Assembly (NCBI GenBank): GCA_030596395.1
Contig: JAUVKF010000008.1
Coordinates: forward strand, 188-64,187
Source of the DNA: Chlorobiota bacterium
GTDB taxonomy: Bacteria > Bacteroidota > Bacteroidia > Bacteroidales > F082
DNA: 64,000 nt
Direction of reading: 5' to 3'
Each line of letters begins with the position of its first letter. Positions within the stretch are counted from its first letter, which is position 1. Of this stretch, positions 1 through 64,000 are shown one piece after another. The position numbers were made by a program, and so were the translations under genes. The notes beneath the pieces are model-generated. The model had not been told where the DNA came from. It saw nothing but the letters and a program-made list of their open reading frames with translations, and did not search any database.

Positions 1-1332
1 ATATTTAAATTACATGAACCGCAGCATGGGATAGATGAAAGTCATCAAAAAGAGACTTATATCTATATGTTTTTTAGTTATGGCTATTATGAAAACCTGG
101 GTGGAGAGAACAATAAGCGGAAATATATACCCTTAAAATATAGCACTGGTAAAAAGATAAAACCTACTGATTGGGAAGACCGGCCTTTTTATCGAGCGAA
201 AAAAAATTCGTTTGAGGAAGCCATTTTGTTAAATTGCAGACTGGATATGCTAGAGGATGAAATCAATAAAATTTATCGGGAATACGAACAAAAAGGCTTG
301 TTACCTGATCCTGCACAGCTTAAAGAACACCTTGATCAGTTAGTAGCCAATAAAATAAAACGGCCTGTCAGGGTAATGAACGATTATATTTCAAACTTCA
401 TAGTGGAGGCCAGCCGGGGCAAAAGACTTACTGCAAAAAAAACCAGGTACCGGAAACAATCCATTAAAAATTTACAGGGATTCTATGTCCAGTTTCAAAA
501 GTATCAGAAGAGCATATCCCAAACCCTGAATTATGAACAGGTAACTGTGGAATTCTTAAAGGACTTTATTAAATATTTTACTGATAAAGGCTATAGCCAG
601 AATACAATATCAAGGCATATTAAGCACTTGAGAATGTTAATGAGAGCATCGAGAGAAGAAGGATTGCACGACAACATTGAAATTGATAGCGGGCGATTTA
701 AAGTTGAACCTGTCGAAGTAGAGCGCATTTTTTTAAATGAGGAAGAAATACAAAGACTTTACGAATTAAACCTATCTAAGGAGCCTGTTTTGGAATTGGT
801 TAGGGATGTGTTTTTAATTGGGTGTTATATAGCACAACGGTACAATGACTATCGTAATATTAAGAAAAAATTGTTGATAAAACTTGAGGATAAAAGTAAA
901 GGAATAAAAATCTTTCAGTCAAAAACAGGAAAAAGTGTATTGGTGCCTTTGAGGCCAGAAGCCGACCTTTTATTAAAAAAATACAATTACAATCTACCTC
1001 ACACCTATGAGCAATTGATTAATACGAAAATGCAAATTATAGGTGAAATGGCTGGAATTACTGAGATGAAAAAAACCAATGAAATTATTAATGGTAAAAG
1101 GATTACGAAAATGGTACCCAGGTATAAACTAATTAAAACTCATTCTGCACGGCGATCGGGTTGTACCAATATGTACCTGGCAAATATTCCAGTGAATGAA
1201 ATAATGGCAATCTCAGGTCACCAAACAGTACAGGATTTTTTAAAGTATATAAGAACGACAGAAATACAGCTTGCAAATAAATTATCCAGTCATCCATATT
1301 TTTTAAATCCCGGTTTAATAATTGCAAAATGA
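1..1332 (+). CDS. Tyrosine recombinase (phage-type integrase); 5' end probably lies outside the window
   Basis: The frame of the 67..1332 ORF stays open back to base 1 (IFKLHEPQHGIDESHQKETYIY precedes the first Met), so the N-terminus is probably cut by the window edge. KYSTGKKIKPTDW resembles the Bacteroidota integrase arm-binding N-domain. Catalytic signature in the C-terminal half: IAQRYNDY (Arg), HSARRSG (His-x-x-Arg), ISGHQT...FLKYI (His ... Tyr). Confidence 0.85.
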   Translation: MFKLHEPQHGIDESHQKETYIYMFFSYGYYENLGGENNKRKYIPLKYSTGKKIKPTDWEDRPFYRAKKNSFEEAILLNCRLDMLEDEINKIYREYEQKGLLPDPAQLKEHLDQLVANKIKRPVRVMNDYISNFIVEASRGKRLTAKKTRYRKQSIKNLQGFYVQFQKYQKSISQTLNYEQVTVEFLKDFIKYFTDKGYSQNTISRHIKHLRMLMRASREEGLHDNIEIDSGRFKVEPVEVERIFLNEEEIQRLYELNLSKEPVLELVRDVFLIGCYIAQRYNDYRNIKKKLLIKLEDKSKGIKIFQSKTGKSVLVPLRPEADLLLKKYNYNLPHTYEQLINTKMQIIGEMAGITEMKKTNEIINGKRITKMVPRYKLIKTHSARRSGCTNMYLANIPVNEIMAISGHQTVQDFLKYIRTTEIQLANKLSSHPYFLNPGLIIAK

Positions 1333-1371
1333 AAAGTTATTGATGTATAAAAATGAAAAACGCTCTTAGCA

Positions 1372-1415
1372 AACAGCCCGTAAAACTCAATCTGAAATTT
1401 ACGGGCTGTTTTATT
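1372..1415 (+). terminator. Rho-independent terminator after the integrase gene
   Basis: 13-bp perfect stem aacagcccgtaaa (1372-1384) / tttacgggctgtt (1398-1410) followed by ttatt, 40 nt after the integrase stop. Confidence 0.7.
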
Positions 1416-1466
1416 GGTTGAGATACCAAGCGTACATTGTAGGGTTGTTTGTTGTTTTCCGTAGGA

Positions 1467-2099
1467 TTATTTGTATTTATTTTTATGAATTAAAACATAA
1501 TCTGACTTAACAGGAAAAAACAGAATTGTCTTATGAAAATCATGACAGCCAACCCCAACGTCAGTGACCAATTCAATCTCATATATTTTAGATTCATCAA
1601 TTGTTGACATTTTTGCTTTAAATATAACTCTCAAATAGGGCTTCTCAATTATTACATACTTTTTTTTCATCATTTCCTGTACAGGATCATTTATAAACAT
1701 TTGAGTAAAACCACTAGTTTCCCCTGGTGGAATTATAAAATATTCATTATCAGGATTAGCCGATTCTGAACTTGAAATTTTATAATCCCCATAGAACAGT
1801 TCATGATCAACATCAAATAGTTTTATCGGTATGTTTGATTTGTTAGTATAAATTGCATTAAACCCAGAAGGGGGATTATCACAGTCTGTATTTCCTGAGA
1901 ATGTTACCCAATTGAAATCTGAAAAAACAAGAACAGGCTCTAAAAACGAACTTAGATTTTGTTCAAATGATTTTAAAACTTTAGCGGTTTGATTTGATGA
2001 ATGAATAGAATAAATAAATCCTGCAATTGCTATTAGTGCAATAGCATAAGTTGCTAAATAATTAAAAATTATAAATTTTTTGCTTAATTTTTTTTTCAT
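1467..2099 (-). CDS. Hypothetical membrane-anchored protein (islet cargo)
   Basis: 210-aa ORF. Lys-rich N-terminus plus one hydrophobic helix (FIIFNYLATYAIALIAIAGFIY). The remainder is beta-rich with no motif I recognise. Very AT-rich codon usage. Confidence 0.55.
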   Translation of the reverse strand: MKKKLSKKFIIFNYLATYAIALIAIAGFIYSIHSSNQTAKVLKSFEQNLSSFLEPVLVFSDFNWVTFSGNTDCDNPPSGFNAIYTNKSNIPIKLFDVDHELFYGDYKISSSESANPDNEYFIIPPGETSGFTQMFINDPVQEMMKKKYVIIEKPYLRVIFKAKMSTIDESKIYEIELVTDVGVGCHDFHKTILFFPVKSDYVLIHKNKYK

Positions 2100-2518
2100 T
2101 TGCGGAATTAAATTGTGTTATTCCCGCAAGTTATTAAATTAACTGCATTTTCACGACTATTTTCAACAAAAAGAAAGTTGAGGTATCATGTTATTTTGAC
2201 ATCAATCTAACATTAGGAAATGGGTTTAGGTGTTTTGTAAATATCAAAAAAAAAAAACAACACCAAGAAGCTCTTTTCCGCTTTTAAAACGAGAAGAAAT
2301 GATAAATACCTGGTGAGATATCCTGAGAAAGATGAAAAGGGTGATAACTCAATTTCATTCATGCAGTTTGCTTTAGGTGTGTTTACAATTATGGAAATGG
2401 CATTCTCACCAGATATGAAGCTGAGTGAGTTTACTGATCTGAAAACCCTTGCTGAGAATCAAGCACAGGAATATAAGAAGGCTAAAAAGACGGCAATAAG
2501 GAGGTAATCTTTTGCACT

Positions 2519-3355
2519 TTATTTTGTAAGAGCCTTCAATCCGACCATTAACATAAGTGAATCATTGAGAGACCTATACCAAAGATCTACCTCTTTTCTC
2601 CTAATGGCATTGATCAATTCTCTACTGTTTTTAAATTTATTTGTTCTAAAATCATAAATCCAATCAGTTTTTTTTTGCTGAATCCATACTATTGAAGTTG
2701 GTCCACCAATTTTATTAATATCGTTTTGGTCTTTTTCTGAGGAAGCCAGATCTTCTATATAAACTTTTATAAAAGATATAGCTTTATTAATGTCAGCATA
2801 TTTGAGAAATTGATTTACAAAAGACAAATTATTGCCGTTTTTTAAATTTATTCTATAACCAGATATTATAGAATCAATACAGTGCTTATCATACCAGTAT
2901 ATAACTGGTATAGATTTATTATACCCACATATAAATATTGTATTCGTTTGGAGGATATAGAAATCATCTCCGGATAGTTTATTTTCAGCAAATTTAAGTA
3001 ACTCATTATAGAAATTGCCGATATCAACTTCTCGGATGGTTTCTTTTTTAAAATCCTCAAAAAGACCAAAAAAACTAGTATTGTTAAATGAAAATTGACC
3101 TGACATAGCGAGTACTATATCGTTATATTGGAATAATTTAGGTGATTCATCATAATAAGCAGCCACACTTCCGTTATTATCAAAAAAAACAGCACGCGAA
3201 TCAGATCCAACTATAATTCCATCATTGCAAATAGCAGCCATAATAAGTGTTCCATGTATCTTATTATTGATCTTAGAGGAACTGCTAATTTTAATCGGAA
3301 ATAGAATAAATAAAAGGAATATAACAAAAGAATAGAAAGTGATATTGTTTTTCAT
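2519..3355 (-). CDS. Proteasome-beta/HslV-like Ntn-hydrolase fold protein with N-terminal signal/anchor
   Basis: 278-aa ORF. A hydrophobic N-terminus (FYSFVIFLLFILFPIKISS) is followed by HG|TLIMAAICNDGIIVGSDSRA...PKLFQY...MSG. This matches the proteasome-beta pattern Gly(-1)|Thr1, Asp17 (D52 here) and a Lys near position 33 (K73 here). Later, KIGGPTSIVWI resembles the SGG-plus-hydrophobic strand of the same fold. Confidence 0.5.
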   Translation of the reverse strand: MKNNITFYSFVIFLLFILFPIKISSSSKINNKIHGTLIMAAICNDGIIVGSDSRAVFFDNNGSVAAYYDESPKLFQYNDIVLAMSGQFSFNNTSFFGLFEDFKKETIREVDIGNFYNELLKFAENKLSGDDFYILQTNTIFICGYNKSIPVIYWYDKHCIDSIISGYRINLKNGNNLSFVNQFLKYADINKAISFIKVYIEDLASSEKDQNDINKIGGPTSIVWIQQKKTDWIYDFRTNKFKNSRELINAIRRKEVDLWYRSLNDSLMLMVGLKALTK

Positions 3356-3607
3356 TTAACACTAATTATGATTACACATGAAAGTTACAAAAAATTTCTA
3401 TCTTCTTTCTCAAATCATGACTAAGAATTAATCAGCAATGAATCCCTGGCACAAAAGAAGAGGTATTACAGAACCAAAGAAGGAAAAACCAGTAGAAGGC
3501 AATAAATTATTTCCACTATTGCATTGAAAGTCGGTATAAAGAAAGTGTTGGAAATATTACTGAAAACTGAAATAGTTAACAAATATTCAACCCCTTAAAC
3601 GACCCCT

Positions 3608-3649
3608 AAGAAAAAACCCGTTACTTAACATATTATTAAATAACGGGTT
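3608..3649 (-). terminator. Rho-independent terminator of tRNA-Cys
   Basis: Stem aacccgtta (3615-3623) / taacgggtt (3641-3649). Read on the minus strand it is followed by TTTTTTCTT. It lies 15 nt downstream of the tRNA 3' end. Confidence 0.65.
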
Positions 3650-3663
3650 AGTATTTTTATAAG

Positions 3664-3734
3664 AGGTACCGAGCGGATTCGAACCGCTGTACATGGTTTT
3701 GCAGACCACTGCCTAGCCACTCGGCCACGGTACC
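3664..3734 (-). tRNA. tRNA-Cys (anticodon GCA)
   Basis: The reverse complement GGTACCGTGGCCGAGTGGCTAGGCAGTGGTCTGCAAAACCATGTACAGCGGTTCGAATCCGCTCGGTACCT folds as a cloverleaf. Elements: 7-bp acceptor GGTACCG/CGGTACC; anticodon stem GTGGT/ACCAT with loop CTGCAAA (anticodon GCA); T-arm AGCGG-TTCGAAT-CCGCT; discriminator U (the Cys identity base). CCA is not encoded. Confidence 0.93.
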
Positions 3735-3778
3735 AAAATAAAATCAGGAGCGCAAAATTAACAAAATATCAGAATAAT

Positions 3779-4186
3779 TTAATCTGATTTTCTTGATAGC
3801 CTCTTCATCCAGAACCAATGGAAAAGAAAAAGGAGGATTGTAATGATAACCAGAAGCCCATTTACAATTATCGAACGAAAAGCATCATGTTTGACCTTTG
3901 AAATAGCATCTTGTTTGGCAGCCTCATACATCGAATTAAGTGTTACATCATCAAGGGTGAGTCCGTGTTCAGGATCCAGCGACTTCATAATGTCAACTTT
4001 ATAATTGTCAAAAGAAGCCAGGCTCGGAGAGTCCTTTCCATAAGTGCGGTAGGCATTTATCGGATCAGTAAGATCCATTAACGAATAAACCATTGAAGTG
4101 GCGCAAATCAAAAATGTAATTACCGCGACAATACATAACGCATAACCATAAATCATCTGAATTTTCTGGGTTTTGTCCTTTTCCAT
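3779..4186 (-). CDS. Hypothetical two-helix membrane protein
   Basis: 135-aa ORF with hydrophobic helices near both ends (YALCIVAVITFLICATSMVY; IIVNGLLVIITILLFLFHWFW). No recognisable catalytic motif. Confidence 0.5.
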   Translation of the reverse strand: MEKDKTQKIQMIYGYALCIVAVITFLICATSMVYSLMDLTDPINAYRTYGKDSPSLASFDNYKVDIMKSLDPEHGLTLDDVTLNSMYEAAKQDAISKVKHDAFRSIIVNGLLVIITILLFLFHWFWMKRLSRKSD

Positions 4187-4266
4187 AGTTGTAAATTTTT
4201 GGTTTGAGATTATAATAACTAACGAAATTACAACATGACAAATAAGAAGTCAAGCTTTCATGGTGA

Positions 4267-4458
4267 TTATTTGCCCGATTTAGCAAGGGTTTTTAAACAT
4301 TCAAGGCATAAACAGGAATCAAACTCTTTGTTAATTTCATCAAGGACAAGGGGCGGAACATCAATCTCAAAACACCAGCATTTGCCCGATTTACCGCAAT
4401 CGAATTTATTGCCACAACGTGGACAGATTTCTTTTTCAACCAGTTTCTTATTCATCAA
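4267..4458 (-). CDS. Cysteine-rich CWC-family small protein
   Basis: 63 aa with CPRCGNKFDCGKSGKCWCFE...CLCLEC, the Cys pattern I associate with the cysteine-rich CWC family. Its ATG overlaps the folB stop (ATGA at 4455-4458). Confidence 0.6.
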   Translation of the reverse strand: MMNKKLVEKEICPRCGNKFDCGKSGKCWCFEIDVPPLVLDEINKEFDSCLCLECLKTLAKSGK

Positions 4459-4805
4459 TAGTCGAGTTCAAGGCTAACAAAATCAATCTTGCCACCCAGG
4501 GGTGGGTTTAATTTTCTGATCTTTATTCGGGCGCTAATAATTACTGGAAACTCATCCCGGATACGGTTTAAAATTCTTCTTCCTACATGCTCAAGTAATT
4601 TCGAAGGCGTTTTCATCTCCACTTTTACCAGCGAATAGATTGTTTGATAATTTACTGTATTGTGTAAATCATCTGTCGATTCTGCTTTAGATGTATCCGT
4701 TTTCAAAAACAGGTCAATACTAAATTTGGTACCAATAATCGCCTCTTCTTTAAAACAACCATGGTAAGCGAAAAACTCCATTCCTTCAATAGAAATCACC
4801 GACAT
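4455..4805 (-). CDS. folB: Dihydroneopterin aldolase
   Basis: 116 aa. The N-terminal IEGMEFFAYHGCFKEEAIIGTKF and the overall size are typical of FolB. Confidence 0.75.
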   Translation of the reverse strand: MSVISIEGMEFFAYHGCFKEEAIIGTKFSIDLFLKTDTSKAESTDDLHNTVNYQTIYSLVKVEMKTPSKLLEHVGRRILNRIRDEFPVIISARIKIRKLNPPLGGKIDFVSLELDY

Positions 4806-4825
4806 GACAATTACATTAAAGTTCT

Positions 4826-6370
4826 TTAAATATTAATTGTTTCTTTTCTTCCAAGGTTTATTAATCCTTTATCAATTCGGTTTAAGGTTTCGTCTTTTCC
4901 AATCATGGCAACAATGTCGAATAGGTGCGGACCTTTTAACGCCCCGACAATTAGTAATCTGAAAGCATTCATTACCAGCCCAGTACCTAACTCGTTTTCT
5001 TCAATCCATGTTTTTAAAATGGTTTCAATATTTGAAGATGTAAAGTCATTTATCCCTTCTAAAACTAATTTTAACTGATGCATTTCATCATAGGATGTGT
5101 CTTTCCACCTCTTTTTAACAGCCTTTGGGTCATACGATTCGGGTGCAACAAAAAAGAACGAAGAATGATCCCATATATCTTCGATGAAATTAGCCCTTTC
5201 TTTTACCATCCCAATAACCGTTGCAACAAATGTAGAATCGGTATTTGATACCTTTTTAGATTTAAGAATTGGAATAAACAGCATTGCTAAATAATCATCG
5301 GTTTTTGTGATCAGATATTGATGGTTAAACCATCTGGCTTTATCCGGATCGAACTTTGATCCTGATTTACCAACACGCTCCATTGAAAAAGCTTCAACTA
5401 ATTCATCCATATTGAAAAGCTCTTTTTCGTCTCCCGGATTCCAACCCAAAAGAGCCAGCATATTGATAAAAGCGTCAGGAAAGTAACCGTCTTCCCTGTA
5501 ACCACTTGAAATTTCGCCCGATTTAGGATCTTTCCACTGCAAGGGGAAAACCGGAAATCCAAGCCGGTCACCATCTCGCTTACTTAATTTACCATTTCCT
5601 TCGGGTTTAAGCAACAAAGGTAAATGTGCAAATTCTGGTGCTTTCCAGTCAAAAGCATCATAAAGTAATTTATGCAACGGAAGCGATGGCAACCACTCCT
5701 CACCCCTGATCACATGGCTTACTTCCATTAAGTGATCGTCAACAATATTGGCCAAATGATAAGTTGGCATGCCATCCGATTTAAACAATATCTTGTCATC
5801 AAGAACACCAGTATTCACTTTGATTTCACCGCGTATCAGGTCATTTAATATTATGTCTGAATTTGCAGGCATTTTAAAACGAATGACAAATGGTGTGTCT
5901 TTGTTTAATAATGACTGAAGTTCTTCCTGACTCAGCGTAAGTGAGTTTCTTAACTTCTTGCGTTCGATAGCATTGTAAATAAAAGTTTTTTTCTCTGACT
6001 CATAACTTTTTCTTATTTCATCCAGTTCTTTGCCTGTATCAAAAGCATAGTAGGCATGGCCTGAATTTATAAGGTCAAAAGCATATTTTTGATAAATGCC
6101 TTTTCTTTCTGATTGGCGATAAGGGCCAAATGGCCCTCCTTCAACAACACCCTCATCAAATTTAATTCCACACCAATTAAAAGCGTCAATGATGTATTGT
6201 TCTGCCCCTTCCACAAAACGGTTTTGGTCAGTGTCCTCGATACGAAGAATTATTTCCCCGCCTTGTTTTTTTGCAAATAAGTAATTGTACAAAGCAGTTC
6301 TAACACCGCCAATATGCAGGGGGCCGGTTGGACTGGGGGCAAACCTTACCCTTATTTTGTTGTGATCCAT
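4826..6370 (-). CDS. gltX: Glutamate--tRNA ligase
   Basis: [24 protein letters not shown] (HIGH motif) and GKLSKRDG (KMSKS motif). 514 aa, as expected for the Bacteroidota type of GltX. Confidence 0.92.
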
Positions 6371-6400
6371 AATAAATTTGATTTTGGAGCGGCAAAGATA

Positions 6401-6817
6401 CTAATCTCGAATCGAATTTAACTGTTTACGCTTTCGAAGTGCCCACCAAAGAAAACCAAAAGGGGCAAGAATCATTGTCGGAATGGTGGAGTTGAGCGGC
6501 TCCGGGGTCCCCTTTGCCGAATGAACAATAAAAGTAAAACTTACAGCCAGAATAGTTGGAATTAAGACTGCAAGGAAAATCGAAAGTATTAAATTTTTGA
6601 AACGAATTGATAAATTTTCTGCAATCCGCATCATAGTCCCACCGGCAATAAAAGTGTACAAACCCTGTTTAAGAGCAGCTATCAGAGCATTAGCAAAACC
6701 ATGGTCGTAATTGATAAAGAATACGACAAAAGCAAGAAACAGGCCTCCCCCAAAACCCATTTTAGGATCGAAGTATTTATTATTGCCCAGCAAGTTAGTT
6801 TTGTTTTTTATAACCAT
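6401..6817 (-). CDS. Hypothetical integral membrane protein
   Basis: 138 aa with about 4 hydrophobic segments. No motif recognised. Confidence 0.5.
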   Translation of the reverse strand: MVIKNKTNLLGNNKYFDPKMGFGGGLFLAFVVFFINYDHGFANALIAALKQGLYTFIAGGTMMRIAENLSIRFKNLILSIFLAVLIPTILAVSFTFIVHSAKGTPEPLNSTIPTMILAPFGFLWWALRKRKQLNSIRD

Positions 6818-6899
6818 GATTTGTTACTCAGCCAACAAATTTACTGAAAAACAAAAGGGACTGTTTAGAAAGCCCCTTATGAAAAAGATTATCACTTGG

Positions 6900-8879
6900 T
6901 TATTTAACAAACTTTCTTGTAAAGCTGTACTGCCCTTCTGTAATGTGTATAAAATATATTCCAAGAGAAAGATTTGATGTGTTGTAGTGAATATATTTTT
7001 GGTTTGAATTCTGCAGAGAAAGTGTTTTACCTGACAGGTCGGTAATCCTGATTTCTTTTTGCTTATTTGATTGGTTTAAAAAGTAGATATTCAAATAATT
7101 GTTTACCGGATTTGGACCGATACTAAAATAAACCGGAGATTCAGTTTCAGCAACAGACGGATAAATACTGCCAACTTTTTCCATGGTCCAGTCTTCCGGA
7201 TCAACAATAATGTCTGTTACTTCTTTGCTTGTGTAAACCGAAAAACTGTTAATGTTATCAGTTTGGATAAACTGAACAATTGTGTCGGTACCATCGTTGA
7301 AAACCAATTTATAATCCATAAGCATCTCGAAAAAAAGAGTTGCCGTTGTTGAAGGTGTTTGCGTAACAGTCATATAAAAAGCTCCCTCTGATGTAGAATA
7401 TTCGATATCATAAATGGGATATCCTTGTCCGTAATACCATTGATCGAAAAATTGTTCAAAGTCCATTCCGGTTACATCTTCAGCTACATTTTTGAAGTCA
7501 TCACCGGTTGCTGTGCTGTCAGTAAATTCTATCTGAAATGTTTTCAAAACATTAAAAAACATGTCATCGTCCTGTATTTCATGCCTTAATGTATGAACAA
7601 TTGCAGCGCCTTTATCGTATGATAACCTTCCGTTGAATATTCGCCATTGGTCACCCATGTCTTCGCTGATTTGGTCCTCGGGGATATAAGTGCTACCACC
7701 CGGTTGGGATATTGCTCTATTTTGAGCATTGGATATAAAAACCCTGCCGCTTTCCCATCCATGAATATATTCCTCAGCAAGGTAATTTGAATAAGTTGCA
7801 AAGCCTTCATTAATCCAGACGTCACTCCATGTAGCACAGGTTACATTGTCGCCAAACCACATATGACCTAATTCATGTGCTACCAATCCAAAACCGAAAC
7901 CCCCTAATGTAGTCATGGTTTGGTGCTCCATTCCACCACCCAGCTGGGTCAGACAGTGTCCGTATTTTTCTTCATGGAATGGATAAAGAATAAAAAGGTC
8001 AGAAAACAATTCAACCATTTCGTTGGTAGCATCCATGCCAGCTTTGTTGTTTTCCAAACAATTAGGTGCATCATAAATAAAATTTTGTATAAGAATAGAA
8101 TCACCATTCATCGCATCAGGATGTGCATAGGTATTGTATTCCTGATATTCCGAAACAGCAAATGAGATGAGATAATATGCAATCGGATATTTAGACTTCC
8201 ATTCGTAGCGGGTCATGCCATTACCAAGATTGACCACGTTTGTCAAAATGCCCTGCGAACCAGCCATATTGGTAGAGTCAGTCGTTAGAAAAACCCAGAC
8301 CGAATCTGCTTTATCTTCAAGAACCTGTTTTACCGGAAACCACTTTTTTGCACCAAAAGGTTCGGATAATGACCATGTAACATGCTTTTGATATTTTTCA
8401 CTATAAGCATGACTAAGCGTTGAAAGACCACTACCTGAACCAGGATCACCATGGTAAAAAATCTGGACTGTAAAGGCTGTGTTTAAGCTGATTGATGTAA
8501 CAGGGACCATAACATTATCTCCTTCAATGATCGTATCATTCGTGTAATTTACCCCGTCGATCAGGATCGTATCAATAATTAAATCAGGAATTAGTTCGAA
8601 CGCAAAAGTGTCTAATTCAACAACTGATTTAGCGTTAATTGTAACATTTCCTGAAATATAAGTTGAGGTATTTGAGACCTCTATATCCAGATGATAAAAC
8701 TTTACATCGTAATGATAAAGCAAATCGCTTTGTAAGATATACAAATGTTCAGGAGACAAAACTCCACGATCCTGCGGAATATGAGAACATTTTTGCTCAA
8801 TATTGTAATTGGTATTCCATTGTCCAAAAGTGCTGGCTATCGTTGATAATAGAATAACGGAAAGAAAAACTCGTTTCAT
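6900..8879 (-). CDS. M1-family zinc aminopeptidase with T9SS C-terminal sorting domain
   Basis: Signal peptide, GGMEHQTM (GxMEN-like), HELGHMWFGD (HExxH) plus WINEGFATY (distal Glu). The C-terminal ~80 aa (FSIGPNPVNNYLNIYF...GIYFIHI...RKFVK) look like a T9SS sorting domain. Confidence 0.85.
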   Translation of the reverse strand: MKRVFLSVILLSTIASTFGQWNTNYNIEQKCSHIPQDRGVLSPEHLYILQSDLLYHYDVKFYHLDIEVSNTSTYISGNVTINAKSVVELDTFAFELIPDLIIDTILIDGVNYTNDTIIEGDNVMVPVTSISLNTAFTVQIFYHGDPGSGSGLSTLSHAYSEKYQKHVTWSLSEPFGAKKWFPVKQVLEDKADSVWVFLTTDSTNMAGSQGILTNVVNLGNGMTRYEWKSKYPIAYYLISFAVSEYQEYNTYAHPDAMNGDSILIQNFIYDAPNCLENNKAGMDATNEMVELFSDLFILYPFHEEKYGHCLTQLGGGMEHQTMTTLGGFGFGLVAHELGHMWFGDNVTCATWSDVWINEGFATYSNYLAEEYIHGWESGRVFISNAQNRAISQPGGSTYIPEDQISEDMGDQWRIFNGRLSYDKGAAIVHTLRHEIQDDDMFFNVLKTFQIEFTDSTATGDDFKNVAEDVTGMDFEQFFDQWYYGQGYPIYDIEYSTSEGAFYMTVTQTPSTTATLFFEMLMDYKLVFNDGTDTIVQFIQTDNINSFSVYTSKEVTDIIVDPEDWTMEKVGSIYPSVAETESPVYFSIGPNPVNNYLNIYFLNQSNKQKEIRITDLSGKTLSLQNSNQKYIHYNTSNLSLGIYFIHITEGQYSFTRKFVK

Positions 8880-8971
8880 AATTTACAATTTATGCAGTAA
8901 TTGATGTTTATATTTGCCAAAAGTATAAAAACGTTTTTTGTCCGACATTGAAATAATTTGATTAGTCGTTT

Positions 8972-11900
8972 GTGAACCAGGAATATTACATACTCATCAA
9001 AAAGCTAAAAGGCTTTGTAAGCAAATACTACACGAATTTGATTATCAAGGGCCTGATTTTGAGTGTTGCGATTATTCTGACGATGTTTCTATTGGCCAAC
9101 ACATTCGAATATTTCGCTTGGAATAATATTCTTATCCGAACTATTCTATTTTATGTAATCAGTTCACTTACCTTGTTGATAGTAATCCTTTATGTTGCGA
9201 TTCCTTTATTCAAACTGGGAAAAATCGGAAAGACGTTGAATTTTCAGGAAGCCGCTAAAATTATTGGCGATCATTTTCCGAAGATTAGCGATAAGCTACT
9301 GAATACTATTCAGTTAAAATCAATTTACGAGGCTTCTGAGAGCAGTAAATCTGTTGAATTACTTTCCGCAAGTATTGATCAGCGGGCATCTGAACTAAGC
9401 CCGTTGCCATTTAAAAATGCCATAAATTTTAAACAAAACCTAAAGTATCTGAAGTTTATTGTCGCCCCGGTTCTTGTTATAGTTTTTATTTTAATTCTAT
9501 TTCCCGCATTCATTGTCGAACCATCAAACCGCATTGTAAACTACAATGAGCACTACACAAAACCATTACCATATACTTTACACATTGAAAATGAAAAATT
9601 AGAAGCGCTGCAAAAGGATGATTTTAACTTGATTGTAAGATCTGATGGGGCGGCTATTCCGGCAGAGATCTATATTCATGATGGGAATTACAGATATGCA
9701 ATGGCAGGCCATGCAAAAGGAAAATTTAGTTATACATTTAAAAGCCTGAGTAACGATATTTATTTTACGATTAACACTGATGATTATACAAGTGAAAGTT
9801 TCCACCTGACTGTCCTTCCAAAACCTACAATATACAGCTTTGATGTATTATTAAACTATCCTCATTACCTGAACCGAAAAAAAGATATAATTGAAAATTC
9901 AGGAGACTTAATAGTTCCTGAAGGCACTGACATTAAGTGGTTGATTTATACAAAGGACACAAGACAGATCATATTTAAACGGGAAGATGAGAAAATTCCT
10001 CTTGATGTTAGCGATAACAATATTTTTCAACATAGGATTAAAGCAGAATCAAACTTTTGGTATTCATTATTTGCTAAGAATGAACATGTAAAAATTCAAG
10101 ATTCATTAAGTTTTTCTGTTCAGGTAATAAAAGACGAGTATCCTTCTATTGAGGTAAGTCCTCTTCAGGACGAAACCCAATATGGTATTATTTTTTTTAA
10201 CGGTTCAATAAGTGATGATCATGGCTTTCACTCGCTAAAATTTTATTATCGAAAAGACAGTGTTATTGAAGTGGCATGGACGAGTATCGACCTGAGTATT
10301 GATAAAAGACTATCAAAACAGGCTTTTAGTTACGCTTTTCAATCCTCTGATTTAAATTTAATGCCGGGTGAAGGCATAACCTATTATTTTGAAGTTCGTG
10401 ATAATGATGAAATTAACGGTTTTAAAAGGGTAAAAACGAGTACGTACCAATTTCATTTAGATGGCATTGATGAAATTGAAGATAAATATGAAAATATTTC
10501 AGATAAAATCAAAGAAAAGATAGAAAATGCCCTTAAAGAATTAGAAAAACTAAACAGGGAACTTGAGGAGAAACGTGAAGATTTGTTTGAAAAAAAGGAA
10601 ATAAGCTGGACAGATAAAAAGCAATTGTCTGAACTACTGGAGAAGCAGGAAATAATTCAAAGCCAAATAAACGAGCTCAAGAAACTTAATGAAGAGTTAA
10701 GTAATTACGAAGATTTACTAAATAAAGAAAACAGTGAATTACTTGAAGATAAAATCGATGAACTAAATAAAATGTTCGATCAATTGTTAACAGAGGATTT
10801 GGAAAAAATGAAGGAGGATCTGGAAAAGATTGATAAAGAAAAAATAAGCGAACTCCTCCGAGCTCTTGAAAAGAGAAACGATGAATTAAAAACTGACCTT
10901 GAAAAAAACCTTGAAATTTATAAACAGCTCGAACTGGAAAAGAAAATACAAGAGTCAATAGATAAGCTTGATAAACTTGCTGAAGACCAAAATGAGTTGG
11001 CTGACAAAACTCTGGATAGTGAATTAGAGGAAGAACAAGCACTCAGCAAACAAGAAGAAATCAAAAAAAGATTTTCCGATATTGAAAAAGAACTTGAAGC
11101 AGCTGAAGAGTTAAATAGTACAATGGAGCAACCTTTTGATCTGAATACAGGTCATGAAATTAGAGATACTATTAATAACGAATTGAATCAAGCAAATTCA
11201 AAACTGAGTAAAGGCAAGCAGAAAAAGGCATCTCAAAATCAAAAACAGGCAGGAGAGAAAATGGAAAAGATGGCCAATGACCTGGGAATGATGATGCAAT
11301 CGGCAATGATGTCAAGGATGGGCGAAGATGCTGAAAAAATAAAGAAGATTTTAGACAATTTGCTTGATTTAAGTTTTAATCAGGAAAGTTTGATGGAGAT
11401 CATTAACGAAACAACCTTAAACGATCCAAAATATGTTGAGAATTTAGCTGAATTACAAATAATTAAGGATGGTTATCTGATTTTACACGATTCGTTGATC
11501 GCAATCAGTAAACGACAGATGGCTGTACAACAATTTATTGTCAGAGAATCAGACAAAATTAATTTGCATATTAACAGGGCTTTGCTATATTTGCAAGATA
11601 GAAGACGAGGTCAAGCCCTTAACGATCAGCAATATTCGATGACTTCGATGAACAATTTAGCGCTGATGTTATCAGAATCACTTGACCAAATGCAGGCCGG
11701 AATGAAAATGTCAGGTAAAAACCCTGGTCAGTCATGTCCAAACCCGGGAGAGGGTAGCCCTGGATCATTAGATGAAATACTAAAGATGCAACAGGGAATG
11801 AATCAGGGGATGGAAAAGGGTGAAGGAAAAAACGGCCTGGAAGGTGAGAAAGGACTTAATCAACAAACTGAAGCGCTGGCCAGAATGGCTGCTTTACAGA

Positions 11901-12298
11901 ACGAAATAAGAAAGAAGTTGGGTGAGTACCTTAAAGAGCTCGAAGGAAGTGAAGGGAGTAGCGGAGATTTGAGCAAACTGCTTGACGAAATGAGAAAAAC
12001 AGAGGAAGACATCGTCAACAGAAAAATTACGAAGGAAACGCTGGAAAGGCAAAAACATATAGAAGTAAGGCTGTTAAAATCTGAAAAGGCGAAACTGGAA
12101 CGGGAAAAAAAAGAAAAGCGAGAATCAATTGAAGGAATTAACAGAAAACGAACTGGCTCAGAAACAGATTTAAAATTACAAAACAAAAAAACAAACAAAG
12201 AGGACTTTTTACAAACCATTCCAATTGAATTAACGCCTTATTATAATGACTTGCTAAAAAAGTATTTGTACAAACTAGAAACTGATAATGGTAGCTAA
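8972..12298 (+). CDS. Large membrane-anchored coiled-coil protein (DUF4175-like, from memory only)
   Basis: 1108 aa with a GTG start. Two N-terminal TM helices and a third TM around residue 165. About 300 aa of Glu/Lys-rich heptad-like sequence (residues ~500-760). Gln/Met/Gly-rich tail. Confidence 0.6.
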   Translation: MNQEYYILIKKLKGFVSKYYTNLIIKGLILSVAIILTMFLLANTFEYFAWNNILIRTILFYVISSLTLLIVILYVAIPLFKLGKIGKTLNFQEAAKIIGDHFPKISDKLLNTIQLKSIYEASESSKSVELLSASIDQRASELSPLPFKNAINFKQNLKYLKFIVAPVLVIVFILILFPAFIVEPSNRIVNYNEHYTKPLPYTLHIENEKLEALQKDDFNLIVRSDGAAIPAEIYIHDGNYRYAMAGHAKGKFSYTFKSLSNDIYFTINTDDYTSESFHLTVLPKPTIYSFDVLLNYPHYLNRKKDIIENSGDLIVPEGTDIKWLIYTKDTRQIIFKREDEKIPLDVSDNNIFQHRIKAESNFWYSLFAKNEHVKIQDSLSFSVQVIKDEYPSIEVSPLQDETQYGIIFFNGSISDDHGFHSLKFYYRKDSVIEVAWTSIDLSIDKRLSKQAFSYAFQSSDLNLMPGEGITYYFEVRDNDEINGFKRVKTSTYQFHLDGIDEIEDKYENISDKIKEKIENALKELEKLNRELEEKREDLFEKKEISWTDKKQLSELLEKQEIIQSQINELKKLNEELSNYEDLLNKENSELLEDKIDELNKMFDQLLTEDLEKMKEDLEKIDKEKISELLRALEKRNDELKTDLEKNLEIYKQLELEKKIQESIDKLDKLAEDQNELADKTLDSELEEEQALSKQEEIKKRFSDIEKELEAAEELNSTMEQPFDLNTGHEIRDTINNELNQANSKLSKGKQKKASQNQKQAGEKMEKMANDLGMMMQSAMMSRMGEDAEKIKKILDNLLDLSFNQESLMEIINETTLNDPKYVENLAELQIIKDGYLILHDSLIAISKRQMAVQQFIVRESDKINLHINRALLYLQDRRRGQALNDQQYSMTSMNNLALMLSESLDQMQAGMKMSGKNPGQSCPNPGEGSPGSLDEILKMQQGMNQGMEKGEGKNGLEGEKGLNQQTEALARMAALQNEIRKKLGEYLKELEGSEGSSGDLSKLLDEMRKTEEDIVNRKITKETLERQKHIEVRLLKSEKAKLEREKKEKRESIEGINRKRTGSETDLKLQNKKTNKEDFLQTIPIELTPYYNDLLKKYLYKLETDNGS

Positions 12299-12773
12299 AG
12301 AACAAGCGTTAGAATTACAAATCGAGGATCAATCGCTAACACAAATCGAACATTTTGTTGATCATCTCTGCGACAAATTAATGATCAATGATGCATATTT
12401 TGGGAATATATTGATGTCCCTGAATGAATTTTTTAGCCTGTTGATTGACTTGCAGACGCAGAAGAACGTAAAGATTTCATATATAACAGATTACCAACGA
12501 CTTACGGTAAAATTCCAACCTATTGATAAAGAGATAGTTGAGGCTCTTGAAAGCGAGGTAGATCTAACGAATGTCATTGATTCTGAGGTAAATAAAAGGA
12601 TATTTATTCTTAATAAACTGGCAGACAGCATTATAATTAGTGACGACAGCTCTGTTTCACTGGTGTTCGATATAAGCGCATTACATAGCATTGTGTATGA
12701 TGATAGAAAGAAAAAACTACAGGCGTTTTATCGAAAGAAAGAAAAGAAAACAATAGCTGATAGTAATGATTAG
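12288..12773 (+). CDS. Hypothetical protein
   Basis: 161-aa ORF that overlaps the upstream gene by 11 nt and ybeY by 8 nt, an operon-like arrangement. No conserved catalytic motif seen. Confidence 0.5.
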   Translation: MVAKEQALELQIEDQSLTQIEHFVDHLCDKLMINDAYFGNILMSLNEFFSLLIDLQTQKNVKISYITDYQRLTVKFQPIDKEIVEALESEVDLTNVIDSEVNKRIFILNKLADSIIISDDSSVSLVFDISALHSIVYDDRKKKLQAFYRKKEKKTIADSND

Positions 12774-13188
12774 CTTTAAAAGTATAAAAGCCGGCTTTGA
12801 ATTAAAAGATCCGGCTTTTTTTAGGAGCTGGCTAAAGGTGGTCATAAAAATAGAAGCAAAAAGAAAATTAGGCGAAATACAATATATTTTTTGTGATGAT
12901 AAGTATTTGTTATTAATTAATAAGAAGTTTTTAAAACATGATACATTAACAGATATTATTACATTTTCGTCCTCAGCAAATTCAAAAAGCATTATATCCG
13001 GCGAAATTTATATTAGTATTGAGCGGATAGAAGAAAACATGAAATTATACAGAAGTAACTTTCAAACAGAATTCTCACGAGTGCTTGTCCATGGTTTGCT
13101 GCATTTATTAGGTTATAATGATAGCACACCAGATGAAAAAACAATAATGCAAAAAAAAGAGGATTATTACCTAAATTTGCAGCCCTAA
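12766..13188 (+). CDS. ybeY: rRNA maturation endoribonuclease YbeY
   Basis: HGLLHLLGYND zinc-binding H-x-x-x-H-x-x-x-x-x-H motif. 140 aa. Confidence 0.9.
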   Translation: MISFKSIKAGFELKDPAFFRSWLKVVIKIEAKRKLGEIQYIFCDDKYLLLINKKFLKHDTLTDIITFSSSANSKSIISGEIYISIERIEENMKLYRSNFQTEFSRVLVHGLLHLLGYNDSTPDEKTIMQKKEDYYLNLQP

Positions 13189-13201
13189 AAAATATCTTGA
13201 T

Positions 13202-13217
13202 TGTTTCACGTGAAACA
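13202..13217. promoter_or_regulatory. parS centromere-like site (perfect palindrome)
   Basis: TGTTTCACGTGAAACA is a perfect 16-bp palindrome matching the ParB/Spo0J parS consensus tGTTNCACGTGAAACa at every specified position. It lies in the ybeY-mnmG spacer. Confidence 0.75.
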
Positions 13218-13224
13218 AACACCA

Positions 13225-15093
13225 ATGTTTGAAAAATACGACATCATCATTGTCGGTGCCGGTCATAGTGGCTCTGAGGCTGCTGCCGCCGCCGCTAATT
13301 TAGGCTCCAGGGTTCTGTTGGTCACCATGAACATGAATACTATTGCCCAAATGTCATGTAATCCAGCCATGGGTGGAATTGCTAAAGGACAAATCGTTCG
13401 GGAAATAGATGCATTGGGAGGCTATTCAGGATTGGTTACCGATAAAACAATGATACAGTTCCGGATGCTGAATAAATCAAAAGGCCCGGCAATGTGGAGC
13501 CCAAGAGCTCAAAGCGACAGGATGCTTTTTTCGACAGAGTGGAGAGATATGCTTGAGCGCACCTCCAACCTTGATTTTTGGCAGGATATGGTAGTCGGCC
13601 TAATTGTAAAAGACCGGAGGGTTTTGGGTGTCCGTACGGAAATGGGGCATGAAATATTCACTAAAGCAGTTATTTTAACAAACGGCACTTTTCTTAATGG
13701 TAAAATTCATGTTGGAAAGAAAAATTTTGGAGGAGGGCGTATTGGAGATCCGGCCAGCTATGGATTAACTGAGGAAATAAAGAGTCTGGGATTTGAAACG
13801 GCTCGTTTAAAAACAGGAACACCGGTCAGGGTGGACGGTAGAACGATAGATTTTTCAAAAATGGAAGAGCAGGTAGGTGATGATAAACCTGGTAATTTTT
13901 CCTTCCTGAAGAAAACCAAACTAACTAAACAAAGGAGCTGCTGGATTACTTATACCTCCCCAAAGGTGCATGACGTTTTAAAACTTGGGTTTAATGACTC
14001 ACCTATGTTTTCTGGCACAATTGAAGGAACAGGCCCGCGATATTGCCCTTCTATCGAAGATAAAATAGAACGTTTTTCTGATAAGAGTGGCCACCAATTA
14101 TTTGTTGAACCCGAAGGCTGGAATACTGTTGAGTATTATGTGAACGGATTCTCTTCTTCTCTTCCTGATCATATACAGTTAAAAGCGCTGCGCAAAATTG
14201 CCGGTTTCGAAAAGGCAAAAATATTCCGGCCTGGTTATGCCATTGAATATGATTACTTCTCTCCTACCCAGCTGAAGCACACTTTAGAGACAAAAACAAT
14301 TGAAGGATTATATTTTGCCGGCCAAATAAATGGAACAACAGGATATGAAGAGGCTGCAGCCCAGGGATTAATGGCAGGAGTGAACGCACATCTCAAAATT
14401 AATGAAAGAGAAGAGTTTATATTAAAACGTCGAGAGGCGTATATTGGTGTTTTAATTGATGACCTGGTTACAAAGGGGGTAGATGAACCATATAGAATGT
14501 TTACTTCCCGGGCAGAATACCGCATTTTACTCAGGCAAGACAATGCTGATGCACGATTGACACCAAGGTCATTCGAATTAGGGCTGGCATCTGCCGAGCG
14601 ATATGCAATGGTTCGCAATAAGACTGCTAATGTTTCCAGGCTTATAAAATATTTAATATCGGAAAGCATTGCCCCCGATGATATCAACTCTTTTTTGATT
14701 GCGAATGGAACCTCTCCCCTCAAACAAAAAGTCAAAATGGCTACGTTACTGTTAAGACCACAAATTGGCCTCAATATGATGATTAAAGCAAATACAGCAC
14801 TACAGAATTTTGTTTCTATTAATGAGTTTGAGGAAGATGTATTGGAAGAAGCCGAAATAAGCATTAAATATGATGGTTATATCACGAAAGAAAAGGAAAT
14901 GGCAAATAAACTCGCCAGGCTTGAAGACATCCCGTTAAAGGAAGATTTTGATTATCAAAAATTAAAATCACTTTCATTTGAAGCGCGTGAAAAGTTAGAA
15001 AAAATACGACCGCGAACAATAGGACAGGCTTCAAGGATCAGTGGAGTTTCGCCATCTGACATTAACGTATTGGCAGTGTATATTGGAAAATAG
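13225..15093 (+). CDS. mnmG: tRNA uridine-5-carboxymethylaminomethyl modification enzyme MnmG (GidA)
   Basis: [23 protein letters not shown]-binding N-terminus, full-length GidA-like sequence. The start is moved to ATG 13225 because the TTG 13201 extension is just the translated parS site. Confidence 0.93.
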
Positions 15094-15100
15094 CAAAAAC

Positions 15101-15116
15101 CGTTTCACGTGGAACA
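15101..15116. promoter_or_regulatory. parS centromere-like site (15/16 match)
   Basis: CGTTTCACGTGGAACA. Bases 2-16 are identical to the reverse complement of the Bacillus-type parS TGTTCCACGTGAAACA. It sits directly after the mnmG stop and covers the GTG start of the next gene. Confidence 0.7.
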
Positions 15117-16005
15117 AAGCAACAAGAAAGTACAATTAAAGGAATGTCCGATATGTAGAAATCAGGATCTTTCACTTGTTATAAATACCGCAGATCATTT
15201 TCTTACAAACGAAAAGTTTGACCTTGTAAAATGCAATCAATGCAGCCTTGTCTTTACAAACCCAATACCAACCAGAGATCACCTCGGTTCTTATTATGAA
15301 TCAAATGAATATTTATCGCACAAACCTGAGCAGAAAAGCCTCCGGAATTTTGTTTATCGATTGGTAAGAAAAATTAACATAAACCGAAAATATCGCTTGG
15401 TTTCAGGTTATCAAGCATCAGGAAGTCTGCTGGAGATTGGAATAGGAACCGGAGAATTGCTAAATCATTTTAATCAAAATGGATGGGAAACCACAGGAAT
15501 TGAGCCAAATGAATCAGCAAGAAAATATGCAATAAACAATTATAAGTTGGATGTTTTTGAAGAAAGCAAACTAACTGATCTACCTGAAAACAGCTTTGAT
15601 GTTATCATGTTGTGGCATGTAATGGAGCATGTATATGATCTTCATGAAAGGATGCAACAAATAAAAAAATTACTCAAAAAAAACGGATTTGTTTTTATTG
15701 CAGTACCAAATCTGGACGCACCAGATTTTAAAAGGTACAAAGAATATTGGGCTGGTTTGGATGTTCCAAGGCATTTATATCATTTTACCGAAAGCTCAAT
15801 AAGTAAGTTGGTAAATCGTTATTCATTAAATATTATTGCTAAATATCCAATGAAGTTTGATGCCTATTATGTTTCCTTGCTAAGCGAAAAGTATTTAGGT
15901 AACCACTTACCTTATTTTTCCGCATTAATAAATGGTTTTAAATCAAACAAAGAAGCAAAAACGAAGAATAATTATTCTAGTATGATATTTGTTATATCTG
16001 AATAA
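15109..16005 (+). CDS. Class I SAM-dependent methyltransferase with N-terminal zinc ribbon
   Basis: CPICRN...CNQC zinc ribbon, SAM motif I LLEIGIGTGELL, and DVIMLWHVMEHV (motif IV region). GTG is the only plausible in-frame start. Confidence 0.75.
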   Translation: MEQSNKKVQLKECPICRNQDLSLVINTADHFLTNEKFDLVKCNQCSLVFTNPIPTRDHLGSYYESNEYLSHKPEQKSLRNFVYRLVRKININRKYRLVSGYQASGSLLEIGIGTGELLNHFNQNGWETTGIEPNESARKYAINNYKLDVFEESKLTDLPENSFDVIMLWHVMEHVYDLHERMQQIKKLLKKNGFVFIAVPNLDAPDFKRYKEYWAGLDVPRHLYHFTESSISKLVNRYSLNIIAKYPMKFDAYYVSLLSEKYLGNHLPYFSALINGFKSNKEAKTKNNYSSMIFVISE

Positions 16006-16049
16006 TAGTTACTTTTAGTTAAGAAATATTACTCAACTAGTTTCATAAA

Positions 16050-19000
16050 ATGTCATTAGGACGTAAACCCTCAATACTAAATTTACCCCGTACTTATTTT
16101 GTAATAGCAATCATTTTTGTTTTACTATTTACAATTGTCTATTATTATTCTAATACACTGACCAGGAACGAAAGAATAGTTGGAAACCTGGAAAAATCAC
16201 TAGCGGGCGAGCTGAAAATGTTTGATATTAAGGGAAATGATATAGTTTCAATATTAGAAAGTACAGATACTAATTATTGGCCAAAACTTGAAAGAGTGGT
16301 TGATAAAAATGGATTGTTTATTCAGGTTTACCTGAATGATTCTCTTATATTTTGGAACAGCAATCAAATTTTAACAAACCTTTCCAATATTGAATTGGCC
16401 AACTACAACCTTATTGAAGATCATAAAGGCTGGTACACCGTATATTACAAAGAGAGCAACAAGTTTAAAATAATCATTTATGAAAGAATAAAATCCAATT
16501 GCCCTGCTAATAATAAATTTCTAAACAACTTCATAACAGCGGGCAATGTAAACTGTGATAGCATCATGTTCACAAAAGATCAATCAAAAAGTGAATATCT
16601 TGTTAGCGCTATAGATGGAAGTTTCTTGATAGGAGTTTATTTCATTGGTAAAAGCTCTGTCAGTGATCAAATGATTCTGTACTTGTTTGGATTGTTTTTA
16701 GCTGCATATATTTTTATCATTGTATGGATTGCAAGCCTTTATAATATTTTTAAGAATTATTTGAAGAATGAATTTCTCGTTTTCATATTCTTCTTCATTG
16801 ACTTAATACTCATTCGTAGTATTGAATATTTTATTGAATTTCCTGCAATTCTCAAGGATTCATATCTGTTTACCGATCAGTTCGAAATATTGTTTTCATT
16901 TAATTCAGTGGGAGATCTTTTGATTAATTCAATATTTATCCTTCTCGTCTCTATCCAATTTTATAGGGTATTTGATTTTCGGTTTGTGCAAAAAGTTAAA
17001 AATAAACCGTTTATATATACACTATTAATAAATAGCTTTCAAATTATTATTACAATTGGCCTTTTGTATGTTGTTTGTCTGGTAATTGAAAAGCAACCCT
17101 ACAATTCCTTTTATGGTTTTGATCTTAATGGGGTAGGAGTTTTTATAAGTTTGTTATCATTACTCATTCTTGTCTCCTCATTGTTCCTTATTAATCATTC
17201 TTTTGTAAGATATCTAATAGCCTTTAGGCAACCGCTTTATAAACAGTTAATTGGGATATTATTAATTGCCTTTTTTGCTCATTATCTTTTTGCTATAAGT
17301 CTGGAAATAGTAGTTATTTCAATAATTTTTCTTTTTCTGGTACTCATGGTTTATTATTATTTATCAGATAATGAAAAACACAGTTTTTACAAATACCTTC
17401 TCCTGATAATTATATATGCTTCAAGCACAACATATGTAATAAATATCGCCAGAGAAACAATTAAAAATAACCATCAATATTTCACACTTGATGCTCTTTC
17501 GGATTCTCACGATCCATTGCTGGAAAATACATTTGCTGATTTTGGAGGTTTGATTAAAAAGGACACTCTTGTTATTGAGCTATTAACGAACAGTACTACC
17601 AATAACAAGGCCGGTATCGAGAACTATTTACAGACAGAATATTTCTCTTCGATATCTGATAAATACAATATTCAGATAACAATTTGTAAGGCTGATGAAA
17701 TGCTGGAAATAAAACCCGAAGGAATTATTATTAATTGTTCAAGTTACTTTGAAGGATTAATCCGTGATTATGAAAGCGACAGGATTAATAGTGATCTATA
17801 TTTAATATACGGAGAACCGGGAAGTACATATTATGTGGGTCGAAACACGTTGAGTGTTGATGGTGAAACGATAACATTATTTATTGAGTTTTTCTTTACG
17901 TATATACCAGAAGGATTGGGCTACCCTGAGTTGTTGGTAAATAATGCAGCTTTAGATATTGATTTGACGGGGTATTCATTTGCTCGCTATGAAAATAATC
18001 AACTTGTAAATAAGTTCGGAGATTATCCATACTTAACAAGTTTTATTAATATGGAAAAGTTCGCAGATAATGAGCTGTTTAGTTTGCATAAATTCAGGCA
18101 TATTAAACATAAATTATCCGATGATAACTATCTGATAATTAGCAGGACAAATGAAAATATTTCGGTACAACTTGTAACTTTTTCAGTACTTTTTGTTATT
18201 TATATTTCAATAGTATTTGTGGTGGTTTTGGTGTTGTTCGGAAGACAGACAATCAACTTAATCCGATTGAGTTTTCAGGCAAGGCTGCAAATGATATTCC
18301 TGTCCACTATATCGTTAATAATCATTGTGCTAACAGCGATAACTTTGTTTTACGCCGATATTGATAACAAAAACCGGCTTGTAAATCAATTATCGGAAAA
18401 AACAAATTCAGTAATTATTGAGTTACAGCATAAGCTTAGCGAAGAGATAGATTTTTATCAAATTGACCCAACTGAACTGGAGTATTTACTTCAAAAGTTT
18501 TCACTAGTGTTTTTTTCGGATATCAATCTTTACAGTCCGTCAGGAGAGCTAATTTCCACTTCACGGCCCGAAATATTTAAACGGGGATTATTATCAGAAA
18601 TGGTAAATCCAATGGCATACGAAGAATTGTTTATCAAAAATGAATTGTTTTTTATTACGCAAGAAAAAATTGGTAAAACATCATATTATTCAGCATATGC
18701 TCCAATAATGTTAAGTGGTAGTCAGCCTGCCGGAATGATAAACTTACCCTACTTTGCAAAGCAATCAGAAGTAAGCCGATCGTATTATTTAATGATATTT
18801 ACATTTATCAATTTATTTGTTATTCTGGGGATTATCGGGTCAATTATAGCAATTTTCTTATCGAGATTTATTACCAGGCCGCTGGCTGTTTTGCAGCAAA
18901 ACCTTTCTGCAATTCAAATTGATAAGCGAAATGAAATGATTGTGTGGAAAAGCAATGATGAAATTGGCCAGCTCATTGCTGCCTATAATGATATGATTGA

Positions 19001-19715
19001 AAAACTTGAGCAAAGTACAGAATTACTGAAACAATCAGAACGGGAAAGCGCATGGCGTGAAGTTGCACAGCAAATAGCCCATGAAATAAAAAACCCGCTA
19101 ACACCTATGAAGCTTAATATTCAGTATCTGGAAAAGGCTTATCTGGAAAAGGATCCTGCATTGGACGAGAAGGTTAAAAATATCAGTAAACTTTTAATAA
19201 ACCAGATAGAAACACTTAATAAGGTGGCAGAAATGTTTTCTGACTTTGCCAAAACAAAGGGTAGAAAATTTGAAAAAGTTGACTTGATCAAGGTAGTCAG
19301 TGAAGCCAGTCAATTATATAAAAGCCACTCTAATGTCAAATTTGAAGTTAGAAAAGAAAAAGAAAATCAGTATTTTACAAAAGCATTTGAAAAAGATTTG
19401 TTGCGTGTGTTTAACAATCTTGTAAAAAATGCAATTCATTCTATTGAGGACCGGCAAGATGGCAGGATAGCGATTAGTATTACAACTATAGAAAATTACC
19501 ACCAGATAGATTTTTCTGATAATGGAAAAGGGATCCCCGATCAGGCCAAAGCCAATATTTTCCAGCCTTATTTCACCACAAAATCAAAAGGTACAGGATT
19601 AGGCCTTGCCATTGTAAAAAATATTATGAATGAAATAGGAGGAGAGATCACTTTCGAATCATCATCAGGAATTGGTACAAGCTTTAAATTAAAATTTCCT
19701 GTTTTTACAGAGTAA
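16050..19715 (+). CDS. Large polytopic sensor histidine kinase (NtrY-like transmitter)
   Basis: 1221 aa. More than 10 predicted TM segments in two blocks, and a HAMP-like segment after the last TM. H-box HEIKNPLTPMKL, N-box NLVKNAIHS, G1 DNGKGI, G2 GTGLGLAIVKNIM. Confidence 0.85.
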   Translation: MSLGRKPSILNLPRTYFVIAIIFVLLFTIVYYYSNTLTRNERIVGNLEKSLAGELKMFDIKGNDIVSILESTDTNYWPKLERVVDKNGLFIQVYLNDSLIFWNSNQILTNLSNIELANYNLIEDHKGWYTVYYKESNKFKIIIYERIKSNCPANNKFLNNFITAGNVNCDSIMFTKDQSKSEYLVSAIDGSFLIGVYFIGKSSVSDQMILYLFGLFLAAYIFIIVWIASLYNIFKNYLKNEFLVFIFFFIDLILIRSIEYFIEFPAILKDSYLFTDQFEILFSFNSVGDLLINSIFILLVSIQFYRVFDFRFVQKVKNKPFIYTLLINSFQIIITIGLLYVVCLVIEKQPYNSFYGFDLNGVGVFISLLSLLILVSSLFLINHSFVRYLIAFRQPLYKQLIGILLIAFFAHYLFAISLEIVVISIIFLFLVLMVYYYLSDNEKHSFYKYLLLIIIYASSTTYVINIARETIKNNHQYFTLDALSDSHDPLLENTFADFGGLIKKDTLVIELLTNSTTNNKAGIENYLQTEYFSSISDKYNIQITICKADEMLEIKPEGIIINCSSYFEGLIRDYESDRINSDLYLIYGEPGSTYYVGRNTLSVDGETITLFIEFFFTYIPEGLGYPELLVNNAALDIDLTGYSFARYENNQLVNKFGDYPYLTSFINMEKFADNELFSLHKFRHIKHKLSDDNYLIISRTNENISVQLVTFSVLFVIYISIVFVVVLVLFGRQTINLIRLSFQARLQMIFLSTISLIIIVLTAITLFYADIDNKNRLVNQLSEKTNSVIIELQHKLSEEIDFYQIDPTELEYLLQKFSLVFFSDINLYSPSGELISTSRPEIFKRGLLSEMVNPMAYEELFIKNELFFITQEKIGKTSYYSAYAPIMLSGSQPAGMINLPYFAKQSEVSRSYYLMIFTFINLFVILGIIGSIIAIFLSRFITRPLAVLQQNLSAIQIDKRNEMIVWKSNDEIGQLIAAYNDMIEKLEQSTELLKQSERESAWREVAQQIAHEIKNPLTPMKLNIQYLEKAYLEKDPALDEKVKNISKLLINQIETLNKVAEMFSDFAKTKGRKFEKVDLIKVVSEASQLYKSHSNVKFEVRKEKENQYFTKAFEKDLLRVFNNLVKNAIHSIEDRQDGRIAISITTIENYHQIDFSDNGKGIPDQAKANIFQPYFTTKSKGTGLGLAIVKNIMNEIGGEITFESSSGIGTSFKLKFPVFTE

Positions 19716-19741
19716 ATCTCTATTTTTGGCTAAATCATTCA

Positions 19742-21211
19742 ATGACATCAAATCCCATAAAAAGGCTGGCAGGAGAAACTGCAATCTATGGTTTAGGCAC
19801 TATTGTACCTCGCCTGCTCAATTATTTTTTAGTTCCGCTTTACACCTGGATATTCAGCCAGCAGGAATACGGCCGCATTACCGAGTTGTATGCGTGGGTT
19901 GCCATTGTTATGGTGGTACTGACCTATGGAATGGAAACCTCTTTTTTTCGTTATGCCGAATTGGAGAAGGATGTAAAAAAAGTTTTTAATACCGCAACAA
20001 GCTCCATCCTTTTTACTTCAATTGTTTTTATAATATTCGTTATTACCCTTTTAAATCCTATTTCTGAGGCCATACAATATGCAGACTATAAGGAATATAT
20101 TTTGCTTCTTGCCATTATTGTAGCAATTGATGCTTTTACAGCCATTCCTTTTGCTTATTTAAGATACCAGAACAAAGCCAAAAGATTTTCGTTAATAAAA
20201 ATAATTAGTGTAGCAATTAATATAGCTTTAAACCTGGTATTTATATTGTTGATCCCGAATGTTTTCAAGACCAATTACACTGATTTTTCCATTTACGGTC
20301 ATTCGAGCCTGATTGTCTTTGTTTTTATTGCTAATCTTTTTAGCTCTGCTGTTTCGCTTGTATTGTTAATACCAGAATTAAAAAGCTTTAGAATTACGAT
20401 AGATAAAGCGTTACTCAGGAAAATGCTTGAATATGGCCTCCCAATTCTTATAATTGGAATAGCAGGTATGATCAATGAGGTGTCGGATAAGATATTGTTA
20501 AGGTATTTTTTACCTGAGCATTACGATGCTGAGGCGCAAATTGGGATTTATGGCGCAAATTATAAGCTTGCCATTTTAATGATGCTATTTATCCAAATGT
20601 TCAGGTATGCGGCAGAACCGTTCTTTTTCAGGGAGTCGGGCAAGAAAGATTCAAAAGCTATATACAGTAATGTAATGACGTATTTTGTCATATTCACATT
20701 ACTTATTTTCCTTGGTGTTACACTTTATATTGATGTATTGAAATATTTTATCGGGCCGGCGTTTTGGGTTGGATTGCAAATTGTACCGATTGTTTTGGCG
20801 GCCAAAATGTTTCTCGGCGTTTTTTATAACCTTTCGGTGTGGTATAAATTAACTAACAAAACTTTATATGGCGCTGTTATCAGTCTTGTTGGGGCTGCTA
20901 TTACCATTGTTTTAAACATCATTTTAATCCCCAAAATCGGGTATGTAGGATCTGCCTGGGCTAATTTTGCCTGCTATTTTTCAATGATGATGATCTCCTT
21001 TATTTGGGGAAGGCGTATTTTTAAAGTGCATTATAATTTGAAAAAGATTATGTTGTATTCCTTTTTTACGATTGTCCTTTTTGCAATATCCATTGCATTG
21101 AAAGAGAAATTGGGCTCAATTCATCTTTTGCTGAATACTTTTTTGCTATTATCATTTTTAGTTGTTGTGTTTATTGTAGAAAGGCATTCACTGAAAAAAC
21201 TAACACCCTGA
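19742..21211 (+). CDS. Polysaccharide/oligosaccharide flippase family membrane protein (MOP superfamily)
   Basis: 489 aa, about 14 hydrophobic helices. The N-terminal LAGETAIYGLGTIVPRLLNYFLVPLYT is typical of Wzx/polysaccharide-biosynthesis proteins. Confidence 0.6.
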   Translation: MTSNPIKRLAGETAIYGLGTIVPRLLNYFLVPLYTWIFSQQEYGRITELYAWVAIVMVVLTYGMETSFFRYAELEKDVKKVFNTATSSILFTSIVFIIFVITLLNPISEAIQYADYKEYILLLAIIVAIDAFTAIPFAYLRYQNKAKRFSLIKIISVAINIALNLVFILLIPNVFKTNYTDFSIYGHSSLIVFVFIANLFSSAVSLVLLIPELKSFRITIDKALLRKMLEYGLPILIIGIAGMINEVSDKILLRYFLPEHYDAEAQIGIYGANYKLAILMMLFIQMFRYAAEPFFFRESGKKDSKAIYSNVMTYFVIFTLLIFLGVTLYIDVLKYFIGPAFWVGLQIVPIVLAAKMFLGVFYNLSVWYKLTNKTLYGAVISLVGAAITIVLNIILIPKIGYVGSAWANFACYFSMMMISFIWGRRIFKVHYNLKKIMLYSFFTIVLFAISIALKEKLGSIHLLLNTFLLLSFLVVVFIVERHSLKKLTP

Positions 21212-21299
21212 GAAATAATTTCTGATCTTAAGATATAAACACGTTGCAATACGTTGTTTTGTTGGAAAACGACTGAATAGGCTGGCTGTTAAAAATGAT

Positions 21300-21307
21300 T
21301 ATTTTTG
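21300..21307 (+). promoter_or_regulatory. Bacteroidota -7 promoter box (TAnnTTTG) upstream of dut
   Basis: TATTTTTG, 38 nt upstream of the dut ATG. Confidence 0.3.
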
Positions 21308-21344
21308 CCAATTCTAAAATTTACGTTGATATAAAGAGTTATTC

Positions 21345-21779
21345 ATGGAAATCAGGATAGTAAACAAGTCGAAACACGATTTACCAAAATATGAAACAGA
21401 GGCTTCGGCGGGTATGGATTTGCGGGCTAATCTGGATCAGCCTATACTGTTAAAACCACTTGAAAGAACTTTGATCCCAACCGGACTATTTATTGAATTG
21501 CCTTTAGGATTTGAAGCCCAGGTGAGGCCCAGAAGCGGCATGGCAATTAAACATGGAATTACAGTTCTGAACACACCGGGGACTATTGATGCGGATTATC
21601 GTGGCGAAATAAAAGTAGTCATCGTAAACCTTTCAAATAAGAACTATGAGATTAATGACAGTGAGCGAGTAGCACAAATGATTATAGCTGCACATGCCAA
21701 AGCAAACTGGTTGCAGGTGAAAGAACTGAATAAAACTGAAAGAGGCGCTGGTGGATTTGGACATACTGGCCATCAGTAA
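21345..21779 (+). CDS. dut: dUTP diphosphatase
   Basis: 144 aa. [23 protein letters not shown] and GGFGHTG dUTPase motifs. Confidence 0.92.
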
Positions 21780-21798
21780 AATAAACCGAATAATTTAC

Positions 21799-23532
21799 AT
21801 GAAATATATTATAAAAGCGCTGTATATATTGTTTCTATCGGTGTTTTTGTTGTCCTGTGCGGGAACAAAAAAGACTTCTATTGATAGTAACGGAGCAACT
21901 GAACTTACTGAAAAACAGCGATATCAGGAATCTGACATATTCGTAAAAGCAATTTCCGAACGGGAACTGGGAAACCTTAAGAATGCCCTGGAATTGTTTG
22001 ATCAAGCAATCGTAATTAATCCGGAAGATCCTGCAGCACATTACGAAAAAGCCCGACTACTACAGGCATTGGGTAGAAATGACGAAGCCCTGGTAGCAGC
22101 AAAGTCAGCAACACGGCTTGATACCGAAAACAAATGGTATAAAGTTCTTTATGCCAGCGTTTTAAAAGCAACAGGCAAATATACCGATTATGTATATGTT
22201 TATGAACAGTTAGTGAATGATTACCCAACAGACCTTACTTTTCTTAACGAACTTGCATTCTCCTATTATTTTACCGGTGAATATGAAGAGGCCGTTGAAG
22301 TATATGATAAAATTGAAAAGCAGGTTGGAATTAATGAGTCGTTAACTACACAGAAAGTACAGCTTTACACGAATATTGGGAAGAAAGATGAAGCTGTAGC
22401 TGAATATGAACGGCTCATCAACATATTTCCTGACGAGTCAAGGTATTATGCCTTGCTGGCAGAATATTGTGCTAAGAATCAAATGAGCGAGAAGGCCATA
22501 TGGGCGTACGAAAAAATTGTTGAGATTAATCCTGATGATCCGTATGTGCACATATCGTTGGCCGATTATTACAAAAAAGCAGGTAACAACGAGCGTTCAT
22601 TTGAAGAATTAAAAATAGGATTAGCCAATCCCGAACTGGATCTTAAAACAAAAGTTAATCTTTTAATCACCTTTTATTCAGGTCAATTAACTGACGAACA
22701 ACGCAAGGAGGCGCTTGAACTTTCTGAGATTCTTCGTCAAACACATCCAAACGAAGCACTATCAGAAGCTTTTTATGCTTCTATGCTTTATGAAAATAAA
22801 GAGTATGAAAAGTCACGTGTCCTTATTCAGAAAATTTTAAAGGAGGACGTAGCCAATTACGGATTGTGGGAGCAACTCCTATTTTGTGACTTGTATCTTG
22901 AGGACTTTAAAGCCTTGTCTAAAGACTCGGAAGATGCGGTTGATCTGTTTCCATCCTATCCATTGCCTTATTTTTTTGCTGGAATAGCGAATTTCCGGTT
23001 GAAAGATTTTGTCAAATCAAAAGCATTCCTTGAATCGGGTAAAGAGTTTGTTGTAAATAATAATGCCTTGCTCGAACAGTTTTATTCTACCCTGGGCGAC
23101 ACCTATAACGAACTTGAGAATTATGATGCTTCCTATGATGCTTACGATAAGGCCCTGGTTTTAAACCCTGAAAATTCAGTTGTGCTGAATAATTATGCTT
23201 ATTATTTATCGTTACGATCGGTAAACCTGGATAAAGCGGCTAAAATGGCAAAGAGTTCAGTTGAAATTGACCCTTACAACCATAACAACCTCGACACCTA
23301 TGCCTGGGTACTTTACAAGCAGGGAAAATACGAAGAAGCACTTGAATGGATTAATAAAGCCTATAATAATGGCGGGGATACAAGCGGTATCGTTCTGGAA
23401 CATTTTGGTGATATCTATTACAAAATGGATAAAAAAGATGAAGCAATAAATTATTGGAAACAAGCCAAAGAAAAGAAAGACCACTCTGATTTCCTTGATA
23501 AAAAAATAAAAGACGGAGTTTTATATGAATAA
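21799..23532 (+). CDS. TPR-repeat lipoprotein
   Basis: The ORF-track start 21751 overlaps dut. The Met at 21799 gives a lipoprotein signal MKYIIKALYILFLSVFLLSC|AG. The rest is a series of 34-residue TPR-like repeats (e.g. YAWVLYKQGKYEEALEWINKAY). Confidence 0.75.
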   Translation: MKYIIKALYILFLSVFLLSCAGTKKTSIDSNGATELTEKQRYQESDIFVKAISERELGNLKNALELFDQAIVINPEDPAAHYEKARLLQALGRNDEALVAAKSATRLDTENKWYKVLYASVLKATGKYTDYVYVYEQLVNDYPTDLTFLNELAFSYYFTGEYEEAVEVYDKIEKQVGINESLTTQKVQLYTNIGKKDEAVAEYERLINIFPDESRYYALLAEYCAKNQMSEKAIWAYEKIVEINPDDPYVHISLADYYKKAGNNERSFEELKIGLANPELDLKTKVNLLITFYSGQLTDEQRKEALELSEILRQTHPNEALSEAFYASMLYENKEYEKSRVLIQKILKEDVANYGLWEQLLFCDLYLEDFKALSKDSEDAVDLFPSYPLPYFFAGIANFRLKDFVKSKAFLESGKEFVVNNNALLEQFYSTLGDTYNELENYDASYDAYDKALVLNPENSVVLNNYAYYLSLRSVNLDKAAKMAKSSVEIDPYNHNNLDTYAWVLYKQGKYEEALEWINKAYNNGGDTSGIVLEHFGDIYYKMDKKDEAINYWKQAKEKKDHSDFLDKKIKDGVLYE

Positions 23533-24346
23533 GTCGTTTCGTGCATTATTAGTCTTATTACCAGCTATTTTGCTTGTAGTTTCTTCTTGTAAATCTACCC
23601 GATCAACCTTGAAAAAACCGTTGAAGGAATACGGTTTCAATTACCTGTACGCTAAAATGCTCGATAACCATGTATCCTTTGATTACCTGAATGGTAAATT
23701 CGACATTGAGTATTTCGAAAACCGGAAAAAAACTGTGCTTAGAGGGCAATTTCGAATTAAGTATGATAGCCTTACCTGGTTATCCTTCTCCCCCGCGCTT
23801 GGAATCGAAGCAGCGCGCATCTCCTTATCTGATGATTCGGTTAAGTTTATAAACAGGCTCAATAAAACATATTTTTTGGGTGAATATAAAGTGCTTGATA
23901 GTTTGCTGAATACAACAATTGATTATGCAATCCTTCAGGCTATGATCATCGGTAATGATATCACACAGTATGATGTTAACAAATACAGGGCTTCAATTGA
24001 TGGTGGTTTGTACCGTATTACAATACAGGAAAGACACAAAATTAAAAGGTCATTGAAATTTGGGGATATTGATTCAAAAGTTTTAGTTCAGAATATCTGG
24101 ATCGATCCCGATAATTTCAGAATCAGGAAAATTGACATTAAAGAATTGGGTGATGATTCAAAAAAACTAACTGTTGTTTATGATAAATTCATTCAGGTTG
24201 ATGGACAATTGTTCCCTTCAAAAATTCATATCAATATAGTTTCTCAAAAAGCCATAAAGATTAATATTAATTTTATAAAAATGGAGTTAAACGAAACTCT
24301 ACGTTTTCCTTTTAAAGTGCCAAGGAAATACGAAACAATGTTTTAA
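23525..24346 (+). CDS. Lipoprotein, DUF4292/LolB-like (from memory of the conserved TPR-DUF4292-M23 gene trio)
   Basis: Lipobox LLVVSSC|K, 273 aa, beta-rich. Overlaps the TPR gene by 8 nt and precedes an M23 peptidase. Confidence 0.45.
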   Translation: MNKSFRALLVLLPAILLVVSSCKSTRSTLKKPLKEYGFNYLYAKMLDNHVSFDYLNGKFDIEYFENRKKTVLRGQFRIKYDSLTWLSFSPALGIEAARISLSDDSVKFINRLNKTYFLGEYKVLDSLLNTTIDYAILQAMIIGNDITQYDVNKYRASIDGGLYRITIQERHKIKRSLKFGDIDSKVLVQNIWIDPDNFRIRKIDIKELGDDSKKLTVVYDKFIQVDGQLFPSKIHINIVSQKAIKININFIKMELNETLRFPFKVPRKYETMF

Positions 24347-24360
24347 TAAACGAGGTTTAG

Positions 24361-25560
24361 GTGATTCGCCATTTTCACATATTATTTGCTTTCTTTATTA
24401 GTTGTATTGTTGTGTTTGGTTATGCGCAGGAAACTTCAAAAGAACTGGAGGCAAAAAGGAAAAAAATAGAAAAAGAAATCGAATACACCAACCTGCTCAT
24501 TGAGCAAACAAGGAAAAGTAAACAAGTCACACTTAATGAACTGAAACTCATAGGCAGTCGAATTTCACAGAGGAATGAATTAATCGCTACACTTAAGAAA
24601 GAAATTGTAGTACTGGATACCAAAATAGAATCTGCAGAAATTAGCATAAAGCGCTTAAATAATGAATTGAAAGAATTAAAAAGTGAATATGCCAAAATCA
24701 TCTCGTTTGCTTACAGGCACCAGACGGATTACAACAAACTGATCTATCTTTTTTCTGCTGAGAATATGAATCAGGCCTACCAGCGTTTGAGATACCTTGA
24801 TCAAATTGGCGAATACATAAGAAATGAAGCCGACACTATCAGGCAGAAGGAGAAAAACAAGGAAACCGAGTTGAAACAGTACAATAAACAGGTAAATGAA
24901 AAAAAGAAACTGCTGGATTCCGAAAACACCCAGGTTTCAAAACTTGAAAGAGAGCAAATACAGAAAGATAACCTAAAAAGAAAATTAACCGGAGCAGAAA
25001 AACAATTGAAAGCCGACCTTCGGAAAAAAGAAAAAGAATCACGGAAACTGGACAAAAAAATTGAGGAGATAATTGCCAAGGAAACCAAGCCTAAAAAGAC
25101 AGGAACTGGTACTGAATATGCATTAAGTCCCGAAGAAAAACAACTGTCAGCATCATTTGCAAGTAATAAAGGTAAACTCCCCTGGCCTATCGACCGCGGA
25201 ATGATTTCGGAATCCTTTGGCGTTCATAGGCACCCGGTTCTGAAAAATGTAAAAACAAAAAATAACGGGCTTAACTTTTTGACTTCCAAAGATGAAGAAG
25301 TCAGAACTATTTTTAGCGGAAAAGTGGTTAGCGTAACTACAATAAGTAGTTCAAATATTGCTGTAATTATTAAACATGGTGAGTTTTTTACAGTTTATTC
25401 CAACCTTGATGTAGTGTATATAAAACCTGGAGATCAGGTTGATATTAAGCAAATGATTGGCAAAGTACACACAAACTTAAAGGGCAAAACCGAGTTGCAT
25501 TTTCAGGTGTGGAAGGGCAAAGATTTGCAGAACCCTGCCAACTGGATTATTAGAAGATAA
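24361..25560 (+). CDS. Coiled-coil M23-family peptidase (EnvC-like murein hydrolase activator)
   Basis: GTG start, signal peptide, ~230 aa of coiled coil. C-terminal LytM-type domain (PWPIDRGMISESFGVHRHPVL...GLNF...IIKHGEFFTVYSNL...LHFQVWKG). Confidence 0.8.
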   Translation: MIRHFHILFAFFISCIVVFGYAQETSKELEAKRKKIEKEIEYTNLLIEQTRKSKQVTLNELKLIGSRISQRNELIATLKKEIVVLDTKIESAEISIKRLNNELKELKSEYAKIISFAYRHQTDYNKLIYLFSAENMNQAYQRLRYLDQIGEYIRNEADTIRQKEKNKETELKQYNKQVNEKKKLLDSENTQVSKLEREQIQKDNLKRKLTGAEKQLKADLRKKEKESRKLDKKIEEIIAKETKPKKTGTGTEYALSPEEKQLSASFASNKGKLPWPIDRGMISESFGVHRHPVLKNVKTKNNGLNFLTSKDEEVRTIFSGKVVSVTTISSSNIAVIIKHGEFFTVYSNLDVVYIKPGDQVDIKQMIGKVHTNLKGKTELHFQVWKGKDLQNPANWIIRR

Positions 25561-25567
25561 GTTGGTT

Positions 25568-27532
25568 TTAAAACCTGACAAGCTTTCCTGATGATACAGC
25601 CGTATTATTTTCTGAAACTCTATAAAAATAAATCCCGGGTCTGGCGCCTTGCCAAATTATTGAATAGCTTAATTTATTGAGTTTAACCTGTTTCGCATAA
25701 GCCCGTTTACCATATTGATCAAAAATCTCAACCATGTATTGACCGCCCATTTCACCTTCAATGGTAATACTCACCTGCGATGAAAACGGGTTTGGAAAAA
25801 CACTTACTTTGGTATTATACTCCAGACGATCATCCAGACCTACATTATCATACACATACATAGTTACCGGAACATATCGAGTGGCAATATTATCAGCCGA
25901 TATTTCAAGGTTAGTTTGATAAATTCCAGTATCCAGGCCATCAGAGTAAAATGTCAATGTTATTTCATCCCATTGCAATGAGGGAAGGCTGCCTTCATAT
26001 TGACTGAGTTCCAGCCAATCAGGATCGCCTTCAATTGAGATAGTGTAATTGATTGTATCGCCTCCGGTATTTGAAAGAACCAAACTGTCAAAAGTTTCCG
26101 AATTAAGTGGTAATTCCACATAAACGGAATCCTTATCTACTGAAAGGGCAGGGGCATCAAGTAGTAAATTAATTGCAGTAAACACGTTTAATCTTCCGCC
26201 TGTTACAGTTTTCCCCTGCAAATCTTCCAGCGAGTCAACACCATTTAAAATATAATCACGTATCTGTAAAATTGATTCTCCGGGATTGTTCTTATAAGCC
26301 GAAATAAAAGCTGAATCAGCAGCAGACATTAACAATGCAACAGAACCTGCCACATGTGGAGTAGCCATTGAGGTGCCAGATTTATTGCCATAGTTGTTGT
26401 TGATTAATGTTGATATAATTAATGTACCGGGAGATCCCAGATCAATAGTTGTATCACCATATGCAGCACCGGTATTTCTTCTATCCTTATTGGTAGTGTT
26501 GGTAACAGAGATCATATAAGGCGTAGTAAATGCGGTTGGTACATCACCTACTTCATCAATATCCCAATTTTTGTTTGCTGTAGCGCCAATACTCAAAATA
26601 CCCAACCTACCTAACGAATCATACATGGCTTCCCAAATCGGGAAGTCTTCAGGCTGTCCACCATCAACACCAAACGAACAATTATCGGCCACTACAAAAG
26701 CACCTTCCTGGCCGTTGGTCTGATCATATCTTTCGCGCACAACATATACATAAGATAATGCTTCAACTACGGTTGATTCGAACGTGGAACTACCGGCAAC
26801 AGGCAGTATTTTTACATTCCAGTTTACTCCGCTTACTCCGATTTCGTTATTTCCTTTTGCACCAACAATACCGGCTACATGTGTTCCATGGTTGTGAAAA
26901 GGAATAATTCCGTTGTGGTCATAAACATTCCATCCATGCCTGTCATCAATGTAACCATTTGAATCATCATCAATACCATTTCCGGGAATTTCATGATAGT
27001 TGACCCAGTGGTCAAGATCTTCATGATAAATATCAGATCCTCCGTCTATTATCGCAACTACAATTGTGTCCCCATTGGCAGTGAGGCCACCGGTTGTGAT
27101 ATCCCATGCATCTGTAGCATCAATGTCGGCGTCCAACTGGCCTCCGCCCTGCCCAAAATTATCCATTGACCATTGGTAGCCAAACAACGAATCGTTGGGT
27201 GAGGTTTCATTTCCATCTCTTAATTTGATGTAATGATTATATTGAACATGGACCACTGAGCGCTCTTGATGAATGGCTTGAACAATTGATTGGGTTGAGG
27301 TTAATGATTCATCGAAACCAAGCAGGAAAATGTTGAACCTTTTCGAAACTGTATGCTTTTTTACTAAGCCAAAAGTTCTATAGTCTAATAAAATCCTGTC
27401 GATTCCTGATGGATCATTTAACTGCACAAGTAATTCACCATCTACGAATCGTTTATTTTCATTCTGGCCAATAACATCGACCGAAATAAAAAGCAATGTA
27501 AAAGTTAAAAATGTTACTACAATAGATTTCAT
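25568..27532 (-). CDS. S8 subtilisin-family serine peptidase with T9SS C-terminal sorting domain
   Basis: Catalytic triad motifs VAIIDGGSD (Asp), HGTHVAGIVGA (His), GTSMATPHVAGS (Ser). C-terminal VSVFPNPFSS...GIYFYRV...KLVRF sorting domain. Confidence 0.9.
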   Translation of the reverse strand: MKSIVVTFLTFTLLFISVDVIGQNENKRFVDGELLVQLNDPSGIDRILLDYRTFGLVKKHTVSKRFNIFLLGFDESLTSTQSIVQAIHQERSVVHVQYNHYIKLRDGNETSPNDSLFGYQWSMDNFGQGGGQLDADIDATDAWDITTGGLTANGDTIVVAIIDGGSDIYHEDLDHWVNYHEIPGNGIDDDSNGYIDDRHGWNVYDHNGIIPFHNHGTHVAGIVGAKGNNEIGVSGVNWNVKILPVAGSSTFESTVVEALSYVYVVRERYDQTNGQEGAFVVADNCSFGVDGGQPEDFPIWEAMYDSLGRLGILSIGATANKNWDIDEVGDVPTAFTTPYMISVTNTTNKDRRNTGAAYGDTTIDLGSPGTLIISTLINNNYGNKSGTSMATPHVAGSVALLMSAADSAFISAYKNNPGESILQIRDYILNGVDSLEDLQGKTVTGGRLNVFTAINLLLDAPALSVDKDSVYVELPLNSETFDSLVLSNTGGDTINYTISIEGDPDWLELSQYEGSLPSLQWDEITLTFYSDGLDTGIYQTNLEISADNIATRYVPVTMYVYDNVGLDDRLEYNTKVSVFPNPFSSQVSITIEGEMGGQYMVEIFDQYGKRAYAKQVKLNKLSYSIIWQGARPGIYFYRVSENNTAVSSGKLVRF

Positions 27533-27561
27533 ACGCAGTATTGTTAATGTGGAGATAAAAG

Positions 27562-27601
27562 TAAAGAAAAAGCCGGTTCAGACTTTTACTAGAACCGGCT
27601 T
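27562..27601 (-). terminator. Rho-independent terminator after the C25 peptidase gene
   Basis: Stem aagccggttc (27570-27579) / gaaccggctt (27592-27601). On the minus strand it is followed by TTTTCTTT. Confidence 0.6.
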
Positions 27602-27641
27602 AACAATAATTTATGTTTTCAGGAATAAGATACTCTTTTAT

Positions 27642-30600
27642 TTAATTAACAATCAGCACTTTTTTAGTATAATACGCATCTCCCTGTTTTATTATTACCA
27701 GATAAATACCCTGTGCTAGATTTTGATAATTAAACTCTTTCACAAATCCATTTACTGCCGAAACATTATGCTGCGAATACACCTCAACACCAACAGAATT
27801 GAAAAACTTAATGTTTAATTTTTCTTCGGTTAATGATTTAATAAGGAGCCTGAAATAACCATTATTTGGGTTTGGTATAATACCAATACTGACATTATCA
27901 TTTATTTTTGTTAAACCAACAGTATTATCAATATTTATAACTAATTCATCAGAAAATTCACTCTCACCGCAATAACCAATAGATTGTGCTTTCAGGCTTA
28001 CCTCGCCAAGGAATTCAATATTCCAGTATACTGTGACCACTGTGTCATCTGCAAATAAGTTTCCTGCTTCCGCTGGAGTCAATACCCAATTGTATTCATC
28101 AGCGCCAGGTACTGACAAAATGGAATAATTTGTTTCAGGATCTTTATAAACATCAACAAATTCAGGTCCCTCTGGCATATCAGGAGCGCCAGGAGTATCA
28201 ATGAAAGTCAGCATCATCTCATCAGTTAAGACCTCCCCGTCAATATCATTATTTTCAAGGGTTAAGTAAACAAATCCGTTTAAGAGGTCATCCTCACCAG
28301 ATGTGTAAACTGGCGATAGTATTTCAGGGTTGTTGAAGCTGCCATCACCGGAAGTGCTCCATAAAACCGATTCCTGGTTGCTTGCAAGTCCAAAACACTG
28401 GAATGAACCATCAATGCAGGATTCTGAATCGGGTCCGGCAAAAACAGTGGAATACAACTCTGTAGGTAGTTCAATGTAATCAACCCAGGCGCAATCGTCA
28501 CCTGATTCCCCGCTGCCATCTTTCTTATATGACCATTCAAAAGTGTGGACTCCTGCTGAAACCGGAAAACTCGCCTGCGTCCATCCCTGAGAAGTACCCG
28601 ACCAGCTACCCCTCAATTGACCATCGATATAAAAGTTTAGCTTGTCACTGTCAAGTTCACTGGAAACCTTTTTATAGAAATTAATGTTGTCTTCGTTCAT
28701 TACCCGATAAGTAATAGAAAATGATGAAGTTTGATTGTTTCCGATAGCACCAGACTGTGCGCTAAAGTAACCTTCATATTTATTTTGTGTGCTTATTCCC
28801 CAGGGTAGATTTCCACCGGAGGTCCAATTGTATTTTTCAAAATTACCGGTTTCAAAATCTTCCAGAAAAATACCAATTTTTGGATAATAAATTTTATTAA
28901 TGGAGTATCCTGCCGTGGTTACATAATAATTCATCTGTGCAATTGCCGCCTCCGGTGCATCATCGGCTACAGTTACTGTATAAGTAGGGTATTTGGCTTC
29001 GAAAAAAGTTAAAACAGGAATAACCTGCTCTTGCTCTTCAACAGTAACAAACTGGTTATAAGGAACTAATGTGCAGACAACATTTTCGGCAAAACAATGG
29101 CCCTGGTTAAGCATTTTGATTTTTATATTAGCCGTTTCACCAGGATCAAGACGCCCATTGTCATTTCCAAATTCCGAGTCATCAACAATAAACTCCCTGG
29201 CTTCAACTTTTGGTGCGCGAACAACCATAAAATATTTACTGGTCCAGGTTGAGTCGTTTTCATCTTTTGCAGTTACATCAAATTGAACCCTGTGTTGGTC
29301 AGGTATTCCATCGCTAATGTGAAATTTATAGGCGAGATCACGGTTAACGTAACTTCCTGTATGAATTGTATCAAAATTTTCGGAAGAATCGATAAATTCG
29401 ATAAAATTGTCAGTTGTCGAGATGCTGACATCAACTTTATTTGCATCTTCATTACCCAGGTTTTTCATTATTAAACTCACCAGGATAACTTCATCGAACT
29501 CAGGTTTGTTATTACCATTGCCGCAGGTATCATTCAGCGAATGATCATCGTACATACAATAAGGCCCTTCAGGCGGAATCACCTCAATTTGATTCTCGTA
29601 ACGATAATAGTTTTGTTTGGTAATTACAATATCGATTATTGTACCCGGCTCCTGCGGAGGGATTGCAATCTCAATTTCTGATCCGGATCCTTCTGCTGTT
29701 GCAATAATCTGTCCGTCAATTGATAAACAGATGAAAGCCCCTTCATTTACGGAAATATCAAAAAAATCTAACCCGCTTAGTAGTATTTCATCAAGGTCAA
29801 CAGTTAAATATTGAGGAATTTCGTAATAAACGGTTGAAAAAGCATCGCCATGGTGGTGGAAAAGATTATAAGTAACTTCTTTGTTATTTGTATTAAATGG
29901 CCAGCTTGACTGCTCAAGGAAATATTTCCCGGCTGCGTTTCCGAATGCAGGAAGCACATCCCTTGATTCGGGTTCCGTTTCGAATTGGGGCATGAAATCA
30001 GGCCATAAATTATCATATAAACCCCAAACATAGGTATCGTTAACAAATGAATATGATACTTCACTTGCGGCAATTATACCCAAAGCGCCATACTCATGAC
30101 GATGAAATTTTTCTGCAAAACATTCGCCACCTTCATTAAACTTACCTGTGAGACAATTTACTGAGAACACAAATGTCAGGTCTTCGTTGTTGAGACCATT
30201 AATGTCAGCAGAGCTGTAAGCCGGTTCACCCCAGCCATTGGTGCTACCATGGTCGCGGTGTTGTAACACAAAAGCACCACTGTTAATATCATCATTAATA
30301 CGGCTGGCGTTGCCACCCCAATCATTAAGATAATTCGGAGTGTTGGGAATGTACTCTAATCCGTCTTCTCCAAAAACATCTAAAATGGTATTTGTATTGG
30401 TAGCTGTTGACCAAACTCCTCCGCCAGGATTACCGCTGTAGATAGCGTTTTCCCGAACCGGAGATTTTCCTAATTCATGTTCGAAAAATCCTGCAATTAT
30501 TTCAGAACACAACTGGAACCAGCGTTCAGTTTGCCAGCCCATTGCGGTAATTGGATTTGCATAAAAGTCAGGGTTTGTAGGTGGTGTGCGCTCATAATCA

Positions 30601-31715
30601 AGGAATTTCATCACCATAGTTTCAAGGTGACCTTCATTCTGTGCGGTCATCCTTGCGAAAATGATATCCGGAAGGTGATCATTATCAACGTCAGCATAAA
30701 TATTGTCCGAAACGCAATAATTATTGTAAACAGGTGAAACAACTGTATTACCTGATGTTCCATGATCTGCCATAAGCAGAACGGCAACAGGCGGGATTGT
30801 CCAATTGTAATAAGCGTCATCTATATATGCTTCAATAGCAGAAGTTGTATTGCCGCCGATATCTGTTGTTGACACAACCATTGTTGAAATACCTTGTCGC
30901 ACTCTGAATTTTTTAATCGAATCAGCCCATGATTTAAAAGCATTATCATCTGGTGTAATAATCAAGTATTCGCATTCTGTTTCAGCCCTTGTATTTATTT
31001 TTTGGTAATCTTTTTCAGGAATGGATGCATCATTAAGTACCATGTCTTTTACTATAGGATCCCACCACCTGCTTCTAAGCCTGTCTTCGCCAAATTGTCC
31101 ATTTCCTCCTTCGAATACGACTTCAATTTCAATATCGCGATGTATCAGAAGGTCTTTTGTAACAGGATTATATTGAAAAGGGCTGATACCAAGTAAAACT
31201 ACATCTACTCCCCTAATTTTTTTTAAGTCGGAAATGACGGTAATATTTTCAGGATACAAAGCATTTTTTGAATAAATGGCATTGTTTTTTTCATAATGCA
31301 ATGGACCCTGGTCAGTATCCAATGGGATGATTGGAGCTGGCGCGATTGTCATGTCTTTTTGTATATCTGTTCGTTTTTTTAGAACGCTCACCTTAACCGT
31401 AGCACCCTGCGGAATGGCGACATACTGGCTGTAAATTGGCAAATCGGGTGCACCTTCGTCTCCCTGAAGCAAGACATCTTTTAATTTTACAGATTGCATT
31501 ACTTCCCTTTCAATTGTTTTATCAACAAGCTGAAACTGGTTCAAGGAAATATTGATACGTAAACCCTGTTGGTCTTCAGAAAGTACTTTGACGCCTTGTT
31601 CAGCCCAACTATCGTTATAGCTGAATGACTGGTTTTGTGCGAATAATAACTGGGATTGTGCTACGATAAGAATACTCCAAAGCACATGAATTGAATAACG
31701 GTAAATTGATTGCAT
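27642..31715 (-). CDS. C25 (gingipain-like) cysteine peptidase, multidomain, with T9SS C-terminal sorting domain
   Basis: 1357 aa. Signal peptide, N-terminal propeptide-like region, catalytic His/Cys context QHRDHGSTNGWGEP ... FVFSVNCLTGKF, several Ig/CARDB-like repeats. C-terminal IGIIPNPNNGYF...GIYLVII...KVLIVN sorting domain. Confidence 0.8.
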   Translation of the reverse strand: MQSIYRYSIHVLWSILIVAQSQLLFAQNQSFSYNDSWAEQGVKVLSEDQQGLRINISLNQFQLVDKTIEREVMQSVKLKDVLLQGDEGAPDLPIYSQYVAIPQGATVKVSVLKKRTDIQKDMTIAPAPIIPLDTDQGPLHYEKNNAIYSKNALYPENITVISDLKKIRGVDVVLLGISPFQYNPVTKDLLIHRDIEIEVVFEGGNGQFGEDRLRSRWWDPIVKDMVLNDASIPEKDYQKINTRAETECEYLIITPDDNAFKSWADSIKKFRVRQGISTMVVSTTDIGGNTTSAIEAYIDDAYYNWTIPPVAVLLMADHGTSGNTVVSPVYNNYCVSDNIYADVDNDHLPDIIFARMTAQNEGHLETMVMKFLDYERTPPTNPDFYANPITAMGWQTERWFQLCSEIIAGFFEHELGKSPVRENAIYSGNPGGGVWSTATNTNTILDVFGEDGLEYIPNTPNYLNDWGGNASRINDDINSGAFVLQHRDHGSTNGWGEPAYSSADINGLNNEDLTFVFSVNCLTGKFNEGGECFAEKFHRHEYGALGIIAASEVSYSFVNDTYVWGLYDNLWPDFMPQFETEPESRDVLPAFGNAAGKYFLEQSSWPFNTNNKEVTYNLFHHHGDAFSTVYYEIPQYLTVDLDEILLSGLDFFDISVNEGAFICLSIDGQIIATAEGSGSEIEIAIPPQEPGTIIDIVITKQNYYRYENQIEVIPPEGPYCMYDDHSLNDTCGNGNNKPEFDEVILVSLIMKNLGNEDANKVDVSISTTDNFIEFIDSSENFDTIHTGSYVNRDLAYKFHISDGIPDQHRVQFDVTAKDENDSTWTSKYFMVVRAPKVEAREFIVDDSEFGNDNGRLDPGETANIKIKMLNQGHCFAENVVCTLVPYNQFVTVEEQEQVIPVLTFFEAKYPTYTVTVADDAPEAAIAQMNYYVTTAGYSINKIYYPKIGIFLEDFETGNFEKYNWTSGGNLPWGISTQNKYEGYFSAQSGAIGNNQTSSFSITYRVMNEDNINFYKKVSSELDSDKLNFYIDGQLRGSWSGTSQGWTQASFPVSAGVHTFEWSYKKDGSGESGDDCAWVDYIELPTELYSTVFAGPDSESCIDGSFQCFGLASNQESVLWSTSGDGSFNNPEILSPVYTSGEDDLLNGFVYLTLENNDIDGEVLTDEMMLTFIDTPGAPDMPEGPEFVDVYKDPETNYSILSVPGADEYNWVLTPAEAGNLFADDTVVTVYWNIEFLGEVSLKAQSIGYCGESEFSDELVINIDNTVGLTKINDNVSIGIIPNPNNGYFRLLIKSLTEEKLNIKFFNSVGVEVYSQHNVSAVNGFVKEFNYQNLAQGIYLVIIKQGDAYYTKKVLIVN

Positions 31716-31850
31716 TTTACTTTATCTTTTAACTACGAAAATTTAATGGCACAAAAATATTGTATTTATCATTAAAAACCATTCTAAATTAGGTGGTTAC
31801 AGACTTGTAAATGATTGAGTTCTAAAATTACACAACAGTTTAAATTTGGC

Positions 31851-31858
31851 TAATTTTG
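31851..31858 (+). promoter_or_regulatory. Bacteroidota -7 promoter box (TAnnTTTG) upstream of lipA
   Basis: TAATTTTG, 18 nt upstream of the lipA ATG. A second box, TAAATTTG, lies at 31841-31848. Confidence 0.3.
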
Positions 31859-31875
31859 TAGCCTGATTATCAATC

Positions 31876-32742
31876 ATGACCGAAAAACATACACAAACAA
31901 TATTAAGAAAACCTGATTGGCTGAAGATCAAAATCCCATCCGGAAAGCAATACATAGACATTAAGGAGATTGTTGAACAACATAATTTAAATACTATTTG
32001 TACCAGCGGTCATTGCCCCAACATGAATGAATGCTGGGGCAGGGGAACTGCCACACTAATGATATTAGGCGATATCTGTACACGTGCCTGTGGGTTTTGC
32101 AATGTTAAAACAGGACGCCCTTTGCCGGCAGACCTGGAAGAACCAAAAAGAGTGGCTGAGTCAGTCAGGCTAATGAAGCTAAAACATTGCGTGCTTACTT
32201 CGGTTGACCGGGATGACCTCAATGACGGAGGTGCTGCAATATGGGCATTAACCGTACAAGAGATTAAAAAATTAAGTCCTGAAACAACTATTGAAACCTT
32301 AATACCTGATTTTGATGGGAAAGAAAAATTGGTAAAACTGGCATCAAATGCCGGGCAGGATGTTGTTTCGCATAATCTGGAAACCGTCAGGCGCATTACT
32401 CCATGGGCAAGGAGCAGGGCCAAATATGATGTCAGCTTAAAAACTCTTGAAATCATTTCTCAACTGGATGTGGTACCAAAGTCGGGGATTATGGTTGGCC
32501 TCGGTGAAACACCTGATGAGGTCGTAGAAACCATGAATGATTTACGCAAGGTGGGTGTTGAGGTAATCACGATAGGCCAATACTTACAGCCCACAAAAAA
32601 ACACCTGGAAGTAAAAGAATTCATTACTCCAGAACAATTTGATGAGTATAAGCGAATTGGTTTAGATAAAGGTTTTAGACATGTTGAAAGCAGCCCGTTG
32701 GTCAGGTCATCGTACCGGGCTGAAAGGCATGTTAAAAGATAG
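31876..32742 (+). CDS. lipA: Lipoyl synthase
   Basis: Radical-SAM CTRACGFC cluster motif plus the N-terminal auxiliary-cluster cysteines CTSGHCPNMNECW. 288 aa. Confidence 0.93.
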   Translation: MTEKHTQTILRKPDWLKIKIPSGKQYIDIKEIVEQHNLNTICTSGHCPNMNECWGRGTATLMILGDICTRACGFCNVKTGRPLPADLEEPKRVAESVRLMKLKHCVLTSVDRDDLNDGGAAIWALTVQEIKKLSPETTIETLIPDFDGKEKLVKLASNAGQDVVSHNLETVRRITPWARSRAKYDVSLKTLEIISQLDVVPKSGIMVGLGETPDEVVETMNDLRKVGVEVITIGQYLQPTKKHLEVKEFITPEQFDEYKRIGLDKGFRHVESSPLVRSSYRAERHVKR

Positions 32743-32748
32743 CTTACC

Positions 32749-33450
32749 ATGATCAATCAAACTGTTGAATTCCAAAACCTGGGGCTGATCGATTATAAAA
32801 ATGCCTGGGATTACCAGGAAGAACTTTTCCAGAAGGTCGTATCGGTTAAACAGGAAAACAGAAAGTCGAAGATTAACCAGGCCTCACCCAATTTTCTTTT
32901 ATTCTGCGAACATCCCCATGTTTACACCTTGGGTAAAAGTGGGAAAGAGTCAAATTTGCTTATTAATGAAGAATTCCTGAAAAGAAAAGGAGCCAGCCTT
33001 TATAAAATCAATCGCGGAGGAGATATTACCTATCATGGACCCGGGCAGGTGGTAGGTTATCCGATTCTTGACCTCGATAATTTTGGTCTTTCCATCAAAA
33101 GTTACATCCACAACCTTGAAGAAGTAATTATCCAAACGCTGAAGCATTTTGGGATAGATTCTTCCAGGTCGGAAGGGGCAACCGGTGTGTGGCTTGATGC
33201 AAGTGATGCCATAAAAGCCCGGAAAATATGTGCAATGGGAGTCAGGACCAGCCATTGGGTAAGCATGCACGGATTTGCATTGAACGTGAATACAGACCTT
33301 TCCTACTTTGATTATATTGTTCCGTGCGGAATACAGGGAAAAAGTGTTACATCAATAGCTAAAGAGCTTGGTAAAACAATATTAGTTGAAGAGGTTTACC
33401 AGGTATTACAAAATGGGTTTTCCAATGTTTTTGGAATGAAAATCAAATAA
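32749..33450 (+). CDS. lipB: Octanoyltransferase (lipoyl(octanoyl) transferase)
   Basis: RGGDITYHGPGQVVGYPI and KICAMGV...HGFALNV motifs. Directly follows lipA. Confidence 0.9.
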   Translation: MINQTVEFQNLGLIDYKNAWDYQEELFQKVVSVKQENRKSKINQASPNFLLFCEHPHVYTLGKSGKESNLLINEEFLKRKGASLYKINRGGDITYHGPGQVVGYPILDLDNFGLSIKSYIHNLEEVIIQTLKHFGIDSSRSEGATGVWLDASDAIKARKICAMGVRTSHWVSMHGFALNVNTDLSYFDYIVPCGIQGKSVTSIAKELGKTILVEEVYQVLQNGFSNVFGMKIK

Positions 33451-34165
33451 TTGTCTTCAATACATCCACCGATTTCATCTTTCCAAATCCTGGCAAATGC
33501 AATTGATAGTAAGTGATCAGGTTATCGAGAAGGTAGCGCCTTTCGTCAGTATTTAATTTGATCGAATTACTGTTCTCAAAAGTGCAGGTGCTAAGTTCAA
33601 TCAGCTGACCAACAGTATTTCCACTGATACATTGTGGATGAGATGGTTGATTCAGGCAAAACCGCCCTTCCTGCATATCAAAAAATATTGCTTTTTCCGT
33701 TGCCTCATATTTCGGATAAAATCCAAGAAAACGGCTTAATTGGATCATAAAAACCAGGTGGTAATTAAGGATGTTTTTATCGCTCAGATCAAACCAGGTT
33801 AATGCATTGTACATCCATTGGAACAAGGGTTTGTCAGGAACTTCCATGCGCATTGTTTTGTAAAGTAACTCGGCTAAAAAAAACAGGATCGACCGTTTGT
33901 TGATATCAACAGAGAAACTTTGATAATGGTACTCAACCCGGGGTTCTTTTAAATAATGGAGGGTTTTATTTTCCTTGTGATAGGCTACAAATTCTATCAA
34001 AGTTAGGGGCTGAAAAATGGCAATTTTGGTTTTTGATTTCCTGGCATGCAATCCTTTAACGATATAAGATTGCAATCCAAAATTTTCTGTAAATATTTTA
34101 ACAATTATGCTGGACTCGGAATAGGGATAATATCGAAGGACTATGCCTCGTGTTGACAGTGTCAT
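33443..34165 (-). CDS. recO: DNA repair protein RecO
   Basis: 240 aa. N-terminal OB-fold region GIVLRYYPYSESSIIVKIFTENFGLQSYIVKG is typical of RecO. Convergent 8-nt overlap with lipB. Confidence 0.8.
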   Translation of the reverse strand: MTLSTRGIVLRYYPYSESSIIVKIFTENFGLQSYIVKGLHARKSKTKIAIFQPLTLIEFVAYHKENKTLHYLKEPRVEYHYQSFSVDINKRSILFFLAELLYKTMRMEVPDKPLFQWMYNALTWFDLSDKNILNYHLVFMIQLSRFLGFYPKYEATEKAIFFDMQEGRFCLNQPSHPQCISGNTVGQLIELSTCTFENSNSIKLNTDERRYLLDNLITYYQLHLPGFGKMKSVDVLKTII

Positions 34166-34166
34166 C

Positions 34167-36509
34167 TTATCTGATCACAAGTATCTTGGTAACCAGTTTT
34201 TCAGAACCATCCTCATTGGATACAAAAACTAGGTAGACACCGGTTGCAGCCCGGCGGCCATCAAAATTATAACCGTCCCAGATGGCTTGCGCACCTTCTG
34301 ATTTTGTTTCGTATGCAAGGTTCCCATAAGTATCGGTAATTTTTACCGTTGAATTGACAGGAACCCCTTTTATAGCAATTACACCGTTATAATTTTCCCT
34401 GACAGGATTTGGATAAGCATATACCGGTGAGCCCGGAGGTGGCGGAGGAATGGATGTGCTTTTGTAAGAGATTATGCCATTGGCTGTTCCAATAAAAACT
34501 TCTCCATCGCTATCAATAGTAATACCCGAAATATTGTTTGACAACAAAGGACTGTTAGAGGTTGTAAAATGAGCCAGTTGTTCAATACCGTCATCTGATA
34601 AATAAAAAATACCGGCACGCTCGGTTCCAATCCATTTTCGGTTTGCCCCATCAATTGCAATAGCCGTAACAACTTCAGTTTCAAGCAATATGTCGGCCAG
34701 TCCTGATCCGTCATTTCGGGGAACAAGTATTTGTTGTGCGTCGAAATTAGCTCCCTGTTCAAATATTCGGTCAGGGGAATAAAATACACTTATCCCTTTG
34801 TCAGATCCAACCCATACCTCCCCATCAAGGTCGGTTGCAAAAGAATGCACCTTGCTTCCGGGTATAGCGCCATTTCCAGATGCAGAACTTAAAACTCTTA
34901 CCTGATCGTCGGTAGAATCGTCTATTGTATTTCCATCGTTGTAAACAATGACATAGCCATCGGTACGTTTAATCATCCATTTTTGGTTGAAACCATCAAC
35001 CATCAAAAACCCAACATCAATGCCACTTAAAGATCCTCCCAGACTGTATGATTGCCACTGGCCGTTATTTTTTAATACAGATAAGATATTGGGAGCTCCG
35101 GTGTTGGCCACCCAGAGGTTGTTTTGACTGTCAAAATCTAATCCGCTTACGTTAATGAGGCTCGGGTCTGCAATCCACGGCTGAAGCGTGCTGTTTTCAT
35201 GATTAAACAGACCACTGAATTCATTGTTCTCGAATTTCAATATTCCTTCCTGGAATGTTGCAACATAAACAATATTTGGGTTTATAGGATCAACCTTGAC
35301 ATCCACCATATCCGAAACAGTATCAAAAACTTCAGTATTTGAGCTGTTGTGTGATTGCCATACTCCTTCAACAAATGAAAACACACCGTCTGTAAGATAA
35401 AGTTTTGCCCAGTTTGCCTGTCTGCCACCAGGCGCAACCCAAACGTTTTTTCCTTCAGCATCCAGAGCGAATACATTTTTTGTTTTTGGACCATTGGGCT
35501 TAATAAATTCTCCGTACCAGTTGTCCCAATTTTTAATTAAGCCTTTGTTTTTATCTCCAATCCACAGGTATTTATCACCTCCTTTATCGATGGCTAACGG
35601 ACGAAACGTTTGACCATCAATTTGCCATATTTTATTTGTTTCAACACCCATTTCATCAAAAACGCCTATATAATACCTATTTACAATATACATCTTATCA
35701 CCATTGATCAGTGATTGAAAGTGCCTTTGATTATTTTCTTTTAGAAAATAATCCCAGTTAATTCCATCGAATACAAATAAGGTGTCCCCATCAAAATTGC
35801 CAGTATAGAAATTTGCATATATTTTTCCAGCATAATTCTGGACAAAGTTATAGACAAGGTTTGGATGGATTAAGCGGTTATCTTTTGTCCACTGATTGTA
35901 ATCAGCAAGATTATTGGCATTAACATCTGCATAGTAAATACCACTTTCTGTCGAAGCAAAAAATGAAGTGTCATTAAAAGTCATGCATAAAACATCAATT
36001 GCATTTCCGTCAGGACCAATGTAATAAGTGTCGCGAATTTCTTCCCTCGCCATATCAAGCACTACAATGCCAAAACCACAGGATAAGTAAGCATATTCAT
36101 CTTTGAATAAAATATTATTGATGGTTTTGTTACCAAGAATGTCTTTGTCTTTAATATCTGGGATATTGCTAATTTGTCCGTTAGCATGTATGATATCTAT
36201 ATTGGTGTTGGAATAAGCTACTAAAACTGCATTCCTGTTGGCATTATAACCAATCTTGCTAATCCCCACATCACTTAATCCTTTTACCTTGTCAAACCTT
36301 GCCACATGGTTGTCGTTTGTGTTATAGGTAAACAGGCTGAATTCGGTTGCAGCAAAAACAATATCCCCCGCCACAGCTACGTCAATTACTTTATCATAAG
36401 GTAAATGAGTTCGCCACTCTCCTATTCCAATGTCGCCATTATCAGCATGCAATTGAAAAAATAAAAGCAAAATAAAAAACGTAAAAGCTATATTGAATTT
36501 TCCGGTCAT
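34167..36509 (-). CDS. Secreted double beta-propeller protein with T9SS sorting domain (PorZ-like)
   Basis: 780 aa, signal peptide, long beta-propeller-type repeats. C-terminal sorting domain YAYPNPV...GVYLVFV...KILVIR. Size and architecture match my memory of PorZ, but this was not searched. Confidence 0.5.
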   Translation of the reverse strand: MTGKFNIAFTFFILLLFFQLHADNGDIGIGEWRTHLPYDKVIDVAVAGDIVFAATEFSLFTYNTNDNHVARFDKVKGLSDVGISKIGYNANRNAVLVAYSNTNIDIIHANGQISNIPDIKDKDILGNKTINNILFKDEYAYLSCGFGIVVLDMAREEIRDTYYIGPDGNAIDVLCMTFNDTSFFASTESGIYYADVNANNLADYNQWTKDNRLIHPNLVYNFVQNYAGKIYANFYTGNFDGDTLFVFDGINWDYFLKENNQRHFQSLINGDKMYIVNRYYIGVFDEMGVETNKIWQIDGQTFRPLAIDKGGDKYLWIGDKNKGLIKNWDNWYGEFIKPNGPKTKNVFALDAEGKNVWVAPGGRQANWAKLYLTDGVFSFVEGVWQSHNSSNTEVFDTVSDMVDVKVDPINPNIVYVATFQEGILKFENNEFSGLFNHENSTLQPWIADPSLINVSGLDFDSQNNLWVANTGAPNILSVLKNNGQWQSYSLGGSLSGIDVGFLMVDGFNQKWMIKRTDGYVIVYNDGNTIDDSTDDQVRVLSSASGNGAIPGSKVHSFATDLDGEVWVGSDKGISVFYSPDRIFEQGANFDAQQILVPRNDGSGLADILLETEVVTAIAIDGANRKWIGTERAGIFYLSDDGIEQLAHFTTSNSPLLSNNISGITIDSDGEVFIGTANGIISYKSTSIPPPPPGSPVYAYPNPVRENYNGVIAIKGVPVNSTVKITDTYGNLAYETKSEGAQAIWDGYNFDGRRAATGVYLVFVSNEDGSEKLVTKILVIR

Positions 36510-36686
36510 CTCGTTGTTTTTGATTTCTTAATTAACTGAAAATTAAAGAAATTATTGCTGTAATTATATGTGCTAATCCGTACTGGCAAAAATAAATCTT
36601 TTAAAATGAAAATCTCACCACATATTCATAAATGAAATGAGCAAACAAAGGGTATTATCAAAACCAGATACAACAATGTCTTCCTG

Positions 36687-37724
36687 TCAGGACAGTTTGA
36701 TCTTTCTAATCAATGCATCCTTTTTTGTCCATAACCACACTCCTCCTGAGGTTGCCCCAAGGATACTAACAAACCACAAAATTATGGCCATTAGATCCTG
36801 TGTTTTGTAAAGGGCTGTTGCAATGTTTCCGATGATTAGCCATTGAATAACATATGCTGCTGTAACATTTTTGCCGAACCATTCAATATAGTTAAGTATT
36901 GTATTTGAATATTTTCCTGTTAAATAATAAGCCATTGCTGACCATGCAATTAAAAAGAAAGTTGTGTAAATGAAAAACACATAATTATGATGGTAATACA
37001 ATTCAAGATCGGTAGATATTTTGGATCCATAGTCAATGAATAAAATGACAACAATTAGATAGATTACGAAAATGTAAATAATGTTCTTTTGAATGAAGTA
37101 ACTGAGATTTTGTTCTAGTTTGTAAAAAACAAAACCGGTTAATGGATAGGCAAACCAGGGAATAAATGGAAAATATGACCACCAGGTTCCTTCCCCATAA
37201 ATAAAAGCCAGCAAATAGTTTTCTGAATAGCTATCAAGCCTGTTCTTAAAAACAAATTGAATAATAAAAATTAAAACAAGGACAACAGAGTAAAAAAGCA
37301 ACTGATAAGACCGGATCAATTTAAGCAGCGACAGGCCAATAATACTCAAGCCGGCGAGAAACAAAATATCAACACCAAAAATATAGGGTAACGGATAAAC
37401 ATCAATGATGCCTGTAGCAATATTAATCAATAAATGAAGGTTCAGGCCTATGTTTAATGCAAAGCCAAGCAGAATAATTTTCAAACCACGAATGATTGAC
37501 TGCGCAAAGGTTTTCTTAGACTTCGCCACATAATAACCCATAACCAACATAAAAACCGGCGCAGCAGGTATGCCCCCCAGGAATAATGAAATCTTACCGA
37601 CAATGCTGTCATGAATATCCTGATGGGCAAACAGTTCCATCAAATGTACCTGGATCATCAGGATAACAGCAACACCTTTCAACAGGTCAGCGGTACGATT
37701 TCGGGGAAATGATATGGCAGTCAT
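36687..37724 (-). CDS. DUF1624 / heparan-alpha-glucosaminide N-acetyltransferase-like polytopic membrane protein
   Basis: 345 aa, about 10 TM helices. N-terminal R..DLLKGVAVILMIQVHLMELF motif is typical of this acyltransferase-like family. Confidence 0.55.
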   Translation of the reverse strand: MTAISFPRNRTADLLKGVAVILMIQVHLMELFAHQDIHDSIVGKISLFLGGIPAAPVFMLVMGYYVAKSKKTFAQSIIRGLKIILLGFALNIGLNLHLLINIATGIIDVYPLPYIFGVDILFLAGLSIIGLSLLKLIRSYQLLFYSVVLVLIFIIQFVFKNRLDSYSENYLLAFIYGEGTWWSYFPFIPWFAYPLTGFVFYKLEQNLSYFIQKNIIYIFVIYLIVVILFIDYGSKISTDLELYYHHNYVFFIYTTFFLIAWSAMAYYLTGKYSNTILNYIEWFGKNVTAAYVIQWLIIGNIATALYKTQDLMAIILWFVSILGATSGGVWLWTKKDALIRKIKLS

Positions 37725-37802
37725 ACTATGATAAAATTAGACTATTTAATAAAACTAAAAAGCCGGACATCTCTGCCCGGCCTGGATTGTATTAATTTTT
37801 CA

Positions 37803-40022
37803 TCAATCAACTACCGCCCCTTTCATAAGCTCAGCTTCATCTGGTTGAGCATAGTCTTTAATTACAGGAATAGTTTTCACCAGGGTTAATTCATCAATGA
37901 TATTTTTTGCACCTGCAAATTTATCTATAACGAAGAGCACATAACGGATATCAACATTGATGGTGCGCTGAATTTTGTTTTCAAACGCAATATCCCCGCT
38001 CATGGCTTCCCAGTTTCCATCAAATGCAAGGCCGATCAACTCTCCTTTTCCATTGATCACCGGACTGCCTGAATTTCCACCTGTTATGTCGTGGTTGGTT
38101 AGAAAGCACACTTTCATCACACCATCATCGCCGTAAGCCCCAAAATCCTCTTCATTATATAATTGTTTTAGTTTTTCAGGCACGGTAAACTCCCAGTTGC
38201 CCGGATCCTCTTTTTGAATGATACCATCCATTGTGGTGAAATAGTTAAAGTAAACTGCATCAGACGGATGATAACCCTCAACAGTACCGTAAGTAAGTCG
38301 CATGGTAAAATTGGCATCAGGATAATAATTCACATCAGGATTCATTTCGCGTAAACCGGCAATATAAAGCTTTTCGCCTTCGGCCAGTTTCGAATAAGTA
38401 TCTTTGGTTTTGGCTTTCAGATCCTTGTATGATTCAAAAAATGTTTTGGCCGCAACAAATGCCGGATCTTTTTCCAGTATTTTATGCTTTGGTTTGGAAA
38501 GAAATTCTTTAACCTCATTCGGATTATCAAATATCGATTTATCAAAAACATAATCAGCATATGCGCCGTAATCACCCTTAAATTTTTTGTCCATTTCAAG
38601 CAAATAAACAGGCTGCTGATCGAGTGGAACATTCTGGTGATACATCAATATCATCGAGGCAAACATATTTCGGTCTATATCAACATTGTAATTTTTAAAA
38701 TGTGCAGATATGTTTTCATCCAGATTAGAAATTTCCTTTTCAATATCAGCTTCCGGTGTTTCTTTTTCAGCAAAAAGCGCACTAAGGTTTTTGAAAGAGT
38801 TAGCATATTTAAGAATTTCAGATCCACGGTAAACAGCTTCTCTAAAATACCAGTTGGCAAGGTTGTATTGTTCCAGTACATCATATGCTTCCTCAATATA
38901 AACTAACGCATTGCCGTATTTTTCCCTTGCGTGCGAATTATTATTAAGCCACTCGGTAAATGCTGCTTCTTCGGCTTCTTTATTTTCTTTTACTTTTAAC
39001 TTTTTCAAACCTTTGGTTTGGCCGATAAAGTATTTCCAGTAATTGGCTGTCCCCGCATATTTTGATGCATATTGCAAACGAACGGCTTCGTCAGCGTCCA
39101 TACCCTCTTTCATGATGCGTAACTTTTCTTCACGAATTTTTACAATGGTCATGTTGCTCTGGTTCACTGCCAGATTAACACCAAACGAAGAAAGATAACG
39201 CTGTGTTCTTCCTGGATTGCCAAGTATCATAGAGAAATCACCCTCTTTAACACCCGAAACAGATATAGGAAGATAATGCTTTGGTTTCAGCGGCATATTT
39301 TCTGCAGAATATTCAGCCGGTTTACCGTCCTCACCGGTATAAACCCTGAACATGGAAAAATCGCCTGTGTGGCGTGGCCACATCCAGTTGTCTGTATCGG
39401 CGCCAAACTTACCGATTGATTCGGGAGGCGTACCAACCAGTCGGATATCAGTAAAGGTTTCATAAACAAACAAATAATATTCATTTCCGGCGAACATTGG
39501 TTCAACAATTGCACTGTAATGTGTGTCATTTGTTGCCTGCTCAATTAAGCCTTTGATGTTGTCTTTTTTTGTAGCACTCTTGTCTTCTTTGCTCATGTCT
39601 TCTTCTACACCGTTTAACGTTTCTTTGGTGACATCCTGCATACTTACAAGGAATTTAACCGAGAGGCCTTCTATCGGAATTTCTTCTTCTTTGCTTGTGG
39701 CCCAGAATCCATCATCAAGGTAGTTGTGTTCAGGTGAACTTACCTTTTGAATGCTGCCATATCCGCAATGATGGTTGGTTAGGATCAGACCTTCAGGTGA
39801 GATTATTTCTCCGGTGCAACCTCTTCCAAAAATGACAATTGCATCTTTAAGGCTTGAGTTGTTCACACTATAAATATCTTCAGTACTGAGTTTCAACCCA
39901 AGTTTCTGCATTTTAACGATGTTTTTGTTGATTAACAGGGGAATCCACATCCCTTCATCAGCCTTTACCTGGTTACCAAAACCAATGGCAAAAACAATTA
40001 ATAATACTGCTAACTTTTTCAT
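37803..40022 (-). CDS. S46-family dipeptidyl-peptidase (DPP7/DPP11-like)
   Basis: Signal peptide then DEGMWIP, catalytic His context LTNHHCG, catalytic Ser context GGNSGSPV. 739 aa. Confidence 0.88.
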   Translation of the reverse strand: MKKLAVLLIVFAIGFGNQVKADEGMWIPLLINKNIVKMQKLGLKLSTEDIYSVNNSSLKDAIVIFGRGCTGEIISPEGLILTNHHCGYGSIQKVSSPEHNYLDDGFWATSKEEEIPIEGLSVKFLVSMQDVTKETLNGVEEDMSKEDKSATKKDNIKGLIEQATNDTHYSAIVEPMFAGNEYYLFVYETFTDIRLVGTPPESIGKFGADTDNWMWPRHTGDFSMFRVYTGEDGKPAEYSAENMPLKPKHYLPISVSGVKEGDFSMILGNPGRTQRYLSSFGVNLAVNQSNMTIVKIREEKLRIMKEGMDADEAVRLQYASKYAGTANYWKYFIGQTKGLKKLKVKENKEAEEAAFTEWLNNNSHAREKYGNALVYIEEAYDVLEQYNLANWYFREAVYRGSEILKYANSFKNLSALFAEKETPEADIEKEISNLDENISAHFKNYNVDIDRNMFASMILMYHQNVPLDQQPVYLLEMDKKFKGDYGAYADYVFDKSIFDNPNEVKEFLSKPKHKILEKDPAFVAAKTFFESYKDLKAKTKDTYSKLAEGEKLYIAGLREMNPDVNYYPDANFTMRLTYGTVEGYHPSDAVYFNYFTTMDGIIQKEDPGNWEFTVPEKLKQLYNEEDFGAYGDDGVMKVCFLTNHDITGGNSGSPVINGKGELIGLAFDGNWEAMSGDIAFENKIQRTINVDIRYVLFVIDKFAGAKNIIDELTLVKTIPVIKDYAQPDEAELMKGAVVD

Positions 40023-40049
40023 AATCAGACTAAATGATTTTAATATTAA

Positions 40050-41147
40050 TTAAACAAATTTTTCTCCTTTTTCCGATTTTACATCATGGACAAATTGCCT
40101 GATTTGCTGCTCATCTTCCTTTCGGCAAACCAATAATGTATTTTCTTCTTCTACAACGATATAATCATTTAAACCCTGCAAAACAACGAGTTTATCATCA
40201 GGCATATTCACAATACAGTTTTCGGTATCGTATAGCATTACATTGTTGCCGATAATGGCATTTTCTAAATCATCTTTACTACGAATGCTGTACAGCGAAC
40301 CCCATGTTCCAAGGTCCGACCAACCAAAATCAACTGCCAGGGTATACACATTGTCAGCCTTTTCCATAATGCCGTAATCAATGGATATATTGCTGCATAC
40401 AGCATAAGTTTTTTCGATAAAACCAGCCTCGTCAGTTGTATTATAAATACCTTTTCCCTGGCGGAAAAGTTTATCAACATCAACCAGGTGGGTTTCAAAA
40501 GCCGACATAATGCTTTTAAGCGACCAGATGAAAATTCCGGAATTCCACAGGAAATCACCGCTTTCAAGAAATGATTTTGCGATTTCCAAATTGGGTTTTT
40601 CGGTAAAGGTTTTTACTTTATGCAAACGGTTGTCGTCTGAATAAACCGACTCTTCAATGAATTGAATATACCCATAACCCGTGTCAGGCCTGCTCGGTTT
40701 AATGCCCATTGTTACCAACCATTCATTTTCGGAAGCAGCTTTCATCGCCATTGCAACATCGTGGACAAACTCATCTTCTTTGAGAATGATGTGATCGGAT
40801 GGAGCAACTACAACAATAGCTTCCGGGTTGTCTTCTTTTATTTTATAATTGGCATAAGCAACGCAGGGTGCTGTATTGCGGCGAGATGGTTCACATAAAA
40901 CCTGGTTCTCCTTCATTTGAGGAAGATGTTCCAGAACAAGGTCTTTGTAAATCGCATTAGTAACCACCAGGATGTTTTCGGGAGGACAGATTTTCAAAAA
41001 CCTGTCAAAGGTCATTTGGATAAGCGTTTTGCCTGTTCCGAGTACATCGATAAATTGTTTTGGGCGGGATGTTTTGCTCATTGGCCAGAAACGGGTTCCC
41101 ACGCCACCGGCCATGATTACGCAATAGTTATTCTTTAAATTGTCCAT
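40050..41147 (-). CDS. manC: Mannose-1-phosphate guanylyltransferase
   Basis: N-terminal nucleotidyltransferase motif IMAGGVGTRFWPMS. 365 aa without a C-terminal isomerase domain. Confidence 0.8.
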   Translation of the reverse strand: MDNLKNNYCVIMAGGVGTRFWPMSKTSRPKQFIDVLGTGKTLIQMTFDRFLKICPPENILVVTNAIYKDLVLEHLPQMKENQVLCEPSRRNTAPCVAYANYKIKEDNPEAIVVVAPSDHIILKEDEFVHDVAMAMKAASENEWLVTMGIKPSRPDTGYGYIQFIEESVYSDDNRLHKVKTFTEKPNLEIAKSFLESGDFLWNSGIFIWSLKSIMSAFETHLVDVDKLFRQGKGIYNTTDEAGFIEKTYAVCSNISIDYGIMEKADNVYTLAVDFGWSDLGTWGSLYSIRSKDDLENAIIGNNVMLYDTENCIVNMPDDKLVVLQGLNDYIVVEEENTLLVCRKEDEQQIRQFVHDVKSEKGEKFV

Positions 41148-41159
41148 TGGGCTGCGTTA

Positions 41160-41384
41160 AATTTTGAGGGTGCAAAGATAGTAAACGATATTGGATTAGT
41201 GGTTAAGGGGGAATGGTTAATAGTTATAGGAGAATTGGTAAAGTTGGCTGATTGGAAAAAACGGTTGAATCGGTTAATAAGTGAATTAGTGAATTGTGAT
41301 TTAAGATTAGTGATCGCCAACTGGAGACTGCCGACTGTGGGTTGCTGACTGGAAACAACTGGCTGATTTAAAACATACTGGGGG
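41160..41384. repeat. Intergenic degenerate short-word repeat tract
   Basis: Runs of related 7-9 nt words (gattagtg, ggttaa, gaattagtgaattgtga, ttaagattagtga, ctgccgactg, gctgactgg, caactggctga) fill the whole sprT-manC spacer. The 85-aa ORF on the track (41135..41392) is just its low-complexity translation. Confidence 0.55.
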
Positions 41385-42011
41385 CTAATCAACCAGATTA
41401 ACAGGTGTTAAAGGATGAAACAGGTAAGTTCTTTTATTCTGTAAATTCAGGCATTTGTATCGTGTCCTTACCCGTTCGCCCTTTTTAAATTGTCTGCCGT
41501 TTTGTGTTACAAATAATGCATCGAATGGTAAATCCTCAACACGTGGATGTCCATTGCTTTTATCATATCGTTGAAGAATACGACTTAATTTTAAATCCGA
41601 AGTGCTTGAGGCTTTTACCATGGGTATCCCTTCGGGAGAATTTTTGATTGATTTTTCCAACTGCTGTTGGATATCTTCCGGGAACACCTTGAGCTTTAAA
41701 ACATCAATCATTAATTCTTTGTAAATCTGTTTCCATTCTTTGCCATGAGGCGCAACCCGGTTTTTGTATTGTTCATACACTTTAAGGTGCGCCAGTTCAT
41801 GTACAAACGTGATAAGAAAAGAGTATTTATTCAGATCGTGGTTGATGGTGATGCGATGATTCGAATGCCTGATTGGCGGACGATAATCGCCCAGTTTGGT
41901 TTTGCGGTTTCTTGTGATCTTCAGGTGGATTTTGTGGTTAATAACCGAATTGTACACTTTTTCAACGGCTGTATCAGGAAGGTATTGGGCTAAGATTTCT
42001 TTTTCGGTCAT
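41385..42011 (-). CDS. SprT-like zinc metallopeptidase-domain protein
   Basis: 208 aa with FVHELAHL (HExxH) in an SprT-like context (KLGDYRP...ITINHDLN). Confidence 0.7.
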   Translation of the reverse strand: MTEKEILAQYLPDTAVEKVYNSVINHKIHLKITRNRKTKLGDYRPPIRHSNHRITINHDLNKYSFLITFVHELAHLKVYEQYKNRVAPHGKEWKQIYKELMIDVLKLKVFPEDIQQQLEKSIKNSPEGIPMVKASSTSDLKLSRILQRYDKSNGHPRVEDLPFDALFVTQNGRQFKKGERVRTRYKCLNLQNKRTYLFHPLTPVNLVD

Positions 42012-42202
42012 ACGAATGTGGCTGTCTTATATTGGTTTGTTCCTGTATTTTGAAAGCTCCACTCCGGGCAATTACACTTTTTCTTTTTTTCCCGCTTGTT
42101 TGGTAAATACGAAGATTTAGTACTTGAACAGGAGGTCATTAAAATGCAAAATGCAATACCTGCCGAAAACATAAATTGCCATATTTTGTACCTGTTCACC
42201 AA
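42008..42202 (-). CDS. Small putative lipoprotein
   Basis: 64 aa, lipobox-like FCILMTSC|SS, basic tail. 4-nt overlap with the downstream sprT-like gene. The start could instead be the Met at 42172. Confidence 0.4.
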   Translation of the reverse strand: MVNRYKIWQFMFSAGIAFCILMTSCSSTKSSYLPNKREKKKKCNCPEWSFQNTGTNQYKTATFV

Positions 42203-42293
42203 TTTTTCATCAAATTATTCGTTTTCAAAAGTAATTGGTTTTTATGAACCCGATTATGACCAATTTATTTTCTTTTGAGTAAATTAGCCGCTT

Positions 42294-43034
42294 ATGAAAT
42301 TCCTGTATCAGGTTGGCGATTATATAATGATCATGTTTCAGGCTTTTAAACGGCCTGACAAAGGAAAAGTATTCCGGAGACAATTGTTTATCGATTTCCA
42401 GAATATGGGCGCTACATCAATTGGCGTTGTTACAATTATCTCCGTCTTTTTTGGCGCCATCATCGCTATACAAACAGCTGAAAATATCGATAATCCAATG
42501 ATCCCGCTTACAACCATCGGATTTAGCGTACGGCAAATGATGATCCTCGAGTTTGGGCCAACCATCATCAGTTTAATACTGGTGGGCAAAGTCGGGTCAA
42601 GTATTGCTTCCGAAATAGGAACCATGCGGGTTTCAGAACAGATCGACGCCTTGAAAGTGATGGGAATAAACCCGGCAAACTATTTGATTCTGCCCAAAAT
42701 AACAGCCGCAATGCTGTACAATCCGGTGTTGATCACTTTTTCAATCATATTGGGTATACTGGGTGGTTGGGCTGCATCAGTATTTACCGGTATTGTTACC
42801 ACAACAATATATATAGAAGGACTACGCGCGTGGTATGATCCGTTTACCATCACGTATGCCTTTGCCAAAACTGAGGTTTTTGCATTCATCATTGCCTCAG
42901 TTTCGGGTTACAAAGGATATACCGTAAAGGGTGGTTCGGTTGAGGTGGGTCAGGCAAGTACCAGCGCGGTTGTAACCTGCACAATTCTAATTGTTGTTTT
43001 CGACCTGATATTAACCCAAATGATGTTGATGTGA
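42294..43034 (+). CDS. mlaE: MlaE-family ABC transporter permease
   Basis: 246 aa, 5-6 TM helices. EIGTMRVSEQIDALKVMGINP is the conserved MlaE/Ttg2B motif. Confidence 0.8.
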   Translation: MKFLYQVGDYIMIMFQAFKRPDKGKVFRRQLFIDFQNMGATSIGVVTIISVFFGAIIAIQTAENIDNPMIPLTTIGFSVRQMMILEFGPTIISLILVGKVGSSIASEIGTMRVSEQIDALKVMGINPANYLILPKITAAMLYNPVLITFSIILGILGGWAASVFTGIVTTTIYIEGLRAWYDPFTITYAFAKTEVFAFIIASVSGYKGYTVKGGSVEVGQASTSAVVTCTILIVVFDLILTQMMLM

Positions 43035-43774
43035 TCGAGGTAAAAAACATATCCAAGTCGTTTAATGGCCAGCAGGTTCTTAAGGACATTACTACCAGGT
43101 TTGAAAAGGGAAAAACCAACCTCATCATCGGGCAGAGTGGTTCCGGGAAAACCGTACTGATGAAATGCTGCATTGGCCTGATTGATGCCGATGAGGGGGA
43201 TGTAATTTTTGACGGTAAAGTGTTTTCCAGGTTGTCAGGAAAAGAGCAAAGAATTACACGGCAGGAAATGGGTATGTTGTTCCAGGGAGGGGCTTTATTT
43301 GATTCATACACCGTTGAAGAAAACGTAATGTTCCCTTTGAACATGTTCACAAAAATGACTTTTGATGAAAAAAAAGACAGAGTGAATTATGTACTGGATC
43401 GTGTGAATATAGCCGAGGCCAATCATAAATTTCCTTCCGAAATAAGTGGCGGAATGATCAAACGTGTTGCTATTGCCCGTGCCATAGCACTAAACCCTAA
43501 ATACCTGTTTTGCGATGAACCCAATTCGGGCCTCGACCCTAAAACAGCCGAGGTGATTGACAGGTTGATCTCTGACCTTACAGAGGAATTTGGTATGACA
43601 ACGGTCATCAACACACACGATATGAACTCGGTTTTGCAAATCGGGCAAACAATAGTATTCATTTACAATGGTGAATTGTGGTGGGAAGGCGACAAAAACG
43701 GCATCATGAAAACTGACAATGCTGAATTAAATGATTTTGTGTTTTCAACGGAGTTAACCAGAAGGGCTAAATAA
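43031..43774 (+). CDS. mlaF: MlaF-like ABC transporter ATP-binding protein
   Basis: Walker A GQSGSGKT, signature ISGGMIKRVAIARA, Walker B LFCDEPNSGLD. GTG start overlapping the permease stop (GTGA). Confidence 0.85.
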   Translation: MIEVKNISKSFNGQQVLKDITTRFEKGKTNLIIGQSGSGKTVLMKCCIGLIDADEGDVIFDGKVFSRLSGKEQRITRQEMGMLFQGGALFDSYTVEENVMFPLNMFTKMTFDEKKDRVNYVLDRVNIAEANHKFPSEISGGMIKRVAIARAIALNPKYLFCDEPNSGLDPKTAEVIDRLISDLTEEFGMTTVINTHDMNSVLQIGQTIVFIYNGELWWEGDKNGIMKTDNAELNDFVFSTELTRRAK

Positions 43775-43996
43775 GAAGATCAAAGATCAATATTATATAA
43801 TTTTTAAAACAGAAAATCGACATTATATACCTCTTTTTGATTTGCAATAATGGAATGTTGGATTAATGGAGTAGTAATTAATTATTTACCCTACAGTACA
43901 ACAATACTCCATCACTCCATGTTCATTGAAAATTTTCCTTAAGCAATTTAGTAAAGCAATAGAGCAAATTATTTTTTCGAACCATAATAATTTTAT

Positions 43997-44536
43997 ATGA
44001 CAATAAACCTACTTGATATTCTGATCCTTATTCCACTTTTACTCTGGGCATACCAGGGTTATAAAAAGGGTTTTATCATTAGCCTTGCCTCGCTGGCAGC
44101 GCTGATACTTGGATTATATTTTGCTTTTTTCTTTTCAGATTTCACGGCCGGTAAACTAACAGAATATTTCACAATCAGCAACGAATACCTGGCGATAATT
44201 GCCTTTATAGTCACATTTGCAGTTGTAGTTGTTGCAGTGATATTGGTTGGAAATATCCTTCAGAAATTTATCGATGTACTGTTGCTTGGGTTCTTGAATA
44301 AAGCAGCAGGCGCTGTATTCGGTATTTTAAAAGGAGCCCTTTTCCTGAGCATTTTATTTTTCGTGATCAATTATTTCGATCCGGGACATAACCTGATCAA
44401 ACAAAAACACAGAGAAAGTTCCATTCTGTACGAACCGGTCGAATCATTTGCCCCCTTCCTTTATTCATGGTTACATCTTGATAACCTTGACATTAAATTG
44501 CCTTCAAAAGGCGATATTTTGGATGAGGTTTATTAA
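43997..44536 (+). CDS. cvpA: CvpA-family membrane protein
   Basis: 179 aa, 4 TM. N-terminal LDILILIPLLLWAYQGYKKGFI is typical of CvpA. Confidence 0.7.
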   Translation: MTINLLDILILIPLLLWAYQGYKKGFIISLASLAALILGLYFAFFFSDFTAGKLTEYFTISNEYLAIIAFIVTFAVVVVAVILVGNILQKFIDVLLLGFLNKAAGAVFGILKGALFLSILFFVINYFDPGHNLIKQKHRESSILYEPVESFAPFLYSWLHLDNLDIKLPSKGDILDEVY

Positions 44537-44567
44537 ATTTTCTTTTCATCATTTAATTATTAACTCA

Positions 44568-45248
44568 TTAAAAACGCCATCCAATCCTAACATTCAATGA
44601 TAGGTCAGGATAAAAGTATGCACCTGAATCATATGGTTTTGACCAGGGAAATTCGAATGAAGTTGAAGAATTACCAGATGGTTTATTAGTTGAATAGCTA
44701 CTTATCAGCTGCACTCCAACACCGGCGGATGTTTCAAATAAGAAGCCCGACTTAGCAATATATTTCCAGCCAACATTACCACAAACCCTAATTTTATTTC
44801 TTATTACCTGATATTCATCCTGGGAAGCCATACTATACATGTAATGAATTTGACCGCCAAAATATCCTCCTTTCAGTTCGTTTCCAAATTGCTGTATATA
44901 AGCCTTAATCTCAGTATTGACAGCAAAACCAAGCAAATCATCAACACCTATAACAAAATATCCCTTTTTTGAAGGGTTTTGATCATCAAAAATGTATCTC
45001 AAATCGCACTGCATGCCCACATTGTTTTTTAACCTGAACTCAACGCCTGCCTGAATCCCAACACTGTTGGTAACATAATCCCCTCCTAATCCGGCCAATG
45101 AAATTGATACATCAACAAACTTTTTTTGCACTGTTGTATCCTGTGCGTAGGTGTGCATGAAGGTTAGAAGCAGTATGAATATAATAACTTGTTTTTGCAC
45201 ATTTTTTGAATTCAATCGGTTTCCTCTGATCTGCTTTTCAAGTTTCAT
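44568..45248 (-). CDS. Putative outer-membrane beta-barrel protein
   Basis: Signal peptide (IIFILLLTFMHTYAQ), alternating amphipathic strands, and a C-terminal aromatic residue (RIGWRF). Confidence 0.5.
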   Translation of the reverse strand: MKLEKQIRGNRLNSKNVQKQVIIFILLLTFMHTYAQDTTVQKKFVDVSISLAGLGGDYVTNSVGIQAGVEFRLKNNVGMQCDLRYIFDDQNPSKKGYFVIGVDDLLGFAVNTEIKAYIQQFGNELKGGYFGGQIHYMYSMASQDEYQVIRNKIRVCGNVGWKYIAKSGFLFETSAGVGVQLISSYSTNKPSGNSSTSFEFPWSKPYDSGAYFYPDLSLNVRIGWRF

Positions 45249-45313
45249 TTCCGAATCGACTACGGGATGTTTGATACTGGATTTGACAATCTTCCAGCAT
45301 CGTTTACTATTTC

Positions 45314-46498
45314 TTACTTTTCAATCGCTGCTACCCCCGGCAATGTCTTCCCCTCAATTAACTCAAGCATTGCGCCACCGCCGGTTGAGACATAACTCAC
45401 TTTAATATTGTATTTGTTTACTGCCGCCACACTGTCACCACCACCAACAAGTGAATATGCACCTTTTGATGTTGAACCGGCAATGGCTTTTGCGATTTCA
45501 ATTGTGCCATTCTCAAAATTTTCCATTTCAAAAACACCCATTGGCCCGTTCCATAAAATGGTGGCTGAGTTTTCAATTACCTGTTTAAAAGTATGAATGG
45601 TTTCAGGGCCAATGTCCAGGCCCATCCATCCATCTGGTATTTCACCGGCCTGGCAAAGTTGCTTTTCCGCATCATTGTCAAATTTGTCGGCAGCAACAGT
45701 ATCAGATGGAATGTAAAAATTTACACCCAGCTTTTCGGCTTTTTTCATGGCTTTTTTTGCGGTATCGATTAAATCATCTTCAACAAGCGAATTGCCAACA
45801 TTTCCTCCCATTGCTTTAATGAATGTAAACATCATACCACCCCCAATGATCAGGTTATCAACTTTATCCAGCAGATGGTTGATGATTTCGATTTTGCCTG
45901 AAACTTTTGCGCCGCCAAGTACTGCAGTAAAAGGTTTTTCGCCTTCCTTCAGTACTTTGTTGATGCTTTTCAATTCATTACTCATCACATAGCCGAACAT
46001 TTTATTTACAGGGAAAAATTTGGCGATAATCGCAGTGGATGCATGGGCCCGGTGGGCAGTGCCGAATGCGTCATTCATATAAACATCGGCAATTTCAGCA
46101 AGCTTTTTGGCAAAAGCTTCATCGCCCTTTGTTTCTTCTTTGTAAAAACGAAGATTTTCAAGTAATAAGACTTCACCCGGTTTAAGATTTGCAGCTTTTT
46201 CTGTTGTTTGGTTTCCAATGCAATCATCGGCAAATTGAACATCTGTATCTAATTTTTCAGACAAGTCTGTTATCAGGTGTTTAAGCGAGAATTTTTCTTC
46301 GGGCCCTTCTTTTGGCCTGCCGAGGTGCGACATCAGGATAACAGCTCCGCCGCTCTCACGGATTTTTTGAATAGTTGGAATAGCTGCACGAATACGGGTA
46401 TCATCAGTAATTTCAAAATTATTGTTTAACGGTACGTTAAAATCTACACGCACAATTACCTTTTTGTTTGTAAAATCGTAGTTGTCAATATTTTGCAT
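45314..46498 (-). CDS. pgk: Phosphoglycerate kinase
   Basis: Full-length PGK: [31 protein letters not shown] motifs. Confidence 0.95.
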
Positions 46499-46538
46499 TA
46501 CAATAAAATTATTAGGTTATTGAATTGTTGAGTTTGAA

Positions 46539-46546
46539 CAAAACTA
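46539..46546 (-). promoter_or_regulatory. Bacteroidota -7 promoter box (TAnnTTTG) upstream of pgk
   Basis: Minus-strand TAGTTTTG, 41 nt upstream of the pgk ATG, in the divergent spacer. Confidence 0.3.
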
Positions 46547-46689
46547 TAAAACAAAGGCGTATAAAAATTGAAATGTGAACTATTTTCTTGCAATTACACC
46601 TCATTAGGTATTGAATCTATACCAGCGTTTTTAAATAGAGATTATTTACAACAACCCTCTTAAGATTAAATTCCTCTTTTGTATTTCTT

Positions 46690-46697
46690 TACATTTG
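46690..46697 (+). promoter_or_regulatory. Bacteroidota -7 promoter box (TAnnTTTG) upstream of the aminotransferase gene
   Basis: TACATTTG, 20 nt upstream of ATG 46717. Confidence 0.3.
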
Positions 46698-46716
46698 TGC
46701 ATAAATCCAAGTATCG

Positions 46717-47874
46717 ATGAATTTATTTGAAGGAAATATTTATTCAAAGCTTCCGGGTACCGGCACTTCCATATTTGCTGTGATGACAGGCCTGGCAAAA
46801 CAATATAATGCTGTTAATTTGTCACAGGGTTTTCCTGATTTTCCGGTTTCGCAGGAATTAATGGATAAGGTGTATTTCTATATGCAAGATGGTAATAATC
46901 AATATGCTCCCATGCCAGGAACACCTGGTCTGAGGAAGGCCATTTCTAAGATGTTTAAGCTAAACCATGGCGCGAATTACAATCCTGACTCGGAAGTCAA
47001 TATAACCGCCGGGGCTACCCAGGCTTTGTTTACAGCCATCTCCGCATTTATTAGTCACGGAGATGAGGTAATTGTTTTTGAACCGGCTTACGATAGTTAT
47101 GTGCCTGCCGTTGTTGTGAATGGCGGAATAGTCAGGTATAGCGAATTGCACTACCCTGATTATCGAATTAAATGGGATGAAGTGAAAAAACTGGTGAACG
47201 AAAAAACAAAAATGATAATAATAAATTCTCCACACAATCCTACCGGAAGCGTTTTGTACGAAGAGGATTTGAAGGCACTCGAACATCTTTTGAAAGGCAC
47301 TGATATTGTTGTGTTAAGCGATGAAGTTTACGAACACCTGATATTTGACGGGATACAACACCAAAGCGTTTGCCGGTTTCCCGACCTGTCACAACGAAGC
47401 CTTCTGGTGGGATCTTTCGGAAAAACTTTTCATGCAACAGGTTGGAAAATCGGGTTTGTGCTAGCACCCGAAAACCTGATGAAGGAATTCAGGAAAGTAC
47501 ACCAGTTTGTTGTATTTGCCGTGAATACACCTATCCAAATGGCTATTGGAGAATATCTGAATAATCCGGAAAACTATTCCGGTTTAGGCGAATTCTTTCA
47601 ACAAAAACGAGACTTTTTTGTAAATGCAGTTAAGGCATCAAGGTTTAAGGTGATTCCATCGTATGGCACTTATTTTCAATTGCTTGATTACAGCAATATC
47701 TCCGAGAAGAATGAGATGGAATTTGCTGAAGAACTGGTCAGTGAACACGGCATCGCATCGGTGCCGGTTTCACCGTTTTATCATGATAACAAAAGCAATA
47801 AAGCATTGCGATTTTGTTTTGCTAAAGAAGAATCAACCTTAACCAGGGCAGCAGGAATATTATGCAGGATTTAA
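46717..47874 (+). CDS. PLP-dependent aminotransferase, class I (methionine/glutamine aminotransferase YbdL-like)
   Basis: 385 aa. NLSQGFPDF, NSPHNPTG, and the PLP-lysine context SFGKTFHATGWKIG. Confidence 0.8.
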   Translation: MNLFEGNIYSKLPGTGTSIFAVMTGLAKQYNAVNLSQGFPDFPVSQELMDKVYFYMQDGNNQYAPMPGTPGLRKAISKMFKLNHGANYNPDSEVNITAGATQALFTAISAFISHGDEVIVFEPAYDSYVPAVVVNGGIVRYSELHYPDYRIKWDEVKKLVNEKTKMIIINSPHNPTGSVLYEEDLKALEHLLKGTDIVVLSDEVYEHLIFDGIQHQSVCRFPDLSQRSLLVGSFGKTFHATGWKIGFVLAPENLMKEFRKVHQFVVFAVNTPIQMAIGEYLNNPENYSGLGEFFQQKRDFFVNAVKASRFKVIPSYGTYFQLLDYSNISEKNEMEFAEELVSEHGIASVPVSPFYHDNKSNKALRFCFAKEESTLTRAAGILCRI

Positions 47875-48674
47875 AAGTATTGTGCTTACAATTGGACCTG
47901 GTTTGGGAAGACCCGGCCAAAAACCGGGAATTGTTTGAAATCAAGATCATAAACCATGTTGATGGGCACGACCTGATCATTTTACCTGAAACATTTACGA
48001 CAGGATTCCCGGATTTTCCTTCATTTATAAGTGAATCCATCGAAGGGGAAACCGTACAATGGATGGCCGGAGTGGCAAAAAAGGTCAATGCGGTGATTAC
48101 CGGTAGTCTGATAATCAATAACGATGGAAAATATACCAACACGCTGGTATGGATGCCGCCTGATGGTAATTTTTCAACTTACGATAAGCGCCACGTTTTT
48201 TCGATGGCAGGAGAAAATGAGGTAATTGAATACGGGCAAGAAGAGTTAATTATAGAATTAAACGGCTGGAAAATTAAACCCATGATCTGTTATGATCTGC
48301 GGTTCCCGGTATGGTCGAAAAATAAACTTGACAATCAGAAAAACTATGAATATGACCTTGCCCTTTACATTGCCAACTGGCCAGCCGTAAGAAACTATCC
48401 CTGGACTCAATTGCTTATTGCCCGCGCCATCGAAAACCTGGCCTATGTGATTGGTGTAAACCGAATTGGCTACGACAAAACCGGTAAACTCTACAGTGGC
48501 AATTCGATGGTCATTGACCCGAAAGGAAAAATACTGGCCGAAGCAGAAGAGGGTAAAGAGCGTGCACTAACAGAAATATTATCATATTCGGAGTTGCAGG
48601 CATTCCGGAAAAAATTCAATGTGGGTTTGGATTGGGATGGGTTTAATTTAAATGATTTGAACAAAATAATTTAG
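47862..48674 (+). CDS. Nitrilase-superfamily omega-amidase (YafV-like)
   Basis: Glu-Lys-Cys triad contexts ILPETF, YDKRHVF, MICYDLRFP. Overlaps the aminotransferase gene by 13 nt. Confidence 0.8.
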   Translation: MQDLKVLCLQLDLVWEDPAKNRELFEIKIINHVDGHDLIILPETFTTGFPDFPSFISESIEGETVQWMAGVAKKVNAVITGSLIINNDGKYTNTLVWMPPDGNFSTYDKRHVFSMAGENEVIEYGQEELIIELNGWKIKPMICYDLRFPVWSKNKLDNQKNYEYDLALYIANWPAVRNYPWTQLLIARAIENLAYVIGVNRIGYDKTGKLYSGNSMVIDPKGKILAEAEEGKERALTEILSYSELQAFRKKFNVGLDWDGFNLNDLNKII

Positions 48675-48843
48675 GTAAAATGAAATACTTTACAACTATT
48701 TCAGCATTATTTCTAAAATATGTTGTTAGCATATTTGGACAAATACTTAATAGAATTGTAGCATTTAATACAGTTTAATCACTATTGAAATTATAACAAT
48801 TTATTATATGGTCTTAGAAACGTATAGTGTTAAATTTATTTGA

Positions 48844-49173
48844 ATGGAATATAAAACGAGGCAACTAAGAAGAGAAGACCTCCCCAAAAATAGAAGATCG
48901 GCAGAGTCATTGCATTTACCGGTTCTATTTACCGGTCAATTAATGTACGTCTGTGATATTCACTTTACAGATGATGGTTTGTGTTGGCTTGAACAGGCTA
49001 AAGGAATTCCTACGCCTATTGCGAAATTGGATTTGGTTCTAAGCAGGAGTTCAAGTGAGATCAAGCAAGATATAAAAAGAAATAAACTAAAATTGAAACA
49101 AAATTCTGATCAAAAAGATATAATTTACAATAAGCTCAAACAACTTCAACGCGAATTAATGGAAACTATTTAG
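48844..49173 (+). CDS. Hypothetical small protein (islet ORF)
   Basis: 109-aa ORF in the AT-rich islet with a basic/coiled C-terminal half. Convergent with the MTase-HIT gene, stops 4 nt apart. No motif recognised. Confidence 0.35.
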   Translation: MEYKTRQLRREDLPKNRRSAESLHLPVLFTGQLMYVCDIHFTDDGLCWLEQAKGIPTPIAKLDLVLSRSSSEIKQDIKRNKLKLKQNSDQKDIIYNKLKQLQRELMETI

Positions 49174-49177
49174 ACCC

Positions 49178-50035
49178 TTATTTAGAAAAGATATTGCGAA
49201 TTCCACCACCAGCCTCAGGCAAATCGACATTAAATCTTGGTATGACATAAATATAAGCGTGTTCAACAGCTTGACCTCCCGCTTTTCCTATATTCATTCC
49301 GATATTAAACCCTTCAGCATTAAGTTTTTTTCTGAGCGTTTCTTGAACTCTATTTACGACCAACCAGCAAGCTGTTTGTTCATGTTGCGATAATTCAAAA
49401 TAATTCGCTATTTTTCTTTTTGGGATAACCAAAGTATGACCGGAAGATATAGGAAATTCTTCAACAATGGCAAATGCAGTTGCAGACTCAGTTATTAAAA
49501 TCTTTTCATCGATTCCTTTAAAAAATGGACTGATATTGACATTGCCTTTATTTAAGTGAGTGTAATGTTGATATTGATATATTTCGCAGTTCTCCGTTCG
49601 GAAAATGCTCTTGTAAGGTAATATAACATTGCATTGATAAGTTTTTGCTTTATATTTTGGATTAAATAAAAACCCGTTTCTTTTTATGTCACGTCTGACA
49701 GAAAAAAAAGCTTTTCCACCAGGCTTTAGTAATTCTGAAATTGCCATTAAAACGTGTGATTGTTCTTCTGGTAATAATACGTTTAGCACATAATTGCAGA
49801 TTATAGTATCAAATTTAGCTTTCGGATAGTTGGGCTTGTAATGTGGATCAAAACCAATAACTGCAAAGTCTTTTTCTTGAAGAAAGGCAACGTCTATCCC
49901 TAGACCACAGCCGAAATCAAGTACAGAACCATTGATTAATGCACGTTCCCATAGAGCTTTAACAGGTAAAGAAGGTTTCTTCCTCTCTTTAATTGTTAGA
50001 TGAGAATTTGGATTATCTTTTGATTGATAAATCAT
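49178..50035 (-). CDS. Fusion protein: class I SAM-methyltransferase domain + HIT-superfamily domain with a non-canonical triad
   Basis: N-terminal half: motif I VLDFGCGLGIDVAFL, acidic loop VIGFD, ICNYVLNVL, LKPGGKAFF. C-terminal half: HIT fold signature FAIVEEFPISSGHTLVIPKRK...NIGKAGGQAVEHAYIYVIPR. ATG 50035 overlaps the HNH gene stop (ATGA), which I prefer to the TTG at 50050 used by the ORF track. Confidence 0.7.
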   Translation of the reverse strand: MIYQSKDNPNSHLTIKERKKPSLPVKALWERALINGSVLDFGCGLGIDVAFLQEKDFAVIGFDPHYKPNYPKAKFDTIICNYVLNVLLPEEQSHVLMAISELLKPGGKAFFSVRRDIKRNGFLFNPKYKAKTYQCNVILPYKSIFRTENCEIYQYQHYTHLNKGNVNISPFFKGIDEKILITESATAFAIVEEFPISSGHTLVIPKRKIANYFELSQHEQTACWLVVNRVQETLRKKLNAEGFNIGMNIGKAGGQAVEHAYIYVIPRFNVDLPEAGGGIRNIFSK

Positions 50036-51135
50036 TTCTGATAAACCCAATTTTCTTGAAACCCCATATTCTTAGCTATTTGTAATTGTGGTTTTAAATT
50101 ATCCTGCATTCGAGTTGTAAATTCACCTTGCTTCATTGTATTTATCTCGCTAAGTGTTTGGTGAAAAAGTACTGAGTAATCCTCCAACAATTTGCTGTGT
50201 CCAGACATCTTCATTAGTACTGTGTGAAACGCATCGTACTGTAACGCAACATAGTCGTTGATGTAATTTACTGCTGGCAGATTATCGCTTTTCGAACTAT
50301 TCACTTCTTTTGGCGTTGGTACAAGGTTCCATAACTGGTCGTGCCCGGTAAAACTCCAAGGCAAGAAGTGGTCTATGCTATAACTGTCCTTCAGTATTGG
50401 TTGAGCTGAATAGATACACAATATGCTGACTTTGGTTGCGATGTATATATCCCAGAACTTTCTGGCATTCGTTAACTGACGCTGCTTTGGTGAAAACAGT
50501 TTTGTCGGTATATTCGCCACATTTGGATTGCGCTTTTGCAAATAGTTTATCAAATGCCAATAGGTAAACCCTTTCAGTATCTGCATGTGTTGCAGTAGGT
50601 AATCCTTCCATAGCGGACTAATCTCAATCGTATTGCCATCAGTAAATCGGTACAAACTGAGCTTGCGTACGTTTATAAAATCTCTATCAGCTCGTTCCAT
50701 TATTGCATTATTTACAAATTGGTCTTGCATTCCTCTCAGTTCGTCCGCAAACCAAGGCCGTAAAAAACGCTGGGGCACCCATCTGGATAACTTATGGGTC
50801 AGTTGACTTATCTCATACTTTTCTTTGTTTCGACCGAGTTGCTTTATCAATTCTGGTTTTTTAATGTCCTTAGGGTAACCAAACTTTTGTTGAATCTGTT
50901 TCACTGCATTTTCAAACTGGTCTTGCCTCCCAAAAGATAGCTTGAAGTAATTAATTGGATACCATACTTCTCCAATCATTTCAATTATTAAATCATCAAT
51001 ATTGATTTTCGTTACGCCAATTTTCACTTTTTCTAAAATGGCCAACAACCAGTAAAACTTATAAGAATTTGTAATATCGTTAAATGCAGCTGACAAATGA
51101 TTAACGGGTAAATCTGTGGATTTAGGCAGTTTCAT
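50032..51135 (-). CDS. HNH (Cas9-type, HNH_4-like) endonuclease with uncharacterised N-terminal domain
   Basis: The C-terminal motif SIDHFLPWSFTGHDQLWNLVPTPKEVNSSKSDNLP aligns residue-for-residue in pattern with the Cas9 HNH core (D-H-x-x-P-x-S-F...N-x-V...N-x-x-K-S-D-N-x-P). The N-terminal ~230 aa (LSAAFNDITNSYKFYWLLAILEKV...) match no domain I can name. Start taken at Met 51135 (MKLPKS). Confidence 0.7.
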   Translation of the reverse strand: MKLPKSTDLPVNHLSAAFNDITNSYKFYWLLAILEKVKIGVTKINIDDLIIEMIGEVWYPINYFKLSFGRQDQFENAVKQIQQKFGYPKDIKKPELIKQLGRNKEKYEISQLTHKLSRWVPQRFLRPWFADELRGMQDQFVNNAIMERADRDFINVRKLSLYRFTDGNTIEISPLWKDYLLQHMQILKGFTYWHLINYLQKRNPNVANIPTKLFSPKQRQLTNARKFWDIYIATKVSILCIYSAQPILKDSYSIDHFLPWSFTGHDQLWNLVPTPKEVNSSKSDNLPAVNYINDYVALQYDAFHTVLMKMSGHSKLLEDYSVLFHQTLSEINTMKQGEFTTRMQDNLKPQLQIAKNMGFQENWVYQK

Positions 51136-51321
51136 GATAAATATTCTTTTTTTAGCCAATATTGTCTGCAAGGAAAGGAATCGTGACCAGAGAAGGTTAA
51201 AGCATAGTTCATATTGGTAAAATTAAAAACATCTTGGTGTTAATTACTCCTTAGTTCCTTTCTAAATTCGAATTTAAACAAACGAAATGTAAATGACTGA
51301 CCGGATGATTTTCAAATATGC

Positions 51322-51329
51322 TAATTTTG
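51322..51329 (+). promoter_or_regulatory. Bacteroidota -7 promoter box (TAnnTTTG) upstream of trkA
   Basis: TAATTTTG, 21 nt upstream of ATG 51350. Confidence 0.3.
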
Positions 51330-51349
51330 CCACGCAAAATGATTGAGTT

Positions 51350-52708
51350 ATGAATATCATTATCGCCGGTGACGGTGAAGTGGGATTTTACCTGGCCCAG
51401 GCCCTTGTTGATTCAAATCACAATATTACCATTGTTGACCCCCATGAGGAACTGCTTAAAATGGTTGAGGCGCATACCGATTTGATGACCATTGTTGGTG
51501 AATCGAATTCGGTTGGTGTATTAAAGCAGGCCAATGTTGATAAGGCCGATCTGGTTATATCAGTCCTTCATGATGAGCAAACCAATATTCTCACGGCTAT
51601 CCTGGCAAAAAAACTCGGCGCAAAATCTACCATTGCCCGCGTAAACACCCTGGAAAACCTCAGCGAAGGAAATAAAAAAATTTACGAAGAACTGGGCATT
51701 GATTTTTTGATCTCCCCCGAAGATATTGCCGGTCACGAAGTAATCAATATCCTCAACCGGCCGGAAGCCACAGAAATATTTGAATTATCCGACGGAAAAC
51801 TTTCTGTATTCCTGATCAAACTGGAGGAAGGGGCGCCCGTTCTCAACAAAACCTTAAGCGCTATTGCTTCTGAAATTGGCTATTTGGACTTCAGGGCAGT
51901 TGCTATTCACAGGGGAATGGACACTTTTATACCAACTGGTGATACAATTTTTCTTCCGAACGACCTGGTGTATGTGATTACCAAGCCGGAAGCTATGAGC
52001 GAATTATTAATGTTGGGGGGTAAACAAAAGATGGACATCAGCAATATCATGCTTGTTGGTGGTGGGCGGGTCGGAAAAGTGGTTGCCAAACGCATGGAGA
52101 ATGATCTGAATATCAAACTTGTAGAAAACGACAGGGAACGTTGTATGCGGCTTACCGATTTGCTTGATGAATCTCTGATCATCAATGGGGATGCACGCGA
52201 CATTGACCTGATGGAAGACGAAGGCATTGAAAATGTTGATGCTTTTATAGCAGTTACCAATAGTGCCGAAACAAATATTCTCACCTGCCTGCATGCTAAA
52301 AAATATGGTGTTAAAAAGACAATTGCGCTGGTTGAGAACATCAATTATATTGAAATTTCACAGAATATTGGAATAGATACCATCATCAACAAAAAACTGA
52401 TTGCAGCCAGCTATATTCTCAAATATTCCATGGGTGATGAAGTGGCTTCATTGAAATGTTTAAGCGGGATAAATGCTGATATTGTTGAGCTTGTTGCACG
52501 TCCGGGATCTCCTGTTACCAAAAAACTGATTATGGAATTAAATATGCCCGAAGGAGCTATTATTGGTGGAATAATTCGGGGTGACGAATCTTTTATTGCG
52601 ATTGGCAATTTCCAGATAGAAGTTAATGATAAGGTAGTTGTATTTGCCCTGCCAGGTACTACCCGGAAAGTAGAAAAGTTGTTTATGAAAGGATCATTTT
52701 CCTTTTAA
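51350..52708 (+). CDS. trkA: Trk potassium uptake system NAD-binding subunit TrkA
   Basis: Two tandem RCK/Rossmann units (IIIAGDGEVG..., IMLVGGGRVGKVVA...). 452 aa. Followed by trkH. Confidence 0.88.
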   Translation: MNIIIAGDGEVGFYLAQALVDSNHNITIVDPHEELLKMVEAHTDLMTIVGESNSVGVLKQANVDKADLVISVLHDEQTNILTAILAKKLGAKSTIARVNTLENLSEGNKKIYEELGIDFLISPEDIAGHEVINILNRPEATEIFELSDGKLSVFLIKLEEGAPVLNKTLSAIASEIGYLDFRAVAIHRGMDTFIPTGDTIFLPNDLVYVITKPEAMSELLMLGGKQKMDISNIMLVGGGRVGKVVAKRMENDLNIKLVENDRERCMRLTDLLDESLIINGDARDIDLMEDEGIENVDAFIAVTNSAETNILTCLHAKKYGVKKTIALVENINYIEISQNIGIDTIINKKLIAASYILKYSMGDEVASLKCLSGINADIVELVARPGSPVTKKLIMELNMPEGAIIGGIIRGDESFIAIGNFQIEVNDKVVVFALPGTTRKVEKLFMKGSFSF

Positions 52709-52720
52709 TCCTCCCGGTAA

Positions 52721-54184
52721 ATGTCTGAAAAGCGATTTATAAATATTTCGATTGTTGCCAGGGTGCTGAGCTTTCTGATGATTGTTGAGGCTCTTTTTAT
52801 GTTGACTGGCCTGCCTTTTGCCTGGTATTATAACGAATCATTCTGGCCTCTTTTAATCTCAGCGGTTATTACCGGAACAACGGGTAGCATTATTTGGTTT
52901 TCTATAAAACCAAAGATCAAGAAAAAAGGAATTGGTAAACGAGAAGGCTATCTGATCGTAACTTTAAGCTGGATTGTCATTTCCGGTTTCGGCACATTAC
53001 CTTATATCATCAGTGGTGCAATTCCATCCTTTACAAATGCTTATTTTGAAACCATTTCGGGTTTTACCACAACTGGAGCTTCAATTCTGAATGACATTGA
53101 AATGCTGCCGAATAATATCCTGTATTGGCGCGCCATGACACAATGGATGGGCGGCATGGGAATCATTGTTTTAACCGTAGCGGTACTTCCGTTTTTAGGG
53201 ATTGGTGGTATGCAATTATTGGTTGCCGAAATGCCCGGCATCACACCTGATAAATTGCATCCACGGATAACAGCCACAGCTAAAAGGTTGTGGGGAATAT
53301 ATGTGATATTTACACTAGCAGAATTGCTTTTACTTTGGCTTGGCGAAATGGATTTTTTCGATGCAATATGCCATGCATTTGCTACCATGGCCACAGGTGG
53401 ATTTTCAACCAAAAACGATAGTATTGCCGGATTCTCTTCTTATACACAATATGTGATCGTGTTTTTTATGATCCTTGCCGGTACAAATTTTACATTACAC
53501 TATTTAGGCTTACACCGGAAATTCAGGAAAGCGTGGAGCAATCAGGAATTCAAAGTTTATTTTTGGATAATCTTATTGGTAACCCTATTTATCTCTTTAG
53601 GACTGATTATATCCCGGGAAACCGGCATTGAAAACTCCTTCCGAGATGCTCTGTTTTCAGTTGTTTCAATTCTAACGACAACCGGGTTTGTAAACAGCAA
53701 TTATTTGCTGTGGCCATCTTTTTTATGGATGTTATTATTTGTGCTTATGTTTGTTGGAGGCAGTGCAGGGTCTACCGGGGGAGGCATGAAAATCGTCAGG
53801 CATTTATTGCTTTTTAAAAATTCATGGATTGAATTAAAAAGAGCCATGCATCCTAGCGCGATCATTCCGGTAAAATTTAATGGAAAAGCCGTTTCGCAGG
53901 ATATTATTTTTAATGTAATGGCCTTCTTTTTAATTTACATGATTGTTTTTGCCCTGGGGACGGTTGTAATGTCGATGGTTGGATTGGATTTTGAAACTTC
54001 GGTGGGAGCCACTATTGCTACTCTGGGTAATATAGGCCCAGGAATTGGTGGTGTTGGTCCGGTTGAGAATTATGCTTTTTTCGGCCCTTTTGCAAAATGG
54101 TTTTTATCATTTCTTATGCTACTTGGCCGATTGGAATTATTTACCGTATTGATAATTATTTCGCCTGCATTCTGGAAATCCTGA
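52721..54184 (+). CDS. trkH: Trk potassium uptake system membrane subunit TrkH
   Basis: 487 aa polytopic protein with repeated selectivity-filter-like TTTGAS / ATGGFS / TTTGF / GNIGPG loops. Confidence 0.88.
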   Translation: MSEKRFINISIVARVLSFLMIVEALFMLTGLPFAWYYNESFWPLLISAVITGTTGSIIWFSIKPKIKKKGIGKREGYLIVTLSWIVISGFGTLPYIISGAIPSFTNAYFETISGFTTTGASILNDIEMLPNNILYWRAMTQWMGGMGIIVLTVAVLPFLGIGGMQLLVAEMPGITPDKLHPRITATAKRLWGIYVIFTLAELLLLWLGEMDFFDAICHAFATMATGGFSTKNDSIAGFSSYTQYVIVFFMILAGTNFTLHYLGLHRKFRKAWSNQEFKVYFWIILLVTLFISLGLIISRETGIENSFRDALFSVVSILTTTGFVNSNYLLWPSFLWMLLFVLMFVGGSAGSTGGGMKIVRHLLLFKNSWIELKRAMHPSAIIPVKFNGKAVSQDIIFNVMAFFLIYMIVFALGTVVMSMVGLDFETSVGATIATLGNIGPGIGGVGPVENYAFFGPFAKWFLSFLMLLGRLELFTVLIIISPAFWKS

Positions 54185-54186
54185 TT

Positions 54187-54801
54187 TCAGAATTTACCTC
54201 TGTATCTTCCTTTGTTTCCAAAAATATATCCAACATTGAACTCCATCACAATACCACTCCCATACCGTCTTTTTAAAAAAGTGTCAATGGCCTGATTGGT
54301 TGAACCGGAAAGTAGCGATATGTTATCAATAACCTGGATGGCATAACCCATTGTGAACATCACAAAAAACCCTTTGTTTAATACAAATTCGGCACCCACT
54401 ACAATTTGAATAAACGAAGATGGAAGCACCTCAACAATTGCAGTTGTGCCACTTGTTGAATCAGTTATTTCTAATGCCTGGTCTGTTAATCCGGTTGAAT
54501 AGATATACCCCACCCCTACAATTGGACTAAAGTTTTTTTCAAGGATAATATACCTTAACCGACCTGAAAACTTGAAACCACTCATTGCGATTCCGGCGCC
54601 TGCATCCAGTCCAAAATGAGGTGTGATATAATATTGCAAAGTAGCACCAACACCCACAAGCCCATTCCATCCCAAACTACCACTCACACCAAGGGTTCGT
54701 GTCAACCGAACAGGTAATTTCAATTCACCAAAATTTATTTGGTTTTGGGCGGAAGTTGAAGTTAGGACTGTAGAAAGTAAAACGATGAAAAGTAACCTCA
54801 T
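54187..54801 (-). CDS. Putative outer-membrane beta-barrel protein
   Basis: Signal peptide LLSTVLTSTSAQ, Gly/aromatic-rich alternating strands, C-terminal Phe (RYRGKF). Confidence 0.5.
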   Translation of the reverse strand: MRLLFIVLLSTVLTSTSAQNQINFGELKLPVRLTRTLGVSGSLGWNGLVGVGATLQYYITPHFGLDAGAGIAMSGFKFSGRLRYIILEKNFSPIVGVGYIYSTGLTDQALEITDSTSGTTAIVEVLPSSFIQIVVGAEFVLNKGFFVMFTMGYAIQVIDNISLLSGSTNQAIDTFLKRRYGSGIVMEFNVGYIFGNKGRYRGKF

Positions 54802-54928
54802 TGAAATTTTAAATAATGGAACTCCAAATTTATCTTAATTATTTGGGAAATAAAAAGCATCATGATTATTAATACCAATCAAGGATTAAATTACGCCAAA
54901 CGTTGACAAAAAATGCTGATTGGCACGA

Positions 54929-54990
54929 GGTACGTGGTGCGGGTCAGTGAGTTATGAAAACAATTTACCCGCAACCCGCATCCACGCACC
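54929..54990. other. GC-rich long imperfect hairpin in a divergent intergenic region
   Basis: ggtacgtggtgcgggt (54929-54944) pairs with acccgca-tccacgcacc (54974-54990), giving about 16 bp with one mismatch and one bulge. The right arm is preceded by a tandem copy of acccgca. The GC content stands out against the AT-rich spacer. Confidence 0.45.
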
Positions 54991-55138
54991 CCGTAACCTA
55001 AATTCATCCAGTTAAAAACAAATTAATAATCAGTGGTTAATTTTAACTCTTGGTTTGTATAATTAATATTCATCGTAGAACAAAGTTTGAATTCAATTGC
55101 AGCCAACTTTTTATACTTTTGACTTCAATAAACCCGAA

Positions 55139-55888
55139 ATGATCAAACTGTCGGTTGTCATAATTACCCTTAACGAAGAACGTAATATTAGCCGTTGTCT
55201 TGAATCGGTAAAGGATATTGCTGACGATCTGGTAATTATTGATTCCTTTTCAACCGACAGGACGAAAGAGATAGCCGAAACATTTGGAGCCAGGTTTATT
55301 ACACAAAGATTTGACGGATATATTAATCAGAAAAACTTTGCAAATGCACAGGCAAAGTTTGATCATATCCTGTCGCTTGATGCCGATGAGGTTTTGTCGG
55401 ATGAATTGAGAGAATCGGTAAAAGAAGTAAAATCCAATTTTGATGCTGATGGCTATACCATGAACCGCCTGACTAACTATGTTGGAAAATGGGTAAGGCA
55501 TTGCGGTTGGTACCCTGATAAAAAGCTACGCGTGTTCGACCGCCGGCAAGGAAAATGGGAAGGCCTGATCATTCATGAGGAGTTTAAATTGGCAGAAGGA
55601 GGAAAATCCAGACACCTGAAAGGAGATTTATTGCATTACTCTTTTAACTCGATAATTGAATACAAACAACAATCTGAAAAATTCACAACACTCGGAGCCG
55701 AAGCTGACTTTCAGAAAGGGAAAAAGGCACCTTTTTACAAAATTTGGTTAGCGCCAACAGTCAAATTTGTTCAGTGTTATTTTATCAGGCTTGGTTTTCT
55801 GGATGGTAAAACCGGGTTTACGATCTGTCGTCTTTCAGCTACAGCTACTCATCATAAGTATATTAAATTAAAACAATTATACAAATAA
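55139..55888 (+). CDS. Family 2 glycosyltransferase (LPS-core type)
   Basis: MIKLSVVIITLNEERNI...IIDSFSTD...SLDADE (DxD-type). ATG 55139 is preferred over the TTG at 55097. Confidence 0.8.
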   Translation: MIKLSVVIITLNEERNISRCLESVKDIADDLVIIDSFSTDRTKEIAETFGARFITQRFDGYINQKNFANAQAKFDHILSLDADEVLSDELRESVKEVKSNFDADGYTMNRLTNYVGKWVRHCGWYPDKKLRVFDRRQGKWEGLIIHEEFKLAEGGKSRHLKGDLLHYSFNSIIEYKQQSEKFTTLGAEADFQKGKKAPFYKIWLAPTVKFVQCYFIRLGFLDGKTGFTICRLSATATHHKYIKLKQLYK

Positions 55889-55890
55889 AA

Positions 55891-56904
55891 TTGAAACATC
55901 CCGGACGTATAATCATTAGCCGTACCGACAGCATTGGCGATGTTGTACTAACATTGCCGATGGCCGGGGCACTTAAAGAAATCAACCCGGGTTGTAAGAT
56001 CATTTTTCTGGGTCGCGATTACACCAGGGATGTTGTTTCATTGTCAAAATATGTGGATGAATTTGCCAGTTGGGACGATGTCAGGGGATTGACAATTCAG
56101 GAAAAGGTAAAATGGATAAAAAATTTAAATGCAGATGTCATCATCCATGTTTTTCCAAGGCCGGATATTGCCAGAATAAGTAAGTCGGCAAAGATTCCTG
56201 TACGGATTGGGGCATCGGGAAGACTTTATCATTACCTGAATTGCAATAAAATTGTGCCGTTAAGCCGAAAAAATTCTGACTTGCATGAAGCACAGCTCAA
56301 TTTCAAATTACTGAAACCCTTTTCAGATCGCCTGGTTTTACCATCCATTGAGAAAATAGCCGGTTATTACGGAATTGTACCAGACAAAAAATCAAATAAA
56401 AAGATTGATAAGCTTATCGACCAGACAAGGTTCAACCTGATATTACATCCTAAATCAAAAGGCAGCGCCCGCGAATGGCCAATGGAACATTACAGCGAAC
56501 TCATCAGCTTATTGCCAAAGGAGAAGTTTAAGATTTTTGTTACAGGAACAACAGAAGAAGGTCAACTGATTAAAAGTTTCCTCCAGGAGAATAAAGATCA
56601 AATGACTGACCTTACCGGCCGGTTCTCATTGACTGAATTGATTGACTTCATTCAAAAATGCGATGGTTTGGTGGCAGCAAGTACCGGTCCGCTTCATTTG
56701 GCTGCTGCTTTAGGGAAACTGGCTGTGGGACTTTATCCTCCGATACAGCCCATGCATCCCGATAGGTGGGCTCCTATCGGACAGAACGCTTATTACCTGG
56801 TTACAAATAAAAAATGCAGTGATTGCAGGAAATCCTTAAATTGCCGATGCATGAATGAGATCTTACCACAACAAGTAGCAAACTTAATTGTAAAAAATGC
56901 TTGA
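55891..56904 (+). CDS. Family 9 glycosyltransferase (heptosyltransferase-like)
   Basis: RIIISRTDSIGDVVLTLP N-terminus and C-terminal GLVAASTGPLHLAAALG motif. TTG start. Confidence 0.75.
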   Translation: MKHPGRIIISRTDSIGDVVLTLPMAGALKEINPGCKIIFLGRDYTRDVVSLSKYVDEFASWDDVRGLTIQEKVKWIKNLNADVIIHVFPRPDIARISKSAKIPVRIGASGRLYHYLNCNKIVPLSRKNSDLHEAQLNFKLLKPFSDRLVLPSIEKIAGYYGIVPDKKSNKKIDKLIDQTRFNLILHPKSKGSAREWPMEHYSELISLLPKEKFKIFVTGTTEEGQLIKSFLQENKDQMTDLTGRFSLTELIDFIQKCDGLVAASTGPLHLAAALGKLAVGLYPPIQPMHPDRWAPIGQNAYYLVTNKKCSDCRKSLNCRCMNEILPQQVANLIVKNA

Positions 56905-57871
56905 TAATAAAAAGAATACAGATCAATGGCTGGTGGTTGTCAACCCACATGCCGGCAGTAAAAAGTGCCAGCGCGACTGGCCCGATATCAGGAAACACCT
57001 TGAAAAAGCTGATTTTAGTATGCATTGTATTTTTACTGAGCGTCAATTTCATGCCATTGAACTGGTAAAAATGCATATTGAAGAAGAGGGATTTACAAAA
57101 ATTCTTGTTGTAGGTGGCGATGGCACGCTGAATGAAACTGTAAATGGTATTTTTAAGCAGCAAAGATTTAAGACAAATGACATCACAATTGGAGTGATCA
57201 CGGTTGGAACCGGAAACGACTGGGGCAGGATGTATGAAATGCCTGAATCATACAAAAAGCAGGTTAAGCTCTTGACGAATGGATATACTATTCTACAAGA
57301 TGTGGGTGAGGTTGAGTATCGTCATGCCGTGGATGAAGAAAAGCGTTACTTCATCAATATTGCCGGAATGGGATATGATGCGTTGGTTGCGAAGAAAACC
57401 AATCTCATGAAACAAAAGGGTAAAGGTGGGGCATTGGCTTATTTAATCAACCTGATCTCGGGCTTGTTTCAATACAAAAATACACACCTGCAAATTGTTT
57501 CCGATGGGAAGCAGCTATTTTCCGGCAAAGTATTCAGTATAAGCATTGGCATTTGTAAATACAATGGCGGCGGCATGATGCAGTTGCCCAACGCCATACC
57601 TGATGACGGACTTTTCGATATTACAGTTATCCGAAAGACCACCAAATACCGCATTGTAACCAACATCAAAAACCTGTATGATGGTTCATTCGTAAGCATG
57701 CCGGAAGTAGAACAATACAGAGGTGAAAAAATTTCAATCACCTCAAAACCCCCTCAGAAATTGTACCTCGAAACCGATGGCGAGTCCCTGGGACATTCAC
57801 CGCTGGATTTTAAAGTAATCCCAAAAGCGATCAGACTGATTGTGAGGAAGAAGTATTCGGTGGTAGATTAA
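56897..57871 (+). CDS. Diacylglycerol/lipid kinase family protein (YegS-like)
   Basis: VVNPHAGS...ILVVGGDGTLNETVNG...GTGNDW catalytic-domain motifs. Overlaps the GT9 gene by 8 nt. Confidence 0.8.
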   Translation: MLDNKKNTDQWLVVVNPHAGSKKCQRDWPDIRKHLEKADFSMHCIFTERQFHAIELVKMHIEEEGFTKILVVGGDGTLNETVNGIFKQQRFKTNDITIGVITVGTGNDWGRMYEMPESYKKQVKLLTNGYTILQDVGEVEYRHAVDEEKRYFINIAGMGYDALVAKKTNLMKQKGKGGALAYLINLISGLFQYKNTHLQIVSDGKQLFSGKVFSISIGICKYNGGGMMQLPNAIPDDGLFDITVIRKTTKYRIVTNIKNLYDGSFVSMPEVEQYRGEKISITSKPPQKLYLETDGESLGHSPLDFKVIPKAIRLIVRKKYSVVD

Positions 57872-58007
57872 AAAAACAGCATAAAGTAGTTTTCAATTAG
57901 CTCCTTTATTTGCTGATTCGTTGTTTCAATAAAACCTTTGGCATCTTTTATTAATTTCGCAGCGTTTTTCAATGCTGGAAATCAGCGCAATTAACAACGA
58001 ATTAATT

Positions 58008-61000
58008 ATGGGATACGATTTCGGGAAAATCGAAAAAAAGTGGCAGAAATTCTGGAAAGAAAACAAAACCTTCAAAGCATATAATAATTCCGACAAACCA
58101 AAATATTATGTGCTGGATATGTTTCCTTATCCATCAGGTGCTGGCCTGCACGTGGGTCACCCGCTTGGTTACATAGCATCCGATATTTATGCGCGTTACA
58201 AACGTCACCAGGGTTTTAATGTGCTGCACCCAATGGGTTATGATGCATACGGCCTTCCGGCAGAACAATACGCCATCCAAACCGGAACACATCCCGATAT
58301 CACCACCAACAAGAACATTGATAAATACCGCCAACAGCTCGACCACATTGGATTTTCGTACGATTGGGATCGTGAAGTAAGGACCAGTGATCCGTTTTAC
58401 TATAAATGGACACAATGGACCTTTATCCAGTTATTCAAATCATGGTACGATAACAATACAGGCAAAGCCAAAAGTGTTGACGGACTGATCAAAGAATTTG
58501 AGAAGAATGGGAATACTGGGGTAAACGCTGCATGCGATGAAGTTGAGCCATTTACGGCAGAAGACTGGAATAATTGGAATGAATCCGAACAACAACAGCT
58601 ATTGATGCATTACCGTCTTGCCTACCTTTCGGATACTATGGTGAACTGGTGTCCGGCATTGGGAACCGTTTTAGCCAACGATGAAGTTAAAGATGGATTT
58701 TCTGAACGTGGTGGGCACCCGGTAGAAAAGAAACTGATGAAGCAATGGTCGTTGAGGATAACTGCTTATGCTCAGCGTCTGCTTGATGGACTCGAAAAGA
58801 TTGATTGGTCCGAAAATGTAAAAGAGATTCAGCGCAACTGGATTGGCAGGAGCGAGGGGGCGAGTGTTGTTTTTGGCCTCTCCCCAACCCTCTCCACAGG
58901 AGAGGGAGTTGTTCCCCGATATCAAACTGCTGATAAGAAAACATGGCCCTTCATTAAGAATTCAATGCTTGAAGGACGACACAACCCAACTAAAGCAGAA
59001 GCCTTGATTTGGGATAAGCTTAGAAACAAGAGAATTGGTTATAAAATCAGGCGTCAACATGTTATTGATACATATATTCCTGATTTTGTTTGCTTAAGCA
59101 AAAAAACGGTAATTGAAATTGACGGAGGAATTCACGACAAACCTGATCAAAAAGAATATGATAATTTTCGAACAAAAAAACTTGAAGAACTTGGATTTAG
59201 TGTAATAAGATTCAAGAATGAAGAAGTTTTTAAAGAAATTGAAAATGTAGTAAATAGCATTAAAAAATATCTGGACAACAAAATTGTTGATTCTGAATCT
59301 TACAATGAAAACTTGACTTTTCCCTCCCCTGATGGGGAGGGCCAGGGTGGGGCAATAGAAGTCTTCACCACCCGCCCTGATACTCTCTTCGGCGCAACCT
59401 TCATGGTTCTTGCTCCTGAACATGAGCTGATTGATCAGATTACTACACTTGAGCAAAAAGAAAAAGTAGAAAAATATGTAAGGAGGGCAAAAAACCGCTC
59501 AGAACGCGAAAGAATGACCGAGGTAAAAAACATCACAGGCGTATTTACCGGAGCTTATGCTATTAATCCTTTGAATGGAGAAGAAATTCCGATCTGGACT
59601 GCCGATTATGTGTTGATGGGATACGGAACCGGGGCAATCATGGCGGTTCCCGGTCACGATAGCCGTGACTTTGCCTTTGCGCGTCATTTTAAGCTGCCCA
59701 TCATCCAGGTTGTGTCCAAAAAAGGTGAAGAACCAACCGATCCGTCAACCTGGGACGACAGCTACGATTCCAAAGAGGGTATTATGATCAATTCTGGTTT
59801 TATCAATGGCATGGATGTGACCAAAGCCATCAGGGCTACCATTGATGAATTGGAAGTCCTGGGAATTGGCTACGGAAAAATTAACTATCGTTTACGTGAT
59901 GCAATTTTCAGCCGCCAGCGGTATTGGGGCGAGCCTTTCCCAATCTATTACAAAAATGGTATGCCTTATCCATTGGACGAAAGCGAATTGCCTTTAAAAT
60001 TACCGCTGGTTGATAAGTATCTCCCGACTGAAAGTGGTGAACCACCCCTGGCAAGAGCAAAAAACTGGAAAACCAAAGAAGGTTATCCGCTCGAAACTAA
60101 TACCATGCCCGGTTTTGCCGGATCAAGCGGATATTATCTTAGGTATATGGACCCATGGAACGACAAGGAATATTTCTCAAAAGAAGCTAATCAATACTGG
60201 CGTAGTATTGACCTTTACCTTGGTGGTGATGAGCATGCAACCGGCCATTTGATTTACTCTCGTTTCTGGAACAAATTCCTGTTCGACCTGGGTCTGGTTT
60301 GCGAAGATGAACCTTATAAAAAATTGATCAACCAGGGTAAAATACAGGGCAGGTCGAGTTTTGTCTACCGCATTCAGGGGAAAAACCTGTTTGTATCGTT
60401 TGGTTTGAGAAAAAATTACGAAACACAAGCTTTGCATGTGGATATCAACATGGTGAATAACGATATACTTGACATCGAAGCCTTCAAAAACTGGCGGCCT
60501 GAATTTGCTGATGCAGAATTTATACTGGAGGATGGAAAATACATCTGTGGCCACGAGGTGGAGAAAATGTCGAAGTCAAAACTAAACACACAGAGTCCTG
60601 ATGATTTGATCCATAAATACGGGGCTGATACTTTGAGGTTGTACGAAATGTTCCTTGGACCTTTGGAACAGCACAAGCCATGGGACACAAAGGGAATTGA
60701 AGGTGTATTCAGATTTTTACGAAAACTCTGGCGCCTGTATTTTGACGATAATGATAATTTGATCATTACAGATAAGAAACCAACTGAAGATGAACAAAAG
60801 GTAATCCATAAAACCATTAAAAAAGTTCAAAGTGATATCAAGCGTTTTTCATTCAACACAGGGGTCAGCGCTTTTATGATCTGTGTTAACGAACTGTCTG
60901 ACCTCAAATGCCACAAACGGGAAGTGCTTGAACCGCTGTTGGTTTTGCTTGCACCCTATGCGCCGCATATTGCTGAGGAATTATGGGAAGCAACCGGCCA

Positions 61001-61250
61001 TGAAGGGGGAATCAGCTACGTATCAAATCCAAAATATGATGAAAAATACCTGGCTGAAAATACTTTTGCCTACCCGGTATCGTTTAATGGTAAGATGCGC
61101 TTTAAATTGGAATTGCCGATAGATATGGTCAAAGAAGAAATCGAAAAAAGGACAATTGAAGCTAGGGAAACACAAAAATGGATCGAAGGAAAAACAGTCC
61201 GTAAAATAATTGTTGTACCGAATCGAATCATCAATGTTGTTGTGGGCTAA
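58008..61250 (+). CDS. leuS: Leucine--tRNA ligase carrying an in-frame ~160-aa insertion
   Basis: [16 protein letters not shown] start, HVGH (HIGH) motif, [19 protein letters not shown] editing-domain entry, KMSKSK motif. ATG 58008 is preferred over 57972. About 1080 aa, whereas Bacteroidota LeuS is roughly 920-950 aa as I recall. Confidence 0.93.
58874..59353 (+). mobile_element. In-frame DUF559/Vsr-like PD-(D/E)XK endonuclease cassette inside leuS, flanked by GC-rich palindromes
   Basis: An extra block lies between [10 protein letters not shown] and [10 protein letters not shown]; E. coli-type LeuS has only about 10 residues here. The block reads [82 protein letters not shown], the DUF559 signature. 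Flanking palindromes are ccctctcc-aca-ggagaggg (58888-58906) and ccctcccc-tgat-ggggaggg (59322-59341). The core is visibly more AT-rich than the leuS flanks. Confidence 0.65.
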
Positions 61251-61292
61251 AACAGCGCCTTAGAATCCTTATTGGGACTTAAAAATCTATTC

Positions 61293-62105
61293 ATGAACAG
61301 GAGATTTTCCATATTGATTTTTATCATTGTCCTCATTGTTGATTTAGATCTATTCCCTCAGAAAATAGTCGAAAACAATGCTTTTCAGGAAGAAGAACAG
61401 CTTATTTATAAGGTAAGTTACACCTCGGCTATTGGCGGTTTTGTGGCAGGTACAGCGACAGTTGAAGTAAAAGCATGTGAAGATACTACCATATCAAACA
61501 GTTCGGATTTTTATCACATTGTCGGAATCGGTGAAACCAACAATTTTTTTAACATTTTCTACAAAGTACACGACCGGTTTGAGTCGGTGATCAGCAAAGA
61601 AACATTGTTGCCTGAAAAATTTATCCGAAGAACCCGGGAAGCTGATTATACATACGATGATGATGTTATTTTTAACAGGGAAGAGAATCTGGCCATTAGC
61701 CGTCGTGCAGAAAAGCCTGTTCCTGAAAACGTTCACGATATTATTTCAGCCGTTTATTTTATGCGCACATTGAACCTGGAAGATTTTAGAACGGATAGTA
61801 CATATTTAATAGATTTCTTTCTTGATGATTCGGCATATCATTCACATATCAAATATGTGGGCAGAGGTTACCTGGAAACCGAATGGGGATGGCTGCCTTG
61901 TTTAAAAGTAATGCCTATGATGGTTACCGGTGAAGTATTTTCAAAAAAATACCCCATGTTTGTGTGGATCACTGACGATGAAAACCACATCCCATTAATG
62001 GCTGAATCTGAAGTAATTGTCGGCTCGGTAAGGATGGTTCTTGTGGATTTTAAAGGGTTGAAAAACCCATTTATTAAACCGGTTAAACGAAAACATGTAA
62101 AATAA
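61293..62105 (+). CDS. DUF3108-like secreted protein
   Basis: The Met at 61293 gives the signal peptide MNRRFSILIFIIVLIV. YKVSYTSAIGGFVAGTATVEV and the overall beta-rich ~270 aa fit my memory of DUF3108. Confidence 0.45.
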   Translation: MNRRFSILIFIIVLIVDLDLFPQKIVENNAFQEEEQLIYKVSYTSAIGGFVAGTATVEVKACEDTTISNSSDFYHIVGIGETNNFFNIFYKVHDRFESVISKETLLPEKFIRRTREADYTYDDDVIFNREENLAISRRAEKPVPENVHDIISAVYFMRTLNLEDFRTDSTYLIDFFLDDSAYHSHIKYVGRGYLETEWGWLPCLKVMPMMVTGEVFSKKYPMFVWITDDENHIPLMAESEVIVGSVRMVLVDFKGLKNPFIKPVKRKHVK

Positions 62106-62211
62106 GACACATAAGAAAACTGAAGGATAAATTCCAAACAGTCTCTTAACATTCATTAACACAATACGGCATTAAGCTTGCGATAAAAACACCAAACCAA
62201 AAAACATACTC

Positions 62212-64000
62212 ATGAATCGAATACTGCAATACCTGATCATCAGCTTGCTAATCATCACGATCAGTGGATTTTTACTTCCCCAGGATAAAAAAGATTATGC
62301 TGAAAACTGGAAAAAAGTTGAAAAATATGTTGATGAAGGACTGCCCCGGTCAGCTCTGAAAATTGTGGATGAAATTTACCTTCAATCCAAAAATGAAGGT
62401 AATGAACCGCAAAAAATTAAAAGTCTTATTTACCGGATTAGTCTGCAAAGCCAGTTTGAAGAAGAGCATATTGTGAATGCGATTGAAACCTTTGAAAACG
62501 AAATCGAAAATGCAAAATCACCTGAAGCAGATATTTTGCATTCACTGCTGGCAGAACTTTACCAGTGGTATTATCAGCAAAACAGGTGGCAAATCAACGA
62601 CAGGGGTGTAGTGGTTGATTTCGAGCCAAAGGATTTGAATACATGGGATGCGGTAATGCTTAACAAAACCATTCGCGACCATTATCTGGCTTCTGTTCAA
62701 AACCAGGAAAACATCAGTAACATTAAGCTCAATGATTTTGAAGCAATTTTAACCAATGCTGATTCGGCCGCATACAGGCTGTGGCCCTCATTGTTTGACT
62801 TGTTAGGAAACCGGGCATTAAATTACTTTGCTTCAACCGATGTCGGCCTGGCGGAGATTGGAAATTCTTTTCCACTTAACAAAAACGACCTGCTACTCCC
62901 TGCCGATGAGTTTGTAAAGCTGAACTTTGATGAAATCGACTCGGCATCAACAGCTTTTACGGTGCTAAAGTTATATCAGCATCTGCTTGGCTATCACCTT
63001 CAAGCCGGAAATATTGAGGCAAGGGTTGACCTGGATTTGAAAAGGCTGCAATATGGATTAAACAATACTGATCAGTCGGAAAGTGCAACCCAAACATATA
63101 TTCAAACTTTAGAGAAACTCAGGGAAGAATTTAAAGCAAATCCCGTTTTTGTCAAACTTTCTGCCAGCCTGGCGCAGAAGCATATGGAAATGGGGAGAAA
63201 GTATCAGGTTACGTTGGGCGATAAATACCGCTGGGAATTGAACAAAGCTGAACAAATTTGTAACGAGGCTGTTTCGGCTTTTCCCGATTCGGAAGATGTT
63301 GCTACCTGCAAAAGTATTATCAATGAAATTAATAAAACTGATTTTGATTTTCAGGTTGAGAATGCCGTTTATCCGGAAAAACCAATATTGAGCTACCTCT
63401 CTTTTAGAAATATTGAGAGAATACATTTCAAAATAGTTAGTTTAAGTCCTGATGATTTAATCAAAAACAAAACACGCAGGGAAAGGTCAGATATTATTAA
63501 AGAATATCTTAAAAATCCAACCATACAAAAATGGACACAGAAATTACCTGATGGCGGTGATCATCAGAAGCACACTGCTGAGGCGATCATACCTGCCCTT
63601 GAATCAGGATTTTACATGGTTTTTGCCTCGGCAACTTCAACGTTTGATAATGAGGACATTATATATCATACACTCTGGGTTACGCGCCTGGGTTACCTAA
63701 GCAAGAACAACAATACCGATGGTAGTATTGAGCTTTATGTTGTTGATCGCATAAGCGGAAAACCGGAAGAGGGTGTAAATATTACAGCATATGAAAAACG
63801 GTATAATCCAAAAATCAGGAGCAATGAATATTTGCATGCTGGTGATTTTACAACCGATAAATCAGGTTATGCAAAGCTCGATTTTGAGGGTAAAATAAAA
63901 AATACTTCAATCAGCTTTATGCTTGAAAAAGATTGTGAACTGTTGTTTTCAGAAAACGATGCATACATCTATAAAAAATCAACCAATACCAAACTAAAGA
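62212..64000 (+). CDS. Large secreted protein, N-terminal part (alpha-2-macroglobulin-family-like); 3' end outside window
   Basis: Not on the ORF track because no stop is reached. The frame is open from ATG 62212 to the window end (596 codons). Translation: MNRILQYLIISLLIITISGFLLPQDKKDYAENWKKVEKYVDEGLPRSALKIVDEIY... followed by beta-sandwich-like segments (FQVENAVYPEKPILSYLSFRNIERIHFKIVSL; IELYVVDRISGKPEEGVNITAYE). These are typical of the N-terminus and MG domains of Bacteroidota alpha-2-macroglobulins as I remember them. Confidence 0.5.
   Translation, partial: MNRILQYLIISLLIITISGFLLPQDKKDYAENWKKVEKYVDEGLPRSALKIVDEIYLQSKNEGNEPQKIKSLIYRISLQSQFEEEHIVNAIETFENEIENAKSPEADILHSLLAELYQWYYQQNRWQINDRGVVVDFEPKDLNTWDAVMLNKTIRDHYLASVQNQENISNIKLNDFEAILTNADSAAYRLWPSLFDLLGNRALNYFASTDVGLAEIGNSFPLNKNDLLLPADEFVKLNFDEIDSASTAFTVLKLYQHLLGYHLQAGNIEARVDLDLKRLQYGLNNTDQSESATQTYIQTLEKLREEFKANPVFVKLSASLAQKHMEMGRKYQVTLGDKYRWELNKAEQICNEAVSAFPDSEDVATCKSIINEINKTDFDFQVENAVYPEKPILSYLSFRNIERIHFKIVSLSPDDLIKNKTRRERSDIIKEYLKNPTIQKWTQKLPDGGDHQKHTAEAIIPALESGFYMVFASATSTFDNEDIIYHTLWVTRLGYLSKNNNTDGSIELYVVDRISGKPEEGVNITAYEKRYNPKIRSNEYLHAGDFTTDKSGYAKLDFEGKIKNTSISFMLEKDCELLFSENDAYIYKKSTNTKLK

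Follow-up and report, generated by a model that had tools for sequence, protein, structure and literature searches.

A solitary islet gene encoding a proteasome-beta-type Ntn hydrolase with a predicted export signal or membrane anchor

The gene at 2519..3355 (-) of the window, by which we mean the whole 64,000-nucleotide stretch analyzed here, from an uncultured Bacteroidia bacterium, encodes a proteasome-beta-type Ntn hydrolase fold homologous to 20S beta subunits. The open reading frame has an ATG start and specifies 278 aa, and its assignment is based on profile searches, an AlphaFold (AF2) model, and Foldseek comparisons. We propose that the product is the precursor of an extracytoplasmic, self-activating peptidase of the proteasome beta type that would be exported through the Sec pathway; on the sequence evidence we give this reading a probability of about 0.7. 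The protein belongs to a family of 275 representative clusters.

Fold and active site of a proteasome beta subunit

The homology is seen most clearly with the family profile, which was required because searches with the window protein as a single sequence stayed below threshold. By itself, the protein scored 12.3 bits against PF00227 (gathering cutoff, 22.4 bits; E=0.13), gave E=0.38 against the PDB by phmmer, matched PHROG 1040, "peptidase HslV family," weakly (E=0.009), and had no match in NCBIfam or PADLOC. A protein homolog search with the window protein found only itself, and the family profile found four proteins. The profile, built from 60 relatives, retrieved 20S beta subunits from the PDB with E=3.1e-11. 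This alignment was collinear over profile positions 29-230, about 200 residues, and set the Thr column of the family against the first residue of mature 8oix_L. Using hhalign, the profile matched the beta subunit of the archaeon T. acidophilum at E=1.2e-4 over 172 columns; against an approximate sequence of E. coli HslV the value was E=0.11 over 53 columns. The PF00227 match suggested as a check by the first-pass annotation was obtained for 29 of the 60 family sequences scanned (E<0.01), but not for the window protein alone.

The AF2 model of the window protein (pLDDT, 93.7; pTM, 0.86) contains the Ntn alpha-beta-beta-alpha sandwich. When the PDB was searched with Foldseek, the first 50 matches were without exception 20S subunits, each with a probability of 1.0 and with target-normalized TM-scores of 0.50 to 0.68. 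The top matches were unprocessed beta5 precursors, and the closest structures overall were catalytic beta5/beta1-type subunits. The best match in BFVD (TM-score, 0.71) was to a phage protein named "Proteasome beta type-2 subunit." The model also shows three helices (residues 95-105, 112-126, and 129-136) at the place expected for the H1/H2 helix pair, and a C-terminal addition of roughly 45 aa with a helix-strand-helix at about residues 244-277.

The motifs from which the proteasome-beta identity was first read are all found in this ORF: H34-G35-T36, D52, R54, K73 followed by LFQY, LAMSG86Q, and KIGG(217-218)PTSIVWI, with exactly 16 residues from T36 to D52. Based on the profile alignment to 8oix_L, Thr36 (codon at 3248..3250 [-]) is the predicted N-terminal nucleophile, that is, Thr1 of the mature enzyme. 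The mature domain would comprise residues 36-278 (2522..3250 [-]). Mapping by hhalign to the T. acidophilum beta subunit equates D52 with Asp17, R54 with Arg19, K73 with Lys33, and G86 with Gly47, and the domain also carries GG217-218. The window protein therefore has the Thr1/Ser1-Asp17-Lys33 catalytic triad and the oxyanion-hole Gly47, as T36, D52, K73, and G86.

The catalytic and processing residues are near-invariant across the family. Conservation was counted in 153 family sequences, with totals that vary by column. The nucleophile column holds Thr in 107, Ser in 38, and Ala in 1 of 146 sequences; of the 145 members aligned there, 139 have Gly-1, and His, Lys, or Arg predominates at position -2. 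Among about 152 sequences, Asp or Glu17 was found in 151, Arg19 in 150, Lys33 in 152, and Gly47 in 150. Conservation does not extend to Ser129, Asp166, and Ser169 of the proteasome, whose places are taken by Y/F167, I213, and I/V216. With profile, fold, and active-site conservation in agreement, the assignment as a proteasome-beta-type Ntn hydrolase is borne out. We infer from the sequence that the window protein would process itself autocatalytically and be catalytically active.

Start codon, N terminus, and predicted export

The signal and nucleophile are encoded ahead of an internal methionine, M39, which is the start in the sole public gene call for this exact sequence, on a Logan contig. 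That call drops both the signal and Thr36. If M39 were the real start, the product would be a cytoplasmic 240-aa protein with neither a signal nor an N-terminal Thr, an inactive proteasome-like fold. The gene caller did choose M39 despite having 682 bp of upstream sequence, but the reading frame stays open back to M1, and the 38 codons before M39 encode exactly the signal and His-Gly-Thr motif conserved in the family, which supports M1 as the start. Another family entry that appears short, P0136, is itself a start-call artifact, as its longer twin P0155 has the signal. We regard initiation at M39 as highly improbable. Start calls at internal methionines thus form an annotation trap, deleting both signal and nucleophile, and may be why the feature went unnoticed. 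Upstream of the gene there was no exact site for the Bacteroidota -7 promoter motif TAnnTTTG, and the motif was not enriched across the window.

Residues 1-21 (3293..3355 [-]) consist of a short n-region (MKNN) and a 17-aa hydrophobic h-region at residues 5-21, ITFYSFVIFLLFILFPI, with a Kyte-Doolittle 10-mer maximum of 3.58. This segment is predicted to be either a Sec signal peptide or an uncleaved signal anchor. It is followed by a linker or propeptide, KISSSSKINNKIHG, at residues 22-35 (3251..3292 [-]), which ends in His(-2)-Gly(-1), is delimited by the conservation of Gly-1, and has a strand modeled at residues 30-34.

The readout for export is a set of hydrophobicity and charge heuristics applied to N termini, and it covers the 138 members in which 14 or more residues precede the nucleophile. 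Of these, 131 begin with a strongly hydrophobic stretch (Kyte-Doolittle 10-mer of >=2.0). The h-region has a median length of 13 aa (quartiles, 11 to 15). In 37 members it ends in a small residue plus Gln, the Bacteroidota-style ...SQ/AQ motif, and lipobox-like motifs occur in 18. The flank on the N-terminal side is more positively charged than that on the C-terminal side in 72 of the 138 members and less positive in 23. A mixture of SPase I-like and lipoprotein-like N termini on one conserved domain is, as judged from these motifs, the pattern of exported proteins. At other loci, secreted or outer membrane proteins are encoded nearby: in L002 a type IX secretion (T9SS) cargo gene precedes the homolog by 30 bp, and L008 contains SusC-like receptors.

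The apparently short members were considered as evidence of cytoplasmic forms, a lead that was dropped: one of them is the artifact P0136, and one is genuine. In the genuine case, P0094, an in-frame stop 14 codons upstream shows that the signal is truly absent. With at least this one exception, export is consequently not universal in the family.

As a cleavable signal, the N terminus of the window protein would be unusual. Its h-region, at 17 aa, is longer than the 7-15 aa expected of a Sec signal peptide, it lacks an ...SQ/AQ site and any clear cleavage motif, and it carries one Lys before the h-region (K2) and three within 12 residues after it (K22, K28, and K32). The suggestion of an N-terminal signal or anchor stands at the family level, and in the window protein itself the segment may be either a cleavable signal or an uncleaved anchor.

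These same features allow a different topology, in which the hydrophobic N terminus is a reverse (N-out, C-in) or non-translocating anchor and the domain sits in the cytoplasm, attached to the membrane until self-cleavage releases it. The 17-aa h-region has the length of a transmembrane helix, and its more positive C-terminal flank would, by the positive-inside rule, favor a cytoplasmic C-terminal domain; the same charge bias occurs in the 23 relatives counted above, and signal-less cytoplasmic members exist. Against this, the family median of 13 aa is too short to span a membrane, N-terminal flanks are the more positive ones in 72 members versus 23, and many members have signal-peptidase-type ...SQ/AQ ends or lipoboxes. 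Orthologous domains are unlikely to reside on opposite sides of the membrane. We consider a cytoplasmic domain quite unlikely. From the family pattern we infer the export and topology of the window protein, which probably works outside the cytoplasm.

The tRNA-Cys islet and the loci of relatives

The gene lies in a 2.2-kb islet bounded by tRNA-Cys (GCA anticodon; 3663..3734 [-]; ARAGORN; Rfam RF00005, 62.5 bits), the presumed integration target. The 3' end of the tRNA gene, TCCGCTCGGTACCTC at 3663..3677 (-), forms the tRNA-side copy of an att-like repeat. The distal boundary is a degenerate direct repeat of it, TACGCTTGGTATCTC at 1420..1434 (-), identical at 12 of 15 positions and located in the 134-bp gap between the gene for a 210-aa protein and an integrase gene. 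This was the only other match with <=3 mismatches in the 64 kb; 0.22 such matches are expected by chance, and no shuffle reached 2. A repeat search detected no long att repeat of >=14 nt, and the degenerate 15-mer came only from alignment with a related locus together with the mismatch search.

Among 309 segments of 2.2 kb, the islet is the poorest in GC, with 29.6% (mean, 37.3%; standard deviation, 2.8%). In the related metagenome-assembled genome L013, the gltX-folB-135aa-tRNA-Cys synteny is kept, the islet is absent, and an orthologous integrase gene lies 62 bp past the tRNA. No homolog was present in L013-L025. The repeats of the tRNA 3' end at both ends, the deviant composition, and the absence from a relative show that the islet was horizontally acquired.

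The islet had been described as mobile and adjacent to an integrase. Its mobile character is upheld, but the integrase is not its own. This tyrosine recombinase (67..1332 [+]; Pfam Phage_int_SAM_5, Phage_integrase, and Arm-DNA-bind_5; PHROG 1) is encoded immediately beyond the repeat-bounded segment and shares 62% identity with the orthologous integrase at the same site in L013. Because the integrase is outside the repeats and conserved in the relative, the 2.2-kb segment looks like a non-autonomous cassette or the remnant of a tandem insertion. The integrase gene and the gene for the 210-aa protein are convergent, and between them lies a terminator-like hairpin (1371..1411, no strand assigned), an inverted repeat with 19-nt arms that are 89% complementary.

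The 210-aa protein, encoded at 1467..2099 (-) as the second cargo of the islet, is an orphan with an N-terminal membrane anchor. A search of 5.8 billion proteins found only the protein itself, there was no significant family match, and the single-sequence AF2 model (pLDDT, 39.8) was unusable. A 64-aa ORF inside the islet (2313..2507 [+]) is of doubtful reality; it has no family match, and the gene calls of the Logan contig include it.

A conserved partner was sought and rejected, the 210-aa protein included. All-against-all comparison of ORFs from the first seven independent homolog loci yielded no shared ORF, whether an ATPase or another partner, and no recurring partner appears among the genes of two further loci. 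Searching all retrieved loci by tblastn with the 210-aa protein and the 64-aa ORF likewise turned up nothing shared. The 210-aa protein, whose co-occurrence the first-pass annotation had asked about, accompanies none of the homologs. No alpha subunit, accessory ATPase, or tagging gene lies beside the window gene or at the homolog loci examined. The window gene behaves as a solitary accessory gene without a fixed partner.

Some relatives have mobile or defense-related surroundings. The closest homolog (41% identity) adjoins genes for an OLD-family ATPase/TOPRIM nuclease and a UvrD-like helicase and a SIR2 gene, a defense-island-like setting. Another lies about 700 bp from an integrase in a prophage-like region with ParB, RNase T, YqaJ, GH19, and a 1693-aa tail-fiber-like protein, and a third is on a phage-like 49.7-kb contig. 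Together with the place of the window copy as cargo of a tRNA-Cys islet, these contexts would fit an exported factor with which islets and prophages guard their host against superinfection or against competitors, for instance as a periplasmic protease that destroys phage or toxin proteins on their way in. However, further homologs sit among ordinary chromosomal genes, adjacency to defense genes was seen only once, and PADLOC gave no match. By tblastn there was no match in the phage (50,697 records) and plasmid (72,556) collections. A scan for the alignment pattern was negative for viral contigs and for GTDB genomes, its single match being a short metagenome fragment. A dedicated role in mobile elements is, in our judgment, very unlikely. 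The window protein belongs to a sizeable family that is only sometimes carried on mobile elements.

Proposed function and relation to known proteasome homologs

In the extracytoplasmic peptidase that we favor, the hydrophobic N terminus would direct the protein across the inner membrane by Sec. Most relatives would carry a cleavable SPase I signal, and some a lipoprotein-type one; the window protein may keep an uncleaved anchor. The short linker ending in His-Gly would remain attached after translocation, and the folded domain would then cut itself between Gly35 and Thr36, as proteasome beta subunits do, giving Thr36 as both nucleophile and free amine. The same cut would free the domain from any remaining tether. 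Acting together with Asp52, Lys73, and the oxyanion hole at Gly86, Thr36 would hydrolyze peptide bonds in the periplasm and need neither ATP nor an unfoldase partner.

This proposed logic has precedents among unrelated enzymes. Penicillin G acylase, PvdQ, and gamma-glutamyltranspeptidase are exported by Sec, expose an N-terminal nucleophile by self-cleavage, and hydrolyze amides in the periplasm independently of ATP. Unlike the window protein, they are much larger two-chain enzymes with a Ser or Thr nucleophile in a different active-site context; they are unrelated to it in sequence and were absent among its PDB, profile, and Foldseek matches.

Such enzymes lend some weight to a further alternative, that the protein is exported and self-processed but does not degrade proteins. 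One form of this alternative is an Ntn amidase or acylase whose substrate would be a small molecule or envelope component, with acyl-amides, peptidoglycan stem peptides, a siderophore, or a signal as candidates. The other is a sequence-specific transpeptidase or ligase resembling connectase. Exported Ntn hydrolases elsewhere are indeed periplasmic small-molecule amidases, and the proteasome-like family already includes a monomeric ligase, connectase. The non-conservation of Ser129, Asp166, and Ser169, the absence of an unfoldase partner, and, in the model, the three helices at the H1/H2 position and the C-terminal addition are also consistent with a changed activity. However, Thr1, Asp17, Lys33, Gly47, Arg19, and Gly-1 are exactly as in peptide-hydrolyzing beta subunits, the nearest structures are catalytic subunits, and the neighborhoods of homologs suggest no particular small-molecule pathway. 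We therefore consider a non-proteolytic enzyme unlikely and retain the extracytoplasmic peptidase as the preferred reading.

To our knowledge, all characterized members of the proteasome family (20S, HslV, Anbu, BPH, and connectase) act in the cytoplasm or an organelle matrix. In most members activity is controlled by assembly and often also by ATP-driven unfoldases. The family described here may represent the first recognized extracytoplasmic proteasome branch, made up of periplasmic, ATP-independent Thr1 enzymes that would be made as zymogens tethered by a signal or a lipid, free themselves from the membrane by Gly/Thr autocleavage, be widespread in Bacteroidota, and be moved by islets and prophages. 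This broader claim is tentative, and we would put it slightly below even odds. If true, a large conserved branch would show the proteasome scaffold recruited to the ATP-free bacterial envelope, and if the enzymes also form rings, a proteasome-like chamber would exist outside the cytoplasm. The proposal raises the questions of whether self-processing goes together with export and frees the enzyme from its tether, whether the enzyme is a monomer or a ring, and what its substrate is. A secreted, self-activating Thr protease or ligase could become a tool enzyme, as connectase has.

An exported member of this family had been flagged as unusual, and this fits the literature searched, in which we found no description of exported or periplasmic proteasome homologs. 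The 2021 census of 22 new homolog families is silent on signal peptides, which it nowhere mentions, and reports propeptides only in proteasome beta subunits and HslV (Fuchs, Alva, and Lupas 2021, PMC8665760). In that work, Anbu, BPH, and the 22 further families are stand-alone prokaryotic homologs with no identified AAA+ partners or informative context, some of them spread by phages (PMC8665760). They share the core fold and catalytic residues of the window family. None of the 22 is described as predominantly Bacteroidota, and they are stated to have no propeptides (PMC8665760), unlike the family described here, which may correspond to one of them (a PMI, CPH, or AAH cluster, for example) or be separate.

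Other bacterial homologs differ from the window protein in size and context. HslV (ClpQ) belongs to the same superfamily of bacterial Thr1 Ntn peptidases, but it is cytoplasmic, has about 175 aa, and begins with Met-Thr, and the window gene has no adjacent hslU or AAA+ gene. The Anbu operon contains ATP-grasp, alpha-E, and transglutaminase-like genes. In contrast, the neighbors of the window gene are a tRNA, the 210-aa orphan, and an integrase, and no Anbu-operon genes occur at the homolog loci.

Among known proteins, the catalytic 20S beta subunits (PF00227; MEROPS T1), specifically beta5/beta1-type precursors, are the best match in both sequence and structure. They share with the window protein the Ntn alpha-beta-beta-alpha fold, the Gly(-1)/Thr1 site, Asp17, Arg19, Lys33, and Gly47. 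They differ in having a cytoplasmic assembly propeptide where the window protein has a predicted Sec-type signal or anchor, and in a mature chain about 40 aa shorter, along with the Ser129, Asp166, and Ser169 positions. Near the window gene there is likewise no alpha subunit, AAA+ partner, or Pup or ubiquitin machinery, and we know of no canonical 20S proteasomes in the phylum of the host, Bacteroidota. In canonical beta subunits, self-processing awaits assembly of the ring; the window protein may be monomeric or ring-forming. The His at position -2 of the window protein is presumably also present in yeast beta5. PDB titles among the Foldseek matches name beta5-H(-2) mutants.

Fold and active site of the window protein

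The minus-strand ORF at 2519-3355 is real: it starts with ATG and encodes 278 aa, with an N terminus that reads MKNNITFYSFVIFLLFILFPIKISSSSKINNKIHG followed by TLIMAAICNDGIIVGSDSRAVFF. The first-pass annotation, made from the sequence only, had described a signal-anchored proteasome-beta/HslV-like Ntn hydrolase in a mobile islet, and we found every motif that it named in place: G35-T36, D52 (16 residues past T36), R54, K73-LFQY, LAMSG86Q, and KIGG(217-218)PTSIVWI. Searched alone, the protein gave weak matches, below curated thresholds, that were collinear and mutually consistent, namely PF00227 (12.3 bits against a cut-off of 22.4 bits; E=0.13; residues 34-86), a Trichomonas proteasome beta by phmmer against the PDB (E=0.38; residues 135-233), and PHROG 1040, 'peptidase HslV family' (E=0.009). 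It had no match in NCBIfam or PADLOC.

An exhaustive HMMER scan of representative proteins, 1.84 billion in all, enlarged this single protein to a family: 275 representatives scored E<=1e-3 and 90 of them E<=1e-10, with most lengths between 250 and 290 aa. One member is labelled '20S proteasome alpha/beta subunit' by JGI, and other members carry the label 'hypothetical protein'. A profile built on an alignment of 60 of the representatives (A1) reached E=3.1e-11 against proteasome beta subunits in the PDB, aligned across profile positions 29-230, and the family Thr column falls on the first residue of mature 8oix_L; of these 60 members, scanned one by one, 29 matched PF00227 at E<0.01. An AlphaFold2 model of the window protein, based on A1, reached pLDDT 93.7 and pTM 0.86. 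Its best 50 Foldseek matches in the PDB were exclusively 20S subunits (probability 1.00, target-normalised TM-scores up to 0.68), headed by yeast beta5 mutants in which the propeptides are kept, and among viral structures a phage protein named 'Proteasome beta type-2 subunit' matched best (TM-score 0.71). The Ntn-hydrolase reading thus holds on the profile and the structural matches, with PF00227 below cut-off for the protein taken singly. By hhalign, the family profile aligned with the archaeal beta subunit of T. acidophilum at E=1.2e-4 over 172 columns and with E. coli HslV at E=0.11 over 53 columns. Taken together, the hhalign, PDB profile, and Foldseek results place the family closer to genuine proteasome beta subunits than to HslV.

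We counted active-site conservation in an alignment of 153 sequences to the family HMM. G35, the Gly(-1) equivalent, is G in 139; T36, equivalent to the Thr1 nucleophile, is T in 107, S in 38, and A in 1; and D52 (Asp17) is D in 143 and E in 8. R54 (Arg19) is conserved in 150, K73 (Lys33) in 152, and G86 (Gly47) in 150, while G217-G218, the Gly-Gly after Ser169, are G in 135 and 132. These conserved residues are those that define the proteasome-like family in a 2021 census (Fuchs, Alva, and Lupas; PMC8665760). Position -2 is mainly His, Lys, or Arg in the family, and the window protein reads His-Gly-Thr. The equivalents of Ser129, Asp166, and Ser169 are unconserved in the family (aligned positions Y/F167, I213, and I/V216), which speaks for an alternative that we consider unlikely, an amidase or ligase instead of a protease; the nearest known proteins, the catalytic 20S beta subunits, speak against it. 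At 243 aa, the mature chain exceeds a beta subunit by ~40 aa; in place of the expected helix H1/H2 pair the model has three helices (95-105, 112-126, and 129-136), and a predicted helix-strand-helix at 244-277 closes the C terminus.

A low-GC islet at tRNA-Cys

The window gene lies on the same strand as a tRNA-Cys(GCA) gene (3663-3734, minus strand). Its other neighbours are an ORF of 210 aa with a membrane anchor at its N terminus (1467-2099, minus strand), a doubtful 64-aa ORF (2313-2507, plus strand), and a tyrosine recombinase (integrase; 67-1332, plus strand). The 3' end of the tRNA (3663-3677, TCCGCTCGGTACCTC) recurs as a 12/15 copy at 1420-1434 (TACGCTTGGTATCTC), the sole other match with <=3 mismatches within 64 kb, against a chance expectation of 0.22. 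The segment between, 1420-3677, has a GC content of 29.6%, the lowest among 309 overlapping 2.2-kb windows (mean, 37.3%; standard deviation, 2.8%), and contains no integrase.

GltX encoded in the window shares 73% identity with its counterpart in an uncultured Bacteroidia MAG and 69% with those of Bacteroidales and Lentimicrobiaceae MAGs, which makes the host an uncultured bacterium of the Bacteroidia. The order gltX-folB-135aa-tRNA-Cys is kept in a related MAG (L013), in which an integrase (8817-10145) with 62% identity to the window integrase sits 62 bp beyond tRNA-Cys; in the window this spacing is 2.2 kb. No homologue of the window gene was present among 13 gltX loci of relatives. Because the segment is bounded by the tRNA repeat, has the lowest GC content, and is absent from these loci, and because an integrase occupies the same site in L013, we read the window gene as cargo of a small non-autonomous islet that has entered at tRNA-Cys, beside a resident integrase. 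The islet looks like a non-autonomous cassette or the remnant of a tandem insertion. Since the L013 orthologue stands at the same tRNA-Cys, the integrase, or its element, is older than the cargo segment. The mobile islet proposed earlier therefore gains bounds and a distinct composition and loses its integrase, which is resident next to it.

Whether the 210-aa neighbour accompanies the enzyme had also been asked; it was found nowhere else, including the homologue loci, and among 5.8 billion proteins it matched only itself, with no family match. A structure model from its sequence alone was too poor to use (pLDDT 39.8). At 4267-4458 (minus strand) lies an ordinary small Cys-rich CWC-family protein gene (PF14375, E=6e-11) that shares 4 nt with the end of the folB-like gene.

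Putative export leader and proposed processing

We judged export by simple features (hydropathy, charge, and motifs) of all family N termini upstream of the nucleophile. Among the 138 members with >=14 residues before it, 131 have a 10-residue Kyte-Doolittle mean of >=2.0. The uncharged h-region, typically 13 aa long (median; quartiles, 11-15), has the length of signal peptides rather than transmembrane helices and ends shortly before the nucleophile (median, 12 residues). Its N-flank carries more positive charge than its C-flank in 72 members, as much in 43, and less in 23. In 37 members the h-region ends with a small residue plus Gln, a signal-peptidase I (SPase I) pattern typical of Bacteroidota, and 18 have lipobox-like motifs (LTSC, LSSC, ISSC, and similar). 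As judged from these sequences, SPase I-type and lipoprotein-type leaders that interchange before one conserved domain are the signature of an exported protein, and most of the family is predicted to be exported on this ground.

Export is not universal. The propeptide of one member, P0094, is hydrophilic and 13 residues long, and this protein genuinely has no signal, as its reading frame is closed by a stop 14 codons before the Met; it suggests that exported and cytoplasmic forms coexist in the family. The P0094 gene (L027, 8001-8753) lies directly downstream of a ParE-toxin gene pair on a 1.8-Mb contig.

The window protein itself has an atypical leader, with an h-region of 17 aa, one Lys before it and three after, and no clear cleavage motif. 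This charge balance does not favour export, and the leader may be an uncleaved signal anchor. A membrane anchor that keeps the domain on the cytoplasmic side, an alternative we consider unlikely, would suit these features; the closest relatives (P0002, P0004, and P0006) have h-regions of 18-20 aa with the usual charge polarity. The hydrophobic leader of the first-pass annotation is thus borne out in most of the family; in the window protein, with its 17-aa h-region and +1/+3 Lys, it may be either a cleavable signal or an anchor.

A very unlikely alternative is translation from M39, the start of the public gene call for the exact window protein despite 682 bp of upstream DNA (Logan contig L026). 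This call drops the signal and Thr36 (codons 1-39, 3239-3355). Another truncated call in the family, P0136, is a start-call artefact, its twin P0155 having the full signal, and the window gene is affected in the same manner. Start-site errors may systematically conceal the export leader across the family.

The analysis establishes the fold, the homology, the conserved residues, the leader statistics, and the islet; export and topology, processing and activity, and the substrate and oligomeric state are our inference. The precursor would undergo Sec-dependent export, retaining a short linker that ends in His-Gly, and the Gly35-Thr36 bond would then be cut autocatalytically. Thr36, Asp52, Lys73, and Gly86 would carry out peptide or amide hydrolysis in the periplasm without ATP. 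However the leader is handled, this cleavage would release the catalytic domain, be it attached to a signal, an anchor, or a lipid.

Homologue neighbourhoods and known proteasome-like proteins

We examined nine independent homologue loci and the genes listed for the P0151 contig. The closest homologue (L001, 41% identity) lies with an OLD-family ATPase/TOPRIM nuclease, a UvrD-like helicase, and a SIR2-domain gene (72-5405); the first two form a Gabija-like pair, a defence-island-like setting seen once only. L002-L004 carry T9SS cargo proteins and a PLD-like gene. In L002 (913-4670), which may be a secreted-protein gene cluster, the gene for a 955-aa T9SS cargo protein (Por_Secre_tail) ends 30 bp upstream of the homologue on the same strand, and a second cargo gene follows. 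SusC-like receptors and a LytTR two-component system occur in L008, a three-gene block including DUF4325 in L010/L011, and ordinary chromosomal genes in L012, L027, and L028, with the ParE toxin pair upstream in L027.

A mobile-element-linked role in defence or exclusion is a further, unlikely alternative. The islet, L001, the phage-like 49.7-kb P0151 contig, and the prophage-like L009 (9497-12166), with an integrase ~700 bp downstream of the homologue, are settings that bear on it; the L009 homologue is placed where lysogenic-conversion genes typically sit. The L009 region also encodes ParB, RNase T, YqaJ, a GH19 lysin, and a 1693-aa tail-fibre-like protein. An all-against-all ORF comparison of the first seven independent loci gave no common neighbour, and the gene lists of L027, L028, and P0151 gave no recurring partner. 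The neighbourhoods compared contained no AAA+ ATPase, alpha subunit, or Anbu-type operon; in partners and in sequence, the window protein differs from the canonical proteasome, HslV, and Anbu alike.

The 2021 census lists 22 further proteasome-like families with uninformative gene context, which we compared with the window family by their description; it reports propeptides for proteasome beta and HslV only and nowhere mentions signal peptides (PMC8665760). A 2026 review of proteasome plasticity makes no mention of signal peptides, secretion, or the periplasm, and our full-text searches, with subscription-only literature and MEROPS outside their scope, brought up no account of any exported proteasome homologue. 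The sequences support a proteasome-type enzyme with a putative export leader, in a family that has been regarded as cytoplasmic throughout.

Elsewhere in the window, judged by translation only, a 659-aa protein (6900-8879, minus strand) combines a typical signal peptide (…STFGQ) with a HELGH zinc-peptidase motif and a T9SS-like sorting tail. It adjoins a 1108-aa membrane protein (8972-12298, plus strand) with a long Glu/Lys-rich coiled-coil region.

Follow-up and report, generated by a model that had tools for sequence, protein, structure and literature searches.

Which system do a nuclease and a methyltransferase-HIT fusion belong to when they stand together between unrelated housekeeping genes? 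The question is raised by a short islet in the window analysed here (one contiguous stretch of 64,000 nucleotides), where the gene of an HNH nuclease overlaps the gene of the fusion protein (49178-50035, minus strand). The three ORFs of the islet had been placed correctly in an earlier note (Table 1), and the ATGA overlap of nuclease and fusion at 50032-50035, the domain calls (Pfam HIT and Methyltransf_23 in one protein, Cas9-type HNH_4 in the other) and the housekeeping character of the flanking genes (Aminotran_1_2, CN_hydrolase and TrkA) all hold. Our best explanation as a whole, to which we give a probability of roughly 0.6, is that the islet is a decayed Ssp-type DNA-phosphorothioation (PT) operon, that the pair kept in it is a widespread PT accessory, and that the two proteins would work as a PT-aware nuclease with a processing partner.

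The islet is a true insertion, as had been suspected. A close relative (L088) aligns with window positions 47475-48645 and 51306-53012 at 91-95% nucleotide identity and has only 107 bp between the two blocks; its CN_hydrolase gene is followed directly by trkA, i.e., the site is empty. The insertion point is the 3′ end of the CN-hydrolase gene. No convincing direct repeats flank the islet in the window. In another relative, L083, the 3′ end of CN-hydrolase is directly repeated over 127 bp (92%). The islet had also been described as AT-rich: its GC content (0.343) is indeed lower than the window mean (0.372, sd 0.027), but modestly so, at about 1 sd below it, with 15% of same-size windows at or under the islet value and the HNH gene alone at 0.375. 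Such a deviation is weak evidence by itself, so that we discarded composition as proof of foreign origin and took the empty site instead as evidence of insertion. A scan for sigma-70 promoters and terminators was uninformative, since promoter-like matches were rarer than in shuffled sequences; sigma-70 is also the wrong promoter type for Bacteroidota.

Table 1. Features of the islet, in window coordinates.
Feature	Position	Strand	Basis
Islet, stretch lacking in a close relative	48646..51305	.	L088 alignment
orf109, small lineage-specific ORF	48844..49173	+	Inside islet
HIT domain of fusion (Pfam aa 178-269), degenerate, C-terminus truncated	49178..49540	-	Pfam HIT
Methyltransferase domain (fusion aa 1-165), minimal class I SAM fold, PT-associated TIGR04096 type	49541..50035	-	Pfam, NCBIfam, hhalign
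HNH nuclease, 367 aa	50032..51135	-	Pfam HNH_4
HNH_4 core, Cas9-type, aa 242-287	50275-50412	-	Pfam HNH_4 E 5.7e-12
N-terminal domain of HNH protein, alpha-helical, family-specific	aa 1-~235	-	AF2 model, family alignment
sspB′ remnant, mini-ORF MNYALTFSGHDSFPCRQYWLKKEYLS*, N-terminus of SspB/DUF4007	51132..51212	-	tblastn + HMM

The small ORF orf109, which had been counted with the module, does not belong to it. None of the 80 related loci described below encodes a homologue, its 90%-identity cluster has two members, its only counterpart at ~90% identity is in the sister strain L090, and no Pfam, NCBIfam or PADLOC family matches it above threshold. An alpha/beta-hydrolase gene occupies its position in L083 and L094.

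The origin of the islet is recorded directly upstream of the HNH gene, in 26 codons that hold the first 24 codons of sspB and whose TGA overlaps the HNH start codon (ATGA at 51132-51135). This remnant is 65% identical to residues 11-30 of the SspB of L003 (tblastn, E 4e-5), and of the 2414 fragments given by six-frame translation of the window, it is the only one retrieved by a profile HMM built from 10 SspB sequences (E 5.9e-8, the runner-up reaching 1.1). Searches of the whole 64 kb with the other Ssp seeds gave no match besides this fragment, and a PADLOC scan (E ≤ 1) found no SspE (DUF262+DUF1524) or SspFGH partner among the three ORFs; the intact sspA, sspB, sspC and sspD that an Ssp system requires are absent from the window. 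The earlier statement that no dnd or ssp genes are present is thus not entirely right, having overlooked the remnant. Because the remnant is coupled to the HNH start, we read the islet as a decayed Ssp PT operon, in which the sulfur-writing genes (sspB, sspC/D) were deleted, leaving sspB′ translationally coupled to the HNH and methyltransferase-HIT module. An identical sspB′-HNH junction is carried by L089, and L083 displays less advanced decay at the same chromosomal site, with the order sspB′-sspD-HNH-fusion.

Beyond this site, the pair is linked to PT systems across many phyla. Among the 80 genome loci related to the pair that form our comparison set, 16 have it beside or inside intact PT loci, of the Ssp, Dnd(+DndFGH), Pbe and BREX-4-like types, and five further "solitary" loci carry sspB pseudogene fragments directly upstream of HNH, which brings the PT-linked loci to 21/80. 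In genomes at large, the frequency is 3.0% for sspBCD and 4.3% for dndCD (PMC12914056). In sspB-sspC-sspD(-sspA) operons, relatives of the pair stand in the place of the effector, a resemblance to the known SspABCD-SspE and SspABCD-SspFGH systems, with SspB, SspC and SspD (PADLOC E 4e-103, 0 and 4e-91) encoded 0-82 bp upstream of HNH on the same strand. The gene order in L030, L033 and L046 is DndC(-DndD)-HNH-fusion, with DndH and DndG on the opposite strand (DndF was seen there in L033); PbeA and PbeC are found in L003, and PglZ in L004. Family-wide, the pair is an Ssp/Dnd-associated module, operonic with PT writers in independent lineages. Although it shares these five loci with DndFGH, PbeABCD or BREX type 4, it has no homology to them and is an additional module rather than a variant; since it coexists with DndFGH in Dnd loci, calling it "the" restriction partner would be too simple.

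Approximately three quarters of the 80 loci have no PT gene within 8 kb of the pair, and the pair repeatedly outlives PT genes that were once adjacent. In the window genome, the HNH gene is still maintained by purifying selection: comparison with L089 gives a dN/dS of 0.09 and comparison with L083 one of 0.12, and the former value spans a divergence (dS 0.61) younger than the ssp deletion. Retention by selection after writer loss indicates that the function is not strictly dependent on host PT from adjacent genes. This persistence in several independent lineages, together with the majority of loci devoid of nearby PT genes, agrees with a PT-dependent type IV-like restriction, in which the HNH protein would cut incoming PT-DNA and the fusion would process the sulfur-bearing products, with no host PT needed. 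Autoimmunity could then explain the repeated deletion of ssp genes beside the pair, and ScoMcrA-type PT-binding HNH enzymes, also encoded within Dnd loci (PMC10853773), offer a precedent. On the other hand, the pair lies immediately downstream of intact writers on the same strand in several loci, where PT cutting would destroy the host's own DNA if neither sequence context nor a partner shielded it, and no SBD or SRA domain was detectable in the HNH protein by sequence and fold searches. We regard type IV-like restriction as possible, if rather unlikely.

The comparison with these PT-binding enzymes is instructive. ScoMcrA/SprMcrA-type HNH endonucleases (SBD-SRA-HNH) are PT-linked and occur by themselves as well as within PT-modification loci (PMC10853773, PMC7461809), and the nuclease of the pair shares this behavior; it differs from them in its Cas9-like HNH_4 core, in having no recognisable SBD (wHTH) or SRA domain and in its methyltransferase-HIT partner gene. 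Residues 1-235 might nevertheless contain a divergent PT-binding fold. The core, with its D-H and Asn residues, places the protein among the HNH (His-Me finger) nucleases, and all invariant columns of the family are kept, including D255-H256, N270 and N279. The AF2 model of the protein has a pLDDT of 92. Its N-terminal domain has no sequence match in the PDB and only noise in Pfam, and Foldseek with the model returned matches to the HNH core only, with no convincing fold match for the N-domain. Kinship of the N-domain with SspB/DUF4007 (hhalign probability 0.4%) and of the N-domain or whole protein with a TIGR04096-type protein (0.2%) was considered and rejected. SspE, like the pair, is an effector with an HNH-type nuclease; the HNH protein, in contrast, matches none of the PADLOC models of SspE, SspF, SspG and SspH, the PADLOC scan retrieving only Cas9-type HNH cores and PDC-M01B, and its N-domain is without Pfam or PDB kin. 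We know of no Ssp partner with a SAM methyltransferase or HIT domain.

The same 80 loci bear out the defence-like module that the earlier note suspected, and show it to be a conserved two-gene unit, associated with defence and spread by horizontal transfer: in 73 of them, the gene immediately upstream of the fusion encodes an HNH relative and ends at the fusion start, and no other gene family is common to more than 10. The fusion forms 1291 clusters at 90% identity and has at least 505 matches in a one-genome-per-species collection; the HNH N-domain forms 1334 clusters at 50% identity. Identity of the pair across phyla is 55-60%, and its flanks are variable. In L092, it adjoins an IS3 element. 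Neighbouring genes are rich in ResIII, PLD, DUF3427, UvrD, PIN and TOTE families. In a viral search of 2.9 million contigs (IMG/VR), three weak, methyltransferase-only matches were obtained; a phage-borne origin was discarded, as the pair is essentially absent from IMG/VR and GenBank phages, isolated HIT or methyltransferase matches aside. In phage phiSASD1, a HIT gene adjoins a PAPS-reductase gene.

The pair also appears to fall outside named systems. No PADLOC 2.0 model exists for either protein and none of that release matched at full length; the matches were short and local, namely mad2 (MADS) at positions 354-397, ThsC (Thoeris) over the HIT core and PDC-M01B (E 0.004). Full-text searches of openly available papers retrieved no description of the pair. 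Within the searchable literature and PADLOC 2.0, the HNH and methyltransferase-HIT pair thus stands as new, and its loci show it to be a widespread accessory module of PT systems.

Compactness, variable flanks and identity across phyla, the many non-PT defence genes nearby and the mobile elements (IS3 in L092, and an IS630 element with R-M genes in L081, beside an HNH+HIT variant that has no methyltransferase) could also be features of a PT-independent stand-alone defence, or of a selfish nuclease with its immunity gene in the manner of toxin-antitoxin pairs, the PT neighbours being coincidental. We find this distinctly unlikely: of the PT-specific neighbours, PT genes recur most often, in operons with the pair and not just close to it, and the methyltransferase domain independently belongs to a PT-associated family. 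The toxin-antitoxin form fails because each gene is found without the other, HNH without the fusion in L084 and apparently also in L089, and the fusion without HNH in five cyanobacterial loci (L056, L071, L076, L079 and L080).

The methyltransferase domain matches Pfam Methyltransf_23 (E 1.2e-13) and NCBIfam TIGR04096 (E 1.9e-14), the latter with 53.3 bits under a cutoff of 150 and over model positions 5-82 of 478 only. Over 124 columns, hhalign aligns it at 39% identity with a 675-aa TIGR04096-type protein (L082; probability 98%); that protein is encoded beside sspABCD on plasmid CP049030. The two share an N-terminal arm, motif I and the segments G(Y/W)DPxY and YVLNV..PEE, as well as a location beside ssp genes, whereas the L082 protein differs in its flanking regions and gives no match to Pfam HIT. 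Judging from these alignments, the domain is homologous to TIGR04096, and the protein is not a member of that family, for which our searches of the accessible literature found no characterisation. The possible relation to dnd-associated methyltransferases mentioned in the earlier note was therefore well founded. The domain is still under purifying selection in the window genome (dN/dS 0.09), with 1/61 conserved positions deviating, and its fold of 165 aa appears in the model to lack strand 3.

Translational coupling of nuclease and methyltransferase genes is what first brings classical restriction-modification to mind, with the methyltransferase methylating bases and so shielding the host from HNH. 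The fusion has no Pfam match to N6_Mtase, N6_N4_Mtase or DNA_methylase, i.e., to N6, N4 or C5 DNA methyltransferases, and reading of the sequence, alignment and model revealed no DPPY/PCQ motif or target-recognition domain. Moreover, the L081 variant dispenses with the methyltransferase and L084 has HNH without the fusion. With either gene occurring alone and a PT context, the idea of a free-standing restriction-modification-like system, put forward at first, is not sustained, and we hold it to be very improbable.

The HIT domain is well supported (Pfam E 6.7e-18), and it resembles Fhit, Ap4A phosphorylase and Hint in fold and matches HIT proteins of the PDB in sequence, with E values as low as 1.6e-20. 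Like the HIT hydrolases Hint, Fhit, Ap4A phosphorylase and aprataxin, the family keeps HxHxH (108/113 homologues); it differs from them in its fusion with a methyltransferase and its coupling with a nuclease. In the window copy, the triad reads H259-A-Y261-I-Y263 (49247-49261), the central nucleophile His being replaced by Tyr, and the HxHxHxx motif with its nucleophile expected of a catalytically active HIT protein is missing. The active site of this copy is thus predicted to be dead; the intact triad assumed previously does not exist, and the proposed H264A mutant has no target. Further decay is visible in 10/38 conserved positions deviating, against about one in the background, and in a dN/dS of 0.75 against L090. 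We rejected HIT decay as a consequence of PT-writer loss, since loci with an sspB remnant retain HxHxH and the triad is degenerate in L020 and L034, where ssp is intact; it characterises the clade to which the window belongs. The triad was lost several times, even in these ssp-intact loci, which makes HIT catalysis dispensable in some lineages.

P-S and P-adenylate bond cleavage is chemistry known for Hint, Fhit and aprataxin, and DNA-end cleaning is established for aprataxin and Tdp2/APE1. HINT1 converts dNMPS to dNMP and H2S (PMC8775712). Two domain arrangements are relevant here. One polypeptide (P0362) joins an EEP phosphoesterase, a methyltransferase, the N-domain and HNH, and the fusion of L003 has an additional MTES_1575/DUF559 endonuclease domain; going by such fusions, the pair may act on DNA as one machine, a point that we count in favor of our best explanation. 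The swap of HIT for EEP in P0362, between two classic DNA-end-cleaning folds, also suits a role in PT maintenance, turnover or repair, which would remove host PT sites that are damaged, misplaced or abortive (adenylated or oxidised), or rid them of the modification, HNH incising and HIT or EEP acting as an aprataxin/Tdp2-like end cleaner. Coexistence with complete restriction partners (DndFGH, PbeA/C, PglZ), the HIT gene beside PAPS-reductase in phiSASD1 and the bonds that HIT enzymes cleave are in line with it. Selection retains the pair where adjacent writers were lost, its distribution is patchy and horizontally spread with defence-island neighbours, and HIT catalysis disappears in ssp-intact loci, all of which speak against repair, and we judge it unlikely.

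Returning to the decayed Ssp operon with its retained accessory pair, we hypothesize that the HNH protein would be the DNA-cutting effector and that its private helical N-domain would pick the target, probably by recognising whether the DNA carries PT or has a lesion related to it. On the same DNA, the methyltransferase-HIT protein would act through its SAM domain, alkylating a nucleophile, with the PT sulfur as the obvious candidate, and through its HIT domain, a putative phosphoesterase for P-S or P-adenylate bonds. From domain chemistry and context we thus infer that the N-domain chooses the target, that PT is S-methylated and that HIT cleaves P-S. More speculatively, and as something of a long shot, methyltransferase-HIT could be the first enzyme to read or erase PT in DNA by chemical means: S-methylation would yield a labile triester, the HIT His (or the EEP of P0362) would cleave P-S, with demodification or strand scission as the outcome, and the coupled HNH would provide PT-directed restriction or turnover. 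If true, such an eraser or reader would be a new biochemical layer common to Ssp, Dnd, Pbe and BREX-4 systems.

To our knowledge, PT is the only natural modification of the DNA backbone, the characterised PT partners are few (DndFGH, SspE, SspFGH, PbeABCD, DndI and SBD-HNH enzymes), and how cells sense, limit and remove PT is poorly understood. The pair is very common, occurs in four kinds of PT locus and is absent from the PADLOC 2.0 catalogue, and beside the nuclease it brings together two enzymes of a kind known for chemistry (soft-nucleophile alkylation and P-S/P-adenylate cleavage) that fits a backbone sulfur. Its commonness, PT setting and fitting chemistry make it a concrete candidate for PT-specific processing or restriction. 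For annotation, "orphan" HNH/methyltransferase-HIT islets such as that of the window may be regarded as footprints of lost PT systems.

The 2.7-kb islet between the CN-hydrolase gene and trkA is a genuine insertion. In L088, a metagenomic relative with 92-95% nucleotide identity, CN_hydrolase is followed by trkA with nothing else between, and 107 bp stand in place of window positions 48646-51305. The visible AT-richness described in the earlier note is weak (GC is 0.343, the window averages 0.372 with sd 0.027, and 15% of same-size stretches in the window are as low), but the insert it proposed is real despite this weak contrast. The window CN hydrolase C-terminus differs from the empty-site allele and is 6 aa longer. 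L088 also carries a window segment in inverted orientation (table); the junction falls within the aminotransferase gene, of which 111 aa are left in L088. The arrangement reflects either a true inversion separating these close relatives or a chimeric metagenome contig. The lowest-GC part of the window (about 1-4500) resembles an element integrated at a tRNA gene: a Bacteroidota-type tyrosine integrase (67-1332, +; Arm-DNA-bind_5, Phage_int_SAM_5 and Phage_integrase domains) is accompanied by two family-less ORFs (1467-2099 and 2519-3355) adjoining tRNA-Cys (3663-3734, -).

Features of the islet and of related loci
Feature	Location	Strand	Remark
orf109	48844-49173	+	ORF in islet
Methyltransferase-HIT fusion gene	49178-50035	-	Pfam: HIT + Methyltransf_23
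HNH gene	50032-51135	-	Pfam: HNH_4 core
Extra HNH_2-type genes	L016 5843-6739, 8883-9626; L023 191-1201, 2062-2784; L061 6003-6725		
Inverted block	L088 1085-6929 vs window 58861-53014		alignment
Aligned block	L088 6940-8110 vs window 47475-48645		alignment

The three islet ORFs had been placed correctly, including the ATGA at 50032-50035 where the HNH stop overlaps the fusion start, and Pfam bore out the domain calls. One protein combines a HIT domain (aa 178-269, 6.7e-18) with a class I SAM methyltransferase (Methyltransf_23, 1.2e-13); the other has a Cas9-type HNH_4 core (aa 242-287, 5.7e-12), and its aa 1-240 are assigned to no Pfam family. AF2 predicts both structures with high confidence (pLDDT 88, and 92 for HNH). 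The HIT domain is similar to Fhit, Ap4A phosphorylase and Hint, and the methyltransferase has a minimal Rossmann fold; for the mainly alpha-helical HNH N-domain, sequence and fold searches gave no recognisable relative.

The islet descends from a DNA phosphorothioation (PT) operon, of which it is a relic. Ssp proteins from related loci, used as queries against the window, revealed that 51212-51132 (-), in the "intergenic" stretch directly upstream of the HNH gene, encodes MNYALTFSGHDSFPCRQYWLKKEYLS*, the highly conserved N-terminus of SspB (DUF4007), 65% identical to aa 11-30 of SspB from the related locus L003 (E 4e-5). Among all 2414 six-frame fragments of the window, a profile from ten SspB sequences matches this 26-codon remnant alone (E 5.9e-8; next best 1.1). 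Its TGA overlaps the HNH ATG, so it is still translationally coupled to the nuclease. The earlier statement that the window holds no dnd or ssp genes had overlooked this remnant.

The fusion has 1291 relatives among 90%-identity clusters, 55-60% identical across Chloroflexota, Ignavibacteria, Bacteroidota, Balneolales and Cyanobacteria; 2.9 million viral contigs and the GenBank phages essentially lack it. A one-genome-per-species scan gave at least 600 candidate stretches, at least 505 of them encoding a fusion relative. In the best 80 of these, an HNH relative ends at the fusion start in 73, in line with the proposed co-occurrence; clustering of all flanking ORFs found no further gene common to more than 10 of the 80. 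The HNH N-domain family comprises 1334 clusters at 50% identity, and nearly all members are 360-380 aa, which makes the domain essentially private to this nuclease. Either gene can occur without the other, and five cyanobacterial loci (L056, L071, L076, L079, L080) have the fusion without any HNH partner; N-terminal sequences suggest ATPase genes beside it in L076 and L056. In Balneolaceae-type loci a variant of the module comprises three or four genes: one or two additional nuclease genes of the HNH_2 type, matching PADLOC model PDLC04132 (up to 6e-99), flank the fusion.

Few gene families recur beside the pair. They are DUF4007 (SspB), a large ATPase, a class-V aminotransferase (SspA) and PAPS reductase, and PADLOC identifies SspB (4e-103), SspC (E 0) and SspD (4e-91). 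The ssp genes lie on the HNH strand, 0-82 bp upstream of HNH, as in locus L020 (sspB-sspC-sspD-HNH-fusion). DndC precedes the pair in L030, L033 and L046, joined by a DndD-like ATPase in the latter two; DndH and DndG lie on the opposite strand, and so does DndF, seen in L033. PbeA and PbeC accompany the pair in L003, and PglZ in L004, as in BREX type 4. Intact PT genes occur in 16 of the best 80 loci (of at least 505), and in five further "solitary" loci pseudogene fragments of sspB sit directly upstream of HNH (E 1.8e-31 to 0.006). Across genomes, frequencies are 3.0% for sspBCD and 4.3% for dndCD (PMC12914056). A separate line of evidence comes from the methyltransferase domain, which is homologous (hhalign 98%, 39% identity) to the core region of a 675-aa protein beside sspABCD on plasmid CP049030, a [quoted passage not shown], and matches NCBIfam TIGR04096 below cutoff. 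The earlier note's tentative link to dnd-associated methyltransferases was correct. Two PT loci hold additional conflict-system genes: a TOTE-type AEP primase-helicase downstream of the pair (L020 9199-12018) and a Fic adenylyltransferase between sspC and HNH (L072 5681-6814).

Three relatives hold the module at the window's chromosomal site, beside CN_hydrolase. L083 retains sspB' (with stop), sspD, an HNH 70% identical in amino acids to the window's and a frameshifted fusion; copies of the CN-hydrolase 3' end, forming a direct repeat of 127 bp (92%; L083 1-127 and 4549-4675), bracket its PT-relic island and suggest site-specific integration into this 3' end. L094 keeps HNH together with a degenerate fusion. 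L089 shows the sspB'/HNH junction exactly as in the window, and the ssp deletion is therefore older than their split; its apparent lack of the fusion and orf109 is deduced from the final 52 bp of a 1.5-kb contig. The arms of an inverted repeat (21 nt, 81%; window 48638-48658, CN-hydrolase 3' end; 50029-50049, HNH/fusion junction) lie at the breakpoints of this apparent deletion. Since that split (dS 0.61), HNH dN/dS is 0.09, comparable to CN hydrolase (0.10) and TrkA (0.05).

The window copy is partly decayed. Its HIT triad is broken (H-A-Y-I-Y, 49247-49261; HxHxH in 108 of 113 homologues), and the domain is weakly constrained (dN/dS 0.75; 10 of 38 conserved positions changed), whereas the methyltransferase domain is constrained like HNH (0.09; 1 of 61). 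The entire window clade shows this decay, which does not stem from writer loss: loci with sspB remnants keep HxHxH and the ssp-intact L020 and L034 have lost it.

Architectural variants argue for joint action of the enzymes on DNA. In P0362, a single 824-aa relative, all parts are fused and HIT is replaced by another phosphoesterase (EEP phosphoesterase, methyltransferase, N-domain, HNH); the L003 fusion has an additional MTES_1575/DUF559 endonuclease domain, and on a Hymenobacter plasmid the HNH gene is followed by a stand-alone HIT gene, adjoining an R-M system. HIT enzymes such as aprataxin and Hint cut P-adenylate bonds. P-S bonds of nucleoside phosphorothioates are likewise cut by HIT enzymes (PMC8775712). 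In phage phiSASD1, a HIT gene adjoins a PAPS-reductase gene, independent of the pair.

Taken together, the two genes form a conserved module that is host-side and PT-associated. It persists under selection after loss of the PT writers, its genes can be solitary and it coexists with DndFGH, which rules out both a classical "cut unless modified" enzyme and a toxin-antitoxin pair. Possible roles are restriction, either stimulated by PT or dependent on it (type IV-like), and the maintenance or erasure of PT. The HNH protein would be the DNA-cutting effector, its private N-domain may pick targets in relation to PT, and the methyltransferase-HIT protein would process sulfur-bearing or adenylated phosphate in DNA. 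Checked with PADLOC, as the earlier note had proposed, the two proteins of the pair match PADLOC 2.0 system models in domain cores only, and no description of the pair was found in openly searchable full text, including recent surveys of Dnd and BREX-4 loci by comparative genomics. By PADLOC 2.0 and the open literature, we rate the pair as a new variant of an already known kind of system, PT-based defence.

What the first reader, a model, noticed from the sequence alone, without database searches (positions are those of the whole stretch)
49178..50035. Methyltransferase-HIT fusion whose histidine triad is H-x-Y-x-Y
The C-terminal domain has the HIT fold signature (FPISSGHTLVIPKRK ... GGQAVEHAYIYVIPR). 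Anchoring on the conserved V-I-P-R, the canonical H-phi-H-phi-H becomes H264-A-Y266-I-Y268 (codons at 49247-49261). The middle His is the nucleotidyl-accepting nucleophile in Hint/Fhit/aprataxin, so this domain is either catalytically dead (a nucleotide-binding sensor?) or uses a different chemistry. Fusing such a domain to a SAM-methyltransferase is, to my knowledge, undescribed.
Basis: partly seen in the sequence, partly recalled or inferred. Interest (0 to 1): 0.7.

Follow-up and report, generated by a model that had tools for sequence, protein, structure and literature searches.

The report
Decayed HIT domain in orphaned defence remnant
The odd H-x-Y-x-Y "histidine triad" is real, but it is a recent, lineage-private loss of the catalytic histidines in a decaying leftover of a DNA-phosphorothioation-linked nuclease/methyltransferase island, not a new kind of enzyme.

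Summary

The interpretation mostly does not hold.
- The fusion is widespread: over 550 species genomes carry it, and NCBI already names it "bifunctional ... methyltransferase/HIT".
- The middle His is invariant in the 120 best homologues. The 94%-identical nearest relative reads H-A-H-I-H.
- The two Tyr codons are therefore private C>T changes.

The gene is the second half of a conserved HNH-nuclease + MT-HIT pair. About a quarter of such loci sit inside Ssp/Dnd DNA-phosphorothioation clusters.

In the window the modification genes are gone. A 24-codon sspB relic abuts the HNH start. Close relatives show every stage of loss:
- sspD kept but MT-HIT frameshifted;
- MT-HIT deleted, leaving HNH alone;
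- the whole island absent.

dN/dS against the nearest relative is 0.09 for the MTase half and 0.75 for the HIT half. Canonical pairs give 0.00-0.17 for HIT.

Verdict: a catalytically dead, eroding HIT domain in an orphaned remnant. The Y-x-Y itself is of low interest. The uncharacterised phosphorothioation-linked HNH/MT-HIT module is a moderate lead.

The parts
49178..50035 (-). MT-HIT gene: 285 aa plus stop. N-terminal class-I SAM methyltransferase fused to a C-terminal HIT domain.
   Evidence: ORF list and sequence. Pfam Methyltransf_23 and HIT. 120 full-length homologues at 54-94% identity.
49541..50035 (-). Methyltransferase half (residues 1-165). It is intact, with every family-conserved residue retained.
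   Evidence: Conservation table. dN/dS 0.09 against L001. HMM score 273 bits against a canonical mean of 279 +/- 12.
49181..49540 (-). HIT half (residues 166-285). The fold is kept, the catalytic residues are lost and the C-terminal tail is degenerate.
   Evidence: Pfam HIT 6.7e-18. dN/dS 0.75 against L001. HMM score 176 bits against a canonical minimum of 211. pLDDT below 50 over segments 276-279 and 281-285.
49247..49261 (-). Triad codons CAC GCT TAT ATT TAT = H259-A-Y261-I-Y263. The Tyr codons differ from L001's CAT and CAC by C>T at 49255 and 49249, with a further C>T at 49247.
   Evidence: Sequence. Nucleotide comparison with L001. Register confirmed against solved HIT proteins.
50032..51141 (-). 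Partner gene: a 369-aa HNH endonuclease (Cas9-type HNH core at about residues 240-295 plus N-terminal helical domains). Its stop overlaps the MT-HIT start as ATGA.
   Evidence: Pfam HNH_4 5.7e-12. All positions conserved in >=85% of homologues are retained. It lies directly upstream in 131 of 143 loci. dN/dS 0.12-0.16.
51132..51212 (-). Relic of sspB (DUF4007): MNYALTFSGHDSFPCRQYWLKKEYLS*. This is the first ~24 codons of the Ssp DNA-binding/nicking component, ending at the HNH start.
   Evidence: tblastn of four SspB proteins, E 3e-05 to 5e-05, 57-75% identity over 20-26 aa. The same junction occurs in L167/L168, and a relic plus an intact sspD-like gene occurs in L166.
48844..49173 (+). Small convergent ORF of 109 aa inside the island. 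Function unknown.
   Evidence: Conserved in L001 with dN/dS 0.22. No Pfam, NCBIfam or PADLOC family above threshold.
48646..51305 (.). The variable island as a whole. Two close relatives lack it, and there CN_hydrolase abuts trkA. An 8-nt TTTCTAAA lies near each edge (48710-48717 and 51259-51266).
   Evidence: blastn of L171/L172 (91-95% nt) stops at 48645 and resumes at 51306. The 8-mer occurs 9 times in the window, which is chance level.

Best explanation
The gene is a degenerate copy of a widespread two-gene module: an HNH endonuclease followed by a translationally coupled methyltransferase-HIT protein. That module is an accessory of Ssp/Dnd DNA-phosphorothioation (PT) systems.

In this Bacteroidota lineage the PT-writing genes were deleted, leaving a 24-codon sspB stump. 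What remains is being lost piecemeal. The HIT half is no longer under normal purifying selection, and in the window's lineage two C>T transitions turned the nucleophilic His and the third His into Tyr. The domain therefore cannot form the covalent His-NMP intermediate that all HIT hydrolases and transferases use. It is catalytically dead. The methyltransferase half and the HNH gene are still constrained and probably still work.

Shown by tool results:
- the sequence, the triad register and the private nature of Y-x-Y;
- the contrast in selection between the two domains;
- the sspB relic and the stages of loss in relatives;
- the linkage of the module to PT genes.

Inferred:
- that loss of the PT writer is what relaxed selection on the HIT half;
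- that in intact systems the HIT domain removes or transfers a nucleotidyl (AMP) group on a DNA end or nucleotide connected with PT chemistry, while HNH is the nuclease.
For: 1. Y-x-Y is private to the window.
- The middle His is in 120 of 120 homologues and the third His in 97%.
- The nearest relative P0001/L001 (94% aa, 93.7% nt) has HAHIHVIP. The differences are C>T at 49255 and 49249.

2. Relaxation is specific to the HIT half.
- Window against L001: omega is 0.09 for MT and 0.75 for HIT. That is 4 nonsynonymous and 10 synonymous codons against 13 and 3, Fisher p=0.0086.
- About 140 canonical pairs at 80-97% identity give omega for HIT of 0.00-0.17.
- Both lineages hit highly conserved HIT columns. 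The window has H261Y, H263Y and P275A. L001 has P195S, G246R, D271N and G277S.

3. The whole clade is affected.
- In P0002-P0006, H200 becomes P or N, the third His becomes Q or K, and the C-terminal tail is truncated.
- HIT HMM scores are 130-176 bits against a canonical minimum of 211. MT scores are normal at 270-277 bits.

4. The locus is decaying.
- An sspB relic lies upstream of HNH.
- L166 keeps an sspD-like gene, but its MT-HIT has two frameshifts.
- L167, L168 and L169 carry HNH alone, with MT-HIT deleted; L165 carries an HNH gene interrupted near its 5' end (called as 318 aa), again with no MT-HIT.
- L171 and L172, at 91-95% nt identity, lack the whole island.

5. The module is linked to PT systems.
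- HNH lies directly upstream in 131 of 143 loci.
- DndC (TIGR03183, 417 bits against a cut-off of 290), DndD, DUF4007/SspB (1.8e-80), SspC-like, SspD-like, DndFGH and SspH lie next to the pair in 43 of 164 loci.

6. The HIT half has been lost elsewhere too.
- The nucleophile His was lost independently in L053 (Ser) and L080 (Gly).
- MT-only relatives, or relatives with a truncated HIT, exist.
Against: - The HIT half has no stop or frameshift in the window. Over the longer window-L082 comparison its omega is 0.245, so some constraint persists and the domain may keep a non-catalytic role.
- Both catalytic His residues are hit within only 17 aa differences. Under uniform substitution this has a probability of about 0.003, or about 0.009 within the HIT half. 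That is more targeted than simple drift predicts and could mean selection for inactivation.
- The window-L001 omega rests on 16 variable codons.
- About three quarters of family loci have no PT gene within 5-8 kb, and some degenerate HIT copies (L030, L053) sit beside complete sspBCD. Loss of the PT writer is therefore not the only route to HIT erosion.
- The biochemical role of the intact module is unknown. No paper was found.
Confidence: 0.72

Rival explanations
1. Pseudoenzyme. The HIT domain has lost catalysis but is kept as a nucleotide-binding or dimerising scaffold for the methyltransferase, so the Y-x-Y form is functional in a non-catalytic way.
For: - The reading frame is intact over 120 codons and the AF2 model is a confident HIT fold, with pLDDT 84-96 over most of residues 170-250 apart from a dip to 75 around 191-200.
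- The long-term omega for HIT, window against L082, is 0.245, below neutrality.
- Seven clade members keep a HIT-like domain despite losing key residues.
- From general knowledge: HIT domains are obligate dimers, and the Fhit H96N mutant still binds substrate.
Against: - Nucleotide-contacting and family-invariant positions are being lost in different ways in each lineage (H200 to P or N, tail truncations, G246R, D271N).
- The recent omega is 0.75.
- Relatives dispense with the domain, or with the whole gene.
- The C-terminal tail is poorly predicted in the window protein.
Confidence: 0.2
2. Adaptive inactivation. After the PT-writing genes were lost, HIT activity became harmful, for example by licensing the HNH nuclease or processing unmodified DNA. 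Knocking out the two catalytic His residues was positively selected.
For: - Both catalytic His residues changed within a 94%-identical pair, with a chance probability of about 0.003-0.009 under uniform substitution.
- Three C>T changes cluster within 9 nt.
- The PT writer is demonstrably gone.
- Other clade members disabled the domain at other key residues.
Against: - The sister lineage L001 kept H-x-H-x-H while accumulating other damaging changes.
- HNH persists under purifying selection with or without MT-HIT, so no toxicity link is evident.
- Once the first His is lost, the second is free to drift.
- Degenerate HIT copies also occur beside intact sspBCD.
Confidence: 0.15
3. Sequencing or assembly artefact: the true sequence has His at both positions.
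For: - Both changes are C>T, a common damage or error class.
- No second sequence carrying Y-x-Y was found.
Against: - Three substitutions within 9 nt lie in an otherwise clean ORF.
- The neighbouring genes are intact.
- The whole clade shows independent real erosion of the same domain.
- Overall divergence from L001 is 6% with a normal substitution spectrum.
Confidence: 0.03
4. New chemistry: Tyr261 acts as the nucleophile, giving a Tyr-nucleotidyl intermediate in an H-x-Y-x-Y HIT variant.
For: Only general knowledge that Tyr can carry nucleotidyl or phosphoryl groups in other enzyme classes. No tool result supports it.
Against: - Y-x-Y is found in one sequence only.
- The selection pattern is relaxed, not conserved.
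- The surrounding active-site residues and the tail are degenerating.
Confidence: 0.01

Closest known systems
HIT superfamily hydrolases and phosphorylases (Fhit, Hint, bacterial HIT proteins 3imi/1y23/2eo4, Ap4A phosphorylase Rv2613c)
   Same: Same fold and motif register. The profile reaches E 2e-20 against 3imi. Foldseek gives probability 1.0 against Fhit and other HIT structures. The best NCBIfam similarity is the Rv2613c-type 'ATP adenylyltransferase'.
   Different: The nucleophilic middle His and the third His are Tyr. The domain is fused behind a methyltransferase. Canonical relatives carry a family-specific C-terminal tail (GD..NP.GG.R.VIP), which is degenerate here.
The MT-HIT family itself, auto-annotated by NCBI as 'bifunctional class I SAM-dependent methyltransferase/HIT family protein'
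   Same: Full-length homology at 54-94% identity. The HNH partner lies upstream in the same way. The methyltransferase motifs are the same.
   Different: The window copy has lost the catalytic His residues. It belongs to a subclade with an eroding HIT half. Its ssp neighbours have been deleted.
PT-linked restriction and accessory modules: DndFGH, SspE, SspFGH, the HKD+SF2-helicase 'dnd_restrict_1' (TIGR04095) with 'dnd_rel_methyl' (TIGR04096), and wHTH(SBD)+SAD+HNH (ScoMcrA-type) nucleases (PMC10853773)
   Same: It is a nuclease-containing gene set embedded in or beside dnd/ssp modification operons. The methyltransferase N-terminus resembles TIGR04096 (1.9e-14). The same HIT subfamily is fused to PLD+SF2-helicase proteins.
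   Different: None of the described modules contains a HIT domain or this HNH architecture. The TIGR04096 score of 53 bits is far below its cut-off of 150. The HNH N-terminal domains show no detectable match to the ScoMcrA sulfur-binding domain. The pair co-occurs with DndFGH or SspH rather than replacing them.
Inactive enzyme domains in PT-linked defence proteins, for example the eroded DAM methyltransferase domain of DndH (PMC10853773)
   Same: It is a precedent for a catalytically dead enzyme fold being retained in this kind of system.
   Different: The DndH dead domain is conserved family-wide. Here the dead HIT is private to one lineage and is accompanied by relaxed selection.
NitFhit (nitrilase-Fhit fusion, 1ems)
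   Same: It is the top Foldseek hit through its Fhit half. A CN_hydrolase gene happens to flank the island at 47862-48674.
   Different: The adjacency is coincidental. CN_hydrolase is a housekeeping flank that stays in place in relatives lacking the island. It lies on the opposite strand.

Membership tests
HIT superfamily (PF01230) | Sequence and fold match to the HIT domain | tested here: met
   Pfam 65.6 bits against a cut-off of 21.5. PDB phmmer 6e-15 to 2eo4. AF2 model with Foldseek matches to Fhit and 3imi.
HIT superfamily (PF01230) | H-phi-H-phi-H-phi-phi motif with the middle His as nucleotidyl acceptor | tested here: not met
   The motif is H259-A-Y261-I-Y263-V-I. The register is fixed by gap-free alignments to solved HIT proteins.
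HIT superfamily (PF01230) | Nucleotide hydrolase or transferase activity through a covalent His-NMP intermediate | not testable with these tools
   This needs an enzyme assay. It is predicted absent because the nucleophile is missing (established HIT mechanism).
MT-HIT fusion family ('bifunctional class I SAM-dependent methyltransferase/HIT family protein') | Full-length two-domain homology | tested here: met
   120 best hits at E 1e-179 to 1e-102 with 93-100% query coverage.
MT-HIT fusion family ('bifunctional class I SAM-dependent methyltransferase/HIT family protein') | HNH endonuclease gene immediately upstream on the same strand | tested here: met
   Window 50032-51141 overlaps the MT-HIT start. 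The same arrangement is seen in 131 of 143 loci.
MT-HIT fusion family ('bifunctional class I SAM-dependent methyltransferase/HIT family protein') | Family-invariant HIT residues (H200, K206, Q255, H259, H261, H263) and the conserved C-terminal tail | tested here: not met
   The window reads HKQHYY at these positions, whereas 106 of the 116 sequences in the alignment (115 locus genes plus the window) read HKQHHH. The tail departs from consensus at P275A and elsewhere. The HIT HMM score is below every canonical member.
Class I SAM-dependent methyltransferase | Rossmann-type fold with motif I (GxGxG) and an acidic residue after strand 2, with profile scores above cut-off | tested here: met
   LDFGCGLGID and GFDP are retained. 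Methyltransf_23 scores 51.6 bits against a cut-off of 27, and Methyltransf_12/25/11 are above cut-off. All family-conserved MT residues are kept.
Class I SAM-dependent methyltransferase | SAM binding and methyl transfer; identity of the substrate | not testable with these tools
   No DNA-methyltransferase family was hit, only a weak PADLOC MTase_II match at E 0.007. The substrate is unknown.
TIGR04096 dnd_rel_methyl (DNA phosphorothioation-associated putative methyltransferase) | Score above the curated cut-off over the full 478-position model | tested here: not met
   53.3 bits against a cut-off of 150. Only residues 12-87 match model positions 5-82. The protein is related to this family but is not a member.
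Ssp/Dnd DNA phosphorothioation system (locus level) | PT-writing genes (sspBCD or dndCD, plus a cysteine desulfurase) in the locus | tested here: not met
   Only a 24-codon sspB relic is present. No other PT gene occurs anywhere in the 64-kb window by tblastn. The feature is met in 38 of 164 related loci.
Classical type II restriction-modification pair (nuclease plus protective DNA methyltransferase) | The nuclease depends on the cognate methyltransferase for host protection, and DNA-methyltransferase motifs are present | tested here: not met
   HNH persists alone under purifying selection (omega 0.13-0.15) where MT-HIT is deleted. The methyltransferase is of the small-molecule type (Methyltransf_11/12/23/25).
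ScoMcrA-type SBD-HNH PT-sensing nuclease | N-terminal sulfur-binding (wHTH) domain | tested here: inconclusive
   The AF2 model has pLDDT 92.7, but Foldseek against the PDB finds only the Cas9-type HNH core (best E 0.014). A whole-chain search may miss a small domain.

The most novel reading that the evidence does not exclude
The HNH + MT-HIT pair is an uncharacterised accessory or effector module of Ssp/Dnd DNA-phosphorothioation systems. It is found next to dndCD, sspBCD, DndFGH and SspH, and sometimes lies between sspB and sspD. Its HIT domain would process a nucleotidylated (AMP-linked) DNA end or nucleotide generated during PT chemistry, and its methyltransferase would act on the same substrate. 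On this reading the window captures a natural experiment: once the PT writer is deleted, HIT activity is the first function to become dispensable or harmful, then the whole MT-HIT gene, while the HNH nuclease survives on its own.
Probability: 0.35. Interest if true: 0.6.

Novelty: new member of a known kind. Interest (0 to 1): 0.3.

Why it matters
The H-x-Y-x-Y motif is not a new HIT chemistry, so it should not be followed up as such.

Two things are still useful.

1. The analysis exposes a widespread and apparently unstudied two-gene module, an HNH nuclease plus a methyltransferase-HIT protein. It is present in over 550 species genomes, mostly Bacteroidota, Chloroflexota and Ignavibacteriota. 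It is strongly linked to DNA phosphorothioation systems. A related HIT subfamily is also fused to HKD-helicase restriction proteins. That makes it a concrete candidate for a missing component of PT-based defence.

2. The locus gives an ordered series of natural decay states. These suggest which parts depend on which: the HIT half depends on something lost with the PT writer, and HNH depends on neither.

Tried and rejected
- **Exact look-up of the window's proteins.** Neither MT-HIT nor TrkA is on record.
- **Exact-pattern scan of metagenome contigs** for the triad region, allowing His or Tyr codons: 0 hits. The follow-up protein-guided scan found only relatives at 62% identity or less. No second Y-x-Y allele and no read-level check was possible.
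- **HNH N-terminus as a ScoMcrA-like sulfur-binding domain.** Foldseek gave no match beyond the HNH core, so this is not claimed.
- **A TIGR04096-like methyltransferase beside the HIT-PLD-helicase fusion protein P0350.** The upstream 235-aa protein is unrelated, with hhalign probability 0.1%.
- **NitFhit-like functional link with the neighbouring CN_hydrolase.** Rejected: it is a conserved flank that remains in relatives lacking the island.
- **Classical R-M pair.** Rejected because HNH persists without the methyltransferase.
- **The small ORF 48844-49173 as a remnant of the abhydrolase** found at that position in L082 and L166: no similarity.
- **The 8-nt repeat TTTCTAAA at both island edges** as a deletion or insertion signature. 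It occurs at chance frequency in the window, so it is only noted.
- **Literature searches** for HIT with phosphorothioation, HNH, methyltransferase or defence found no description of the module. PMC10853773 and PMC12839542 describe PT and BREX components but not this pair.
Full report
**1. The observation**

Window 49178-50035 (-) is an intact ORF of 285 aa from its ATG. The ATG is the likely start. Homologues begin MIY..., and the ATG overlaps the stop of the upstream gene as ATGA.

Pfam finds a class-I SAM methyltransferase (Methyltransf_23, residues 25-114, 51.6 bits) and a HIT domain (residues 178-269, 6.7e-18). The motif reads GGQAVE-H259-A-Y261-I-Y263-VIPR, with codons at 49247-49261.

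The register is not an alignment artefact.
- The window's own HIT part aligns without gaps to solved HIT proteins. 'ehayiyvipr' lies over 'hlhvhiip' of 2eo4 and over 'ehlhvhvvpr' of the Ap4A phosphorylase Rv2613c.
- The family profile does the same with 3imi, Fhit and others.
- An AF2 model (pLDDT 89.4) superposes on Fhit and other HIT structures.

**2. Is Y-x-Y a property of a family?**

It is not. The two-domain protein is common.
- 1291 proteins match at E<=0.001, and the 120 best are all full-length at 54-94% identity.
- NCBI names several of them 'bifunctional class I SAM-dependent methyltransferase/HIT family protein'.
- A scan of one genome per species found at least 558 genomes with a relative. 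They come from Bacteroidota, Chloroflexota, Ignavibacteriota and other phyla.

In the 120 best homologues the middle His is invariant and the third His is present in 97%. The nearest relative, P0001 on metagenome contig L001, is 94% identical in protein and 93.7% in DNA. It reads H-A-H-I-H. The window differs from it by C>T at 49255 and 49249, with a further C>T at 49247.

**3. Selection**

Between the window and L001, dN/dS is 0.09 for the methyltransferase half and 0.75 for the HIT half. The counts are 4 nonsynonymous and 10 synonymous codons against 13 and 3 (Fisher p=0.0086).

As a baseline I used about 140 pairs of canonical family members at 80-97% identity. They give 0.00-0.17 for the HIT half and typically 0.03-0.16 for the MT half.

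Both sister lineages have replaced residues at highly conserved HIT columns.
- The window has H261Y, H263Y and P275A.
- L001 has P195S, G246R, D271N and G277S.

Constraint on the HIT half was therefore already relaxed before the two lineages split.

The whole subclade around the window (P0001-P0006, at least 74% identity) shows the same pattern.
- H200 of the conserved GH is replaced by P or N.
- The third His is replaced by Q or K.
- The conserved C-terminal tail is truncated.
- The MT half is nearly invariant.

I scored the clade with HMMs trained on canonical members. Its MT halves score 270-277 bits, against a canonical mean of 279 +/- 12. Its HIT halves score 130-176 bits, below the minimum of 211 among 76 held-out canonical sequences.

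Over the longer window-L082 comparison the HIT omega is 0.245. Some constraint, possibly structural, has therefore persisted.

**4. Context: a conserved HNH + MT-HIT pair linked to DNA phosphorothioation**

The upstream gene (50032-51141, -) encodes a 369-aa HNH endonuclease (HNH_4, 5.7e-12). All of its family-conserved residues are intact.

Across 164 related loci, an HNH homologue lies directly upstream on the same strand in 131 of the 143 loci with enough sequence. No other neighbour is conserved.

In about a quarter of loci the pair is embedded in, or adjacent to, phosphorothioation (PT) genes.
- DndC: TIGR03183, 417 bits against a cut-off of 290.
- DndD: 265 bits against a cut-off of 246.
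- Cysteine desulfurase.
- DUF4007/SspB (1.8e-80), a large SspC-like ATPase, and a PAPS-reductase-type SspD-like protein. The DUF4007 = SspB equivalence follows PMC12839542.
- The PT-dependent restriction sets DndFGH and SspH.

In total, 43 of 164 loci carry such genes, and 19 of the 67 loci with at least 5 kb on both sides.

Three further observations fit this context.
- The MT N-terminus resembles TIGR04096, the 'DNA phosphorothioation-associated putative methyltransferase'. The score is far below the cut-off (53 against 150 bits).
- In L004 the MT-HIT protein carries an extra REase_MTES_1575/DUF559 nuclease domain.
- The same HIT subfamily, with its C-terminal tail, also stands alone. It is also fused to PLD(HKD)+SF2-helicase restriction-type proteins and to an RHS core.

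I found no paper describing this pair. The comparative-genomics treatment of PT systems mentions HNH nucleases but not HIT.

**5. The window copy is an orphaned, decaying remnant**

Immediately upstream of the HNH start, at 51132-51212 (-), lies 'MNYALTFSGHDSFPCRQYWLKKEYLS*'. This is the first ~24 codons of sspB, followed by a stop. It matches four SspB proteins at 57-75% identity (E about 3e-05 to 5e-05). No other PT gene occurs anywhere in the 64-kb window.

Relatives at the same chromosomal site, next to the CN_hydrolase and aminotransferase genes, show the other stages of loss.
- **L166** (HNH 70% identical) keeps an sspB relic and an intact sspD-like gene. Its MT-HIT has two frameshifts, with 'DY' in place of GH200 and a triad reading H-T-H-I-K.
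- **L167 and L168** (HNH 82% identical) share the window's sspB/HNH junction. They have no MT-HIT at all, and HNH abuts CN_hydrolase.
- **L165 and L169** carry HNH next to an IS200 remnant and have no MT-HIT; in L169 the HNH gene is intact, in L165 it is interrupted near its 5' end and called as 318 aa.
- **L171 and L172**, two metagenome contigs 91-95% identical to the window's flanks, lack the whole island. Homology stops at 48645 and resumes at 51306, and CN_hydrolase is followed directly by trkA.

HNH remains under purifying selection (omega 0.12-0.16), including against the lineages without MT-HIT. It therefore does not depend on the methyltransferase, and the pair is not a classical restriction-modification couple.

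By its TrkA relatives, the host is an uncultured Bacteroidota bacterium, close to Bacteroidales/Marinilabiliales.

**6. Explanation**

The Tyr-for-His changes remove the nucleophile that every HIT enzyme uses to form its covalent nucleotidyl intermediate. This mechanism is established knowledge for Hint, Fhit, GalT and aprataxin. The domain is therefore catalytically dead.

The evidence favours erosion over a new functional variant:
- the motif is private to one lineage;
- selection is relaxed in the HIT half only;
- the whole clade shows the same degeneration;
- the locus as a whole is decaying.

I infer, but have not shown, that loss of the PT-writing genes is what made HIT activity dispensable. 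Two observations caution against this. Degenerate HIT copies also occur beside complete sspBCD (L030, L053), and most family loci have no PT gene nearby.

Loss of the nucleophile has happened independently elsewhere: L053 has H-x-S-x-F and L080 has H-x-G-x-H. Relatives with only the MT half, or with a truncated HIT, also exist. The HIT half is the more expendable part of the protein.

**7. Rivals**

- **Retained non-catalytic role.** The ORF is intact and the long-term omega is below 1, so this cannot be excluded (about 0.2).
- **Selection for inactivation.** Both catalytic His residues were hit within only 17 differences, a chance of about 0.003-0.009. This leaves room for selection (about 0.15).
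- **Sequencing error.** It is unlikely, given three changes in 9 nt and the real erosion across the clade, but it is untestable without reads (about 0.03).
- **Tyr-based chemistry.** Nothing supports it (about 0.01).

**8. Novelty and verdict**

The finding as stated is a degenerate member of an already auto-annotated family. Interest in the Y-x-Y motif itself is low.

The by-product is more interesting. It is an apparently uncharacterised, widespread HNH + MT-HIT module tied to Ssp/Dnd phosphorothioation systems, with a natural series of decay states that suggests an order of functional dependency.

Overall interest is 0.3. The most novel reading not excluded is that this is a new PT accessory or effector module whose HIT activity is coupled to PT chemistry. 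I give it a probability of about 0.35 and an interest of about 0.6 if true.

Noticed in passing
window 51132-51212 (-): A 24-codon relic of sspB (DUF4007) ends in a stop right at the HNH start codon. It shows that Ssp phosphorothioation genes were deleted here. The same junction occurs in L167/L168, and L166 has a relic plus an intact sspD-like gene.
   Followed up: yes
window ~48646-51305; L171 8111-8217; L172: The whole 2.7-kb island (small ORF, MT-HIT, HNH, sspB relic) is absent from two contigs that are 91-95% identical in the flanks. An 8-nt TTTCTAAA lies near both edges (48710-48717 and 51259-51266), but this 8-mer occurs at chance frequency in the window.
   Followed up: yes
window 48844-49173 (+): A 109-aa ORF convergent with MT-HIT lies inside the island. 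It is conserved in L001 with dN/dS 0.22 and has no family match above threshold in Pfam, NCBIfam or PADLOC. Its function is unknown.
   Followed up: partly
P0350, P0347, P0351, P0352, P0360 (HIT-PLDc_2-ResIII/helicase); P0364 (HIT + RHS core); L170 1515-4706: The same HIT subfamily, including its C-terminal GD..NP.GG.R.VIP tail, is fused to the N-terminus of HKD-nuclease + SF2-helicase restriction-type proteins and to an RHS core. It also occurs as a stand-alone protein of about 130 aa. This suggests a mobile HIT module in conflict systems.
   Followed up: partly
L024 2081-2629; also L037 9312-9863 and L076 9311-9865: A Tpt1/KptA RNA 2'-phosphotransferase gene (PF01885, 8.8e-54) lies next to MT-HIT in 4 loci. 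It is another enzyme that processes nucleic-acid ends.
   Followed up: no
L004 8001-9683 (and L088): Here the MT-HIT protein has an extra C-terminal REase_MTES_1575/DUF559 (Vsr-like) nuclease domain. The gene sits between sspB/HNH and an sspD-like gene, followed by a TIGR04095-like restriction enzyme.
   Followed up: partly
L048 9858-16538; L014 11642-16759: DndF, DndG and DndH (PADLOC, up to 1172 bits) or SspH (993 bits) lie directly beside the HNH/MT-HIT pair. The pair therefore co-occurs with the known PT-dependent restriction modules rather than replacing them.
   Followed up: partly
L167 271-1374; L169 711-1814; L165 894-1850: Solo HNH genes persist where MT-HIT is deleted. dN/dS against the window is 0.13-0.15 for L167 and L169. 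In L165 and L169 an IS200-type Y1 transposase remnant lies upstream; the L165 copy is interrupted near its 5' end.
   Followed up: partly
window 53014-58861 vs L171 1085-6929: This roughly 5.8-kb block is inverted between the window and the close relative L171, so there is a local rearrangement downstream of trkA.
   Followed up: no
window 50032-51141 (-), residues 1-220 of the HNH protein: The N-terminal helical domains are predicted with high confidence (pLDDT 92.7 overall). They contain invariant Y27, K28, W31 and W60 but have no detectable PDB structural match. What they recognise is unknown.
   Followed up: partly
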